Shown here one piece after another: positions 1-43,892 of a DNA stretch of 43,892 nt. The notes below the pieces were generated by a model. That model made no database searches. It was not told where the DNA came from and worked only from the letters and a program-made list of their open reading frames with translations. This DNA comes from a virus, in the UHGV virus genome UHGV-0392495. One strand, 5' to 3'. Each line of letters starts with the position of its first letter. Positions within the stretch are counted from its first letter, which is position 1. Made by a program: the position numbers and the translations under genes.

Positions 1-17
1 TTTAAGAAGGAAAATTT

Positions 18-428
18 ATGAATGATAAGCAGCGATTAATGATAGAGGGGATGGACAGGCTCCTTAGGAGATTTAATAAATATCCGAACGATAAAGAGTT
101 TACCGTGGAAGAAATTATAGAAGTATCTAACGAAATATATGATGAAATCGTGAAAGAGGAGAAATTAGGATTTCCGGAATATCGGAGGAAAGGACAGATT
201 ATGAGACTGATAGATGCAGATAAGGTGGATTTTAGTGATGTTTTTGTCGGTGCATCTGATTTCGCAAGGGAAACACGAGAGGCTGCTAAAAGTTTAATTG
301 ATATGCAGCCATCTATTGAACCGGCTCAGCTGATTCTTAATAATTGTCAGGGGTGTGCACATGATACCCCAGGAGTCGAATGCTTGCATTGTATGAGAGC
401 ATTTTCAGATTGCTATTTTAAACCATAA
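18..428 (+). CDS. hypothetical early protein, Cys-rich C-terminus (CxxC...CxxC)
   Basis: ATG at 18 after AAGGA; 136-aa ORF; stop TAA immediately followed by TTAGCATTTGGAGG boundary motif; no family recognised. Confidence 0.5.
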   Translation: MNDKQRLMIEGMDRLLRRFNKYPNDKEFTVEEIIEVSNEIYDEIVKEEKLGFPEYRRKGQIMRLIDADKVDFSDVFVGASDFARETREAAKSLIDMQPSIEPAQLILNNCQGCAHDTPGVECLHCMRAFSDCYFKP

Positions 429-449
429 AATTAGCATTTGGAGGATTAT

Positions 450-596
450 GTGGAAGAAAAATGTCTTGATTGTAAATGGTGTGAAATCATTGAGAATGGT
501 GCATATGGATTTTTGGGTGAATCGCTATTGACATGTGCAATAGATGAAGAAGATACGGAAGATATTTCAGTATGCTTTGAACCAAAAGAAAATTAG
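450..596 (+). CDS. small Cys-rich protein (48 aa, two CxxC pairs), GTG start
   Basis: hand-translated; GGAGG at 440-444 then 5 nt then GTG 450; open to TAG 594-596, which lies inside the next boundary motif; not in ORF track (<60 aa). Confidence 0.35.
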   Translation: MEEKCLDCKWCEIIENGAYGFLGESLLTCAIDEEDTEDISVCFEPKEN

Positions 597-617
597 CATT
601 TAGAAAAGGAGTGGGCT

Positions 618-830
618 ATGAAATGCAATCAGTGTGGAAAAAGTAGCGCATACCTGGATACATCGTGTTGCTGGCTGGCAAGGTGTGACCATCTGGGGAC
701 AACGAAAGTAATTGGAGAGTGCTCCAGGTGCGGAGGAGATATAACAGCAAAATGTGACGAGAATGGTCCACCGGCATGGGATTGCGACCTGGGACAGAGT
801 AATCAATCCTGCATTCATTATGCAGATTAG
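618..830 (+). CDS. small Cys-rich protein (70 aa)
   Basis: RBS AAAAGGAG upstream of ATG 618; many Cys (CNQCG, SCCW, CSRCGG, C..C); stop TAG embedded in boundary motif. Confidence 0.5.
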   Translation: MKCNQCGKSSAYLDTSCCWLARCDHLGTTKVIGECSRCGGDITAKCDENGPPAWDCDLGQSNQSCIHYAD

Positions 831-928
831 CATTTGGAGGTTTGTATGGAATTTTTAAGTGAACATTGGGTTCTTATTTATGGGATGTTTATGTATGGTA
901 TGGGACTGCTAACTGGCTCTATCAAAAA

Positions 929-948
929 GAAACGTTAATTAACGTTTC
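929..948. promoter_or_regulatory. perfect 20-bp palindrome GAAACGTTAATTAACGTTTC
   Basis: seen directly, 17 nt upstream of ATG 965. Confidence 0.4.
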
Positions 949-964
949 CGGGAGGAGCCGGAGC

Positions 965-1147
965 ATGAAAGAAAAGATAAACGATTATGAGATGTCCATT
1001 AGGAAAACTACAAAGAAATCCGCAAAATGCTCTATATGTGGATATCGACGGCCAGAGATGTATCTTATTCATCGGCACGGCGACAGTTACTACATGTGCC
1101 GTGAGTGTGTAAGCTATTTCTTGGCGATAGCAGCGTTGATGGAGTAA
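965..1147 (+). CDS. zinc-ribbon small protein (CSICG...CRECV), 60 aa
   Basis: internal ATG 965 preceded by GGGAGGAG (951-958), preferred over track start 866; two CxxC pairs; perfect 20-bp palindrome 929-948 just upstream. Confidence 0.45.
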   Translation: MKEKINDYEMSIRKTTKKSAKCSICGYRRPEMYLIHRHGDSYYMCRECVSYFLAIAALME

Positions 1148-1360
1148 TTTAGCATTTGAGAAATAAAAAAGAGCCTTGCGGCTCTGCCCGACGTTTTCGC
1201 TGGCCTGTGCACCGGCCTGGAACTTAATCCGAGGGTGAGGAATTGCAACCACACAAGGGTCTACTGACGGCTTTGCGTTCCCTGTTATTTAATATCATTA
1301 TAACAGATTTGTTTACAAAATCAATAAGAAAATTAGCGATATTGTGCAGAAAGGATAATC

Positions 1361-1525
1361 ATGAATGGATTAATTGGTATGTGGCTTATGTTTTCCGCAG
1401 TCATCTTCGGATGCATTTGTCTATTCGGGATGGATTTTACATTCAAACAAAAGATTTGGGCGATGGTGCATTTTGAAATGTTTATAACTGCACTTTTAGC
1501 AGGAGCGTACTTTTTGAGTAAGTGA
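1361..1525 (+). CDS. small hydrophobic membrane protein (54 aa)
   Basis: hand-translated; RBS AAAGGA then ATG 1361; two predicted TM segments; overlapping alternative-frame ORF 1243-1476 looks random. Confidence 0.35.
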   Translation: MNGLIGMWLMFSAVIFGCICLFGMDFTFKQKIWAMVHFEMFITALLAGAYFLSK

Positions 1526-1566
1526 TGGGGAAACCGAATATTAGCATTTAGGAGGTACAAAGCAGA

Positions 1567-1755
1567 ATGAAAGCGTTTCAGTGCAGCCGGTGTGTGCAGT
1601 TACAGCAGGATGATTTATCAGATAAGGTTTTCTGCCCTTTTGCTCAGCCGGTGCCTAGATATCGTGATAAATCAGACAGGGAGTTGTGCTTGGCGGCATT
1701 TAAGTCGTTGCCGCCAGAACGACAATGGCATGAGCGATTCGGATGGGAAAATTAA
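1567..1755 (+). CDS. hypothetical protein
   Basis: ATG after TTTAGGAGGTACAAAGCAGA; 62 aa; stop TAA inside variant boundary motif (TTAACATTT). Confidence 0.4.
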   Translation: MKAFQCSRCVQLQQDDLSDKVFCPFAQPVPRYRDKSDRELCLAAFKSLPPERQWHERFGWEN

Positions 1756-1778
1756 CATTTAAATTAAAGGAGCAATCA

Positions 1779-2120
1779 ATGAGAAGAAAACTAACTAAGG
1801 CAGAGCGGGAACTTGTTTATGAGAAATGCCAAGGGCATTGCGCTTATTGCGGTCGTGATCTGGAATACAAGGACATGCAGGTAGACCATGTTACTCCTTT
1901 GCGGATTGGAGGGGTAGATGAATTACATAATATGCTGCCAGCGTGTCGGAACTGTAATCACTATAAAGCGACTTTTGACGTTGAGGGATATCGCCAGTAT
2001 CTGGCCGGTATATCTCACCGACTAATGAGAGACAGTATACCCTTTCAGGTCGGGATTAGATTTGGTTTAGTGCAACATGTCAAGGATGATGTCACATTTT
2101 ACTTTGAGACATTAGATTAG
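1779..2120 (+). CDS. HNH endonuclease
   Basis: AAAGGAG RBS then ATG 1779; motif CQGHCAYCG...DHVTPL...CRNCNHYK is the classic HNH Cys4/His-Asn signature (established family knowledge). Confidence 0.8.
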   Translation: MRRKLTKAERELVYEKCQGHCAYCGRDLEYKDMQVDHVTPLRIGGVDELHNMLPACRNCNHYKATFDVEGYRQYLAGISHRLMRDSIPFQVGIRFGLVQHVKDDVTFYFETLD

Positions 2121-2152
2121 CATTTCCGGGATTTCGGAGAAAGGGTTAAATA

Positions 2153-2353
2153 ATGAAAAATGTAAAAGTGTATAAGCTGAACTTTGATAAAACATGGAGT
2201 TTGGAGAAGGAATTTGATGAAAAAGTATCATGCATTGCTGCCACGGATGGCAATTATGTTGTTGTTTTATCGGAGGAAGACTATTTTGGAAAACTTGTAT
2301 ATTTGTATGATATGAATCAGTACAAGATTGAAATACTTCCTCACGAAAACTGA
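2153..2353 (+). CDS. hypothetical protein
   Basis: 66-aa ORF after boundary motif; ATG preceded by AAAGGG. Confidence 0.4.
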   Translation: MKNVKVYKLNFDKTWSLEKEFDEKVSCIAATDGNYVVVLSEEDYFGKLVYLYDMNQYKIEILPHEN

Positions 2354-2517
2354 AATTTTTCCGACTAAAGAAAAATAAATAGAGGAACATATATGCACAG
2401 AATAAAAACTGAGCGATGGTCACCCGCCAAGATGATTCCACCGCTCCCGTAAATACGTCTGAGTATATTATACCTTACTCGGACGTGAAAATCAATACGA
2501 ATGAGGAGGATATAATT

Positions 2518-3564
2518 ATGAGTACACAGACAATAAAAGCTGAAATCATCAACAATGTACTGGTAGCAATGTCCTTATATATCATGGAGCAGCAGACTCT
2601 TACCATTCTGCAAAATGTAATGCAGCAGGAATTGGTTAGGGTGAACATGGAAGAAATAACTACACTTCCAGTAGAAAGAAAAAATGATATAAGTCAACGG
2701 AATCAGTACATAATACAGTTATTCCTGATTAAAAAGCGTGATTTAGCAAGAGGAACCAAAGAAAACTATCTTAATTCCATACGAAGATTGCTGACAGAGA
2801 TAAGCACAAAATCACTGGACCAGATGGACACCACTGATATTGATTGGTATTTATCGCGATATGAAATCAGAAATGTGTCCAGTGGAGGAAAGAAAAACCA
2901 GCCTAGCACTTATAATAACGAGCGCCGTTTTTTGTCAGCATTCTTTACATGGATGCGCCTTGAGAAGCTTATTACAGATAATCCGGTAGAGTCTATACCG
3001 GCTAAAAAAGTACCCATTAAACCAATTGATTACTACAGCCCGGAAGAATCTGCAAGATTAAGGGATGCGTGCAAAAATATCCGCGAGAGGGCCTTGCTAG
3101 AGGTACTTCGAAGTACTGGAGCCAGGATAGGGGAGATTGCAGAAATAACTCTGGACCAGATAGACATGAGAACCGGCGATATTTGGATACAGGGAGAGAA
3201 AGGCGGAAGATATCGGACTATCTATCTGGATGATGATGCGCGTCATTACTACGGACTGTATTTGGACAGCAGGAAAGATGATTGTCCATATATGTTCCCA
3301 CGCTCCAGAAAACCGTATGGAAAGATGACTACTTGTGGATTTCGGGCGATATTGAAAACCATAAGGAAAAGAGCTGGACTCACATGTCGCGTATATCCGC
3401 ATAAGTCACGAAAGACGCTGGGGATGAATCTGAAAAATCGAGGGGTTGATATTGGAACCATACAGGAAATTATGGGACATGCAGACCCAGGAGTTACGGC
3501 ACGTTATTATGCACAGTCTAACCCGCGCACTCTTCGTTCAGTAAGAGAAAGAGTTAATGTGTAG
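2518..3564 (+). CDS. tyrosine site-specific recombinase (XerD/phage integrase family), second recombinase of the element
   Basis: ATG 2518 after GAGGAGG; C-terminal catalytic-domain hallmarks visible (LLEVLRSTGARIGEI..., HKSRKTLGMNL..., GHADPGVTARYY = R...HxxR...Y pattern); not adjacent to attP. Confidence 0.85.
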   Translation: MSTQTIKAEIINNVLVAMSLYIMEQQTLTILQNVMQQELVRVNMEEITTLPVERKNDISQRNQYIIQLFLIKKRDLARGTKENYLNSIRRLLTEISTKSLDQMDTTDIDWYLSRYEIRNVSSGGKKNQPSTYNNERRFLSAFFTWMRLEKLITDNPVESIPAKKVPIKPIDYYSPEESARLRDACKNIRERALLEVLRSTGARIGEIAEITLDQIDMRTGDIWIQGEKGGRYRTIYLDDDARHYYGLYLDSRKDDCPYMFPRSRKPYGKMTTCGFRAILKTIRKRAGLTCRVYPHKSRKTLGMNLKNRGVDIGTIQEIMGHADPGVTARYYAQSNPRTLRSVRERVNV

Positions 3565-3575
3565 GAAGGAGGGCT

Positions 3576-3878
3576 ATGAGGACCAGGTATAAGAACTATA
3601 GTGATTATGGAATTACGGAGGATGAAGCCAAACGCATAAAAGAATACTGCCAGACCGCCAGCGTAGAAGATAAGCTAACATTGTTCCAGTGCGCCATATC
3701 ATCGGCTCCTGGCCTGGAGGTAGAGATATACGAAAGCCTTGTAAGTAATATCGGATATGACAAGATGAGTAAGAGGAAGAATATACCAATTAAACGGGAT
3801 GACTTTTACGGGTATCAAAGAAAAACACTGGATGAATATAGGCGGTTGATGACATTGTTTGGGAGGTGGAAAGGATGA
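3576..3878 (+). CDS. hypothetical protein, co-transcribed with recombinase
   Basis: strong RBS AGGAAGGAGGG then ATG 3576; balanced composition; 3' end overlaps antisense with 3699-4109(-). Confidence 0.5.
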   Translation: MRTRYKNYSDYGITEDEAKRIKEYCQTASVEDKLTLFQCAISSAPGLEVEIYESLVSNIGYDKMSKRKNIPIKRDDFYGYQRKTLDEYRRLMTLFGRWKG

Positions 3879-4109
3879 AAAATGGTCATATAAAGGCAAG
3901 CGAATTATTGTGAATTGGTGACAGCATCCATATCCTAAGAAAAAATAAGGGAAGGTCCGTCCGCAGTCTGTACAGGTACTTTTTAGTACAACATTTTCCG
4001 CACGGCTGACCCTGGCGCATTCGGGACACATGGTGCTGTCGGCGCCACCAAAGTATATTTTCCCACACCGCTTGCACGAACGTTGTGTCCTCCTCCTCAC
4101 ATCGGACAT
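3699..4109 (-). CDS. double zinc-ribbon protein (CKRCG...CPEC; CTDCG)
   Basis: minus-strand ATG 4109 preceded by AAGGAGG; N-terminal 55 aa convincing; C-terminal part is antisense to 3576-3878 and may be a fortuitous extension. Confidence 0.45.
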   Translation of the reverse strand: MSDVRRRTQRSCKRCGKIYFGGADSTMCPECARVSRAENVVLKSTCTDCGRTFPYFFLGYGCCHQFTIIRLPLYDHFSSFPPPKQCHQPPIFIQCFSLIPVKVIPFNWYILPLTHLVISDITYKAFVYLYLQARSR

Positions 4110-4111
4110 AC

Positions 4112-4996
4112 CTACCGCCTCCTTGCATCCGTATATGGAGTATTCTTATCAATCAGCCACTCATTTCCCAGCCTTTCTGCCTCAAGCGTCCCTCTCAGAA
4201 TCTTCTGACGGACATTAGCCGGATTGACCCCATGGATTTTCGCATATTCCCTGATGGTGACATAATTGTACAGGGGACCATCATCATTACCAGCCGTTAC
4301 ATCGGGGGACGAGGTAAGCCATTGAAGGGCGTGACATATCTTTTGGCTGGCAACGTATCCTGGGGCGCAGACTGGCCTATCGTCAACGGATTCCTCCGCC
4401 TTAGGATTCAGGAATAGCTTTGCCATATCCCCCTGCTTCCTCAGGTTCTTGGGGTATCCATATGGGATATATGCCGGTTCCCCGGTAATTGAGCATAATC
4501 CATTGATTGGGAGACTGTCCACATAGTACCGTGTCCAATCATAGTTAATGGTGGTCCTCAATCCAGGAATCCCAAACGACACAGAGATACTCTTAATAGG
4601 GACAGGGATAGAGTCTATAATTGGTTTAAGCTCATGCAGTAACAGGCCGGTACCAGCATGGGCATATACTGCTTTGGCGAGCGGGTCATCGACATGCGTA
4701 ATATAATCCTCAAGCTGTTCCATGTATGCAGCAAACCTGTCCTCATACCCTGGAAGGTTCCCAACATAAGACAGGTTATCATGTATCAAGTGAGGAGCTA
4801 TGTTGGATGTCCGGTATTCTGACTGCTCCGTGCAGGGAACGATTGCTGTCTCATTGATATACATTGCGCCCATGAAGTTCCCGTTCGGGTTAAGGAGGAC
4901 CCCAATCTTGGGGGTTATTGTGGTATGTGCCGGTGGTGCCACGACCTTATAGGATTCAAGCTTATCATATAGGTCTAATAGTTCCTTATATATCAT
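4112..4996 (-). CDS. 294-aa protein with C-terminal excisionase/MerR-type HTH (HTH_17-like) and unrecognised N-terminal domain
   Basis: RBS GGAGGA 7 nt before ATG; C-terminus YVTIREYAKIHGVNPANVRQKILRGTLEA matches HTH_17-type DNA-binding motif; N-terminal 220 aa has no family I recognise. Confidence 0.6.
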   Translation of the reverse strand: MIYKELLDLYDKLESYKVVAPPAHTTITPKIGVLLNPNGNFMGAMYINETAIVPCTEQSEYRTSNIAPHLIHDNLSYVGNLPGYEDRFAAYMEQLEDYITHVDDPLAKAVYAHAGTGLLLHELKPIIDSIPVPIKSISVSFGIPGLRTTINYDWTRYYVDSLPINGLCSITGEPAYIPYGYPKNLRKQGDMAKLFLNPKAEESVDDRPVCAPGYVASQKICHALQWLTSSPDVTAGNDDGPLYNYVTIREYAKIHGVNPANVRQKILRGTLEAERLGNEWLIDKNTPYTDARRR

Positions 4997-5010
4997 TGAT
5001 ATCGTCCTCC

Positions 5011-5352
5011 TTATCTTATCTTCCTCACGACTTCTGGCCCATGCATTACTATTTCATGCTCGTCCTCACCATGTTCCCATCCCCAGGATGAATCAATGTA
5101 GACGAGGTATACATATTTTCCTTGATAGTTGGCAGTCAGTGCTTCATTGTAACTATCCAACTCGCCAAAATCCGCATCAAGAACCCCATCAAGATAATCA
5201 AGGAAATCTGTATCATCAGATACCCGTATTGCGCAGGTGCCTGATAGTTCCTCGCCGGTATCAACACCATTTTCAAAGCGGTGGCTTGCAGGTATCTCAT
5301 CACCAATACTAAATTCCCTATCGTCAAATCTGATTCCCCATATCTTACTCAT
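5011..5352 (-). CDS. small highly acidic protein (113 aa, Asp/Glu-rich)
   Basis: first gene of leftward operon; GGAGG upstream; strongly acidic composition (DNA-mimic-like or immunity-like); function unknown. Confidence 0.5.
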   Translation of the reverse strand: MSKIWGIRFDDREFSIGDEIPASHRFENGVDTGEELSGTCAIRVSDDTDFLDYLDGVLDADFGELDSYNEALTANYQGKYVYLVYIDSSWGWEHGEDEHEIVMHGPEVVRKIR

Positions 5353-5386
5353 TGTTCTTACCTCCGCTGTTATCTTATATCTATAT

Positions 5387-5450
5387 AATAATACTTTTTC
5401 GTATTAATGTCAAGGGGAAAGTGAAAAAAATAATACTTTTTCGTATTAAT
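5387..5450. promoter_or_regulatory. two copies of 22-bp operator-like palindrome AATAATAC-TTTTTC-GTATTAAT upstream of the leftward operon
   Basis: copies at 5387-5408 and 5429-5450; each contains inverted repeat TAATAC/GTATTA; positioned 35-100 nt upstream of ATG at 5352(-). Confidence 0.55.
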
Positions 5451-5477
5451 ACAAATAGACTTTGGGTGCTAATATCA

Positions 5478-5570
5478 TTACCACACCCATGTGTAGAATA
5501 ATGTGGGGACGATTTACATTAACCACACATGGTAAAATTAGTATAGGACTATTATACCACATGGGGTAAA
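5478..5570. repeat. three iteron-like repeats ACCACA(C)CATG(G/T)G in divergent intergenic region
   Basis: 5478-5496, 5520-5537, 5552-5570; seen directly. Confidence 0.45.
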
Positions 5571-5573
5571 AAC

Positions 5574-5765
5574 ATGATTATTAATCTATTAAGGGAATGC
5601 TGTGAAAACTGTATTCACATTGATGCAAAAGCCGAAAACATAGTTACATCATATAGAAATATGCTGGAATCTAATGTGGTAAAATCCACGACTGCAACTA
5701 TTTGGTGCACACACATGGAAGTATGCAAAGAATACCGCGAGGAAGAAAGCAAAGATGAATCTTAG
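5574..5765 (+). CDS. hypothetical protein
   Basis: 63-aa ORF, weak RBS. Confidence 0.4.
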   Translation: MIINLLRECCENCIHIDAKAENIVTSYRNMLESNVVKSTTATIWCTHMEVCKEYREEESKDES

Positions 5766-6018
5766 TTCAATCATGAAAAAGCTCCAGCGTGCCATATTGC
5801 AGACCAGACTTATAATCAAGATATCCACCAATCAATTCTATAGCGAGGAACAGGGGCGCATGATAACGATATGGATATTAAGCACCCCTGTGCTACAGCA
5901 GGATAAGCATGGAGGGTGGAAAATCAGGGATTATGAGATACTGCGGAGTGCATCGGGGATTGAGGTTGTAAAGTGCTTGCAGGAGATATGGGAGGCGGTG
6001 AAGGGATGGAAAAGATAA
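5755..6018 (+). CDS. hypothetical protein
   Basis: 87-aa ORF overlapping neighbours by a few nt (operon-like packing). Confidence 0.4.
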   Translation: MNLSSIMKKLQRAILQTRLIIKISTNQFYSEEQGRMITIWILSTPVLQQDKHGGWKIRDYEILRSASGIEVVKCLQEIWEAVKGWKR

Positions 6019-6143
6019 AATTGTTACCTTGTCCGTTTTGTGGCGGGAGTCCAGAAAAAACAAGAAATGGCGGATTGAAAGGCATAAACTGTAGCAATCC
6101 GGGATGTATAGCATTTGATATACAAGCGTTTTATTGCCGTTGA
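6006..6143 (+). CDS. Lar-family restriction-alleviation-like zinc-ribbon microprotein (45 aa)
   Basis: hand-translated MEKIKLLPCPFCGGSPEK...NCSNPGC; the N-terminal L(K/L)PCPFCGG motif is the signature of Lar-family proteins as I recall it; below 60-aa track threshold. Confidence 0.5.
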   Translation: MEKIKLLPCPFCGGSPEKTRNGGLKGINCSNPGCIAFDIQAFYCR

Positions 6144-6194
6144 AAAAAGGCTATACATGCATGGAACAGAAGGTATGATAAGGATGGTGGTTAA

Positions 6195-7805
6195 GTGGAG
6201 CTTACACCAAAGCAGAAAGCGTTTGCAGATTATTACATAGAGTGCGGGAAAGTAACTGAAGCTGCTGTCAAAGCTGGATATAGCAAAAAGACAGCAGCAA
6301 AAATAGGCAGTGAGAACTTGAAGAAACCAGACGTTTCTGCTTATATAGCTCAACGCCAATCACAAATTGACTCCGAACGCATATGCTCCATTAAAGAAAT
6401 ACAAGAGTTTCGTAGTAGGATTGTAAGAGGAGAAGAAAAGGACCAGTTTGACCTTGATGTAGCAACGATAGATAAGCTTAAGGCTGCAAGTGACCTGGAA
6501 AAAGCATTACGAATAAAAGAGGCCGAGGATGAACGTAAAAAACAGGAAGAAGCAGCAAGAAATGCAAAAAATTATCATCTTGATTTACATAATATACCGG
6601 ATAACTTTCATCCTACTGTTAGAAAAATAAGAAACCAAGAATACACAGAATTTACTTTTAAGGGTGGACGTGGAGGAGCCAAATCATCAGTAATCGCAAT
6701 GATGATTATTGAGATTTTAAAGAATAATCACGATGTTCACGCGCTTGTATGCCGTAAGGTATATGGAACTATAAAGGATAGTGTATATGCAAAAATAAAG
6801 TGGGCTATACAGAAGCAAGGGCTTGATGCAGAATTTAATTCTACAGTTAGCCCGTATGAAATTACACTTAAGTCCACAAAACAAAAAATATATTTTCGTG
6901 GTGCAGACGACCCTACAAAGATAAAATCAATTACGCCAGAATTTGGATATATTGGCTGTCTGTGGCTAGAAGAATTAGACCAATTTGACGGACCGGAAGA
7001 AATGAGAAGTATTCGACAGTCTGCCTTAAGAGGTGGAAAACTTGGATTTATGTTTGAATCATTTAATCCTCCAATTAGTAAATCAAATTGGGCTAATAAC
7101 TATGCAGCGGAATCAAAGGAAAACAGGATTGTACATCACAGTACATATTTAAGTGTGCCGAAGGACTGGCTTGAAAAGCCGTTTATAGAAGAAGCAGAGC
7201 ATCTTAAAGAAGCAAAGCCAGAAGCATATAAACATGAATATCTTGGGATACCTATTGGACTTGGAACAGAGATATTTAAGTATTTAGAAATAAGAACCAT
7301 AACAGACGAAGAAATTAAAAGGCAAGAAAAGATATACCAAGGACAAGACTGGGGATGGGAGCCAGACCCAAAAGCCTTTATACGATGTTCATATAGTCAT
7401 GCAACAGAAAAAATTATGCTCATTGACGAAATGGGAGGTCCGCTTATTCGTGTGTCAGAAATGGCGCAAAAGATTTTAGATGCAGGATATGATGATTATA
7501 CCATTTACTGTGGAGCTGATGAAAAAGAACATACAAATGATTTTAGGGATGCAGGATTACCCGCCAGAATGGCTATCGTAGGACCTGGAAGTGTAAGGCG
7601 CACATTTGAATGGCTACAATGCAGAACTATTGTTATAGACCCTGCAAGAACGCCAAAAGCGTATAAAGAATTTGTGGAATATGAACATGATGTGGATAAA
7701 AACGGAGAAGCAATTGACAATTACCCAGACCACAATAATCACTGGATTGACGCTCTCCGTTATGCTACAAGCCCGTTATCAATGCGAAGGGGGAACAGTG
7801 CATGA
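6195..7805 (+). CDS. terminase, fused small-subunit HTH domain + large-subunit ATPase/nuclease
   Basis: GTG start; N-terminus KQKAFADYYIECGKVTEAAVKAGYSKKTAAKIG resembles terminase small-subunit HTH family; then Walker A FKGGRGGAKSS and PBSX/XtmB-like large terminase body. Confidence 0.85.
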   Translation: MELTPKQKAFADYYIECGKVTEAAVKAGYSKKTAAKIGSENLKKPDVSAYIAQRQSQIDSERICSIKEIQEFRSRIVRGEEKDQFDLDVATIDKLKAASDLEKALRIKEAEDERKKQEEAARNAKNYHLDLHNIPDNFHPTVRKIRNQEYTEFTFKGGRGGAKSSVIAMMIIEILKNNHDVHALVCRKVYGTIKDSVYAKIKWAIQKQGLDAEFNSTVSPYEITLKSTKQKIYFRGADDPTKIKSITPEFGYIGCLWLEELDQFDGPEEMRSIRQSALRGGKLGFMFESFNPPISKSNWANNYAAESKENRIVHHSTYLSVPKDWLEKPFIEEAEHLKEAKPEAYKHEYLGIPIGLGTEIFKYLEIRTITDEEIKRQEKIYQGQDWGWEPDPKAFIRCSYSHATEKIMLIDEMGGPLIRVSEMAQKILDAGYDDYTIYCGADEKEHTNDFRDAGLPARMAIVGPGSVRRTFEWLQCRTIVIDPARTPKAYKEFVEYEHDVDKNGEAIDNYPDHNNHWIDALRYATSPLSMRRGNSA

Positions 7806-8014
7806 CAAATAAAAAGAACAGTGTAATTACAAAGGAGAATATTCTTAAAAGTCTGGACATATTGAATAAATTTCAGTTTTTTCAAGGCCAAAGAGCAGGG
7901 AGAGAACTTTGGAATAATAAACCGGAAGATGTACAAAACAAGGACATAGAGAATTTCAATAAAGATTTGGATTTTCTCAGAATTGTTTTAACGGCGGTTG
8001 ATTTGGGTGATTAA
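7802..8014 (+). CDS. hypothetical protein
   Basis: 70-aa ORF between terminase and portal, overlapping terminase stop. Confidence 0.4.
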   Translation: MTNKKNSVITKENILKSLDILNKFQFFQGQRAGRELWNNKPEDVQNKDIENFNKDLDFLRIVLTAVDLGD

Positions 8015-9448
8015 ATGGGACTAATAACATGGGCTAAAAAGGTGATAGGAATGATATTCAAGCGACAGGCAGAAGAAGATTTTAATGTTGAGTCAGTAGT
8101 ATCCCCGGAGATGGAAAGCAAGATTGCAGAGTGCGCCAATATCTACCGTGGTACGCCCTATTGGGTGAACGCTGACGATAACGTTAAGACAATCAATTTT
8201 GCAAAGGCCATCTGCTCCGAGACGGCCCGGCTTGCTACCCTGGCGATTGGGATACAGATTGATGGGAGCGCGCGGGCGGCGTGGCTCCAGGAGCAGATTG
8301 ACAAGATATATTTCCAGATTAGGCATTGGGTAGAATATGGTATGGCCTACGGCACAATCATCCTTAAACCAAACGGTAAGGGGCTGGACATATTTACACC
8401 GCAAGATTTTATTGTTACTGACTGTGACAATGAAGGTATCTATGGGATTGTATTCAAAGATAGTTACAGCGAGAACGATAAATACTATACCCGGTTTGAG
8501 TATCATCGGTTTGTCGAGGTCAAGGACGGAGAGAACACCTATTACCCATATTACATATCCAATAGAGCTTATGTGTCTCACTCTGCAAAAAGTGTGGGGG
8601 ACCCGATAGCATTAAACAGGACTAAATGGTCTGACTTACTTCCAGAGACACCACCTATACTTAAGTCCAATAATGAGAAAATAGATGGTCCCATGTTTGG
8701 AATACTACGCACTCCACAGGCTAACAATTTGGATATTTCATCCCCTTTAGGATTGCCAATGTTTGCCGAGGCCATAGAAGAATTAAAGGACCTTGATGTG
8801 GCATACAGCCGGAATGTGGGTGAAATATTTGACAGTGAGAAAATCATATTGGCAGATGACCAGCTAATGTTTGGAAGCGGTACAAACATTAAAGGCCGTT
8901 ATGCTGGTATGAAGAATGAAAAACTTCCTCATTATGTGAGAAATGTGTTTGGGAATGGACAGGAATCATTTTATCAGGAGATTGTCCCATCATTAAACAC
9001 TGATACCAGAATTACAGGTATTAATAATCTTCTTTCATTTATTGGATTTAAATGTGGATATTCTAATGGATATTTTGTGCTTGATGAAAAAACAGGTATG
9101 GTCACAGCAACACAGGTAGAAGCTGACGACCGCCGAACTATCCAGTTAATCAAGGATGTGCGCGACAAACTGGAAAGCTGTCTTGACGGGGCAATATATG
9201 CGCTTAATGTATATGCGGACCTGTACGGACTGGCACCAGTCGGAAACTACGAAATCACATATGATTTTGGGGACATTACATACAACCGTGAGGAGGACCG
9301 GGCAAGATGGTGGCAATATGTTGTGCAGGGAAAGGTACCGGCATGGATGTATTTTCGGAAGTTTGAAGGATTATCCGAAGAAGATGCAAAGGCTATGGTA
9401 CAGGAAGCACAGCCGAAGAATGGACCGAGGATGTTTGAGGAGGAATAA
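8015..9448 (+). CDS. portal protein (SPP1 gp6-like)
   Basis: 477 aa, immediately after terminase; size/position/composition typical of siphovirus portal. Confidence 0.75.
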   Translation: MGLITWAKKVIGMIFKRQAEEDFNVESVVSPEMESKIAECANIYRGTPYWVNADDNVKTINFAKAICSETARLATLAIGIQIDGSARAAWLQEQIDKIYFQIRHWVEYGMAYGTIILKPNGKGLDIFTPQDFIVTDCDNEGIYGIVFKDSYSENDKYYTRFEYHRFVEVKDGENTYYPYYISNRAYVSHSAKSVGDPIALNRTKWSDLLPETPPILKSNNEKIDGPMFGILRTPQANNLDISSPLGLPMFAEAIEELKDLDVAYSRNVGEIFDSEKIILADDQLMFGSGTNIKGRYAGMKNEKLPHYVRNVFGNGQESFYQEIVPSLNTDTRITGINNLLSFIGFKCGYSNGYFVLDEKTGMVTATQVEADDRRTIQLIKDVRDKLESCLDGAIYALNVYADLYGLAPVGNYEITYDFGDITYNREEDRARWWQYVVQGKVPAWMYFRKFEGLSEEDAKAMVQEAQPKNGPRMFEEE

Positions 9449-9554
9449 ATTGAGAAGCTTATTAATTTGGATAGTATTCAATATACCACTTGGTTCATTT
9501 GCCCCGAAAGTGTTTGAATGGTCGATTGGACATAAGGGAAAGAAGGAAGAGTAA

Positions 9555-10778
9555 ATGTTAAGCCCTGAGCACCTTTCAAGAATCGCAGAAGGAAGCGAAG
9601 AAATAGCCTCACAGCTCCATACATACATTATCCGTCAGATAATAGACCGCATGATGATACGCATAGGCCGTGGCGATGATTACCTGCTCACCTCATCTGA
9701 CCGATGGCGCATACAGATATTGCAGGATGCAGGATATCTGCTGGAGGACATAACGGCAGAGTTATCCAAAATCACTAAGCGACAGGAAAAAGAAATCAAG
9801 TTCGCAATGGAAGAAGCTGGAGTCAAGGCCCTGGAATACGACCATAAAATATATGAAGCTGCTGGTTTGTCTCCAACACCGCTTACCCAATCACCGCAGC
9901 TTATTCGATTGATGGAACGAAACATGACTGCTACTATGGGGGAGTGGGAAAACTATACTAGGACCACAGCAGAAGCCGCACAAAGGCTTTTTATAAACGA
10001 ATGTGATAATACATATCACCTTGTATCTTCTGGGGCTGTATCATACACACAGGCTGTCAAAGGGGCAGTTAATTATGTGGTATCGGGCGGAGTGATAGTA
10101 CATTATCCTTCGGGCCACAAAGATACCATAGAGACCGCTACAGCGCGTGCAGTACGTACCGGAGTGGCCCAGGCTACAGGTGATATATCTATTAAGCGCA
10201 TGGAGGAAATGGACTGGGATATCATACTGGTGTCGGCGCACATCGGGGCCAGAACTGGAGACGGTGGGCAGAATCCAAGCAATCATTTATGGTGGCAAGG
10301 GCAGTTTTATAGCAGGACTGGAAAGGATAAGCGCTTTCCTCCATTTTCCCAGACTGGATACGGAACAGGTGAAGGGTTATGTGGATGGAACTGCCGTCAC
10401 TCCTTCGGAAGCGGTGATGGGGTAAACAATCCATACAAAGACATCCAAACCGCAGACAATTACAAGGTTGAGCAGCTGGAGAATCGGCAGCGAACGCTTG
10501 AACGGCGCATCAGAAAGACCAAACGTGAAGTCATGGGGATGCAGGAGGCCGTGGATAAATGCAAGGACGAATCAGCTAAATTTGAAATGCAGCTTGAACT
10601 TGACCGAAAGTCGTATCTGTTACAGCGGCAGAATAAGGCATACAACGAATTTTGCAAAGAGAACGACTTACGCACCCAGCAGGAACGGTTACAGATTGCC
10701 AGATGGAACCGGGAGCAGGCGGCAAAGGCCAGGGGAGCAGCGCGGCTGTATCAGAATGCGAAAGGAAAAGAAGAATGA
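9555..10778 (+). CDS. minor head / head morphogenesis protein (SPP1 gp7 / Mu F-like) with C-terminal coiled coil
   Basis: 407 aa after portal; C-terminal heptad-rich region (QLENRQRTLERRIRKTKREV...). Confidence 0.65.
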   Translation: MLSPEHLSRIAEGSEEIASQLHTYIIRQIIDRMMIRIGRGDDYLLTSSDRWRIQILQDAGYLLEDITAELSKITKRQEKEIKFAMEEAGVKALEYDHKIYEAAGLSPTPLTQSPQLIRLMERNMTATMGEWENYTRTTAEAAQRLFINECDNTYHLVSSGAVSYTQAVKGAVNYVVSGGVIVHYPSGHKDTIETATARAVRTGVAQATGDISIKRMEEMDWDIILVSAHIGARTGDGGQNPSNHLWWQGQFYSRTGKDKRFPPFSQTGYGTGEGLCGWNCRHSFGSGDGVNNPYKDIQTADNYKVEQLENRQRTLERRIRKTKREVMGMQEAVDKCKDESAKFEMQLELDRKSYLLQRQNKAYNEFCKENDLRTQQERLQIARWNREQAAKARGAARLYQNAKGKEE

Positions 10779-11155
10779 GCAGATGGAAACTATTCAATCC
10801 TAATCCACGCAATCAGCGTGTGGGGGATTGCCCAATCCGGGCTATAACCAAAGCCCTAGATAGCGACTGGGAAACGGTATTTGCAGGTGTAACCGTTTGC
10901 GCCTGTGCTTTATCTGATATGCCGTCTGCAAACCATGTATGGGGGTCCTACTTGCGGCAGAATGGATTCAAACGGTACATAGTGGATGACCATGGACAGG
11001 ATGTATACACGGTCGAGAATTTTTGTCAGGATAATCCTACGGGAACATACATATTAGCAATTACAGGGCATGTGGTGTGTGTGCAGGATGGTTATTACTG
11101 GGACACATGGGACAGTGGGCAGGAGATACCAATATACTACTGGGAAAGGCGATAA
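10775..11155 (+). CDS. hypothetical protein with possible Cys...His dyad (GDCPIRAIT ... ITGHVVC)
   Basis: ATG 10775 overlaps upstream stop; 126 aa; papain-like peptidase is only an inference. Confidence 0.45.
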   Translation: MSRWKLFNPNPRNQRVGDCPIRAITKALDSDWETVFAGVTVCACALSDMPSANHVWGSYLRQNGFKRYIVDDHGQDVYTVENFCQDNPTGTYILAITGHVVCVQDGYYWDTWDSGQEIPIYYWERR

Positions 11156-11158
11156 CTT

Positions 11159-11452
11159 ATGGAAACATTAAACTCTATTATGGTTGTATGTGGTTGGCTT
11201 ATTACTCTTGGAGGCGCAGGAACCGTAATATATAAATTGTTTCACCCGGCATTTAAGCTAAAAAACAGAGTGGATAAATTAGAAATAAATGTGGAAAAGG
11301 ATTATAAATCTATCCAAGAAATAAGAGATATGCAATCTCTTTTATGCCAGGGAATGATAGCATTAATTGATAATCGTATAACCGGTAACAACATAGAGGG
11401 TTTAAAAAAAACCAAAGAAGCTATGATAAAGCATTTGTCAGAGGGTATTTAA
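11159..11452 (+). CDS. membrane protein (N-terminal TM)
   Basis: 97 aa; hydrophobic N-terminus IMVVCGWLITLGGAGTVIY. Confidence 0.45.
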   Translation: METLNSIMVVCGWLITLGGAGTVIYKLFHPAFKLKNRVDKLEINVEKDYKSIQEIRDMQSLLCQGMIALIDNRITGNNIEGLKKTKEAMIKHLSEGI

Positions 11453-11463
11453 GGAGCGTTGCT

Positions 11464-11664
11464 TTGAAGGTATATGACTTTACAGTGCCAGAACTAAATT
11501 ATTTTCGTACATATTGTAACTTTACGGATGAAGAACGGGCGCTGTTTGAGTACCGGGCTAAAAATTATCCTTTGGAATATTGCGCTGAACTAATGAATGT
11601 AAGTGTATCCACAGCCAAGAGATTGAGCCGAAAAGTCAACAATAAAATAATTAGAGTATGCTGA
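11464..11664 (+). CDS. sigma-70 region-4-like HTH transcription regulator (ArpU/RinA-like late activator candidate)
   Basis: TTG start; motif TDEERALFEYR...YCAELMNVSVSTAKRLSRKV resembles sigma-70 region 4 HTH. Confidence 0.5.
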   Translation: MKVYDFTVPELNYFRTYCNFTDEERALFEYRAKNYPLEYCAELMNVSVSTAKRLSRKVNNKIIRVC

Positions 11665-11685
11665 TACTTGCATGATACTTTTATA

Positions 11686-11718
11686 AGTCTTTGACGAACT
11701 GTCAGAGGCTTATTTTTT
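11686..11718 (+). terminator. rho-independent terminator
   Basis: stem AGTCTTTGAC / GTCAGAGGCT (10 bp incl. 2 G-U), loop GAACT, then TATTTTTT. Confidence 0.6.
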
Positions 11719-11756
11719 ATGGGATAATTGGATTATAAAAGAACGGAGGGGATATA

Positions 11757-12227
11757 ATGCCGCAACCATTTATCAATCCAAACTATCTGAATACATATCC
11801 AAATGCATACCCATATCAGCCGCAGATGCAACCACCTATGGACCGATTGCAGCAGCTACAGGCACCATATCAGATGCAACAGCAGACGCAAGTTCCGCAG
11901 GTTCCTCAGACGAATCAGGGTATCTTATGGGTACAGGGAGAGGCCGGGGCAAAGTCATATTTAGTAGCGCCCAGCACATCTATATTGCTGATGGATAGCG
12001 AAAATGAGTATTTTTATATTAAGACAACCGATGCGGCAGGAATGCCAACGCTTCGCACTTTTGAATATAAAGAGATTGTCAATGGTCAGAAAAAAGAATC
12101 TGTACCGGCTGAAAATCTGGATGAAAAGTATGTTACCAGAAACGAGTATCAGGATTTAAAGGCAAAATATGATGAATTGTACGGCCTTTTAGAATCCAGC
12201 ACAGCTCCAAGCGGAAAGGGGAAATAA
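11757..12227 (+). CDS. Pro/Gln-rich N-terminus protein (156 aa)
   Basis: strong RBS GGAGGGG; low-complexity PYQPQMQPP...QQQTQVPQVPQ then globular C-terminal part. Confidence 0.5.
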   Translation: MPQPFINPNYLNTYPNAYPYQPQMQPPMDRLQQLQAPYQMQQQTQVPQVPQTNQGILWVQGEAGAKSYLVAPSTSILLMDSENEYFYIKTTDAAGMPTLRTFEYKEIVNGQKKESVPAENLDEKYVTRNEYQDLKAKYDELYGLLESSTAPSGKGK

Positions 12228-12230
12228 TAT

Positions 12231-12479
12231 ATGAATCCATTATTTAGCATGTTGGGCGGCGCTTCACCAATGGGTGGCATGATGCCTGGAATGGGAGGCG
12301 GAAATAACCCAATGCAAATGATTCAGAAATTTATGGAATTTAAAAACAACTTTAAAGGTAATCCCCAGGAAGAAGTACAGAAAATGCTACAGTCGGGGCA
12401 GATTACCCAGGACCAGCTTAATCAAGCACAGCAGATGGCCCAGCAGTTTCAGCAGATGCTTGGCGGAATGAAAAAATAG
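12231..12479 (+). CDS. Gly/Met/Gln-rich small protein (82 aa)
   Basis: MLGGASPMGGMMPGMGGGNNPMQM...; low complexity. Confidence 0.45.
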   Translation: MNPLFSMLGGASPMGGMMPGMGGGNNPMQMIQKFMEFKNNFKGNPQEEVQKMLQSGQITQDQLNQAQQMAQQFQQMLGGMKK

Positions 12480-12533
12480 TACATAAATCAATGCGCATGA
12501 TTTTGTAAATATATTTTAAAAGGAGTAAATTTT

Positions 12534-13238
12534 ATGGAAAGTGGTTACTCTTTAGCGGACATTGCAGCCGCTACAGGAAACGGAAATAACAGAAATGGCG
12601 ATGGTATGTGGGGCGATTGGATTTGGATTATCGTTCTCTTCCTGTTCGCCGGGGGAGGCTGGGGCAATGGCTTCGGCGGCAACGGTGCAAATGGAGCGGG
12701 ACTCCAGGGTCTTGCAACCAGAGCAGATATCAATGAAGGTTTTGCTTTGAACGGTATAGAAAACGGAATTAGAGGTATCCAGCAAGGTATCTGTGACAGC
12801 ACATACGCTCTGAACAACACTATTACCAGCGGATTTAACGGTGTTGACCGTAGCTTATGCCAGATGGGCTATCAGCTCCAGGATTGCTGCTGCCAGACAC
12901 AGCGCGCTATTGATGGCGTAAACTACAATCTGGCTACACAGTCTTGCGACACCAGAAATACCATTCAGACTGCAACTAGGGATATCCTGGACAATAATAA
13001 CAGCAACACCAGGGCTATCCTTGACTTCCTGACTCAGGACAAGATTTCCAGCCTCCAGGCAGAGAATCAGACTCTTAGGTTCCAGGCAAGCCAGACAGCC
13101 CAGAACGGCTTTATTGATGCAGTTGGTAACTCAATCGTTGCCCAGCTTCGTCAGCCGCAGCCTGTACCGGCTTATACAGTACCGGCGCCATATCCATATG
13201 CATCTAATTGTGGGTGCAATGCTGGATGCGGATGCTAA
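12534..13238 (+). CDS. membrane-anchored Gly-rich / Cys-rich protein (YjcZ-like N-terminus, C-terminal CGCNAGCGC)
   Basis: RBS AAAGGAG; Gly/Asn/Trp-rich segment around hydrophobic WIWIIVLFLFAGGGW resembles YjcZ-family sporulation microproteins; middle region has a CCC triplet and about 6 Cys. Confidence 0.5.
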   Translation: MESGYSLADIAAATGNGNNRNGDGMWGDWIWIIVLFLFAGGGWGNGFGGNGANGAGLQGLATRADINEGFALNGIENGIRGIQQGICDSTYALNNTITSGFNGVDRSLCQMGYQLQDCCCQTQRAIDGVNYNLATQSCDTRNTIQTATRDILDNNNSNTRAILDFLTQDKISSLQAENQTLRFQASQTAQNGFIDAVGNSIVAQLRQPQPVPAYTVPAPYPYASNCGCNAGCGC

Positions 13239-13444
13239 CTCGAAACGAACAGTTTTACGATAATCTTGCTTTATATGCAGCAGCATTACAAATGATTGAT
13301 GTGTTTTTGCTTTTGGGAGAAGCTTCTAATAATGATATTATGGAGGCGCTTCAACAGCAAAATAAAGAATACATGGAAAAGATTATCGACCAAAACAACC
13401 GCATATTGCGTATCTTGTCCGAAAAGGACATGTCTACTGAATAG
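13232..13444 (+). CDS. hypothetical protein (start uncertain)
   Basis: in-frame ATG 13232 chosen from track ORF 13208-13444; no clear RBS. Confidence 0.3.
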   Translation: MLTRNEQFYDNLALYAAALQMIDVFLLLGEASNNDIMEALQQQNKEYMEKIIDQNNRILRILSEKDMSTE

Positions 13445-13509
13445 TAGTATTACACACATGGAGGGGTAGGCACAGGCTTGCCCTTCTGTGCATATAAGGA
13501 GGAATTATT

Positions 13510-13908
13510 ATGGCAGATTTTGTAACTGCTGGCACACAGACCGTTGAAGTCAATGCAAGTGTTTTGTTTGCAGCAAACCGGATATATTCTTGCAATTGTC
13601 CAAATATAAGACATGAGCCACTTTCTGGGAGAGTAGTTTTACTTCCTGGCCTGTACCGTGTAGGATTTAACGGAAACTTTTCCGCAGCTGCGGCAGGAGA
13701 TGTAATTTTTGAAATACAGCAGGACGGCGAAGGCATTCCCGGTGCAAGAATCCAGAACACAGTTGCCGCCGGCGCAACAATCAATGGAGCAGCAACTGTA
13801 GAAGTACGAGTGTGCAAGCCATGTTGTGCTACCTTATCGGTAAAAAACGTTGGAGCCACAGCGGCGACAGTATCAGACGCTAACCTTGTTGTTAGCAGAA
13901 TAGGTTAA
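13510..13908 (+). CDS. BclA C-terminal-domain-like (C1q/TNF-like beta-sandwich) protein
   Basis: pattern GLYRVGFNGNFSAAAAGDVIFEIQQDGEGIPGA ... ANLVVSRIG parallels the B. anthracis BclA C-terminal domain (GFYKITVIANTATASVLGGLTIQVNGVPVPGT ... ASIIIEKVA) from memory; RBS AAGGAGG. Confidence 0.5.
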   Translation: MADFVTAGTQTVEVNASVLFAANRIYSCNCPNIRHEPLSGRVVLLPGLYRVGFNGNFSAAAAGDVIFEIQQDGEGIPGARIQNTVAAGATINGAATVEVRVCKPCCATLSVKNVGATAATVSDANLVVSRIG

Positions 13909-13920
13909 GGGGGTAAGGCT

Positions 13921-14460
13921 ATGAGTTATAAGATGATGCAGAATATCCACGAAGAACTGGATAAGATTGCGGAAAAGGGCCTGAATACCAACAACCTCGA
14001 AACCGCATACAAACTGATTGACATGTGGAAAGACATGGAGAATGTAGAGTACTGGAAATGCAAGGAAGAGTACTACAATCAGGTAATGGATGAAATGGAC
14101 GGTGGAGAGTACAGCGAAGCACGCCGCAAGCGTGACAGCATGGGACGTTATAGCCGTGCTGATGGAATGTCTCAGGACTATGATAATGACAGCTCCTATC
14201 GTGGAACACGCGGGAAACATTACGTCAGAGGACACTACAGCCGCGCGACCGGGCCGGCCTATGATGACTACATGAATCAGAAGCAGAGCTACAGAAGCGG
14301 TGGGAAAGATGAGGATTGCAAGCGGCGTATGCTTGCGGCACTTGAACATCACATGGATGAATTAACCGAGGAACTGGGCGAGATGAGCCGTGACGCTGAG
14401 TGCAGAGAGGAAAGGGAGGTCATGAAACGCTATATAGAAAAACTGCGTAACATGATGTAA
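13921..14460 (+). CDS. charged Tyr/Arg/Asp-rich protein (179 aa)
   Basis: RBS AAGGGGG; no family recognised. Confidence 0.45.
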   Translation: MSYKMMQNIHEELDKIAEKGLNTNNLETAYKLIDMWKDMENVEYWKCKEEYYNQVMDEMDGGEYSEARRKRDSMGRYSRADGMSQDYDNDSSYRGTRGKHYVRGHYSRATGPAYDDYMNQKQSYRSGGKDEDCKRRMLAALEHHMDELTEELGEMSRDAECREEREVMKRYIEKLRNMM

Positions 14461-14463
14461 TCT

Positions 14464-14493
14464 AAAAGGCAGGATTAACTTCCTGCCTTTTTA
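14464..14493. terminator. bidirectional rho-independent terminator
   Basis: AAAA-GGCAGGA-TTAACT-TCCTGCC-TTTTT separating convergent + cluster and minus-strand HNH gene. Confidence 0.7.
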
Positions 14494-14524
14494 TGATGAA
14501 TTTGTACCGGACGCGTCAAAGCGT

Positions 14525-15391
14525 CTAGAATATCCCATCCGCTGTATATGCGGCTATGTACCCTTGTATAAGGAACTTCCTATTTGTATTATTTCCTTGT
14601 TGAACATCTGTAGCCCATCTACAATTTGATGGCTCATATCCCTTGGCATTATCAATTCTGTCAATAGATAAATTTTCTTCATACCCATTATTTAAAGCCC
14701 ATTTTTTAAATTTCTTATACTCTTTCCATTCTTGGCAAACAGCTATTCCTTTTTCTCCATACAAATAGTACGACTTGTGTTTTGGGCTATAGCAACGTAA
14801 CATCATATCATGCCATATACGATAAATCCGAGTATTTGTATCTCCGTGAGTAGTATTTCTTTCTATGGCAACCTCCCTGTTATAACAGCCACATGATTTT
14901 GTATGCCCACTAATTAAGTTTTGTTGATGAACAATTACCGAGTTTCCACAGTTGCATTTACATTCCCATAAGGTTTGTTTTCCGTTGCTTTTTCCGGCAT
15001 ACCGTATGGCTACTAAACGCCCAAAACGCTTCCCTGAAATATCATCCACTTTGGGAGTTCTGCAATTTTTACAGCATTTCTCGTAAGGAGATTTTAATGC
15101 GAACGCACTTGTTATAAAGCGCGTTCCGCAGTCGCATACACATTCGTATTGAACGTATGATTTTTTCATAGGAAGTTTTTTTAATATAGTCAATTTCCCT
15201 ATTTTTCTTCCTGATAGATTTTCCTTGTTTATGCAGCCGCATGATTTTGTTTTTCCGTCACGCAGATTCCCAGAATAGATTTTTCGCTCTGTTCCACATT
15301 GGCAGCGACATAAATAATACTGATTACCAAGGTATTCTAGGACTGTCCACATTCCAAACTTTTGACCTGTTAAATCAATTCTTTTTGTCAT
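14525..15391 (-). CDS. HNH/AP2-type homing-endonuclease-like protein with three zinc-binding repeats
   Basis: ATG at 15391 (MTKRIDLTGQ) preceded by AAAGGGG; three repeats of GxxFGxL..........C.CG........L.SG.T.SCGC, then YRIWHDMMLRC...IDRIDN..GYEPSNCRWAT typical of phage HNH nuclease-like family. Confidence 0.65.
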   Translation of the reverse strand: MTKRIDLTGQKFGMWTVLEYLGNQYYLCRCQCGTERKIYSGNLRDGKTKSCGCINKENLSGRKIGKLTILKKLPMKKSYVQYECVCDCGTRFITSAFALKSPYEKCCKNCRTPKVDDISGKRFGRLVAIRYAGKSNGKQTLWECKCNCGNSVIVHQQNLISGHTKSCGCYNREVAIERNTTHGDTNTRIYRIWHDMMLRCYSPKHKSYYLYGEKGIAVCQEWKEYKKFKKWALNNGYEENLSIDRIDNAKGYEPSNCRWATDVQQGNNTNRKFLIQGYIAAYTADGIF

Positions 15392-15489
15392 TAAGTAACC
15401 CCTTTCTATATTCGATATTATACCATAAGAACGAGAAATAATCAATTAGTATATAGTTAAAAAGTGTGGATAAGAAAAGTAAAATAATC

Positions 15490-15498
15490 TGGTATAAT
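15490..15498 (+). promoter_or_regulatory. extended -10 promoter element TGGTATAAT
   Basis: TGnTATAAT about 95 nt upstream of KTR gene; a divergent TGGTATAAT (reverse strand, around 15410-15418) precedes the HNH gene. Confidence 0.4.
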
Positions 15499-15591
15499 GA
15501 GAGGGGATATCTAACCTTACAAAATGTGGGGACGATTATTTCTTATGAATACAGTAAAATGGGAGTAGGAATAAGCAGAAAGGGTGAAAAC

Positions 15592-15762
15592 ATGGTAAAA
15601 GACGGTTGGGTATACTGCCCCATATGTAGTAATAAAACAAGGACAAAAATAAGGAAAGATACTGAAGCCAAGAATTTACCTGTATTTTGCCCAAAGTGCA
15701 GGAATATAACCGTAATGGATATATATGGAAGTGAAATAAAAAGAATGCAAAGCATTAATTAG
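15592..15762 (+). CDS. cysteine-rich KTR-domain zinc-ribbon microprotein (56 aa)
   Basis: RBS GAAAGGGTGAAAAC then ATG 15592; WVYCPICSNKTRTKIRKDTEAKNLPVFCPKCRN matches the Cys_rich_KTR pattern (CP.C.NKTR...CPKC). Confidence 0.55.
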   Translation: MVKDGWVYCPICSNKTRTKIRKDTEAKNLPVFCPKCRNITVMDIYGSEIKRMQSIN

Positions 15763-16109
15763 AGCCAGTCGCCAGTCGCAGAGCCATACAGATTACAGAA
15801 CGTAATTTGCATGGCTTTTTCTTTACATAGAACCTCCTCCAATTGCACATGTCCTTAATAGAAACAGGTTCTAATGCATAGCATAAACAACCTGGAGGTT
15901 GAAAAGCGGATGCAATTTCCGGCATGTGCATTCCTTCTAAAGGCTATCCTCCTCCCGTAATGGAGATAGAAAAAACTTGTCAGTTATGACCTGGACGAAA
16001 CTGAAAAATGATACGGCATTGTTTTGGTGGGATATCGGCGGGCTGACAGCATTTCAGAGTACATATGCGGCGCAAAAAGGCGTGACGAGGAGTTTTCAAG
16101 AAATGAAAT

Positions 16110-16182
16110 CGGGAAATAGCTCAGTTGGTAGAGCAGCAGCCTTATAAGCTGTGTGTCAGAGGTTCGATTCCTCTTTTCCCGA
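16110..16182 (+). tRNA. tRNA, anticodon UAU (reads AUA; Ile2-type), 73 nt, no encoded CCA
   Basis: hand-folded: acceptor CGGGAAA/TTTCCCG (7 bp), D-arm GCTC-AGTTGGTA-GAGC, anticodon arm GCAGC-CTTATAA-GCTGT, T-arm AGAGG-TTCGATT-CCTCT, discriminator A. Confidence 0.7.
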
Positions 16183-16331
16183 TGTAGTCGGGTCGCTCCC
16201 GGATGATGTGAGAGCACGCAGAATGCCTCACAGAGAATGACAATGCCTGCTGAAAACTACTGCGATAGTTCCAGGGACTAGGACACGGGACTGAAATTCG
16301 CAGTGTGACAATCTAAGCAGGAACTGCATCA

Positions 16332-16420
16332 TGAGGATTCGCCAAGCGGTTAAGGCACCGGGTTTTGACCTCGGCAAAGAAGGAACACTCTTTACGCTGG
16401 TTCAAATCCAGCATCCTCAG
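16332..16420 (+). tRNA. type-II (long variable arm) tRNA, Ser-like body with G73, anticodon loop reads UUG
   Basis: hand-folded: acceptor TGAGGAT/ATCCTCA, D-arm GCC-AAGCGGTTAA-GGC (as in tRNA-Ser), anticodon arm CCGGG-TTTTGAC-CTCGG, 21-nt variable arm with 5-bp stem AAAGA/TCTTT, T-arm GCTGG-TTCAAAT-CCAGC, discriminator G. Confidence 0.6.
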
Positions 16421-16512
16421 TTTTGGACACGCCAAGTCCTACAAAATGGCAAACCGTTGGTGGACGGTTACACACCTACAAATAACCTAATAACGGAAAA
16501 GGAGAATCATCA

Positions 16513-17136
16513 ATGAAAACCGAAGAATTAAAAGCACAGGGATTGACAGAGGAACAGATATCTTTTGTCATGGCTGAAAATGGGAAAGACCTCAAAAAGT
16601 TGCAGAAAGAAAACGACAATCTGAGCGCGGACCGGGATACCTGGAAAGAAAAAGCAGAAGCAGCAGAAACAACGCTTAAAGGCTTTGAAGGGGTTGACCT
16701 GGAGACGATGCAGAGGGAAATATCTGACTGGAAACAGAAAGCTACAGAAGCCGAGAAAAAAGCCCAGGAGCAGCTTTACGAGCGTGACTTTTCGGACGCT
16801 CTGAAAACGGAATTTGAGGGTATTAAGTTTTCCAGCGAAGCGGCTAAACGTGCAATTATGGCAGAAGTAAAAGAGGCCGGTTTAAAGCTGAAAGATGGTA
16901 AAATTCTGGGGCTGAATGACCTTTTGTCTCAAATGAAAGAAAAAGATGCTTCGGCTTTTGTTGATGATGCACAGCAGCAGGTACAGCAGAACATGGCGAG
17001 GTTTACTGCACCAGTAGGTAAGCAGAATACGACAGGAACTATGACACGAAAGGATATTGAAGCAATTAAAGACCCGTCTGAGCGCCAGTCTGCAATTGCC
17101 AATAACCTTCATTTATTTGGTAAAGGAGAACAGTAA
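16513..17136 (+). CDS. scaffolding protein
   Basis: 207-aa charged, helical/coiled-coil protein immediately upstream of the major capsid gene. Confidence 0.65.
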   Translation: MKTEELKAQGLTEEQISFVMAENGKDLKKLQKENDNLSADRDTWKEKAEAAETTLKGFEGVDLETMQREISDWKQKATEAEKKAQEQLYERDFSDALKTEFEGIKFSSEAAKRAIMAEVKEAGLKLKDGKILGLNDLLSQMKEKDASAFVDDAQQQVQQNMARFTAPVGKQNTTGTMTRKDIEAIKDPSERQSAIANNLHLFGKGEQ

Positions 17137-18032
17137 TGGCAGCAAAAGCCAATATAATCACAAGCGCGGACATACAGGTTACAGCGCGTGAAATTGATTT
17201 TGTGACTCGCTTTGAGAGGAACTGGCAGCATCTTCGGGACATTCTGGGGATTATGCGTCCTATTAAGAAAACACCGGGAGCAGTGCTGAAAAGCAAATAT
17301 GCAGAAGGAACTTTACAGAGCGGGGCTGTGGGCGAAGGAGAGGAAATCCCTTACAGCAAATTCACAGTAAAGGAAAAGACGTATGCGGAAATGACCATTG
17401 AGAAGTATGCAAAGGCCGTTTCCATTGAAGCAATTAAGGACCACGGATATGAAAATGCCGTCCAGATGACAGACGACGAATTTTTGTTCCAGCTTCAATC
17501 GGATGTAACAGAACGATTCTATACATATCTGAATACCGGTACACTTATCGGAACAGAAACCACTTTCCAGATGGCCCTTGCTATGGCAAAAGGAAAGGTA
17601 GAAAACAAATTCAAACAGATGCACCGGAATGTTACAGGTGTGGTTGGGTTTGCGAATATTCTGGATGTATACCAGTACTTGGGGGCTGCTGAAATCACGG
17701 TGCAGAATCAGTTTGGTTTCCAGTATCTCAAAGATTTCATGGGATTCAATACAATCTTTCTGCTGTCCGACTCGGAAATTGCAAGAGGAAAAGTAATAGC
17801 TACACCAGTGGAAAACATTGTAATGTACTATGTTGACCCAAATGAAAGCGATTTTGCACGGGCTGGACTGGTATATACCACAGGGGCCGGAGAAACAAAC
17901 CTTATTGGATTCCATACACAGGGTAATTACAACACCGCTGTTTCCGAGGCATTTGCAATTATGGGATTAACTCTGTTTGCGGAATACCTTGACGGTATTG
18001 CAGTTATCACCATCAGCGCGGGGGGAGCGTAG
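17136..18032 (+). CDS. major capsid protein
   Basis: 298 aa, ATG overlaps scaffold stop, RBS AAAGGAG; position and size typical. Confidence 0.65.
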   Translation: MAAKANIITSADIQVTAREIDFVTRFERNWQHLRDILGIMRPIKKTPGAVLKSKYAEGTLQSGAVGEGEEIPYSKFTVKEKTYAEMTIEKYAKAVSIEAIKDHGYENAVQMTDDEFLFQLQSDVTERFYTYLNTGTLIGTETTFQMALAMAKGKVENKFKQMHRNVTGVVGFANILDVYQYLGAAEITVQNQFGFQYLKDFMGFNTIFLLSDSEIARGKVIATPVENIVMYYVDPNESDFARAGLVYTTGAGETNLIGFHTQGNYNTAVSEAFAIMGLTLFAEYLDGIAVITISAGGA

Positions 18033-18115
18033 CCGCCAGTAATCTATCCCTGGACGCTGACGGCGAAGATTTGACAGGGAGCAAGAAAGCAAGAAGCAGA
18101 TAAGGAGGAACCGGC

Positions 18116-18610
18116 ATGTCATATGCAGATTATGAGTTTTACACAACAAAATACTACGGCAGTGCCATACCGGATTCTCAATCATTTGATAAAAAAGCAG
18201 AACGGGCAAGCGACTTTCTTGACATTGTAACTAGAGATAGGTTGGTTGACGGCCTCCCAGACAATGAACGAGCGCAGACCAAAATCAAGAAAGCCGTATG
18301 TGCCTTAGCTGATAAGCTGTATGGTTTGGATCTGGCAGAAAAACAGGCGCTATCTGCCGCCGCTGGAAGTATAACCAGCGGGACCGGCGGCGCAACCACA
18401 GGCGTTATCACGTCAAAGTCATCCGGTTCCGAATCAATCAGCTATGCATCCCCTTCTGAAATAGCCAATGGAGCTAAAGCCTGGAGTGCTGTATACTCTG
18501 CGGCAGGGGATGAACAGGCAACCAATAAGCTCCTGTATGATACCGCAAAGGTGTATCTGATGGGAGTAAAAGATAACGAAGGGACTCCACTTTTATATGC
18601 AGGATTGTAA
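18116..18610 (+). CDS. head-tail connector / DNA-packaging (gp15/gp6-like) protein
   Basis: RBS AAGGAGG; first gene after capsid; inference from position. Confidence 0.45.
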   Translation: MSYADYEFYTTKYYGSAIPDSQSFDKKAERASDFLDIVTRDRLVDGLPDNERAQTKIKKAVCALADKLYGLDLAEKQALSAAAGSITSGTGGATTGVITSKSSGSESISYASPSEIANGAKAWSAVYSAAGDEQATNKLLYDTAKVYLMGVKDNEGTPLLYAGL

Positions 18611-18947
18611 AGTAAACATTCTGGGGACGGAATGGGAAGTTTTCCAGCGTGATGAAAAATCGGATGAAAACCTGGATGGGAAATTTAGGGATGGATATAC
18701 CGATTTTTCTGCACATATGATTGTGATTTGCAATAAAAAGGACGATTGCGAATTAAAGGACTATGAAGGATATAAAAATGCCATATTACGGCATGAACTC
18801 ATCCATGCGTTTTTGTATGAAAGCGGTCTGGATTCTTCAAGTTCAAATACATGCGGAGCGTGGGCAACTAATGAAGAAATGATTGACTGGTTCGCTATTC
18901 AGTCTCCGAAGATTTTCAAAGTATTCATGGAATTGGGTTTGCTCTGA
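18597..18947 (+). CDS. small HExxH-motif protein (putative Zn metallopeptidase-like)
   Basis: motif ILRHELIHAF (HExxH); 116 aa; embedded in head-completion region. Confidence 0.45.
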   Translation: MQDCKVNILGTEWEVFQRDEKSDENLDGKFRDGYTDFSAHMIVICNKKDDCELKDYEGYKNAILRHELIHAFLYESGLDSSSSNTCGAWATNEEMIDWFAIQSPKIFKVFMELGLL

Positions 18948-18965
18948 TTCCAGAAAGGAAAAGAT

Positions 18966-19229
18966 ATGGACATTACAACATTGGGAACATGTGTGGCTAT
19001 TGTGGCTTTAAGCTATGTGGTCGGCCTTGGATGCAAGGCAGCAAAGAAGATACCGGACGAATGGATTCCGGTCATTATGGCTGTTGTAGGTGGTGTTCTC
19101 GGCGCGCTTGGTATGGGAACTATACCAGACTTCCCGGCATCGGACTACATCACGGCTGTAGCAGTTGGCGCTATGTCTGGCTTAGCGGCTACAGGCGTTA
19201 ACCAGATGTATAAGCAGATGAATAAATAA
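18966..19229 (+). CDS. holin-like small membrane protein (3 predicted TM, charged C-terminus)
   Basis: 87 aa; TM-like segments TLGTCVAIVALSYVVGLGC, WIPVIMAVVGGVLGALGMG, YITAVAVGAMSGLAATGV; C-terminus KQMNK. Confidence 0.4.
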   Translation: MDITTLGTCVAIVALSYVVGLGCKAAKKIPDEWIPVIMAVVGGVLGALGMGTIPDFPASDYITAVAVGAMSGLAATGVNQMYKQMNK

Positions 19230-19244
19230 TGGAGGGGATACTAC

Positions 19245-19712
19245 ATGTATAATGCCACGGTGACTGTTTTTAATTACTACGAATCATCCACAACTGGCAT
19301 TGGTATTTGGTATTCCCATGTATTATCTGGCGTTGACCTTAATACCGACAAGGGCGCAATACTAAAAAAGTATGGGCCAGACAGCACGGACAATGCCGAA
19401 TTACACATAGCTTATGAATTACAGGATGGTAAACAAATAATCCGTGATGCTGACGGTAAAGAATTGCCGTGTCTTCCTCCAAAGGAGTGGAGGAGACAGG
19501 TAAATGACTTGTTGGACGATACAATTACTTTTGAAGCATCGGATGATTGTTTTTTCTGGGAAGGGGTATGGAATAGCGGCCAGGTCAATGATGAAGATTA
19601 TCGTGGTGGGTTTTATGCTTATATGAACAACCGGTACGACTTCGTATATTTGGTATCTTCTGTTGGAGGTCCATACTCTGTGATTCCTCATTTTGAAATA
19701 TTGGGGAAATAA
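19245..19712 (+). CDS. hypothetical head/tail-joining protein
   Basis: 155-aa ORF in connector region. Confidence 0.4.
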   Translation: MYNATVTVFNYYESSTTGIGIWYSHVLSGVDLNTDKGAILKKYGPDSTDNAELHIAYELQDGKQIIRDADGKELPCLPPKEWRRQVNDLLDDTITFEASDDCFFWEGVWNSGQVNDEDYRGGFYAYMNNRYDFVYLVSSVGGPYSVIPHFEILGK

Positions 19713-19713
19713 T

Positions 19714-20199
19714 ATGGCAAGTAAAATAACACATTTTAAAGGATTCTCTGTTGTTGATGGAGATATCAAAATCAAACTTAATTTAACCCGGTTTGATAAG
19801 CAATTCCAGCGCGCGCAGTATCAGCTTGATGGAAATGTGATGAATAGTATGGTCCCTTTTATGCCGATGGTCACAGGCGATTTTGTGGATGTTACCAGAG
19901 CAGCGAGCGCAGCAATACAAGGAACTGGACAAGTATATGCTGCATACGGTTCACAGGGCCGTTTTCTGTATATGGGTAAAACAATGGTAAGCTCTGTAAC
20001 TGGTAGCACATGGGCAAAAAAAGGGGAACCACCCAAAGTATTAGTAAGTCAATATGGAAGAAAAACAAACGCCAAAGAAAATCTAACATATTCAAGAGCT
20101 GGAGCAAAGGCATTATGGTTTGATGCTGCTAAGAAGAAAGACGGTAAATCATGGATAAAGCAAGCCAAGAAAACGGCTGGAGGTGGAAAGCGTGGGTGA
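19714..20199 (+). CDS. minor capsid / head-tail adaptor protein
   Basis: ATG 19714 chosen within track ORF; Lys-rich C-terminus; positional inference. Confidence 0.4.
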   Translation: MASKITHFKGFSVVDGDIKIKLNLTRFDKQFQRAQYQLDGNVMNSMVPFMPMVTGDFVDVTRAASAAIQGTGQVYAAYGSQGRFLYMGKTMVSSVTGSTWAKKGEPPKVLVSQYGRKTNAKENLTYSRAGAKALWFDAAKKKDGKSWIKQAKKTAGGGKRG

Positions 20200-20698
20200 T
20201 GAACGAAAACCAATAGGAAAAGATGCAAGCGGATATGATGTACTGACAATCGCTGTAAAGGCTTTGCTTAATCAATTCCCGGGTTTGTATGAAAATGAAA
20301 CCGTTAAGTTTGAAGAATTGGGTGAGGATAGTGGGATTGCATTTTCGGCAGATAATGGAGCCTTAATCTTTTCTGAGACTGAGGATGTACTGGGTGGAGT
20401 GCGCCAGACCTGCCAGTATCCTTTCTATATTATATACCGTACATCCTCCACAAAAGAGCGGCAGAAGATGAGCATACAGGAATTTCTTGATACGTTCGGG
20501 AAGTGGCTATGTCGTGAGCCGGTTGTGATTGATGGGAGTGAGCAGCGATTATCAAATTACCCCACATTATCCCAGGGAAGAAAGATAACCAAAGTTACCC
20601 GTGATAACTCATACGGACTGGAACCGCAGGAAAGTGGCGTGCAGGACTGGATACTTCCTGTATCAATAGGATATAAATATGATTTTGAAAGATGGTAG
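20192..20698 (+). CDS. minor capsid / tail-completion protein
   Basis: GTG 20192 with GGAGG 7 nt upstream (track start 20183 also possible). Confidence 0.4.
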   Translation: MGDERKPIGKDASGYDVLTIAVKALLNQFPGLYENETVKFEELGEDSGIAFSADNGALIFSETEDVLGGVRQTCQYPFYIIYRTSSTKERQKMSIQEFLDTFGKWLCREPVVIDGSEQRLSNYPTLSQGRKITKVTRDNSYGLEPQESGVQDWILPVSIGYKYDFERW

Positions 20699-20716
20699 AG
20701 CCAGACGCTAAGACGC

Positions 20717-20747
20717 AGAGCCTTGTGTGATGGCTCTATTTTTATTT
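20717..20747 (+). terminator. rho-independent terminator/attenuator before major tail gene
   Basis: AGAGCC-TTGTGTGAT-GGCTCT followed by ATTTTTATTT. Confidence 0.55.
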
Positions 20748-20762
20748 GAAAGGAGAAAGATA

Positions 20763-21299
20763 GTGGCAACATGGACTTATGCCGATGGAGAGGCAAAAAG
20801 AAAAGACTTTATGGTCTTTTGGATAACTGATGGAAGCACCACAAATATCACAAAAGATAAACTTGAGATTATTGGGAAAGGCGTTGAAGATATGCCAATT
20901 TCCATGAATCCAGAGACAGAAGAAAGCCAGGATGTGCTTGGAAATAATAACTATGATATCACCGGCTATGCGGAAAGCATGACAGTGGACCCAACCAATG
21001 TATCAGGCGAAAGTAAATATGCGCAAAAGATAGATACGCTCATGGAAGAAAGGGCAACTCTGTCAGATTTACGGTTGAAATATCTTTGTGTAAAGCGATA
21101 CAAAACCGACAGTACAGGAAAGATGCGTGCATGGGTGCAGGAGGGTGTTGTTGAGTTGGGAGACTTTGCAGGAGGACTGAAAGGTGTTTCCGCAGCTCAT
21201 ACAGTGCACTATGTAGGTGATAGGACTCTTGGCGCTGTAGACCCTACAACAATGGCTTTTACGGCTGATGGGGCAAGTCCTGCTTCGTTGTCCGAATAA
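20763..21299 (+). CDS. major tail protein
   Basis: GTG 20763 with GGAG 7 nt upstream; about 178 aa; position before chaperone pair and tape measure. Confidence 0.6.
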   Translation: MATWTYADGEAKRKDFMVFWITDGSTTNITKDKLEIIGKGVEDMPISMNPETEESQDVLGNNNYDITGYAESMTVDPTNVSGESKYAQKIDTLMEERATLSDLRLKYLCVKRYKTDSTGKMRAWVQEGVVELGDFAGGLKGVSAAHTVHYVGDRTLGAVDPTTMAFTADGASPASLSE

Positions 21300-21310
21300 G
21301 GAGATTAATC

Positions 21311-21781
21311 ATGTCTAACATTCCGATAAGTATTGAAAGTCCGGTTAAATACTACGATTTTACGGACCAGCATGGAGATGTGCTGGCAACTCTCAAATTT
21401 GTTCCAACCGACCTTGACATATTTGAGCGGCAGCAGAATGTGTACAAAGCATTTGAGGATATGTGGATGGAGTTAAAAGCAACCCTTGATAGCAAAAAGA
21501 AGGATGAACTGTCGTTAGAGATAATCAATAAATACGCAAAGTCTCTCCAGGATAAATTTGATTATCTATTTAACGCAGACACTTCTGGCTTCTTCAAAAT
21601 CGCCAGCCCATTCACGCCAATGGAAACCGGCGACCCCTGGGCGCTGGTAATACTCGAAAGTGTTAAAAAAATCATAGAGCAGGAAACTGGTAAAAATTTT
21701 ACGGAAATGGAAAGCAAGGCCGGGAAATATACACAACAGTATAATGCCGGTCCAGGAAAATACCCATTTCCTGTTAAATGA
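21311..21781 (+). CDS. tail assembly chaperone (gpG-like)
   Basis: position immediately upstream of tape measure; acidic. Confidence 0.5.
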   Translation: MSNIPISIESPVKYYDFTDQHGDVLATLKFVPTDLDIFERQQNVYKAFEDMWMELKATLDSKKKDELSLEIINKYAKSLQDKFDYLFNADTSGFFKIASPFTPMETGDPWALVILESVKKIIEQETGKNFTEMESKAGKYTQQYNAGPGKYPFPVK

Positions 21782-22335
21782 GTGCAGCGTGGTCCCTCCC
21801 ATATTCTCTCTCTGTTAATGGGGTATATTATGAAATTCGTGAGGACTTCCGGGCAATATTAGATATTTTATCAGCCTTTGCAGATGAAGAATTATCTGAC
21901 CCAGAGAAAACACAAGCAATGCTTGAAATTCTTTACTGGCCCGTTATTCCGCCTCCGCAGGATTTAACAGAAGCGGCAGAAAAAGCATTATGGTTTATCG
22001 ACTGTGGTGTGGTGCATGAAGATACTCCATCACCGCGTGTAATTGACTGGGAACAGGACGCAGGAATTATTTTCCCGGCGGTTAACAGGATTGCAGGGTT
22101 TGAAACACGCGGATTCCAGATAATCCATTGGTGGACTTTCTACGGATGGTTCATGGAAATTGGGGACGGATTGTTTTCTCAGGTCCTTTCTATCCGGCAG
22201 AAACTGTCAAAAGGGAAGCGCTTAGAAAAGTGGGAGCAGGAGTTTTTACAGAACAATAAAAAGCTATGTGAGCTTGAAAAATCCACTGACAAATCTAAAG
22301 AAGAATTTGATTATTTTGCAGAGTTGCTAAAGTGA
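21778..22335 (+). CDS. tail assembly chaperone (Gp15/gpT-like), in -1 frame relative to previous gene
   Basis: own ATG overlapping previous stop (ATGA); frame relation matches G/GT pairs. Confidence 0.5.
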   Translation: MSAAWSLPYSLSVNGVYYEIREDFRAILDILSAFADEELSDPEKTQAMLEILYWPVIPPPQDLTEAAEKALWFIDCGVVHEDTPSPRVIDWEQDAGIIFPAVNRIAGFETRGFQIIHWWTFYGWFMEIGDGLFSQVLSIRQKLSKGKRLEKWEQEFLQNNKKLCELEKSTDKSKEEFDYFAELLK

Positions 22336-22336
22336 G

Positions 22337-25300
22337 GTGATATTTTTGGCAGCAGACGGAAGCGTGATTATTGATACAAAATTCAATACTGATGGTGTTG
22401 AAATTGGAGCCAAAGATATAGAAAACACTCTTAGAAAGTCTGCGGATGCAATTGGTTCGTATGATAAAAGTGTTCAAGATTATGTTGATAATTATGTTTT
22501 CAACATGGAAGCAGCAACTAAATCAAACAACGAATTCCGAAGAGAAATTGAAACCTTAAAAAAAAATCTCAAAGATTTGGAAGGCAAGGGCCTATACTTT
22601 GGCGATGAAGAATATGACAATACATATTTAAAGTTGCAGAAAGTACAACAAGCTCTTAAAGATTATAAAAAAGAATTAATAAGCCCTACACCCAATGCGC
22701 TCCCATTGGATATATCGACCCTTGAAGGACAGATTGATAAACTGGCATTTGATTTGCAACGGCTTAAAGACCGCGGGAAAACATTTGGAGATGAAACTTT
22801 TGATTCTACATATAAAGCATTTCAAAAAGCCAACCAGGAATTAAAAGATTACAAAAACCAGTTGGTTAAACCAGTACAAATCCCGGTAGACATTGATTCG
22901 ATGCAGGGAAAAATCAACGCATTAAAATCACAGTTGGATGACCTTGGAAAACAGGGTAAGACATTTGGGGATGCAACATTTGATTCGACTTATCAAGCGT
23001 TTCAAAAGGCAAATGAAGAATTGAAGGCTTATAAAAGCCAGCTTGTTAAACCGGTTGAAATACCTGTGGATATATCTGCCGAAAGTATGCAAGGGCAGAT
23101 TAATACTTTAAAGGCTCAGCTTGATACACTAAGTAAACAGGGCAGGACATTTGGTGATATAGAATATGACCAGACAGCCCTAGCGTTAAAACGTGCTGAA
23201 CAGGCGTTAGTGGATTATAAAAACGAACTGTTTAAAACCGATGCGCAGCGAGAAAAGGAAGCAGAATCAGCTAGAAAACAAGCCGAACAGCAAGCAAAAT
23301 TAAATCAGAAGCTTGAAGAAGCAAAACAAAAAGAGGCGGCTGCGGCTGCGGAATCTGCAAGGCTTGCAGAAATCGGACAAAATGCAAAGATATCCAATCC
23401 GCTTGTGGTAAAGCTTAGGGAAGAAATCGAAAGGCTCACCTTGCGTCAAAAGGATTTAGAAAAGGCAGGACTTGGACCAGGATATAAAGAGTATGATACT
23501 GTTACTGCAACGATAAAAAAACTAAATGCCGCATTGACCAAATATACAATCGGAACTAAAAAAGCAGGAAAAGAAACTAAAAAGTTAAATACGGGTTTGA
23601 AAAATACCGAAAAATCATCCAGAGGCGCAAGGATGGGAATAGGGCGTATGCTTGCAACCTCTATCCTGTTTAGCACCGTATTCCGTGCAATATCAGCAGT
23701 AACAGGCGGACTTAAAGAAGGTATGGATAATCTGTCCCAGTATTCAGATGATACCAATAAAGCGTTATCCATGCTGATGTCCAGTATGACCCAGCTTAAA
23801 AACTCTTTTGGCACAGCCTTTTCGCCGTTGGTTGAGTACGCAGCTCCGGCCCTGGTACAGTTTATCAATTTGCTATCCCAAGCCGTCACCTGGACGGCGC
23901 AACTGCTGGCGGCATTAACCGGCAAGGATACATTTGTTAAAGCGGTTAAGGTCCAGCAGGATTACGCGGACAGTCTGGACAAAACCAAAGATGAAACAAA
24001 AGATGCAGCCAAAGAAACAGAAAAGGCATTAGCACCATTTGATAAGCTGATACAGATAACAACAGGAAAGAAAAAAAGCGAAGATAAGAACGAGCTTAAA
24101 CCAGAGGATATGTTTACCACAGAGGAAGTATCCAATGATATTAAGTTACAGGCAGAAGCGATAAAGGATACGCTTGGAAGGTTGTTTGACCCACTTAAGG
24201 AATCATGGCTTGAAAATGGCCCGCAGGTAATGGGGTCATTGCAAAATACATTCTCAGCTATTAAGCAGCTTGCAAGTGATGTAGGTGCATCATTTATGCA
24301 GGTTTGGAATGTAGAAGGGTATGGGAAAGCAATTACAGATGATTTATTAATCACTTTTTCGAACCTTGTTGATACAGTTGGTAATTTAGTTACTAATTTT
24401 GATAAGGCATGGGTATCCGGGGATACTGGAACAAACATTTTAAGGCATCTTGGGGATATCATTCTTGAAATAACAGGATTTTTCCGTCAAGCATCAGAAA
24501 GTTTAAAAGAGTGGTCAGCCAATTTGGACTTTTCACCATTATTAGAAAGTTTTGACCGGATATTAATAGCTATAAGACCGATTGTATCTGATGTGGGTAA
24601 TTTACTATTGTGGTTTCTGAACAATGTTTTACTTCCGATTGCAAAATGGGGCATAGAGCAAGCGTTACCAAAAGTGTTTGATTTAATTGCAGCAGCTCTG
24701 AAAACACTACATAGTGTTATCGAAGCGCTTAAACCAATGGGTATTTGGTTGTGGGAAAACTTTTTGCAACCACTTGGTGAGTGGACAGGTAAACTTATTA
24801 TTGCGGCATTAGAAAAAATAACCGAATGGCTTGAAAAATTTTCCGAATGGATAAATCGAAATCAAAATCTTATTGAAAATATCACAATAGTAGTAGCGAC
24901 TTTTTTTGCAGCCTGGAAATTTTTAGAATTTGTTAATGGTGTAAAATCAATAATAAATGTTTTACAAGGTAGCGGAGGTTTAATTAAGATTTTAACAACT
25001 TTAGCATCCAAGCTTGATTTTACAAGTTTAAAATATGCAGGAATGGCAGCTGCAATAGCAAGCGTAGTTAAAGCTATATATGATATCTATAAAAACTGGG
25101 ATAAGATGACACCATCGGAAAAAGTTATATCTGGTATATTAGCAGCAGCCGGAGCAATAGCTATTTTAGCAGTTGCACTTGGTGCAATAGGTGGGCCAGC
25201 CATGCCAGTTGCAATAGGTTTAGCAATAGCAGCAGGGATAGCGGCTTCTCAAATTGCGGCAAATGCAGGAAAGCGTGCTGCTTCTTCCGGTTATTCTGGT

Positions 25301-25639
25301 GGATATGGAGGAAGGAGTGCATACCCTATGTCCGCCTATGCGGCAGTCCCATATAGAATGCCAATGCTTGCAACCGGAACTGTAGTACCACCGCGGGCCG
25401 GAATGTTTGCTGCTATCCTGGGAGACAACAACCGTGAAACAGAGGTTGTCTCTCCGCTGTCAACTATGAAGCAAGCACTTAAAGAAGCGCTGGCAGAAAG
25501 CAATATATCTGGTGGGAACCAGATTGCCAAAGCAGAGCTAATCCTTGATGGCACAAGATTTGGTCAGCTTGTAGTCAAATTTGGAGACAACGAAAAGAAC
25601 CGTGTAGGTGTAAGAATGGTGACGGAAGGAAGTGTATAA
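22337..25639 (+). CDS. tail tape measure protein
   Basis: 1100 aa; internal approx. 60-aa coiled-coil repeats; C-terminal Gly/Ala-rich hydrophobic stretch; canonical position. Confidence 0.85.
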   Translation: MIFLAADGSVIIDTKFNTDGVEIGAKDIENTLRKSADAIGSYDKSVQDYVDNYVFNMEAATKSNNEFRREIETLKKNLKDLEGKGLYFGDEEYDNTYLKLQKVQQALKDYKKELISPTPNALPLDISTLEGQIDKLAFDLQRLKDRGKTFGDETFDSTYKAFQKANQELKDYKNQLVKPVQIPVDIDSMQGKINALKSQLDDLGKQGKTFGDATFDSTYQAFQKANEELKAYKSQLVKPVEIPVDISAESMQGQINTLKAQLDTLSKQGRTFGDIEYDQTALALKRAEQALVDYKNELFKTDAQREKEAESARKQAEQQAKLNQKLEEAKQKEAAAAAESARLAEIGQNAKISNPLVVKLREEIERLTLRQKDLEKAGLGPGYKEYDTVTATIKKLNAALTKYTIGTKKAGKETKKLNTGLKNTEKSSRGARMGIGRMLATSILFSTVFRAISAVTGGLKEGMDNLSQYSDDTNKALSMLMSSMTQLKNSFGTAFSPLVEYAAPALVQFINLLSQAVTWTAQLLAALTGKDTFVKAVKVQQDYADSLDKTKDETKDAAKETEKALAPFDKLIQITTGKKKSEDKNELKPEDMFTTEEVSNDIKLQAEAIKDTLGRLFDPLKESWLENGPQVMGSLQNTFSAIKQLASDVGASFMQVWNVEGYGKAITDDLLITFSNLVDTVGNLVTNFDKAWVSGDTGTNILRHLGDIILEITGFFRQASESLKEWSANLDFSPLLESFDRILIAIRPIVSDVGNLLLWFLNNVLLPIAKWGIEQALPKVFDLIAAALKTLHSVIEALKPMGIWLWENFLQPLGEWTGKLIIAALEKITEWLEKFSEWINRNQNLIENITIVVATFFAAWKFLEFVNGVKSIINVLQGSGGLIKILTTLASKLDFTSLKYAGMAAAIASVVKAIYDIYKNWDKMTPSEKVISGILAAAGAIAILAVALGAIGGPAMPVAIGLAIAAGIAASQIAANAGKRAASSGYSGGYGGRSAYPMSAYAAVPYRMPMLATGTVVPPRAGMFAAILGDNNRETEVVSPLSTMKQALKEALAESNISGGNQIAKAELILDGTRFGQLVVKFGDNEKNRVGVRMVTEGSV
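22570..23250 (+). repeat. four tandem approx. 180-bp repeats within tape measure gene
   Basis: repeated peptide G(K/R)TFGD(E/A)T(F/Y)D(S/Q)TY(K/Q)AFQKAN(Q/E)ELK(D/A)YK(N/S)QLVKPV(Q/E)IPVDI... seen four times. Confidence 0.7.
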
Positions 25640-26049
25640 TGGCGCAGAATGGGAACGGAGTATTTACCATAGACGGAGTTAATCTCCGCCTATGGGTAAA
25701 ATCCTTAAAGCGAAATTTTTCGGTCGCAGATAGTGAAAATTCTGGACGTTTGCAGTCTTACCGGATGCACCGGGATATCATTGGTACATTTTATAATTAT
25801 ACGCTTGATATTGATGCGGAAAGAAGTAATCCGGCTGACTATGATACGTTTTATGAAATCATATCTGCTCCGGTTGAGTCTCACGATGTGGTATTTCCTT
25901 ATGGACAGGAAACCAAAGAGTTTGAGGCATACATAACAAGCGGGGATGATGAAATAAAAATCAACAAGAATGGAAAAGAAGGGCAGCGTAACCATTGGAC
26001 CGGGTTATCTATTACCTTTACCGCTATGGAGCCGCAGAGGAGGCCGTGA
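25639..26049 (+). CDS. tail component (small, Dit-region)
   Basis: 136 aa; ATG overlaps tape measure stop. Confidence 0.4.
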   Translation: MAQNGNGVFTIDGVNLRLWVKSLKRNFSVADSENSGRLQSYRMHRDIIGTFYNYTLDIDAERSNPADYDTFYEIISAPVESHDVVFPYGQETKEFEAYITSGDDEIKINKNGKEGQRNHWTGLSITFTAMEPQRRP

Positions 26050-26050
26050 T

Positions 26051-27844
26051 GTGTTTTTAAAGCAATCCATATTATCTGACGCAGAACAAAATACTGAGGG
26101 ATTAAAGATTGTTTATGACGACTTGGCCCCTTATGCCAAAGAAAATAGTACAGCATCCATTACAATACCCGGACTAAGACCGAGAGTAGGACTTCATCCA
26201 GGTGCCGGTTTACATCCGCGTGGGACAATAACAGAGCAGGAATTTCCAGAATTAAAACGAGATGATATTTCTTATCCTGGGTATGCTCTATGCTTTCCAC
26301 GGTTTTCTCTATTGAATGGAAAGTATATCAATTTTCCAGATAATCCGCTTCCGTATGGGTATATAAGCCCTGAAGTATCAAATGAGCAAGGATTGTTCGG
26401 ATATGTTAAGCAAAGCCAAGGACTTAAACCCCAAATAGGTTTGCATCCAGGAATGTTTTTATATCCTAAGTCAACCACTGAAAAGTTAATCGAATCCCCC
26501 ATGATTACAGTAACCTTTAATCAAAAATTCACCAGTGTAGGATTGCTCTTTACTTTTAATATGATGTCCGGAGATTATTGTACACGAATGAGAGTAAAGT
26601 GGTATGCAGATAATAACCTCTTGTCAGATATGGAGTTTTCCCCGGATTCAGTGCGATATTTTTGTAATAACTATGTGAGAGGATATAACAAACTTGAAAT
26701 TACGTTTTTGCAGACATCAAAACCCATAAGGCCAGTATTTGTCACCAGAATAGATTATGGAATATACCGTGATTTTCTAGACAACGAATTATTGGAAAGA
26801 AACTGTTTGCAAGAAATCAATGCAATATCAGAAAGTATAAGTATTAACACCTTGAATTTCACGGTCAGGACAACATCCAATATACCGTTTGATTTACAGA
26901 AAAAGCAGAAACTTACTTTATATTTCAACGGTGAGTTGATAGGAAATTTTTATCTCAAAAACGGTGCAAGGAAAAACAAGACGGATTACCATATGGACGC
27001 GCATGATGCAGTGGGGGTATTGGATGGTAATGAATTTGTTGGAGGAATATATACAGGCCAGCCGGTTTCTGAAGTATTAGAGAAAATATTTGAGAATGAG
27101 GATTTTAATTATATGTTGGATGAATCATTTTCAAATATTCCACTGCATGGATATATCCCATATACCACCAAAAGAAATGCATTGGTATATATTTGCTTTG
27201 CTATTGGGGCTATTGCAGATACAAGCAATTACGATGGCATTGTTATCTATCCACAGGAGAATGCTTTGAGTGGTGAATTTTTGAATGATGAAGTATTTTC
27301 AGGTGTTACATTGGAGCATTCTGATATTGTCACTGGAATCCGTTTGACAGTCCATTCTTACCAGAAATCAAACGAAACGCAGGAATTGTATAATGATGAT
27401 TTGAATGGCACGGCAGAAGTTATTTTTAGTGAACCTTATCACAGTTTGGAGATAACTGGTGGTACCATTGGTCAGTATGGTGATAACTATGCTTACATAA
27501 CCGGAACCGGTGGCAATGTAACGCTAACTGGTAAAAGATATAACCATCTTACCACTTCAATCCTTAAGGAAAATCCAGATATTGTATTTAACAAAAATAT
27601 TCGCGAAGTAACAGATGCAACATTAGTTTATAGCGGAAATGCGCAACAAGTGCTTGACCGCGTATATGCATATTACCAGCAAGCAGAAAATGTTGTTGGT
27701 GACGTACTTATAGGAAACAAAAAGTTAGGACAAAAAGTTAAAATTGATACAGATTATGATGGATACCGCATAGGCATTATTGAGAGTTACAATTATAGTT
27801 TTTCTCCCAATGAAATCAAGGCGGAGGTAAAAATACATGAGTGA
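26051..27844 (+). CDS. distal tail / baseplate-region protein (597 aa)
   Basis: GTG 26051 with GAGGAGG 7 nt upstream; internal duplicated motif GLRPRVGLHPGAGLHPRG / GLKPQIGLHPGMFLYPKS. Confidence 0.5.
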   Translation: MFLKQSILSDAEQNTEGLKIVYDDLAPYAKENSTASITIPGLRPRVGLHPGAGLHPRGTITEQEFPELKRDDISYPGYALCFPRFSLLNGKYINFPDNPLPYGYISPEVSNEQGLFGYVKQSQGLKPQIGLHPGMFLYPKSTTEKLIESPMITVTFNQKFTSVGLLFTFNMMSGDYCTRMRVKWYADNNLLSDMEFSPDSVRYFCNNYVRGYNKLEITFLQTSKPIRPVFVTRIDYGIYRDFLDNELLERNCLQEINAISESISINTLNFTVRTTSNIPFDLQKKQKLTLYFNGELIGNFYLKNGARKNKTDYHMDAHDAVGVLDGNEFVGGIYTGQPVSEVLEKIFENEDFNYMLDESFSNIPLHGYIPYTTKRNALVYICFAIGAIADTSNYDGIVIYPQENALSGEFLNDEVFSGVTLEHSDIVTGIRLTVHSYQKSNETQELYNDDLNGTAEVIFSEPYHSLEITGGTIGQYGDNYAYITGTGGNVTLTGKRYNHLTTSILKENPDIVFNKNIREVTDATLVYSGNAQQVLDRVYAYYQQAENVVGDVLIGNKKLGQKVKIDTDYDGYRIGIIESYNYSFSPNEIKAEVKIHE

Positions 27845-28274
27845 GTATTTGGAAGCGCTTATTTTTGACCGCGTACAAGCTGATGTAGATAACCTTAGAA
27901 ATAAGGCATACATAGACTATGGAGACTTAAACCGGATAGAGAATGCTGTTAAGTGGGTATCCTATGTGCTTAATAAATATGGGTATAAGCACACAATAGT
28001 ATCAAAAACATGGAAACCACAAGACCATAGGACTGATGCTGAGATGGAACGTCTACATAAAAATATCGTTGCTATCCGGTCAGCTTATTACACATTTGAA
28101 AGTACCCCGCTTACTCCAGATAAAATTACATATACGTCAATTTATCAGGCCAATGCCATAGAAAAGATTATATATGATGTGGGAGATTTGATTGAAAAAT
28201 CATTTCCGGGTCCAACCCACCTTGCATTTAAACTTGGAACAAAGGCAATAGGAAATAGGAGCATAAGTCTATGA
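27837..28274 (+). CDS. hypothetical tail protein
   Basis: 145 aa, overlapping neighbours. Confidence 0.4.
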   Translation: MSEYLEALIFDRVQADVDNLRNKAYIDYGDLNRIENAVKWVSYVLNKYGYKHTIVSKTWKPQDHRTDAEMERLHKNIVAIRSAYYTFESTPLTPDKITYTSIYQANAIEKIIYDVGDLIEKSFPGPTHLAFKLGTKAIGNRSISL

Positions 28275-28735
28275 GTTTAAAAACGGATTATAAAAATGAT
28301 AAATTTTCCGGGATGCGTAAATACCAGATTATCACCGACAGTACAACTGGGTTGTCTACGTTGGAGGATAAAACCATTTACGTAGAGGTAGGTGACGTAT
28401 TTTCTGCTGACGATATCAATAATACCAATAAGACTGTCAATGAAATAGAAGGGACAGTTGCGGATATGATTGGAACCATTAGGCTCAATTATCCTGCATC
28501 TGGGTGGAGTACACAGGCACCGTATACACAAACTGTTAACGCAAATATAAAGAATACAGATGAGCCTGTACCCATGTTTGAATATCCCACTATCAGTTCG
28601 GAGCAGCAACAGAAAGCCGTAGACAGAAGTGTTGGATATATTACCGGTATAGTAACAAATAATGGGTCAGTGACTATTACCTGTGATTTTAGGAAACCAA
28701 CAGCTGATTTTATACTTGTATTGAAAGGAATATAA
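28271..28735 (+). CDS. hypothetical tail protein
   Basis: 154 aa. Confidence 0.4.
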   Translation: MSLKTDYKNDKFSGMRKYQIITDSTTGLSTLEDKTIYVEVGDVFSADDINNTNKTVNEIEGTVADMIGTIRLNYPASGWSTQAPYTQTVNANIKNTDEPVPMFEYPTISSEQQQKAVDRSVGYITGIVTNNGSVTITCDFRKPTADFILVLKGI

Positions 28736-28737
28736 CA

Positions 28738-29157
28738 ATGAAACTTGGATTACCGTTTAAAGGAAGTGGGGTTGATGTTACCGGCCTAACCGCTACCTCA
28801 CCAAGAGTTAAAAAGGGAAAAACCTTTTATGGAGCTGGGACCGATAACGAACAGTCTGGGACAATGCAAGATGTTGAATCGGTTAATAAAAAGATGGATA
28901 TAAACGAAACATATAATATCATACCTGGATACCATGATGGAAATGATACCTTCTATCAAAATCTCGAAACATATAATGGTGGATTTGTTGACCCTGGCCC
29001 AGGGACACAGGTGGTTGAAACCAAAGGGAAATACGCAATGCATGATATTATTGTATTGGAAGTAAGCGGATTGCGACCAGATGTAATAAAATATGGCGTG
29101 ACGGTCGGCGAAGGTGAAGGGGCGGTAACTGGTACATGGCAGGGTTTTGTAAGTTAG
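28738..29157 (+). CDS. tail fibre/receptor-binding paralogue (short)
   Basis: shares a G-rich beta-type domain with the next gene (GT.QD... / GTLPDKK...; PGPG/GPGA motifs). Confidence 0.4.
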   Translation: MKLGLPFKGSGVDVTGLTATSPRVKKGKTFYGAGTDNEQSGTMQDVESVNKKMDINETYNIIPGYHDGNDTFYQNLETYNGGFVDPGPGTQVVETKGKYAMHDIIVLEVSGLRPDVIKYGVTVGEGEGAVTGTWQGFVS

Positions 29158-29174
29158 TGGAATGGATGGTGTAT

Positions 29175-30077
29175 ATGGCGAAGTTGGCGTTACATAAATT
29201 TGGTAGTCAAGCGAATCTGGATGACTTAACAGCAATGCCAGAGGATGTATTGGAAGGTAATATATTCCTTGGGAAAGGAAGCGAGGAGAAACAGACCGGA
29301 ACACTTCCAGACAAAAAATCCCCAACAATTATATTGCCGGCAAACGGGGAAATAAAACTTGAACCTGGATATTATTCAGGTGGGAAAATCACCCAGAACA
29401 TTGAAACATTTAATGCACAGACAATCGGTCCTGGAGCAAAACAAATCACGGTCAAGACTGCTGGAAAATACGGGAATGGTGATATCACTATTAATCCGGT
29501 TAAAAACCTAACCCCTTCGGTCATTAAAAAAGGTGAATATGTTGCAGGCGTAGGTCCTGGACTGTGGGAAGGATATGTAAATGAGGACCCATATACCCCA
29601 TATCTATTCGGGACATTTTATGGCTCACAGGGTATTACATATTTTAGGTATACAACATATAGACAAGGTACTGGTACGGTAAAACTGTCAAAGGACCACA
29701 TAGAAGCAAGTGCAGGTTCAGGAGAAACAGTCGCATTTGTTTTTGACCTACCCATCAACCTTACAAATGTAAAATCGGTTACGGTCCAAATGTCTGGAAC
29801 CGGAAAGGTTTGCAAGGTTATGGTATGCCGGAATAGGGTGGAAAACTATATTGAGGAAGCATATCAGTCCGGTTCAAGCGTGCAATATAGATATAATCCG
29901 AATCTAGGTGACATATTACTTGATGGGTCAATTGGAAGAAGTAGCTCTTCCGGCGCTGAATGGGAGCAAGAAAAAACATTTACCTTAAGCGGAATAACTG
30001 GCAATGCCTACCTGTATATTGGAGCTTCTGGGGCTGCGTTTGACTACAATTTATATTTGGCTAGATTTAATCTATAA
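29175..30077 (+). CDS. tail fibre / receptor-binding protein paralogue (300 aa)
   Basis: ATG 29175 inside track ORF; paralogous domain to 28738 gene. Confidence 0.45.
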   Translation: MAKLALHKFGSQANLDDLTAMPEDVLEGNIFLGKGSEEKQTGTLPDKKSPTIILPANGEIKLEPGYYSGGKITQNIETFNAQTIGPGAKQITVKTAGKYGNGDITINPVKNLTPSVIKKGEYVAGVGPGLWEGYVNEDPYTPYLFGTFYGSQGITYFRYTTYRQGTGTVKLSKDHIEASAGSGETVAFVFDLPINLTNVKSVTVQMSGTGKVCKVMVCRNRVENYIEEAYQSGSSVQYRYNPNLGDILLDGSIGRSSSSGAEWEQEKTFTLSGITGNAYLYIGASGAAFDYNLYLARFNL

Positions 30078-30086
30078 GGAGGTTAC

Positions 30087-30638
30087 ATGAATAACATAGA
30101 AAATATCCAAGAATATATACCTACTGTGTATGTTAATGACTCTGAGCCAGATTTGGATGAGACAAACTTAAACAAAACAGAACAGGCAATAAAACGGGTA
30201 ACCGATGCAGCCAATAAAGCAGTTGATGCATTAAAGCAACTGGACCGGGAGAAGTTAGCGTTATCTGCTATATCTAACGTATTATCTGATGCTACAGATA
30301 AGGTTCCATCATTGGCTTTAGCTAATACAATGCAGCTCGCGATTAATGACTTAAATAGCAATTTAGGAAACTTACAAGGATTATGTAATGACCTGGATAC
30401 GCTATGGTCTCAAGATTATGTGTCCTGCGTTGCTATTAAAAGATTTTCTGGTACTACCCTAAATACACCATATAAGCAAGATGCTGCTCTTACAGCAGGA
30501 CGCGCCGATGGATTTGTAATCTCATTATACTTGGAGGCTTGGGGGGTACAAGTGGCGGCCTATGTTGGTAATGCTGGAGATTGCCTATATCGGAGAGGGC
30601 TTGATAACGGAACCAAAACAATCTGGACTACAATATGA
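30087..30638 (+). CDS. short tail fibre protein: coiled-coil N-terminus + C-terminal knob-like domain (currently expressed variant)
   Basis: RBS TAAGGAGG; C-terminus ...CLYRRGLDNGTKTIWTTI; contains left inverted repeat 30353-30366 at the N-domain/knob junction. Confidence 0.5.
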   Translation: MNNIENIQEYIPTVYVNDSEPDLDETNLNKTEQAIKRVTDAANKAVDALKQLDREKLALSAISNVLSDATDKVPSLALANTMQLAINDLNSNLGNLQGLCNDLDTLWSQDYVSCVAIKRFSGTTLNTPYKQDAALTAGRADGFVISLYLEAWGVQVAAYVGNAGDCLYRRGLDNGTKTIWTTI

Positions 30639-31092
30639 TTATCTGATGTTACGAGATACATCGAATGTAATATAGCCCTTATCTACCCCGTCAACAAAGA
30701 ACTGTACATAGTTTTGTGTATCATTAAGTTTGTTGACATACAAGGACACTGCCTTTCCAGATGATACACCTGTAGTTTTGACTGCGTTGAAAAAATCGGA
30801 GCCTTGAATGCTATAACCCCATTCACTCCAAGTATTGGTGTCAATATTAAATGTGCGAAAGTATATTTTTCCAGTGGCAAAATCACGTATTGTTTGGCAT
30901 GGGTAACTATTCCCTGTTGATAACTCAACTTTTAAGGTAAATGCCTTTTGGGTGGGACTTCCTATTAAACTGGCCGCAACAGTATTATTAGGACAGTAAT
31001 AATTACCAGGTGTTTTATAGCCAGTTAGATTTGCTCCACTTGGTATTGCGGTCCCCCCAGACAGTTTATAATAACCTTCTAAATTGCTATTT
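30353..31092. other. putative invertible segment bounded by perfect 14-bp inverted repeat AAATAGCAATTTAG
   Basis: left copy 30353-30366 (+ strand, codons N-S-N-L of fibre gene), right copy 31079-31092 (reverse complement; codons N-S-N-L of cassette); same codon phase in both. Confidence 0.6.
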
Positions 31093-31094
31093 TG
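30639..31094 (-). other. start-less inverted tail-fibre C-terminal (knob-like) cassette, alternative receptor-binding domain
   Basis: 152-codon open frame on minus strand with no ATG/GTG/TTG; bounded upstream by TAG (31095-31097 forward CTA); stop TAA abuts the + gene stop; protein-like sequence ...GNYYCPNNTVAASLIGSPTQKAFTLKVELSTGNSYPCQTIRDFATGKIYFRTFNIDTNTWSEWGYS...; begins exactly at right inverted repeat 31079-31092. Confidence 0.6.
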
Positions 31095-31126
31095 CTATAT
31101 AAAAACATACCCATGAAAGGAGTAAA

Positions 31127-31540
31127 ATGAACCAATTAAAACTATTAAACAACACAAAATACGACTTAATTACAAACGGGGTGGAAGAATCAGGCGATTA
31201 CCTAACCCTGTCGTTTCTTCCCGTCCTAGATAGTTTTGAAACGGTAGAATCCGAATTTAATCCGACAAATACAGAAAAAATTTACATACTTGGTTTGGAC
31301 GGTCAGCCGATGGAAGTAAAAACCGGATTTACTCGGCTGGTTGAGATGCGCAAGAAAATGGATTATGTCATTTCATCTGAAACAGTAAATACCGGAACCG
31401 AGGAAGAGCCGAATTATGAAACCAATGAAGTGAAGGATACCATTATGGTTGTTAAACTTCGTAGGCCAGATATCCGGGATACAGTGCGGACATTGCAAGA
31501 TACAGTGGATACAATGATTTTAAGTCAGCTGGAGGTGTAA
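31127..31540 (+). CDS. hypothetical protein (XkdW-position)
   Basis: RBS AAAGGAG; 137 aa; acidic. Confidence 0.4.
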   Translation: MNQLKLLNNTKYDLITNGVEESGDYLTLSFLPVLDSFETVESEFNPTNTEKIYILGLDGQPMEVKTGFTRLVEMRKKMDYVISSETVNTGTEEEPNYETNEVKDTIMVVKLRRPDIRDTVRTLQDTVDTMILSQLEV

Positions 31541-31541
31541 T

Positions 31542-31667
31542 ATGTATACAACATTAAAAAGGCTATATAACGATGGCAAAGGGCCACTAACGGTTGCCGA
31601 ACTCAACCGAGCCGTGTCAATTGGATGGATTACAGAGCAGCAGAAAAACAGCATAATTGGGGGATAA
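31542..31667 (+). CDS. XkdX-family microprotein (41 aa)
   Basis: hand-translated MYTTLKRLYNDGKGPLTVAELNRAVSIGWITEQQKNSIIGG; matches XkdX-like pattern (...Y..G..T.......V..G.IT..Q...I.G); GGAGG upstream. Confidence 0.5.
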   Translation: MYTTLKRLYNDGKGPLTVAELNRAVSIGWITEQQKNSIIGG

Positions 31668-31669
31668 TT

Positions 31670-32410
31670 ATGAGAGATATCACATTGTGCCATCCACGCT
31701 TGCAGATTTTAGCGGGCCAGTTGGTGGATGAATGCAATAAACAGGGATTGAAAATTAAAATAGGCGAAACCTTCCGAACCGTAGCAGAACAAGATGCATT
31801 ATATGCACAGGGACGTACACAGCCTGGAAATATCGTTACAAATGCTCCTGGTAGTAGCTATAGTTCCTATCATCAGTGGGGTACTGCCTTTGATATCTTC
31901 CGCAATGATGGATCGGGAGCTTATAATGAAATTGGCGGCTTTTTTAACAGTGTAGGTGCTATCGGTGTATCTTTGGGACTTGAATGGGGCGGAAATTGGA
32001 AGTCTATTGTAGACAAGCCGCATTTTCAGCTTCCAGACTGGGGAAGTAGTACATCTGGAATCAAGAAATTGTATCGCAACCCGGATGAATTTATGAAAAC
32101 CTGGGTGACAGAGGAACGCACTGGCTGGATTAAGGATAATAACGGCTGGTGGTACCGCAACCCAGATGGGACTTACCCAGCTAATAAGTGGTGTGTCATA
32201 AATCACCATTGGTATCTATTTAATAAGGATGGATATGCTTGCACCAGCTGGCACCGCTGGAATGGTAGCGTATGTGACCCGGAGGACGGCTCAGGAGACT
32301 GGTACTATTTCGACCCAACATCAGATGGTCCGCTGGAGGGGGCCTGCTGGCATAGTCAGGAAAATGGTTCGCAGGGAATCTGGTACATAGAGGATTCTGA
32401 TTCAATATAA
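31670..32410 (+). CDS. endolysin: N-terminal M15-type (VanY/L-Ala-D-Glu peptidase-like) domain + C-terminal cell-wall-binding repeats
   Basis: ATG 31670; SSYHQWGTAFDI ... KPHFQL resemble M15 zinc-peptidase H/D/H ligand regions; C-terminus has aromatic repeats GWIKDNNGWWYRNPDGTY / HWYLFNKDGY / GDWYYFDPTSDG (choline/glucan-binding-like). Confidence 0.8.
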   Translation: MRDITLCHPRLQILAGQLVDECNKQGLKIKIGETFRTVAEQDALYAQGRTQPGNIVTNAPGSSYSSYHQWGTAFDIFRNDGSGAYNEIGGFFNSVGAIGVSLGLEWGGNWKSIVDKPHFQLPDWGSSTSGIKKLYRNPDEFMKTWVTEERTGWIKDNNGWWYRNPDGTYPANKWCVINHHWYLFNKDGYACTSWHRWNGSVCDPEDGSGDWYYFDPTSDGPLEGACWHSQENGSQGIWYIEDSDSI

Positions 32411-32696
32411 AAGCGCCAGAACCTAACTCTGACGCTTCCATATAATGTACCATCTTCGGAAATATGCAACACGAAATGCAACACGGAGCCTGGAAACCGC
32501 ATAAAACCGTTGTATTTTACGGGTCCGATTCCCGTCAGCAGCTTTTCCATAAAACCTTGTAGATACGGGAAAAACAACGTATTTACAAGGTTTTTTCATG
32601 TTTTAAAACAGCACTTCCTATGCCTACCACGGTGGAAAATATGCTATTTTTTATTATATATGCAACACGATGCAACACGGAAAATATGTTATTTTA
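32411..32696. promoter_or_regulatory. attP-like region with multiple direct repeats (candidate Int/Xis arm sites)
   Basis: TGCAACACG x4 (32465-32473, 32477-32485, 32661-32669, 32671-32679); CATAAAACC(G)TTGTA x2 (32500-32514, 32548-32562); GGAAAATATG(C/T)TATTTT x2; lies at 3' end of integrase. Confidence 0.5.
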
Positions 32697-33785
32697 TTAC
32701 ATGCTGTTTAATTTTTCAAAGTGCTTATTAATTTTTTTGTTCTGCCGGACGCTTTCCAGGTCAATTACATTTCTATATACTGCTTTCATGATATTGTCGC
32801 TGGCCCATCCCCCCCGTTGTAAAATATATTGGTCCGGTATGCCTATGGCGTGCATAATGGATGCAGCATAATGCCGGAGGTCATGGAATCTGAAGTGGGG
32901 TATATCAATCTTTTTGAGTACTCGTCCGAATCGGTGTGTGATGTAATCCGGGTTCATGTCAACCAATTTTCCTTTTTTTCCAGATATCCGGTCAATTACA
33001 AATGCTGGCATTTCTACATCCCGTGTGCTATCATCCGTCTTAGGCTGTTTGATATACCATTGATTGTCTGGCCCCTTGACCATATTATCTCTTACATGGA
33101 TAATTTTTCCATCCACGTCCTTATCGGTTAGAGCACTTATTTCCCCTCTCCTAAGTGGACCAAACGCAGCCAGTAATACAGCTATCTCCAAATCAGTGCC
33201 TTTAATAGCGTCCAGCAACTTTTTAATATCATTGTCATTTGGGCAATATAAGTTAGGACGTTTTTTCTGCGGCAGTTTAACGTTTAAAGTTAATTCGGGT
33301 GCAAACATTTCCAGTGTTGGAGATAACAGACCATAGGCATTTCTTACCGTCTTTGGAGATAGTTTTTTTGCAGCTAAATTACTTACCCATATTTGCACAG
33401 ATGGACTTGTCAGTTCTGAAAGCTTTTTTTGGCCAAATGCGCCGCCGAAATACTGTCTTTGCAGACCAGTGTACCCTCTAAGCGTAGAAGGGCTTAAAAC
33501 ACCGCTCTTGGCGTTTAAATAGCGTTCAATAGCATCATTAACTGTAATATCTTCTTCGTCCTCTTCCGGTACGTTGTATTGTTCTATGGGCTTGTCCTTC
33601 ATATCTAATTTCCATCTAGCTGCCATTTCTTGTGCGATTTTGCGTGATGGGGCAACAAAACTTTTGTAATGCCGTTTACCTTTCTCATCCGTATATAAGT
33701 ATAATTGTACACGGATATTTTTGGATGGTAGTTCGCCTATTTTCTTTTTCGGGGCTTTCTTTGTCATTTTCCTTTCCTCCTTCAA
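32697..33785 (-). CDS. int: phage integrase (tyrosine recombinase) adjacent to attP
   Basis: 362 aa; Lys-rich N-terminus (arm-binding type); catalytic-domain hallmarks (R...HDLRH...Y; ...HFRFHDLRHYAASIM...); canonical position next to lysogeny module. Confidence 0.85.
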   Translation of the reverse strand: MKEERKMTKKAPKKKIGELPSKNIRVQLYLYTDEKGKRHYKSFVAPSRKIAQEMAARWKLDMKDKPIEQYNVPEEDEEDITVNDAIERYLNAKSGVLSPSTLRGYTGLQRQYFGGAFGQKKLSELTSPSVQIWVSNLAAKKLSPKTVRNAYGLLSPTLEMFAPELTLNVKLPQKKRPNLYCPNDNDIKKLLDAIKGTDLEIAVLLAAFGPLRRGEISALTDKDVDGKIIHVRDNMVKGPDNQWYIKQPKTDDSTRDVEMPAFVIDRISGKKGKLVDMNPDYITHRFGRVLKKIDIPHFRFHDLRHYAASIMHAIGIPDQYILQRGGWASDNIMKAVYRNVIDLESVRQNKKINKHFEKLNSM

Positions 33786-33932
33786 TTTATTTCCCTAAAA
33801 TGGGTATAAAAAATACAGCTCCGCAAATATCTTGCAAAGCCGCCCCGAAGATGGTACAATATAGGTGCGAATTATAGTGCATATCTTCGGGTATGTAGGC
33901 CGGTTCCTGTTGGCGCAGGGGCCGGTTTTATT

Positions 33933-34529
33933 TTATTTACCAATCCATCTGTTTCCGCAATCACGACAATAGTATTCATTATGCGCTTTCTTTTTTGTTC
34001 CGGTAAAAATCAAAGAGGCTCCAGCGGTAGCTATACCAAGTCCAATTTTTGCAGCAGATTTTTTCTCTTTTTTCTCCTCTTTTGTATTAAATACTGTTAG
34101 AGGATGCAAAGGATTCAAATTTACAGATGTTTTTTGTTTTATATGATAGTTGGCTTCGTTAGACCATAAGTCCACATTATGACTTTTACATTTAGGACAT
34201 TTTAAACCTGATTTATTTTCTTTAGGAGTTTGAGCAAAAGCCTGTTGTTGCTGTTCTGTTTCAACCATAGGCAAATCAGGGCAATTTTCGGATATATAGT
34301 CTACAGCTCGTAAAATAGGTTCGTTAGCTTTATATGCAAACTCAAACGTGGTTTTTTCATTAGTACGGCTTATAAAATTCATATAACCACATTTGATTTT
34401 GGTTGCAAAACAATATTCAATTTTTTTCATATTAGAATATTGCAGTGTTGTTTTAGAGCCAAAAAAGTTGAAAATATTTATTTCTTCTTTTCCGATAAAT
34501 AACTCTTTTGTAGTTCCTTTAATACTCAA
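33933..34529 (-). CDS. lysogeny-module protein with C-terminal zinc ribbons (CPKCKSHNV ... CRDCGNRW)
   Basis: 198 aa between int and ImmA; position typical of superinfection-exclusion/moron genes. Confidence 0.5.
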   Translation of the reverse strand: MSIKGTTKELFIGKEEINIFNFFGSKTTLQYSNMKKIEYCFATKIKCGYMNFISRTNEKTTFEFAYKANEPILRAVDYISENCPDLPMVETEQQQQAFAQTPKENKSGLKCPKCKSHNVDLWSNEANYHIKQKTSVNLNPLHPLTVFNTKEEKKEKKSAAKIGLGIATAGASLIFTGTKKKAHNEYYCRDCGNRWIGK

Positions 34530-34533
34530 AAAA

Positions 34534-34968
34534 TCAGTTCCTCCTTCCGATTATTTTAAAATCAAAAAGTTTTTCCCTATATCCCGTTAATCCAGCGAGT
34601 TGTTTTTTGTTCATTCCAGGATTTTCCAATATAGTTTTGTCAGGTATTAAAAGTTCAGCAGTAAAAATGTTTGCTTCTTGTTCGGGCTTAACCTTACTAA
34701 AAAAAGTTCCTCCAAAAAACATACACTCAGTACCTTTGTGTAGCACCCCATGACCTACTTCATGGGCTAAGACAATATCACTGTATTTGGTATCGGTAAT
34801 GCGTGAGTTGATGCATATACACGGTACTCCTTCGTATTCTATGTAGTAACCCGAGTATTTACCCAGGTCATGCTTTTGTACAATAAAACCTAAATATTCC
34901 GCAAGTTCCATAGGATTTCTGGTTCCGTACTTTTCAACCAGATTCAAGACAGTATCTTTAATCTCCAA
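34534..34968 (-). CDS. ImmA/IrrE-family metallopeptidase (anti-repressor protease)
   Basis: HEXXH motif LAHEVGHGVLH; 144 aa; immediately downstream of XRE repressor as in ImmR/ImmA pairs. Confidence 0.8.
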   Translation of the reverse strand: MEIKDTVLNLVEKYGTRNPMELAEYLGFIVQKHDLGKYSGYYIEYEGVPCICINSRITDTKYSDIVLAHEVGHGVLHKGTECMFFGGTFFSKVKPEQEANIFTAELLIPDKTILENPGMNKKQLAGLTGYREKLFDFKIIGRRN

Positions 34969-34971
34969 TTG

Positions 34972-35394
34972 CTACTCTCCAAAGCCTTCCTGCTTTTTCT
35001 TAATTTTAGCTGCCCTGCAAAGTGATAACAGCGAGTCTCTTAATAGTTTATCCTCGTCCTCATCCCCTGAGTAATCCTCTCCGTTAAATCTTAGGACAAC
35101 GGTTTCTTTGTTCCCTATACGCTTCATAATCTCGTCAACATCATTAATAACATTAAGCTCTTCGTTATTAGAAAGAGTGGGCTTCTTTGCTTCTGGGGTT
35201 TCCTCCTTCCCAGTCATTAGATAGTCAATAGTGACTCCAAAGTAATTTGCAATTATTCTTCCTATTTCTGGCCCCACAAGCGAATGCTTTTTTTTCCAAG
35301 TGTAAATTGTTGATTGGGATACGCCTGTGTCTTTACAGAATTTATAAGCCGTTATCCCAAACTTTTTCAGAAGTAGTTCAAAAACTTCGTACAT
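34972..35394 (-). CDS. XRE-family HTH repressor (cI/ImmR-like)
   Basis: N-terminal HTH ...AYKFCKDTGVSQSTIYTWKKKHSLVG..., acidic C-terminal domain; divergent from PR promoter. Confidence 0.8.
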   Translation of the reverse strand: MYEVFELLLKKFGITAYKFCKDTGVSQSTIYTWKKKHSLVGPEIGRIIANYFGVTIDYLMTGKEETPEAKKPTLSNNEELNVINDVDEIMKRIGNKETVVLRFNGEDYSGDEDEDKLLRDSLLSLCRAAKIKKKQEGFGE

Positions 35395-35449
35395 TGTTAC
35401 CCCTTTCTTTATATTTTAAAAATACATCGAAAAAACACGATAAAAAGTA

Positions 35450-35478
35450 TTGACTACCTCGGCCTATAGTGGTATAGT
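35450..35478 (+). promoter_or_regulatory. rightward early promoter (TTGACT-17 bp-TATAGT) embedded in operator half-site repeats
   Basis: TTGACT 35450-35455, TATAGT 35473-35478; palindrome GGTATAGTATACC 35471-35483; flanking CTATAG/TATACA half-sites. Confidence 0.6.
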
Positions 35479-35613
35479 ATACCTATACAGCGGTAGAACG
35501 ATGTAAAATCAATGCCATTGTATTGGTTTAGTGATGTACCTCGTCTGGTAAACAAAGTATATCACCAAACCGAAGTAAACGCAAGTATTATTTATAGAAA
35601 GGTGGGATTTTTT

Positions 35614-35799
35614 TTGCCAAAAATGTTTACGTGTGAAGAAGTGGCGTCTCGTTACGCTGTACAGGTCATTACTGTATGGGACTGGATTCGCAAAAAAAAG
35701 TTATCAGCAATCAAGATTGGTAGGGAGTACCGGATAAGTGAAGATGATATAAAAGCGTTTGAAGATTCTCGGCGCACTACCAACAGTATTTCAGAGTAG
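35614..35799 (+). CDS. Cro/Xis-like HTH_17 DNA-binding protein
   Basis: TTG 35614 six nt after GGTGGGA; CEEVASRYAVQVITVWDWIRKKKLSAIKIGREYRI resembles MerR/excisionase-type HTH. Confidence 0.55.
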   Translation: MPKMFTCEEVASRYAVQVITVWDWIRKKKLSAIKIGREYRISEDDIKAFEDSRRTTNSISE

Positions 35800-35807
35800 G
35801 AGGTTTA

Positions 35808-36551
35808 ATGGAAGAGATTATAAAAATCAATTACGATGCTGAACAGCCGACAGTATCGGCAAGAGATTTGCATGAGGGATTAGAGATTGGCACACGGTTT
35901 AATGATTGGTTTCCGAGGATGGTAGAGTATGGATTTTTAGAAGGAAAAGACTTTTACTCAAAAAAGAGTAAAACCTCAGAAATCGGCGGAAGACCATCAA
36001 TAGACTATGAAATCACTGTAGACATGGCAAAGCAGATTTGCATGATACAGCGTACCGAAAAGGGCAGACAGTACCGCCAGTATTTCCTTGACTTAGAGAA
36101 AGCATGGAACACACCGGAGCAGGTCATGGCAAGGGCGTTAAAAATGGCAGGAAAGACCATTGACAAACTAAAGTCACAAAACACTGTACTCCTGGAGGAC
36201 GTTCAGCGTATGAAACCGAAAGAAATATTCGCTGATGCTGTGGCAACTAGTCATACATCAATTCTTATTGGTGACTTGGCGAAGCTGATTAAACAAAACG
36301 GCGTAGACATCGGACAGAAAAGACTATTTTCTTGGTTGAGGGATAATGGCTATCTGATTAAACGGAATGGTTCTGAATGGAATATGCCAACACAACGAAG
36401 TATGGAGGCAGGATTGTTTGAGGTAAAGGAAAGTACAGTGAATAATCCTGATGGTTCCGTAAGAATAAACAAGACTACCAAAGTTACTGGAAAAGGGCAG
36501 CAGTATTTTATCAACAAGTTTTTAAGGAGGGAAAATGGAAGAAATCAGTAA
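35808..36551 (+). CDS. antirepressor (Ant N-terminal domain + KilA-C/ORF6C-like C-terminal domain)
   Basis: INYDAEQPTVSARDLHEGLEIGTRFNDWFPRMVEYGF resembles AntA/AntB N-terminal domain; size 247 aa. Confidence 0.65.
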   Translation: MEEIIKINYDAEQPTVSARDLHEGLEIGTRFNDWFPRMVEYGFLEGKDFYSKKSKTSEIGGRPSIDYEITVDMAKQICMIQRTEKGRQYRQYFLDLEKAWNTPEQVMARALKMAGKTIDKLKSQNTVLLEDVQRMKPKEIFADAVATSHTSILIGDLAKLIKQNGVDIGQKRLFSWLRDNGYLIKRNGSEWNMPTQRSMEAGLFEVKESTVNNPDGSVRINKTTKVTGKGQQYFINKFLRRENGRNQ

Positions 36552-36903
36552 AGTATTACAAAGTAATCCGGCACTATTAGACCTTTTTTCGACAGCTGTA
36601 ATCTGTGATGAAGAGCAAATAAAAACAGCAACAATTGTATTAAATAAGTTGAAAAGAAAAAATGATGTAGAACACATGAAAAATAGAGAAATCCTTCGCA
36701 AGCAGTTGGAACTACTTGCAAAGGAATCCAAAAGATGTATGCCGACTGAATTGGCTGATTTATCCAATTCTGCTGCTGAGATTTACGAAAAATTATCTAA
36801 TCCTCATCCATTCGGCATCGCGATTTTCCTGGGAGTATTGATAAATTTTTCTTTCGGTTTCTTTAAAAAGTTTATAAATCTCTTCCGGGGTCATGGAAGA
36901 TAA
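36535..36903 (+). CDS. hypothetical protein
   Basis: 122-aa ORF; 3' third is antisense to 36793-36981(-). Confidence 0.35.
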   Translation: MEEISKVLQSNPALLDLFSTAVICDEEQIKTATIVLNKLKRKNDVEHMKNREILRKQLELLAKESKRCMPTELADLSNSAAEIYEKLSNPHPFGIAIFLGVLINFSFGFFKKFINLFRGHGR

Positions 36904-36981
36904 ATCTTTGCTTTGTATGTATGCAAAAGAAACCGCTTCATATTCATTAGCAGGAAACGCTTTTAAATGAACATCTGACAT
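36793..36981 (-). CDS. small minus-strand protein (62 aa)
   Basis: ATG preceded by AAAGGGG on minus strand; MSDVHLKAFPANEYEAVSFAYIQSKDLSSMTPEEIYKLFKETERKIYQYSQ... Confidence 0.35.
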   Translation of the reverse strand: MSDVHLKAFPANEYEAVSFAYIQSKDLSSMTPEEIYKLFKETERKIYQYSQENRDAEWMRIR

Positions 36982-37075
36982 ATTTATCCCCTTTCTTATG
37001 TACTCGGCGCAGCAACGCCTGTAAATACAGTATAGAACAGGAGGACAAAAAAGACAATCAAGGAGAACATATAAA

Positions 37076-37804
37076 ATGAACGATTTAAAAATTTTTAACA
37101 ATGCCGAGTTCGGACAGATACGAACTATAGAGATTAAAGGAAAGATTTATTTTGTGGCAAGTGATGTGGCTAAGGCCCTTGGATATGCGAGACCAGCGGA
37201 TGCAGTTACCCAGCATTGCAGGTATACGGTAAAACACAGTATACCCCACCCACAGAACCCAGATAAGCGGATTGAGGTCAATGTTATCCCTGAGGGAGAC
37301 ATGTACCGTCTGATTACCCACAGCAAATTGGAATCAGCGGAACGATTTGAATCATGGGTATTTGATGAAGTGCTCCCATCCATCCGCAAGAATGGATATT
37401 ATGAAAATCCAAATATGTCCACAGAAATGAAAGCAATCCTGATGATTGACCAGAAACAGGTTAAGATGGAGCAGCGCATGGACAAACTAGAATTTGAAAT
37501 CCCTCTTTATGGTTCGGAAGCAGACGAGCTTTCCAATCACGTAAAGAGAAAAGGCGTATCAATTCTGGGAGGGAAAAAATCAGAAGCTTATAAAGACAGT
37601 AAAATAAGGGATAAAGTCTACAGAGATATTTATGGATGCATTAAAAGAGAGTTTGGTATCTATGACGATGAAGGACGTCCGGTGTCTTATAAAGCGTTAA
37701 AAAGAAAGTATCTTGCAGATGCACATGAACTTATTGATTGCTATGAAGTTCCTCTTTATCTGTTAGAAATTATTGAAAACGCAAACTCTCAGATTAGTTT
37801 GTAA
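37076..37804 (+). CDS. BRO-N domain antirepressor with ORF6C-like C-terminus
   Basis: N-terminus KIFNNAEFGQIRTIEIKGKIYFVASDVAKALGY is the Bro-N signature (established). Confidence 0.7.
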   Translation: MNDLKIFNNAEFGQIRTIEIKGKIYFVASDVAKALGYARPADAVTQHCRYTVKHSIPHPQNPDKRIEVNVIPEGDMYRLITHSKLESAERFESWVFDEVLPSIRKNGYYENPNMSTEMKAILMIDQKQVKMEQRMDKLEFEIPLYGSEADELSNHVKRKGVSILGGKKSEAYKDSKIRDKVYRDIYGCIKREFGIYDDEGRPVSYKALKRKYLADAHELIDCYEVPLYLLEIIENANSQISL

Positions 37805-37851
37805 GGAGGAATAAATTATTTTATTAGGAACTCAATTTTATAATGATTGCA

Positions 37852-37866
37852 TATCACTTAGTGATA
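37852..37866. promoter_or_regulatory. perfect 15-bp palindrome TATCACT-T-AGTGATA (operator candidate)
   Basis: seen directly in 278-bp intergenic region. Confidence 0.4.
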
Positions 37867-38082
37867 AATCGTTTGATGAACTTGTACATATGCAATCAGA
37901 GAAATATCCGTGGCTGGATTTCTTAATGAAGGAAGTCGCAGAAGCAAGGAAAGAAAATAAAAGTGGGGCTACCTGTCTCGAACACAGATAACCCCGGTAT
38001 CACACATTAACTAGACTAATGCGGATACAGGAATATTTTACCATTTTCTCCTGTATTACGCAAGCACAGGAGGAAAATATTT

Positions 38083-38349
38083 ATGAACATTGAAAACCAG
38101 AAGGACAAGCCAACATGGGAAGGGCTGGAGCAGTATTTTGCTGTAGAGGTAATCGAGCAGAGCAAGAGGAATGCAAAGCATTGGTTTATAGCGTTCCTGG
38201 TAACGCTGGCGGCGCTGATAGGTACCAATGCTGCATGGCTTTATACAGCCGGAACATATGACTATGTTTCCCAGGATGGCACTGGACTGAACAACATCAA
38301 TACAGGAACACAAGGAGACTTAGAGAATGGGACAGAGAGCCAGGATTAA
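38083..38349 (+). CDS. membrane protein
   Basis: RBS AGGAGG; TM segment HWFIAFLVTLAALIGTNAAWLY. Confidence 0.4.
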   Translation: MNIENQKDKPTWEGLEQYFAVEVIEQSKRNAKHWFIAFLVTLAALIGTNAAWLYTAGTYDYVSQDGTGLNNINTGTQGDLENGTESQD

Positions 38350-38400
38350 GAAGAACGGCAAGAGCCGGGGAATCAAGAGAAAGAGGAGGAGGTAGCGAAA

Positions 38401-38517
38401 ATGATACAGGTATTTTTGCTTGGTGCAGTTGTTGGCGGAGTAGTCGGAGCCATCAGTATTATATCTGCATTGATATATTTTTCTGATAAGCAGAAGGGGG
38501 ATAAGGATGAAATCTAA
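38401..38517 (+). CDS. small TM peptide (38 aa)
   Basis: hand-translated; GAGGAGG upstream; MIQVFLLGAVVGGVVGAISIISALIYF... Confidence 0.3.
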   Translation: MIQVFLLGAVVGGVVGAISIISALIYFSDKQKGDKDEI

Positions 38518-38734
38518 GAAGCCGTCAGAATGGCAAAAGGACAGCATCCGGCTACTGATAGAAGAAGCCAAAATAAGAAATAACTTTGATGATAATGAGC
38601 TGGCCTTGTATTTGGGTTTTTGTACAAGCTCGTTTAGAGAGCGTAAAGCCAACCCTCAAAAACTGACAATAGAAAAATTGCAGATACTTCTGCAATTGAC
38701 CGGGAAGGAGATGAAATTTGTTGAAACAGCTTGA
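38507..38734 (+). CDS. hypothetical protein
   Basis: 75-aa ORF. Confidence 0.4.
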   Translation: MKSKKPSEWQKDSIRLLIEEAKIRNNFDDNELALYLGFCTSSFRERKANPQKLTIEKLQILLQLTGKEMKFVETA

Positions 38735-39026
38735 ATACATACCTGTTGGTAAAGCCCACTTAAGCCCGCGGCAGAAAGACCGTATGATTATACGCGGTTT
38801 AACCGCTGCGGTGATGGTCTTAAGCGGATTACTGGTGATATGCGTGGCGGTGATATTATGAGCCGCCGCCGGAATGGCACCAACCGGGCCGGGGCAATGA
38901 TAAATGCCAGTCGGTACACCGGATATGGTAAGCCAATAAAAAAGGTCGTCAGCTTGACAGAGCTAAACGACCGGATACAAAAAATAACTCAGTCTGATTA
39001 TATCAGAGATTATGGAGGTTTGCAAG

Positions 39027-39209
39027 ATGGAAGAAAGAACAGTTGAAATTACGGCCAATGAATATAGAAAGCTTATTGAGCTTGAAGGTCGGGTAAATGC
39101 AGCTTTGGTTTTTTTGGATACAGATGAATATGCCCAGCGTAATGTGTTGGTCGGTATTTTGAGAGGCGTACCGGTTAAAGTTCCTAAGGATAAAACGCAT
39201 GATGAATAA
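39027..39209 (+). CDS. hypothetical protein
   Basis: ATG 39027 after GGAGG within track ORF 39012-39209. Confidence 0.35.
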   Translation: MEERTVEITANEYRKLIELEGRVNAALVFLDTDEYAQRNVLVGILRGVPVKVPKDKTHDE

Positions 39210-39476
39210 TTCAAAATGTGATTCTTGCGGATGTTTTCTTGACCCAGAACATTGGAAAGAATGTGATAAATGCAGGGGGAAGGACAGAGAACGTCATAAA
39301 CAGCATTATAAGGAGATTATAAAACATGAATCTGGAACACAAGACGATTGACGGTACTGCAATGGTATCTTATCTCCGGGATAGACAGTCACTCTTGCCT
39401 ATTGGAAGTGTTGCAAGAAAGGAACTTGAAATGGCTGTCATCTATATAGTTGGAACGCTCATGAAGGAGGAAAAAG

Positions 39477-40151
39477 ATGGGGAATCTTGATTTATACGAA
39501 AAGGTCCGTTCTGTTCCAGATAGCGCCAAGAAAACCATTAAGGGAGGTCGTACCATCGGTATGACCGATATTAACCCCATGTGGCGCATAAAAGTCCTTA
39601 CTGAGCAGTTCGGGCCATGTGGGATAGGATGGTACTACATTACAACGCGGAAGTGGTTGGAAACATCGGGTAATGAGATTGCGGCTTTTGTAGATATCGA
39701 ATTATACATAAAGGTTGACGGAGAGTGGTCTAAACCAATCCCAGGAAACGGCGGGAGTATGTTTGCTCAAAAGGAGAAGTCTGGAATATATGTATCTGAC
39801 GAATGTTACAAGATGGCAACCACAGATGCTATATCGGTAGCGTGTAAGCAGCTCGGAATTGGCGCGGATGTGTACTGGGATTCAGACCGAACTAAATACA
39901 ATAAGCAGCATAATCCTGATTTGATTACTGAATCCGATATCAATGAAATATTTTTGGAACTGAAACGGACGGGAATAGGGATTAAGAATGTGCTATCAAA
40001 GTATGGACTGACTGATATCCATGATATGACTAATTCCCAGGCAAATGAAACAATTAAAAAACTGAAAGAGAATCCAAATAAAGAGTTAGTTATGCAGCCA
40101 CCGAATGATATGCAGGATAGTGAACTACCATGGAATGACCCAAAGAGGTGA
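39477..40151 (+). CDS. Rad52/Sak-like single-strand annealing protein
   Basis: GGRTIGMTDINPMWRIKVLTEQFGPCGIGW matches Rad52-family N-terminal pattern (...Y.D.R.V.DRL.EVFGP.GW). Confidence 0.6.
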   Translation: MGNLDLYEKVRSVPDSAKKTIKGGRTIGMTDINPMWRIKVLTEQFGPCGIGWYYITTRKWLETSGNEIAAFVDIELYIKVDGEWSKPIPGNGGSMFAQKEKSGIYVSDECYKMATTDAISVACKQLGIGADVYWDSDRTKYNKQHNPDLITESDINEIFLELKRTGIGIKNVLSKYGLTDIHDMTNSQANETIKKLKENPNKELVMQPPNDMQDSELPWNDPKR

Positions 40152-40155
40152 TTAT

Positions 40156-40782
40156 ATGCATGAGGCAGCAGACATAATAGCATACAAGCTTGTTCCAGAG
40201 GGAACGTATCTAAAGATATTTATTACTGGAAAAAATCTTATGGAACCAATCGTTGATAAGCACATGAATAGATGCAGTGTATGGCTTGACGATGGTAGAC
40301 ATATAAGTGCAGACCAGCGCAGGAAGATTTATGCCACAGTTAATGACATCTCCGCCTATTCCGGGAACGTGCCGGAGGTTGAGAAAGAATGGCTTAAGTA
40401 TTTACACATCAACCGGACCGGATGCGGATATTTTTCACTGTCTGATTGCTCTATGGATACTGCCAGGGAATTTATCAATACTATGTTGGATTATGCGCTG
40501 GAGCAGGGAATACCGTTGTTGGATTTCGCTCTTAACCGTACCGATGATATAGGACATTACCTGTATGCGTGTTTAAAGCTTCGTAAGTGTGCTATATGCG
40601 GTCGAGATGGAGAGATACACCATGTAGATACTATCGGCATGGGTAATGACCGGAGGAAGGTTGATGATTCGGAGTACCGGAAAATATGCTTATGCCGGCA
40701 GCACCATACAGAAGCGCATAGCATTGGTATGACAGCGTTTGAGGACAGATATAAGGTGTACGGAATCAAGTTTGATAACTGA
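40156..40782 (+). CDS. HNH-motif protein (DUF968-like) downstream of SSAP
   Basis: CAICGRDGEIHHV ... CLCRQHHTEAH (HNH-type zinc/His motif); common SSAP partner. Confidence 0.55.
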   Translation: MHEAADIIAYKLVPEGTYLKIFITGKNLMEPIVDKHMNRCSVWLDDGRHISADQRRKIYATVNDISAYSGNVPEVEKEWLKYLHINRTGCGYFSLSDCSMDTAREFINTMLDYALEQGIPLLDFALNRTDDIGHYLYACLKLRKCAICGRDGEIHHVDTIGMGNDRRKVDDSEYRKICLCRQHHTEAHSIGMTAFEDRYKVYGIKFDN

Positions 40783-40814
40783 TATATTGAGAAGAAAAGG
40801 ATGGAAAAAAACAT

Positions 40815-41000
40815 ATGGCAACTATTTTAGATGCATTTGCAAAAGAGGATAGAGTGGAAGTGACTTTTTCGGATTTTTATAGAATCATGCGAGAGAGCAC
40901 AAAATCAGAACTAGTGATGAATGCAATAAACTGTAACGTGCCTCATCGATACATACGAGAGATGGTCACTGGTAAGTCTGAGGCCCCAGGGCAGTCTTAA
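40815..41000 (+). CDS. hypothetical protein
   Basis: 61-aa ORF. Confidence 0.35.
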   Translation: MATILDAFAKEDRVEVTFSDFYRIMRESTKSELVMNAINCNVPHRYIREMVTGKSEAPGQS

Positions 41001-41157
41001 AGTTAATACTGATATTTTGGTATCTATTCCCCTTGCGGGATGATACACACAACGGAAATGAGTACTGGTCAGAATGCTGATATGTCATGATATACTTTCT
41101 GACCCTGGGCCGGGACCTATCAAACCTCCTTTACCCGGCCCGAAAGGAGGGATTGAA

Positions 41158-41529
41158 TTGAGGAAACGCACGAAGAATTTTGCAATCATACAATGTGCCG
41201 TATATAATACCCTGAAAATCGGGAAGGAAAATGCCATGAGCAGGGATGAGCTTATATTGGCAACAGGCTATACAGATAGACGTATCCGGGAAGCAATAGA
41301 AGCGCTACGCCATATCAGGCCCATTCTGAATCTAGATGATGGTGACGGATATTACATACCGGATACAACCCCTCAAGGCCGGCAGGAAGCCGCTTTATGG
41401 TTATCCAGGCAGGATAGAAGGATACAGAGCATGAAGGATGCCACAACGGGTGCAAGGCGCTTCTTGAGTAAAAAGAAAAGTAAGGATGTCCCAGGACAAA
41501 TGAGCATGTTTGGGGCGGGGGTGATGTAG
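41158..41529 (+). CDS. winged-helix DNA-binding protein
   Basis: TTG 41158 seven nt after AAAGGAGGG; MSRDELILATGYTDRRIREAIEALRH wHTH-like. Confidence 0.4.
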   Translation: MRKRTKNFAIIQCAVYNTLKIGKENAMSRDELILATGYTDRRIREAIEALRHIRPILNLDDGDGYYIPDTTPQGRQEAALWLSRQDRRIQSMKDATTGARRFLSKKKSKDVPGQMSMFGAGVM

Positions 41530-41892
41530 ATGGGGAAATCGCAGCGTGAAAAAGGGAAGCGCGGAGAACGGGAACTTTCCAATCTCCTTAAGGACCATGG
41601 ATACAACTGCCGTAGGGGCCAGCAGTATTGTGGCACCAACGGGGATGCGGATGTGGTGGGACTTCCAGGCATACATATCGAGTGCAAGAGGGTAGAGCGC
41701 CTTAACCTTGAGGATGCCATGACACAGGCCATAGATGATACAGCGGCAGAGAAATTACCATTCGGCGAGGAAATATACCCTGCAGTGTTCCACCGCCGCA
41801 ATCGTGGCTCCTGGTTGGTTACAATGCGCCTGGATGACTGGATGAACCTGTATCGAGAATGGGGTTCTGGTAGACAGTTGGATGGTGGTTGA
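41530..41892 (+). CDS. Holliday-junction resolvase-like PD-(D/E)xK nuclease
   Basis: KGKRGERELSNLLKDHGY...GDADVV...IECKRVE pattern of Hjc/RecU-like phage resolvases. Confidence 0.5.
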   Translation: MGKSQREKGKRGERELSNLLKDHGYNCRRGQQYCGTNGDADVVGLPGIHIECKRVERLNLEDAMTQAIDDTAAEKLPFGEEIYPAVFHRRNRGSWLVTMRLDDWMNLYREWGSGRQLDGG

Positions 41893-42640
41893 TATGAGGG
41901 AGAGCGTAGTATTTTACAGAAGTTTTTATGAAGCTGTCAAGGAACTCCCGCCAGAACAGTTCAAAGCTGCGGTAACTGCGATTATGGAGTATGGTCTGAA
42001 TGAGAAAGAACCGGAAACAAGTGGGATTGAACGGACGATATTCCTCCTCACCAAACCCCAGATTGATGCCAATAACCGCAAATACCTAAATGGTACCAAG
42101 GGAGGCAGACCTAAAACCTCGCAGGAACCTATCAATAACCAAACCGGAACCAAAAGTAAACCTACAAATAACCAAACCGAAACCAAACCAGAACCCAAGG
42201 TAAAGGATAAGGTAAAGGATAAGGTAAAGGATAAGGTAAAGGTAAAGGATAATGATAATACATTTTGCCCGGAGCCGGATAAATCCGCTCCAGGCAGCCC
42301 GGTGGCAATATCCTTTATGCTAAATGATAAATCCATGTATGATGTGACGGAGAATGACGTGGACATGTTCCAGAAGCTCTATCCGGCCATTGATGTCATG
42401 CAGGAGATGCGTAAGGTTGTGGGGTGGTGTGAGAGCAATCCGAAGAACCGAAAGACCAGAAGCGGGGCAAAGCGGTTCCTGAACGGATGGCTGTCAAGGG
42501 CGCAGGACAGGGCAAGACCATCCCAAATACCAGTAAAGCAAAACAATAATAAATTCCACAATTTTGACCAGCGTGATACAGATTATGATGCCATTGCCAT
42601 GCAGAAAACGCAGGAATGGCTACAAGGAGGAGATGATTGA
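41882..42640 (+). CDS. putative replication initiation/organiser protein (DUF4373-like N-terminus) with KDKV tandem-repeat linker
   Basis: N-terminus VVFYRSFYEAVKELPPEQFKAAVTAIMEYGL...GGRPKT; internal (KVKD)n. Confidence 0.5.
   Translation: MVVDMRESVVFYRSFYEAVKELPPEQFKAAVTAIMEYGLNEKEPETSGIERTIFLLTKPQIDANNRKYLNGTKGGRPKTSQEPINNQTGTKSKPTNNQTETKPEPKVKDKVKDKVKDKVKVKDNDNTFCPEPDKSAPGSPVAISFMLNDKSMYDVTENDVDMFQKLYPAIDVMQEMRKVVGWCESNPKNRKTRSGAKRFLNGWLSRAQDRARPSQIPVKQNNNKFHNFDQRDTDYDAIAMQKTQEWLQGGDD
42199..42250 (+). repeat. tandem 12-bp repeat GGTAAAGGATAA x3 plus partial, encoding KVKDKVKDKVKDKVKVKD
   Basis: seen directly. Confidence 0.8.
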
Positions 42641-43191
42641 TTATGGGAAAACCGGATGGAAGGAGCGCACTGTTTTTGGAAATGGATGCCAAGTTCCGGG
42701 CAATCCAGAATAACCAGGAGCGTATTATTAAGCTTCTGGAAGGAGGGGATGAGAAGCCGAAAAAAGAGGAAACCATAACGGAAACCTACGCCTGGAAGCT
42801 TGAGATGCGACGCCGGATGGCCCAGGAGGCAGAGATAGGAAAGACACGTCAGGAAATCATACAGCCGCTTATTGTGGCAAGGGGCGATAAGTCGAACTTT
42901 GGGTGTAATACATACACCACAGTTGCTGCCAGGATGCGGAAGAACAGGATAGATTTCCAGGCATATGCAGATGGATACCGGAAGGAAAAAGGCATTAAGC
43001 GGAAGGTGACCAACGGGGAGCTGATTGATAATATCCCGGCCCTCAAACGGGAATTTGCAAAGGCCGTGGGGGAACTGCTGGCAGAGCAGCCACACACCAA
43101 GAATGCCCATTTAGAGGAGAACGGGAATGAGTTGTTTAAAGTGTTCACACCTGGACCGGAGCCGGAAAAGCCAGGTAGGAGAGTGCTATAG
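42637..43191 (+). CDS. hypothetical replication-module protein
   Basis: 184 aa; start TTG 42637 or ATG 42643 after AAGGAGGAG. Confidence 0.4.
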   Translation: MIMGKPDGRSALFLEMDAKFRAIQNNQERIIKLLEGGDEKPKKEETITETYAWKLEMRRRMAQEAEIGKTRQEIIQPLIVARGDKSNFGCNTYTTVAARMRKNRIDFQAYADGYRKEKGIKRKVTNGELIDNIPALKREFAKAVGELLAEQPHTKNAHLEENGNELFKVFTPGPEPEKPGRRVL

Positions 43192-43360
43192 ATATGGCTG
43201 CACGGCATCCCTGGACGGATACATGAGTACCTGGATCAATGGGGACAACCTGCTGGACACAATCAGCTGTGATGTGGACCGTAAGGGAGGTCAGGAACAG
43301 CAGATGAGTATATTTGACTTTATCAAGTAAGGCCCACATTTTTGCAGAGGAGGCAGAGGG

Positions 43361-43591
43361 ATGATACAGGTTGACGGACAATGGGAGAACATCCAGACAT
43401 GGGAAGACTGCAAGAGAATCATGTCGGATAAGATAGGACCGGAGTTTGCAGCTGAAGCAGATAAACTGTTTGGAGAGCGGAAAATAACGAAGGATAACTT
43501 AGAATCAGTAATATCAGATTTCAAGGGAGCAATCTATGATCTGGACAGCGCGCTGTATACCTTAAGAGAGATAAGAGATGGTATGGACTAA
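43361..43591 (+). CDS. hypothetical protein
   Basis: 76 aa; GAGGAGG upstream. Confidence 0.4.
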   Translation: MIQVDGQWENIQTWEDCKRIMSDKIGPEFAAEADKLFGERKITKDNLESVISDFKGAIYDLDSALYTLREIRDGMD

Positions 43592-43892
43592 ACACGTATT
43601 TAGGAGGTTAAGAAGATGGCAGAAACAGATGCGGCTGTTTTTATTGTAACGGCGATTGCTGCCGGAATTGTAATGTGGAAATTCCTAGATTCATTATTGT
43701 GAAGGAGGCAGAGGATGAGTTGGAGATATGTCTTTGATATGTACCAAACCATGGATATCGCATATGCAATTATAATGGTGCGAAAAACATGGTATAGATT
43801 CTTTGTCTTGGGAGATGGAAATGTGTACTTTTGTAAAAATGGAGAGGCATATGAAACAGGACTCACGATAGATGAACTATTTTAAATCGTAA

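Follow-up and report, generated by a model that had tools for sequence, protein, structure and literature searches.

A glutamine-type gut-phage tRNA with a UUG anticodon and a long variable arm belongs to a large family

The DNA analysed here, a stretch of 43,892 nucleotides from virus genome UHGV-0392495 (the window), carries on its plus strand, at positions 16332-16420, a tRNA gene of 89 nt that joins a glutamine-type body and a UUG anticodon to a long, helical variable arm. The gene is a member of a large gut-phage family of tRNA-Gln(UUG) genes with such hairpins, and, judged from its sequence, it probably encodes a phage glutamine tRNA that decodes CAA as glutamine. It shares with a tRNA-Ile a cassette whose insertion site lies directly upstream of the scaffold and major-capsid genes, in a temperate siphophage (about 44 kb) that infects gut Clostridia.

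ARAGORN calls a tRNA-Gln(ttg) exactly at 16332-16420, and the Rfam tRNA model (RF00005) aligns end-to-end over the same positions (52.3 bits for a gathering score of 29, E = 1.6e-8, model positions 1-71 of 71), assigning the 18-nt excess to the variable region and UUUUGAC to the anticodon loop. Both programs thus bear out the 89-nt cloverleaf that a first-pass annotation had folded by hand, with its 7-bp acceptor stem, 21-nt variable arm, G73 and UUG; that annotation had named a covariance-model fold with a serine anticodon as a result that would refute it, and the Rfam placement of UUUUGAC yields no such anticodon. The acceptor stem, supported by covariation, pairs UGAGGAU (16332-16338), of which the first residue forms U1-A72, with AUCCUCA (16413-16419). 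Between the two strands lie the D-arm GCC-AAGCGGUUAA-GGC (16341-16356), which by comparison with E. coli tRNA-Gln is of the tRNA-Gln type with one additional loop U; the anticodon arm CCGGG-UUUUGAC-CUCGG (16358-16374), with one G-U pair in its stem (CCGGG/CUCGG); the variable region CAAAGAAGGAACACUCUUUAC (16375-16395); and the T-arm GCUGG-UUCAAAU-CCAGC (16396-16412). The discriminator G73 (16420) is also the exact right edge of the cassette, and CCA is not encoded. The anticodon UUG occupies positions 34-36 (16365-16367) by sequence, ARAGORN and Rfam alike, is flanked by U33 and A37, and reads CAA; it may also read CAG, depending on the modification of U34. A suppressor tRNA can be rejected, as UUG reads a sense codon and not a stop; the stops of the open reading frames in the window (TAA 36, TGA 19, TAG 18) give no sign of stop-codon reassignment.

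The 21-nt variable region opens with C44 A45, continues with a 5-bp, A/U-rich hairpin (AAAGA, loop AGGAACAC, UCUUU) and closes with A and C48; the hairpin is inserted between variable-loop positions 45 and 48. The cloverleaf as a whole folds with -27.2 kcal/mol, the variable hairpin accounting for -2.5. Without constraints, the minimum-free-energy fold reaches -31.2 with the D region mispaired, as is common in such folds of unmodified tRNA sequences.

Across 24 distinct homologues, pairing holds in 99.8% of stem cells, and 13 of the 20 pairs have changed on both sides; neither value is reached in any of 500 shuffles, and control structures shifted by 1-3 columns reach only 27-47% pairing. Covarying pairs are found in the acceptor stem (6/7), the anticodon stem (4/5) and the T-stem (3/5). 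As judged from these substitutions, the cloverleaf is maintained by purifying selection. The weak stem of the arm (-2.5 kcal/mol) and a 1-nt deletion in the acceptor strand of one relative (L130) might instead point to a decaying or neutral pseudo-tRNA with junk in its variable loop; this reading, already disfavoured, is extremely improbable in view of the near-complete pairing, the 13 compensatory pairs seen among lineages with many differing positions, the recovery of the gene at more than 150 loci, and an Rfam score far above threshold. Within the same 24 homologues, pair 1-72 is UA in 20, AU in 2, GU in 2 and GC in none; G2-C71 is present in all 24, with the acceptor stem left free by the search pattern; and pair 3-70 is GC in 14, the window tRNA having A3-U70. 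G73 occurs in 26 of 33 distinct family members, and the D-loops of the window type read GGUUAA or GGCUAA, versus GGUAA in other lineages.

The first-pass annotation had taken the body to be of the serine type, with a tRNA-Ser-like D-arm. To judge the isotype, the gene was compared by BLAST with independently annotated E. coli and phage genomes. Every annotated match, whether in E. coli (5411 of 5426 genomes) or in cultured phages, is a tRNA-Gln, and no tRNA-Ser is found among the matches in these two sets. E. coli tRNA-Gln(UUG) shares 78% identity with the gene over 72 aligned positions (71-78% for the two E. coli tRNA-Gln genes), as compared to 48% for E. coli tRNA-Ser and 37-44% for phage tRNA-Ser genes. 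The identity elements described for tRNA-Gln are G73, U1-A72, G2-C71, G10, U34, U35, G36, A37, G3-C70 and U38, and U1-A72 is read by GluRS2 and amidotransferases as well (PMC9976931); the window tRNA has the first eight of these, whereas of the two E. coli elements G3-C70 is replaced by A3-U70 and U38 by C38. Its additional D-loop U, a mark of the window-type members, resembles a D-loop antideterminant reported for GatCAB (PMC9976931). Where a class-I tRNA has a variable loop of 4-5 nt, the window tRNA has 21 nt with a hairpin, and where a tRNA-Ser has an NGA or GCU anticodon, it reads UUG. Pair 1-72 is G-C in most co-resident tRNA-Ser genes, U1-A72 in the window tRNA, and G1-C72 in no member of the family. 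A serine-type body is therefore not borne out, given U1-A72, the higher identity to tRNA-Gln than to tRNA-Ser and the exclusive tRNA-Gln matches, and what looked like a serine D-arm is the standard tRNA-Gln D-arm with one U added.

The window tRNA nevertheless shares G73, G2-C71, C11-G24 and a long helical arm of Ser-like geometry with tRNA-Ser. If SerRS recognises the long arm and G73 and ignores the anticodon, the product could be a serine-accepting missense tRNA, by which CAA would be read partly or wholly as serine; nev-tRNAs and allo-tRNAs, V-arm tRNAs with non-cognate anticodons, offer precedents, and the geometry of the arm (5 bp, preceded by 1 and followed by 2 unpaired nt) is inside the range of 63 co-resident tRNA-Ser genes. 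We consider serine acceptance as the role of this tRNA unlikely. The body is Gln-like by BLAST and identity, with U1-A72 in the window and never G1-C72 in the family; the strictness of UUG over about 150 loci would be unexpected if the anticodon were irrelevant to identity; a Ser-like arm geometry is seen in only about 7 of 58 members, arm length and geometry being heterogeneous; and arms come and go on the same cores.

Codon usage also speaks against serine at CAA. The 13 CAA codons of the terminase gene align with glutamine in 119 homologues (mean Q fraction 0.75, S fraction 0.00), six of the 13 columns being invariant Q, and carriers of the cassette do not avoid CAA: comparing 6.6-kb loci with those of close relatives that lack the cassette, there is no CAA depletion (0.21 vs 0.18), nor is there a meaningful difference in ATA usage (0.30 vs 0.28). 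Charging by SerRS and missense decoding of CAA as serine, as the first-pass annotation had proposed, thus find no support in view of the Gln-type body, U1-A72 and the invariant terminase positions, and the alternative it had mentioned, a glutamine tRNA with a class-II body, is the one favoured, extending moreover to the whole family. Given G73, G2-C71, C11-G24 and the arm geometry, some serylation of the window member may still occur.

The family was collected from viral, genome and metagenome collections with a degenerate pattern that leaves the anticodon open and the acceptor stem unconstrained. An exact search with the 31-nt segment of the window tRNA from D-arm to anticodon finds no match in viral contigs, because the anticodon stem of the window tRNA differs by a C-to-U change private to it. 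The pattern recovers 64 viral, 12 genome and 75 metagenome loci, of which all but three carry UUG (64/64, 11/12 and 73/75, respectively); the two non-UUG metagenome matches are pattern artefacts, one of the L147/L282 type and the other a Gly-like gene with a duplication. The first-pass annotation had suggested looking for the same tRNA in related phages; tRNAs of this kind are present at about 150 loci of the three collections. The same body and long arm with another anticodon (for example CUG, CUA or UUA) is not found in viral contigs. In phage tRNA arrays, the long-arm gene is the sole tRNA-Gln(UUG), alongside ordinary tRNA-Ser genes. This long-arm phage tRNA-Gln family is apparently both widespread and undescribed, no published description of a long-arm tRNA-Gln having been found in the literature searched, which covers few papers from subscription journals.

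Within the family, the inserts are simple hairpins of 10-21 nt with unrelated sequences; at least 13 unrelated arm sequence types occur, with hairpins across 13 types at a combined p = 4.6e-7. Identical cores are found both with the normal 5-nt loop and with a long arm (L241 vs L310, L188 vs L120) and, in one case, with two unrelated arms (L329 vs L343), and the cores of some members reach 99% identity to phage tRNA-Gln genes of class I. Since cores occur with an arm, without one and with different ones, identity is unlikely to hinge on the arm. Such fast turnover, in which arms are gained, lost and replaced, is compatible both with an accessory that is tolerated and with an adaptation to conflict, for example the evasion of a tRNA-directed host nuclease. 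Two lineages have RNA-repair genes adjoining long-arm tRNA-Gln genes: L154/L157 encode a Pnkp-Rnl1 fusion and a Thg1-like protein, and L122 an RNA ligase. A general association with tRNA-repair genes was considered and rejected: tblastn with the L154 Pnkp-Rnl1 and Thg1-like proteins matches only L154 and L157, and with these two queries finds no relative of either in the window.

The quick turnover of arms on conserved cores, the adjoining RNA-repair genes and the proposal that phage tRNAs counter tRNA-targeting defences (PMC10264068) would also suit a tRNA-like RNA outside translation, whether as a decoy for a host nuclease or toxin that attacks tRNA-Gln(UUG) or in regulation or priming, the arm being its specific handle. 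Such a role is improbable for this gene, and slightly more so than serine acceptance: all features needed for translation are kept (7/5 stems, U33, A37, T-loop, Gln-type acceptor end and anticodon), and the gene is the only source of tRNA-Gln(UUG) in the arrays of the phages that carry it. Decoy and decoding roles are, in any case, not mutually exclusive.

The retained flanks of the insert, C44 A45 ... C48, raise a further alternative, in which the hairpin is cut out after transcription in an intron-like manner, giving an ordinary class-I tRNA-Gln; with these flanks, the loss of some 16 nt would give back a 5-nt loop (CAUAC, for instance), and the kinase, phosphatase and ligase genes beside some family members could provide healing and sealing. 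This is very unlikely, as the inserts, variable in length and unrelated in sequence, show neither a conserved cleavage motif nor a bulge-helix-bulge or group I element, the tRNA is the only Rfam match at the locus, and the ligase genes are confined to two lineages, the L154 Pnkp-Rnl1 fusion and Thg1-like gene having no relative in the window by tblastn. Bacteria are not known to have machinery that would splice out inserts in this way.

More tentatively, and with a smaller chance of being right than of being wrong, arm-bearing class-I isoacceptors may constitute a new architectural class of phage tRNAs, chiefly Gln(UUG) and occasionally Ile(UAU), Trp(CCA) or Lys(UUU), in which a fast-evolving, adaptive arm alters protein binding, not the codon read and mostly not the amino acid. 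Candidate binders may be a host nuclease or toxin directed against tRNA-Gln(UUG), GluRS as opposed to GlnRS, or SerRS; to our knowledge, no nuclease targeting tRNA-Gln(UUG) in these hosts has been described. In a stronger version, the members with Ser-like arms, that of the window included, may be partly serylated, leading to a programmed Gln/Ser ambiguity at CAA during infection.

The tRNA-Gln gene closes a two-tRNA cassette of 488 bp on the plus strand (15933-16420), consisting of a leader, the tRNA-Ile, a 148-nt spacer and the tRNA-Gln, which close relatives either carry or lack as a single clean block. In BLAST comparisons of window positions 13000-17200 with subjects that lack it (L002, L003, L006, L013, L015, L016, L020, L024 and L025), the alignment ends at 15932 and restarts at 16421, with a single meeting point in the subject. 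The partner is an ordinary class-I tRNA-Ile(UAU) at 16109-16183 (plus strand; tRNA-Ile(tat) in ARAGORN, 73.8 bits in Rfam), which accounts for the second adjacent phage tRNA noted in the first reading of the sequence. Immediately to the left of the cassette lies a RAGATH-21 RNA motif (15844-15930, plus strand; RF03097, 88.3 bits), and 5 nt to the right of the tRNA, upstream of the scaffold gene, a GP20-b RNA motif (16425-16489, plus strand; RF03003, 39.4 bits, gathering score 36.2). The genes for the head scaffolding protein (16513-17136, plus strand) and, next after it, the major head protein (17136-18032) follow, the pair being assigned through PHROGs (phrog_194, phrog_544). A scan of the surroundings of the cassette for promoters and terminators returned as many as expected by chance.

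In the preferred reading as a glutamine tRNA, both tRNAs would be co-transcribed with the late operon, the transcript would be trimmed by RNase P and RNase Z, and CCA would then be added. Charging would proceed by the glutamine route of the host, either through GlnRS or through a non-discriminating GluRS followed by GatCAB, both of which would read U1-A72 and the anticodon, and the hairpin would leave the amino-acid identity unchanged. Class-I synthetases approach the tRNA with the variable region facing solvent, so that an insertion there should be tolerated. A class-II body is compatible with GlnRS, an amber tRNA-Ser of E. coli being reported to have become Gln-accepting after changes at pairs 1-72 and 3-70 (cited in PMC9976931). 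The tRNA-Gln and tRNA-Ile would together add capacity for the A-ending codons CAA and AUA, of which this phage of 41.5% G+C makes heavy use; codon counts in the window are 201 for CAA and 354 for CAG, and 374 of its 951 Ile codons are ATA. The downstream scaffold and capsid genes, which are highly expressed, hardly use CAA (1 CAA vs 15 and 12 CAG); the added decoding capacity would therefore benefit genes for the tail, the terminase and accessory functions, and not the most abundant proteins.

In the textbook view, long variable arms in bacteria are confined to Leu, Ser, Tyr and Sec tRNAs, and the long arm is the main recognition handle of SerRS. Natural, widespread glutamine tRNAs that carry one therefore amount to a ready-made experiment on identity rules, which asks whether U1-A72 and the anticodon are enough against SerRS, and whether the arm is tolerated by GlnRS, GluRS and GatCAB. 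The gain, loss and swapping of arms on the same cores, together with the nearby RNA-repair genes, could mark an unrecognised front between phages and tRNA-targeting defences. Genetic-code engineering may find in the long-arm tRNA-Gln molecules candidate scaffolds on which to build orthogonal or tagged tRNAs. For annotation, gut-phage tRNA-Gln genes with lengths of 84-96 nt are to be treated as real, neither dismissed as pseudogenes nor relabelled as tRNA-Ser.

Among known tRNAs, the closest in body is the canonical class-I tRNA-Gln(UUG) of bacteria and phages, with which the window tRNA shares U1-A72, G2-C71, G73, G10, A37 and the 7/5 acceptor/T stems, and whose D-arm (GCC-AAGCGGUAA-GGC) and anticodon loop (YUUUGAY) it matches in type; it differs in the 21-nt hairpin variable region in place of a 5-nt loop, in A3-U70 and C38, and in the extra D-loop U. 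With bacterial tRNA-Ser it has in common the long arm at the same topological site, G73, G2-C71, C11-G24 and a 3-bp D-stem, but it has U1-A72 and not G1-C72, a non-Ser anticodon and only 37-48% identity, and the arm geometry of its family is varied. The nev-tRNAs of nematodes, V-arm tRNAs with Gly(CCC) or Ile(UAU) anticodons that are charged with leucine in vitro (PMC3333845, PMC4300185), likewise combine a class-II architecture with an anticodon that is not that of Leu, Ser or Tyr, and pose the same question as to the amino acid; whereas they are eukaryotic class-II tRNAs, the window tRNA has a body that agrees with its anticodon (Gln), and it is the arm that is foreign. Allo-tRNAs and selC*-type tRNAs, known from bacteria (including Clostridia) and phages, also have a non-canonical V-arm and in some cases anticodons of other amino acids; allo-tRNAs are, however, built on 8/4 or 9/3 acceptor/T stems with Sec-like D-arms and are inferred to accept Ser or Ala (PMC5389517), whereas the window tRNA has 7/5 stems and a Gln-type D-arm. 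Phage tRNAs proposed to evade tRNA-targeting host defences do so through changes in the anticodon loop (PMC10264068); like these, the long-arm tRNAs are host-like copies with structural differences, and tRNA-repair genes lie near some of them, but in the window tRNA the anticodon loop is canonical and the difference is the added arm. The closest functional analogue of the proposed glutamine tRNA is the engineered E. coli amber tRNA-Ser (cited in PMC9976931), which shares the class-II shape and the Gln-type acceptor end and is reportedly accepted by GlnRS; there, an artificial serine body carries CUA, whereas the window tRNA is natural, with a glutamine body and a sense anticodon.

The window carries two plus-strand tRNA genes, both called by ARAGORN: tRNA-Ile(tat) at 16109-16183, the second phage tRNA already noted nearby, and tRNA-Gln(ttg) at 16332-16420. 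The latter is a cloverleaf tRNA, as the first-pass annotation had proposed; it matches the Rfam tRNA model over its full length (52.3 bits, E 1.6e-8, gathering score 29), with its extra nucleotides aligned as a variable-region insertion. Read from the plus strand, it has a 7-bp acceptor stem (UGAGGAU/AUCCUCA), a D-arm GCC-AAGCGGUUAA-GGC, an anticodon stem CCGGG/CUCGG, a 21-nt variable region CAAAGAAGGAACACUCUUUAC (16375-16395) that forms a 5-bp A/U-rich stem, a T-arm GCUGG-UUCAAAU-CCAGC and a discriminator G at 16420; each element of the originally described fold is there, and CCA is not encoded. UUG occupies positions 34-36 (16365-16367) of the loop UUUUGAC, which the Rfam covariance-model fold also places in the anticodon loop, with no conventional Ser anticodon there. 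Folded as a cloverleaf, it has an energy of -27.2 kcal/mol, with -2.5 coming from the variable hairpin. A mechanical ORF list also includes a 61-aa ORF (16331-16516) that overlaps both tRNA and GP20-b motif and can almost certainly be dismissed as a gene.

The phage is a temperate siphophage of about 44 kb and 41.5% G+C, with integrase (2416-3564), terminase (6195-7805) and portal (8015-9448) genes. In alignments with nine close tRNA-less relatives, the match ends at 15932 and restarts at 16421, at one junction point in the subject; 15933-16420 is thus a discrete 488-bp cassette of tRNA-Ile(UAU) and tRNA-Gln(UUG). The insertion site lies between a RAGATH-21 motif directly left of the cassette (15844-15930; Rfam, 88.3 bits) and a GP20-b cis-regulatory motif (16425-16489; 39.4 bits, gathering score 36.2), which starts 5 nt past the tRNA, ahead of the scaffold gene; in the relatives without tRNAs, the two motifs abut directly. 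At the equivalent site, other phage loci carry tRNA-Ile only (L041-L081), tRNA-Gln only (L036), or tRNA(CAU) and tRNA-Gln (L001). A promoter and terminator scan of the cassette gave none that is convincing, and we infer that it is co-transcribed with the head genes (scaffold, 16513-17136; major head protein, 17136-18032). Upstream of the cassette, a variable accessory region contains an HNH endonuclease gene (14525-15445, minus strand; 10 CAA, 1 CAG); this stretch is unaligned in several relatives, which suggests its absence or replacement there.

The first-pass annotation had favored a Ser-type body with a Ser-like D-arm, inserting Ser at CAA as a missense tRNA, and had offered as its alternative a Gln tRNA with a class-II body; the comparisons speak for the alternative. 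By BLAST, the 89-nt sequence matches 5411 of 5426 complete E. coli genomes, every match being annotated tRNA-Gln and covering positions 8-45 at up to 89.5% identity, and among 50,697 phage records all annotated matches are likewise tRNA-Gln. Direct alignment with E. coli tRNA-Gln(UUG) covers 72 positions at 78% identity, against 48% for an E. coli tRNA-Ser and 37-44% for phage tRNA-Ser genes; the D-arm is that of tRNA-Gln with one extra U, and the acceptor stem begins with U1-A72. The bacterial Gln identity set comprises G73, U1-A72, G2-C71, G3-C70, G10, U34, U35, G36, A37 and U38 (PMC9976931), and the window tRNA has eight of these ten, the exceptions being A3-U70 and C38; amidotransferases and the tRNA-Gln-specific GluRS2 recognize U1-A72 as well (PMC9976931). 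The gene thus probably encodes a Gln-decoding tRNA. That it accepts Ser is improbable: while G73, G2-C71, C11-G24 and A3-U70 are compatible with Ser, and the arm (one unpaired nucleotide, 5 bp, two unpaired) fits the range spanned by 63 co-resident tRNA-Ser genes, the G1-C72 pair of tRNA-Ser is lacking, identity to tRNA-Ser genes is low, and only about 7 of 58 arms in the long-arm tRNA-Gln family share such Ser-like geometry. Some serylation of the window member is nevertheless conceivable.

Efficient insertion of Ser at CAA would, moreover, harm the phage's own essential proteins. Across 119 terminase homologues (61-83% identity), the 13 CAA codons have a mean Q fraction of 0.75 and an S fraction of 0.00, six of these columns being invariant Q; the 30 Ser codons have a mean Ser fraction of 0.55. 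CAA is not avoided, its share being 0.21 in cassette carriers versus 0.18 in non-carriers. The window ORFs contain 201 CAA and 354 CAG, and ATA makes up 374 of 951 Ile codons (39%), so that both cassette tRNAs read A-ending codons frequent in the phage. As CAA is nearly absent from the scaffold (1 CAA vs 15 CAG) and capsid (1 vs 12) genes, any supply effect would benefit other genes. AUA is read in most bacteria by a lysidine-modified CAU tRNA; the partner tRNA-Ile here has UAU.

The reading as a Gln tRNA with a class-II-like arm extends to a family. Relatives of the neighboring scaffold protein led to 80 phage loci, of which seven have this 89-nt tRNA and L036 has a diverged one; the GenBank fragment MT838775 has an 84-nt version. 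The changes that separate the three lineages in the acceptor and T stems are compensatory. A search pattern of Gln-type D-arm, any anticodon, long gap and T-loop matches 64 viral contigs (UUG in all 64), 12 bacterial genome-bin contigs (UUG in 11), almost all from gut Clostridia (Dorea, Ruminococcus, Lachnospiraceae, Oscillospiraceae), and 75 metagenome contigs (UUG in 73), including L326, whose tRNA is identical to the window's; 54 distinct long-arm tRNA-Gln(UUG) genes from these matches parse cleanly in ARAGORN. With a class-I-sized gap, the pattern matches at least 120 viral stretches, so the long-arm form is a sizeable minority of phage tRNA-Gln(UUG) of this type. Of the 50,697 cultured or deposited phage records, a single unannotated fragment gave a long-arm match, and a full-text literature search found no description of such a tRNA. 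One window-type copy, in L130 (~2129-2199, minus strand), lacks 1 nt of the 5' acceptor strand and is perhaps decaying. A tRNA-like gene with a Gln-type D-arm (L147 6373-6455 and L282 9129-9211, both minus strand), on a contig binned as Nanoarchaeota, has a 16-nt hairpin in place of the anticodon loop; ARAGORN assigns it no anticodon, and it may hold an intron.

In 24 representative sequences, whose D-stem and parts of whose loops are fixed by the search pattern and hence uninformative, pairing holds in 99.8% of the cells of the four canonical stems, and 13 of 20 pairs change on both sides; no shuffle reached the observed pairing or covariation, and slid structures are 27-47% paired. In the acceptor stem, which the pattern leaves unconstrained, G2-C71 is invariant and pair 1-72 is U-A in 20, A-U in two, G-U in two and G-C in none. 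Among the variable regions (15-26 nt) there are at least 13 types unrelated in sequence, each folding into a 2-7-bp hairpin (individual p 0.003-0.15 against mononucleotide shuffles; Fisher's combined p 4.6e-7). Most begin with C44 A45 and end with C48, as E. coli tRNA-Gln does with its loop CAUUC, and the hairpin is thereby placed at the class-II arm site. Window-type and L001-type tRNAs have the loop AGGAACAC in common despite differing acceptor and T stems.

The variable region of tRNA-Gln(UUG) is a replacement hotspot. The genes at L241:3052-3124 (5-nt class-I loop UAUUC) and L310:633-716 (16-nt arm CAGGUAAAUCCUUUAC) are otherwise identical, the cores of L188 and L120 are 95% identical, and L329:625-710 and L343 5008-5099 (minus strand) combine identical cores with unrelated arms. 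As arms come and go on the same core, amino-acid identity is unlikely to hinge on them; otherwise CAA would be read as a different amino acid each time an arm was gained or lost.

The tRNA-Gln(UUG) would be cut from the late transcript, receive a CCA tail, be charged via the host's glutamine route and decode CAA. Class-I synthetases bind tRNA with the variable region towards solvent, as in GlnRS-tRNA-Gln structures. Further, an E. coli amber tRNA-Ser, with a class-II body, takes on Gln identity after changes at pairs 1-72 and 3-70 (PMC9976931); on both grounds, the arm is probably compatible with this charging route. Candidate roles for it that agree with the data are escape from a nuclease or toxin directed at tRNA-Gln(UUG) and that of an anti-determinant for GluRS, since in E. 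coli a missing residue 47 is among the identity elements of this enzyme (PMC9976931); it may also be a neutral insertion at a tolerant site.

Variable-arm hairpins also occur on other class-I isoacceptors in phage arrays, namely tRNA-Ile(UAU), tRNA-Trp(CCA) and tRNA-Lys(UUU) (L121:8400-8487, L174:4900-4987, L120:5026-5117 and, on the minus strand, L122 10191-10281, L307 8310-8399, L343 5298-5381 and L171 1462-1544). By ARAGORN, 7 of 41 distinct tRNA-Ile(UAU) genes exceed 82 nt, one (L237) being dubious; the extra arm is found in 2 of 14 tRNA-Trp(CCA) genes and one tRNA-Lys(UUU) gene, and in none of 26 Glu, 30 Pro, 17 Gly(UCC), 57 Met and 20 Asn genes of the same loci. The reverse case is a 77-nt tRNA-Leu(UAA) with a 5-nt variable loop and A73 (L148 5425-5501, minus strand; L150:7446-7522). 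The array on the 182-kb contig L148 that includes a long-arm tRNA-Gln(UUG) also encodes a CUA (amber) tRNA (2448-2526, minus strand) with a class-I variable loop and a tRNA-Gln-like D-stem and acceptor end, adjoining a tmRNA gene (1758-2108, minus strand); this suggests that the phage reads TAG as a sense codon. Genes of tRNA-repair type flank long-arm tRNA-Gln genes in L154 and L157 (a Thg1-like enzyme and a fusion of polynucleotide kinase, phosphatase and T4 Rnl1-type ligase; L154 3170-4006 and 304-2538, minus strand) and in L122 (RNA ligase PF09414, 686-1771, minus strand), and reverse transcriptases lie near them in L110 and L122.

A long-arm tRNA-Gln is an architecture surprising to tRNA specialists, and directly testable. 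The closest natural precedents for variable-arm tRNAs with unexpected anticodons are the nematode nev-tRNAs, class-II tRNAs with Gly or Ile anticodons that are charged with Leu in vitro (PMC3333845), and the bacterial allo-tRNAs, inferred to accept Ser or Ala and built with 8/4 or 9/3 stems (PMC5389517). The window tRNA is unlike either, in that its body agrees with its anticodon and the arm is the foreign part.

Follow-up and report, generated by a model that had tools for sequence, protein, structure and literature searches.

Within a window of 43,892 nucleotides, the whole stretch analysed from virus genome UHGV-0392495, we identified a tail-fibre locus that is very probably a two-cassette switch, in which site-specific DNA inversion selects the receptor-binding tip of the tail fibre of a temperate Lachnospiraceae (Enterocloster-type) phage. 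In the proposed mechanism, the promoter-proximal constant part of the fibre (residues 1-93, a helical shaft) ends in a 12-bp core, AAATAGCAATTT, and two such cores enclose a pair of C-terminal cassettes arranged tail to tail, each cassette beginning inside a core. Conservative recombination between the cores would invert a 740-bp segment (30353-31092) and join the other cassette in frame; the product of the fibre gene would therefore be a protein of 183 aa or of 239 aa, with unrelated tips. Transcription into the downstream lysis genes would not be interrupted by the inversion. Catalysis would be provided in trans by a site-specific recombinase, and switching would be expected to alter host range. 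The features of the locus and the two candidate recombinases are as follows.

30087-30638, plus strand: tail-fibre gene, an open reading frame of 183 aa with the stop codon TGA at 30636-30638
30087-30352, plus strand: constant N-terminal part of the fibre, residues 1-89, mostly helical shaft or anchor
30353-30366, plus strand: left inverted repeat (IR-L), with the 12-bp core at 30353-30364
30365-30638, plus strand: expressed cassette of type T06, a small β-rich knob (about 90 aa) closed by TGA
30639-31080, minus strand: silent, startless cassette of type T07, with the stop codon TAA at 30639-30641
31079-31092, minus strand: right inverted repeat (IR-R), with the 12-bp core at 31081-31092
31095-31097, minus strand: TAG closing the silent frame at its 5' edge, one codon (CAA) upstream of the repeat
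2518-3564, plus strand: Xer-like tyrosine recombinase, 348 aa when counted from the start chosen in most gene calls
32697-33785, minus strand: phage integrase, with an attP core that ends near 32546

The fibre gene is followed tail to tail by a startless frame on the minus strand, as the initial annotation had described. This frame runs from 31094 to 30642 over 151 sense codons, and its TAA (30641-30639) directly abuts the TGA of the fibre gene, with 0 nt between the two stops. It has no usable start, because the earliest in-frame ATG, GTG or TTG lies only at 30749, and the TAG reported at its 5' edge is present at 31097-31095, closing the frame upstream of the repeat. In its present position, the silent cassette is untranslatable. 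A promoter and terminator scan of the segment gave nothing exceeding background.

The two copies of a perfect 14-nt inverted repeat, AAATAGCAATTTAG, are located at 30353-30366 and 31079-31092, with the second, inverted core 716 bp downstream of the first. Both arms read AAT-AGC-AAT-TTA and encode N-S-N-L, each in the frame of its own cassette, which agrees with the shared codon phase claimed earlier. In the left arm these are fibre residues N90-S91-N92-L93; in the right arm they form the first codons of the silent cassette, with the ATG of the next gene 35 nt away, downstream. The 14-nt repeat by itself is weak evidence, because first-order Markov simulations predict 0.25 perfect 14-nt inverted repeats at most 1 kb apart per window and three were observed, the other two at 26521/27271 and 36212/36848. 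The weight is carried by frame, position and conservation. As a signal, the repeat of the initial annotation exists and is in frame, but the 14-mer is not rare alone and the conserved unit is the 12-mer; repeat bases 13 and 14 belong to the cassettes.

The predicted product of inversion is found in a public metagenome. Protein P0001 (239 aa) matches residues 1-93 fused to the silent knob over its full length, with a single conservative difference, V46I, in the constant part (listed as 100% by rounding). It is encoded on a 32.8-kb Logan contig, L001, which is colinear and gap-free with the in-silico inverted window over 3494 bp. Against the native window, the alignment breaks exactly at both repeats (30353-30366 and 31079-31092), and the middle 740 bp are inverted. 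Identity reaches 99.7% inside the segment, whereas the flanks differ by 1.3-7.5%. On L001, T07 is expressed and T06, the knob expressed in this window, is the silent copy. The in-frame fusion foreseen by the initial annotation, with the present knob silenced, is exactly what P0001 and L001 show, and the inverted orientation was thereby found in another metagenome.

These two sequences refute the reading of the minus-strand frame as a remnant in decay, or as an open frame that arose by chance, with a coincidental repeat. The frequency of perfect 14-nt inverted repeats within 1 kb (0.25 expected, three seen) would permit this reading, but the T07 frame is expressed as a full protein elsewhere (P0001), is homologous to tail-fibre knobs, and is intact in all relatives with a dN/dS far below 1. 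We give it practically no credence.

A further cassette pair, T00/T02, occurs in one orientation in L007, L009, L218 and L221 and in the other in L011, L022 and L219; L022 is an Enterocloster hominis genome (strain CLA-SR-H021) carrying the pair as T02/T00. The two orientations split into two sequence clusters, and their difference could be explained by one inversion event. Both orientations exist in nature, observed between samples, with breakpoints in the cores. Exact-protein look-ups for both orientations in one sample (P0001 versus P0084, and P0047 versus P0114) returned no shared sample, and a metagenome scan with the constant part plus core yielded only 5 contigs, from 5 assemblies. The flipped form of this window is represented by SRR22675200, the native form by ERR8081698 and ERR8083663. 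Contig ends cluster at the same places: the final base of IR-R is where L005 and L228 stop, L238 runs one base further, and L130 begins at a core. L012-L014 stop 54-55 nt past the base preceding IR-L, which is a k=55 branch signature. Because assemblies break at the cores, including L012, which comes from an isolate genome assembly, these contig ends suggest orientation heterogeneity.

The initial annotation proposed searching metagenomes for relatives with the same repeat, and about 25 distinct related loci share the 12-bp core at both ends. Together they comprise at least six unrelated fibre constant N-termini and at least 21 cassette types, and at each locus a pair of undamaged cassettes is arranged tail to tail. 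Wherever a relative offers enough sequence, its core has exactly one partner in inverted orientation. Only the 12-mer is common among relatives, with differing flanks and cassette interiors, and the constant part is 98-100% identical in dozens of proteins with unrelated C-termini. The core is invariant in relatives, synonymous positions included; one variant, G6→C, exists, and the Asn, Ser and Asn codons never vary. Conservation is thus at the DNA level: the codons of the core are fixed, whereas synonymous sites vary in another conserved peptide stretch, the junction I(T/Q)N(A/S)D(F/L). This junction was considered as a second recombination site and rejected on account of that variation. The 12-mer was absent from 615 kb of other phage DNA, with no copy near Xer-like genes, and INPHARED phage records contained no DNA match to the locus. 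One further locus, L137, holds a third core copy, and no other core pair was found outside fibre genes; it was rejected as an additional fibre lineage, being an orphan cassette pair without a fibre N-terminus.

The silent cassettes are open from core to stop in all of the approximately 25 loci, with paired stops 0-8 nt apart, and no stop or frameshift was found in the silent cassette of any relative. Between cassette copies, currently silent ones included, dN/dS ranges from 0.05 to 0.4, which indicates that silent cassettes are maintained under purifying selection. Decay of the cassette in close relatives and loss of the repeat had both been named as possible outcomes; instead, the repeat is kept in every relative and the silent cassettes are undamaged.

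The same data bear on evolutionary mosaicism as an explanation without a programmed switch, in which the NSNL 12-mer is a linker for rare illegitimate or short-homology module swaps between co-infecting phages and the minus-strand cassette is a recently acquired spare, passively carried. Mosaicism would account for the reassortment of cassette pairs between phages (T09 with T08 or T13; T00 with T02, T12, T01 or T18), for breakpoints that also fall at the non-site linker and the stop-stop junction, for a T00/T02 orientation that fits a single event, and for the absence of an invertase adjoining the segment. It is difficult to reconcile with the finding that every fibre locus contains two inverted cores and two complete cassettes, never one or three, or with a core that is fixed at synonymous positions when the other linker is not. 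Purifying selection on silent cassettes, with no decay in about 25 loci, the 99.7% identity of the flipped segment between flanks that differ by 1.3-7.5%, and the assemblies that break at the cores likewise speak against it. We consider mosaicism an unlikely explanation.

The cassettes are real fibre tips, a conclusion that draws on a PHROG match, a pyocin-knob fold, homology to Acinetobacter fibres and the name of a related database protein. In AlphaFold models, the constant part forms helices at residues 25-72 and 76-107, and the T06 knob forms β-strands at residues 114-173 (pLDDT 70-85). T06 aligns with the 'TLNTPYK' knob family and is a rare type, with one close representative among 1.8 billion. 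T07 comprises a proximal module resembling the pyocin knob and a distal module, joined by a linker (..SIQGSDF..), and the silent cassette matches a PHROG tail-fibre family. The 239-aa fusion is modelled with a pLDDT of about 90 over residues 101-188, and a Foldseek search with this model returned the R2/R1 pyocin fibres 6CT8, 6CL6 and 6CL5 as top matches (E 3e-5); the first module of the silent knob is accordingly predicted to fold like an R-pyocin fibre knob. The knob-like nature ascribed to the silent frame in the initial annotation is thus borne out by the PHROG match and the modelled fold. By tblastn, T07 shows 34-48% identity to distal subunits of Acinetobacter long tail fibres, and P0067 is named 'pyocin knob domain-containing protein' in its source. 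Neither knob had a match in Pfam or NCBIfam, and the same was true of those neighbouring tail genes that were scanned.

Among the points against an inversion switch, no recombinase gene adjoins the segment, in contrast to Gin, Cin, Min, Rci, Rin and the BV01 shufflon, and a conserved site of 12 bp is short for a tyrosine recombinase. We place the putative strand exchange within CAATTT (core positions 7-12, 30359-30364), because some bases of the core stay with the flank and others travel with the cassette. A core with G6→C exists opposite a wild-type partner; such a mismatch would prevent strand exchange were position 6 part of the overlap. The statement that no serine invertase is visible was upheld by a phmmer search with Hin and gamma-delta resolvase, of limited sensitivity, which gave no significant match among the 265 stop-to-stop frames of at least 60 aa in the window. 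No resolvase domain was found in the genes neighbouring the segment.

Two tyrosine recombinases had been put forward as catalysts, of which the Xer-like enzyme is plausible and the attP integrase is unlikely. The Xer-like gene product matches Pfam Phage_integrase (1e-30) and a SAM-like domain, and its NCBIfam XerA/XerD/XerC-like matches all fall below cut-offs. It is encoded 27 kb from the switch, closer than any other tyrosine recombinase apart from the integrase. Lineages A and B carry it on contigs that also hold the core pair, as does a third fibre lineage (58% identity). It is a plausible invertase and the best candidate. In close switch-carrying relatives both recombinases are present, so co-occurrence there does not discriminate between the enzymes. 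An Xer-family HMM search near the switch in other lineages was too narrow, as the known integrase went unscored.

The integrase is the nearest recombinase, 1.6 kb downstream of the switch, and phages of lineages A and B have it at 87-98% identity. Against this, homology to an Enterocloster hominis prophage stops at ...ACGGGTCCGATTCCCGTCAGCAGCT, which resembles a tRNA 3' end, unlike the 12-bp core; the attP core corresponds to this tRNA-like 3' end (...GGGTCCGATTCCCGTCAGCAGCT) and bears no resemblance to AAATAGCAATTT. Furthermore, arm-type integrases require complex att sites, and at the L115 locus the 10 kb that follow the switch contain no integrase. We regard catalysis of the switch by the integrase as very unlikely. 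A core-like sequence near attP, AAATAGCATATT (32638-32649), was rejected as a site, since its 2 mismatches are within chance.

The same switch could instead be operated in trans by an invertase of the Enterocloster host, as with the global invertases Bacteroides Mpi or C. difficile RecV, leaving the phage gene uninvolved. L115, which has a different phage backbone, shows no recombinase within 10 kb of the switch by precomputed Pfam. In IMG/VR contig 3300045988_083526 the Xer-like gene is internally deleted and the core pair and both cassettes are intact, so that a phage without an intact Xer-like gene keeps the system; the gene was also not detected on another switch-carrying contig of 55 kb. 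One core serves at least six unrelated fibre genes in phages of related hosts, and for bifidophages, in which a comparable inversion lacks a flanking recombinase, an invertase acting in trans has been proposed (Mavrich et al. 2018, PMC6109161). On the other side, no host candidate was identified, and outside fibre genes only one core pair, the orphan L137, was found. The Xer-like gene accompanies the switch in three fibre lineages, and it is not obvious what else a phage that already integrates would use a second, Xer-like recombinase for. We view a host-encoded invertase as possible but doubtful.

Tail-fibre inversion switches are textbook knowledge for the enterobacterial phages Mu and P1. 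Like Mu G/Gin, P1 C/Cin, e14 Pin and p15B Min, the present locus has a constant 5' fibre part joined by inversion to alternative 3' parts, with inverted crossover sites inside the coding sequence; in those systems the outcome is an alternative host range. They encode a serine invertase beside the segment, whereas here no serine recombinase was found and none is adjacent. Their 26-bp sites (gix/cix/hix) are imperfectly dyad-symmetric and act with a Fis-dependent enhancer, in contrast to a 12-bp core whose flanks are unrelated between lineages. Their segments also hold alternative assembly-chaperone genes, whereas only two abutting C-terminal cassettes fill the segment here.

The R64/IncI shufflon with Rci similarly exchanges the C-terminal segments of one adhesin gene, pilV, by an inversion that a tyrosine recombinase catalyses, but it serves a plasmid pilus adhesin with four segments, seven sfx sites and an adjacent rci, as opposed to a phage fibre with two cassettes. 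In the sfx sites of R64, only the spacer and one arm are conserved. The inferred core resembles this asymmetry, with a conserved AAATAG and overlap CAATTT and a variable other side.

The Rin shufflons of Bifidobacterium and Eggerthella prophages combine a constant part (Rc) with variable receptor-binding C-termini (Rv), use crossover sites of 11 or 8 bp, and presumably rely on a tyrosine recombinase that is not the integrase (Mavrich et al. 2018, PMC6109161; PMC8778435). They share with our locus a setting in temperate phages of Gram-positive gut bacteria, the constant and variable C-terminal architecture and the very short sites. Rin adjoins a multi-cassette array, whereas our locus has a single pair of cassettes; its candidate recombinase lies at a distance of 27 kb and is not needed for maintenance in one relative. 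Of the Rci/Rin-type features, a short in-frame crossover site at the 5' end of each cassette is present; an adjacent dedicated tyrosine recombinase and more than two cassettes are both absent.

The bifidophages 689b-1 and Bb423phi2, integrated at tRNA-Met, carry the unflanked inversion of about 500 bp, with an 8-bp repeat, for which the trans-acting invertase was proposed (PMC6109161). There, too, a flanking recombinase is lacking, and one inversion exchanges the 3' end of a structural gene for a small gene beside it. It is described from two genomes and genes of unknown function, whereas fibre knobs, a 12-bp core, dozens of loci and several fibre lineages are involved here. A BV01-like Bacteroides/Phocaeicola phage contains an active shufflon at the distal tail-fibre end with 10-bp directional motifs (PMC13596623, preprint 2026). 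It is likewise a gut temperate phage with a switch at the distal end of its tail-fibre gene, but it has three cassettes flanked by their own recombinase and infects Bacteroidota; our locus has two cassettes and no flanking recombinase. By analogy, the locus appears to work like the Mu G/Gin and Rin systems. The match to Mu, P1 and R64 made by the initial annotation is right for how the locus works, but membership in these families is unsupported, given the 12-bp core and the lack of an adjacent invertase.

The same cores may also allow whole segments and single cassettes to move between unrelated phage fibre genes. L131 and L007 are homologous only in the core-to-core segment (98.2%), which in L131 sits inside an unrelated fibre gene; in L115, homology is limited to single cassettes or modules. 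The same cassettes are found behind at least six different N-termini. Tentatively, we postulate that the 12-bp core is a common docking site at which a trans-acting recombinase, either phage Xer-like or host-encoded, flips the segment and exchanges cassettes between co-resident phages, giving rise to a communal pool of tips. The core-bounded homology of L131 and L007, the number of N-termini and the orphan pair L137 are consistent with such a pool.

Tail-fibre switches have already been reported for phages of Actinobacteria (PMC6109161; PMC8778435) and Bacteroides (PMC13596623); in the literature we found no description of a tail-fibre inversion switch in phages that infect Lachnospiraceae, which are dominant among gut Firmicutes and poorly cultivable. 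The switch proposed here is compact and defined by sequence, with a 12-bp core and two abutting cassettes, and is widespread in public gut metagenomes without a linked invertase. For assembly and annotation, it implies that contigs break at the cores and that silent cassettes are mis-called as short genes. A possible application is the engineering of Firmicutes phages with a minimal recombination site and its enzyme. For host-range prediction, two specificities would have to be considered in one genome. If a communal pool exists, receptor-binding tips would be site-specifically mobilisable, an inter-genomic shufflon without a linked invertase, and the switch may help to explain how receptor-binding modules spread between phages.

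The tail-fibre locus of the window consists of two cassettes placed tail to tail between inverted copies of a short repeat.

30087-30638, + strand: tail-fibre ORF, 183 aa
30353-30366 and 31079-31092: perfect 14-nt inverted repeat AAATAGCAATTTAG
30636-30638, + strand: TGA stop of the tail-fibre ORF
30641-30639, - strand: TAA stop of the minus-strand frame
31094 down to 30642, - strand: startless open frame (silent cassette)
31097-31095, - strand: TAG closing the minus-strand frame, one codon upstream of the repeat

The minus-strand frame begins directly after the fibre ORF, with both stop codons abutting, and its earliest in-frame ATG, GTG or TTG lies at 30749. Both repeat arms read AAT AGC AAT TTA, which encodes N-S-N-L in phase with the cassette next to it; these are residues 90-93 of the fibre gene, the end of a constant part. 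The initial annotation had described the ORF, the startless frame, its TAG edge, the repeat and the N-S-N-L phase correctly. By itself, the repeat is weak evidence, because 100 first-order Markov simulations of the window yielded on average 0.25 perfect 14-nt inverted repeats at most 1 kb apart, and the real window holds three. The other two are TCAAAAATTCACCA (26521-26534 / 27271-27284), within a 624-aa tail gene, where relatives are colinear across the pair and no inversion was seen, and GAAACCGAAAGAAA (36212-36225 / 36848-36861) in the early region. The case rests on frame, position and, above all, comparative data. The fibre gene follows the tape measure and distal tail genes and is itself followed by a 137-aa gene in the XkdW position (assigned by synteny only), a gene in the XkdX position, for which the Pfam XkdX match is to the orthologues in L115/L116, and an M15/choline-binding endolysin. 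This position fits a fibre role. An apparent gap in the + strand ORFs, ahead of the tail genes, contains genes for tRNA Ile-TAT and tRNA Gln-TTG (16109-16183 and 16332-16420).

The predicted product of inversion, composed of residues 1-93 of the fibre gene and the minus-strand cassette (239 aa), was searched against 5.8 billion proteins. The top match, P0001, is likewise 239 aa long, covers the full query and differs by one substitution, V46I, within the constant part (the search-reported 100% is rounded). It occurs on one contig only, L001 (Logan SRR22675200, 32.8 kb), with the gene order of the window. A blastn comparison aligned L001 gaplessly with the in-silico inverted window along 3494 bp. 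The native window, by contrast, matched it in three segments that meet at the two 14-bp repeats (query 1353-1366 and 2079-2092; window 30353-30366 and 31079-31092): a left flank of 98.75% identity, an inverted middle of 740 bp at 99.73% and a right flank of 92.5%. The knob that the window now expresses is the silent, startless copy in L001. Both the in-frame inversion product and the silencing of the present knob, proposed from the window alone, are thus observed in L001, with breakpoints in the repeats. The native orientation of the window is represented by two further Logan contigs (L002, L003), each matching it at 100% identity.

A second cassette pair, of types T00 and T02, is also found in both orientations, with T00 expressed in loci L007, L009, L218 and L221 and T02 in L011, L022 and L219. 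As these orientations separate into two sequence clusters, a single inversion event could suffice for this pair. Several independent contigs terminate at the repeat cores: L005 and L228 run up to the final base of the right repeat (IR-R), L238 ends one base past it, L130 begins at a core, and L012 (an isolate genome), L013 and L014 end 54-55 nt past the base before the left repeat (IR-L). A k=55 de Bruijn graph ends in this manner where two left contexts exist for the sequence beyond the core. Such ends hint at orientation heterogeneity within samples, as suggestive evidence, not proof; exact-protein look-ups did not find both orientations in one sample.

Related loci were gathered from IMG/VR and GTDB genomes via the constant N-terminus, and further ones via other fusion proteins and a lineage-agnostic core-pair scan. 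All share one plan, in which a constant part that terminates in AAATAGCAATTT is followed by an expressed cassette, an opposite-strand cassette and the same 12-mer inverted. About 25 distinct loci were obtained. Clustering at 80% identity gave at least 21 types of cassette, and there are at least six unrelated constant parts, which end before NSNL in ...LAINDL, ...DDIATA, ...ALGTI, ...AIVTQ, ...VK(A/D)DI and ...QLDTV. Further N-termini (MADLGK..., MAAPEGY..., MQLTPNYK...) were seen at protein level only. Recorded hosts are Enterocloster hominis, E. aldenensis and a 'Dorea' MAG. Outside the 12-mer, flanks vary by lineage and cassette interiors by type; of the 14-bp repeat first described, 12 bases are conserved in relatives, while bases 13-14 are part of the cassette.

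In no locus is either of the two cassettes interrupted between core and stop. The two stops lie 0-8 nt apart in all relatives, often as TGATTA/TAATCA, and abut in the window (TGA and TTA, 30636-30641), which leaves no terminator or spacer between the cassettes. The initial annotation had raised the alternative that the minus-strand cassette is a decaying remnant. Between same-type copies, dN/dS is 0.05-0.4 (Nei-Gojobori), a range that also covers the comparisons with currently silent copies; together with the open frames, these values point to maintenance of the silent cassettes, with none of the decay expected of a remnant.

Two other arrangements were encountered. IMG/VR loci L016-L021 (positions ~8280-8600), with fibre N-termini 54-59% identical to the window's, have a different junction (...LLTKLNGEM; DNA AAGTTAAATGGCGAGATG), and a startless cassette starting AAATGGCGAG follows the expressed cassette's stop in direct orientation; the L020 and L021 contigs end at or just before this AAATGGCGAG motif, at about 8285-8294. 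This locus is probably a multi-cassette shufflon with another core. L137 (IMG/VR 2595698222_000001, 2316-2798) is an orphan core-flanked cassette pair (53 + 104 aa) without a fibre N-terminus, adjoining lexA- and cspA-like genes; its contig carries a third core copy 1.7 kb away (4471-4482) and encodes an Xer-like recombinase (63% identity).

The 12-mer core is unchanged at the DNA level, even in loci retrieved by protein similarity or from the other end. Its codons for both Asn and for Ser (one of six possible) are invariant; at a second conserved peptide junction within longer cassettes, I(T/Q)N(A/S)D(F/L), codons interchange (AAT/AAC, GCG/TCG/TCT/TCC, GAT/GAC). This pattern argues for a DNA site more than a peptide linker. 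The 12-mer forms a small dyad, AAAT-AGCA-ATTT, is present in the window only at its two sites, and has no copy in 615 kb of other related-phage DNA. A single natural variant, G6->C (AAATACCAATTT, N-T-N-L), occupies the left site opposite a wild-type right core in L223-L230 (e.g. L223 3267-3278). One constant part with this variant is fused to four cassettes (P0060, P0073, P0097, P0102), and the variant is found at a silent cassette (P0029) and in another N-terminus (P0019) as well. The most economical reading is that position 6 remains with the flank and positions 13 onward move with the cassette, which would place strand exchange within core positions 7-12, CAATTT (window 30359-30364 and 31081-31086).

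Sequence matches and structural models identify the cassettes as fibre tips. The silent cassette matches a PHROG tail-fibre family and is 34-48% identical (tblastn) to long-tail-fibre distal subunits of Acinetobacter T4-like phages. Structure prediction, proposed earlier for both knobs, gave a pyocin-like knob for the silent cassette and a small beta domain for the expressed one. The AlphaFold model of the 239-aa fusion is confident at residues 101-188 (pLDDT about 90); its top PDB matches are the R2/R1 pyocin fibre knob region (6CT8, 6CL6, 6CL5; E 3e-5 to 7e-4, rmsd 2.6-4.1 Å, ~95 residues), followed by staphylococcal phage receptor-binding proteins. NCBI labels the relative P0067 'pyocin knob domain-containing protein'. 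The model of the 183-aa protein comprises a helical shaft (25-107) and the small beta domain (114-183, pLDDT 70-85). This expressed knob is of a rare type, having a single close representative among 1.8 billion, and aligns with the widespread small 'TLNTPYK...GNGF...W..W' knob family.

Cassettes are also shared between phages. The L131 fibre gene has an unrelated, much longer N-terminus and only the core-to-core segment in common with L007 (98.2%, blastn). L115, a different phage backbone, shares with L009 only the T00 cassette, from core to its stop, and with the window only the silent cassette's first 300 nt, from core to second junction (blastn). Cassette partners are reassorted (T09 with T08 or T13; T00 with T02, T12, T01 or T18). 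The cores therefore also delimit exchange between genomes. For the core-bounded swaps, recombinase-mediated cassette exchange is attractive as an explanation but unproven; the other two breakpoints, at the stop-stop junction and the second junction, look like ordinary recombination. The terminase ORF (6195-7805) contains Terminase_2 (small subunit, residues 3-98) and Terminase_3 plus 3C (large subunit) and is therefore a fused small/large terminase. Related phages with the same fibre module have terminases only 57-58% identical, which indicates a mosaic backbone.

No serine recombinase was detectable with Hin and gamma-delta resolvase queries, in a search of limited sensitivity, in agreement with the initial annotation. 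The window encodes two tyrosine-type candidates.

2518-3564: Xer-like tyrosine recombinase, SAM-like plus catalytic domain
32697-33785: phage integrase, standard arm-type

Comparison with the E. hominis prophage L022, where homology stops at ...TTTTACGGGTCCGATTCCCGTCAGCAGCT, places the attP core end at about 32546 (region ~32518-32546), in ...ACGGGTCCGATTCCCGTCAGCAGCT. The attP core resembles the final part of a tRNA gene (T-arm and acceptor 3' end), and its sequence is unrelated to the inversion core; repeated ATGCAACACG motifs near attP (32460-32680) are possible arm-type sites. Assuming that a switch exists, we regard the integrase as a very improbable invertase. Enzymes with a simple SAM-like and catalytic domain architecture include known invertases. 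The Xer-like family is common in Lachnospiraceae prophages (449 database matches and 222 in IMG/VR), and the gene is accessory, lying beside the terminase in only 16 of 80 listed phages with related terminases. Contigs of phage lineages A and B and of a third fibre lineage (IMGVR 2855258187_000003, 58% identity) carry it together with the core pair, and it never adjoins the switch. It was not detected on the switch-bearing 55-kb contig 022808, and in IMG/VR 3300045988_083526 it is internally deleted (L284 3625-3811, residues 34-70 abutting 324-348); in the same phage (L096) the core pair and both cassettes are intact. For an existing switch, the Xer-like recombinase would have roughly an even chance of being the invertase, and a host or other trans-acting enzyme is a possible, more tentative candidate. 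Between the Xer-like gene and the terminase lies an oppositely oriented two-gene insert of higher GC (0.49; 4112-4996 and 5011-5352, both - strand); its 294-aa ORF (4112-4996) has a match in the N-terminal half of Cas8c/Csd1 (Pfam Cas_Csd1, E 1.8e-17) and is possibly a truncated Cas8c that the phage carries as an anti-CRISPR decoy.

The Mu-type comparison drawn at the outset holds for functional logic, which this locus shares with Mu G/Gin, but not for that family's defining features, namely a serine invertase, 26-bp sites and chaperone genes in the segment. The tyrosine recombinase Rin shufflons of Bifidobacterium/Eggerthella prophages (PMC6109161, PMC8778435) and the BV01 shufflon (PMC13596623) are closer; unlike them, this locus is limited to two cassettes and lacks a linked recombinase. 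The precedent that comes nearest is a second, unflanked inversion of ~500 bp with an 8-bp repeat in two bifidophages, for which Mavrich et al. (PMC6109161) proposed a trans-acting invertase. Milman et al. (2023) list tail-fibre inversions generically, and full-text literature searches turned up no account of such a switch for Lachnospiraceae/Enterocloster phages. We consider the finding real and its interpretation supported. The locus is a variant of known inversion switches, not a new principle; its interest for phage biologists lies in the minimal site, the unlinked enzyme, the communal cassette pool and the wide gut-metagenome distribution.
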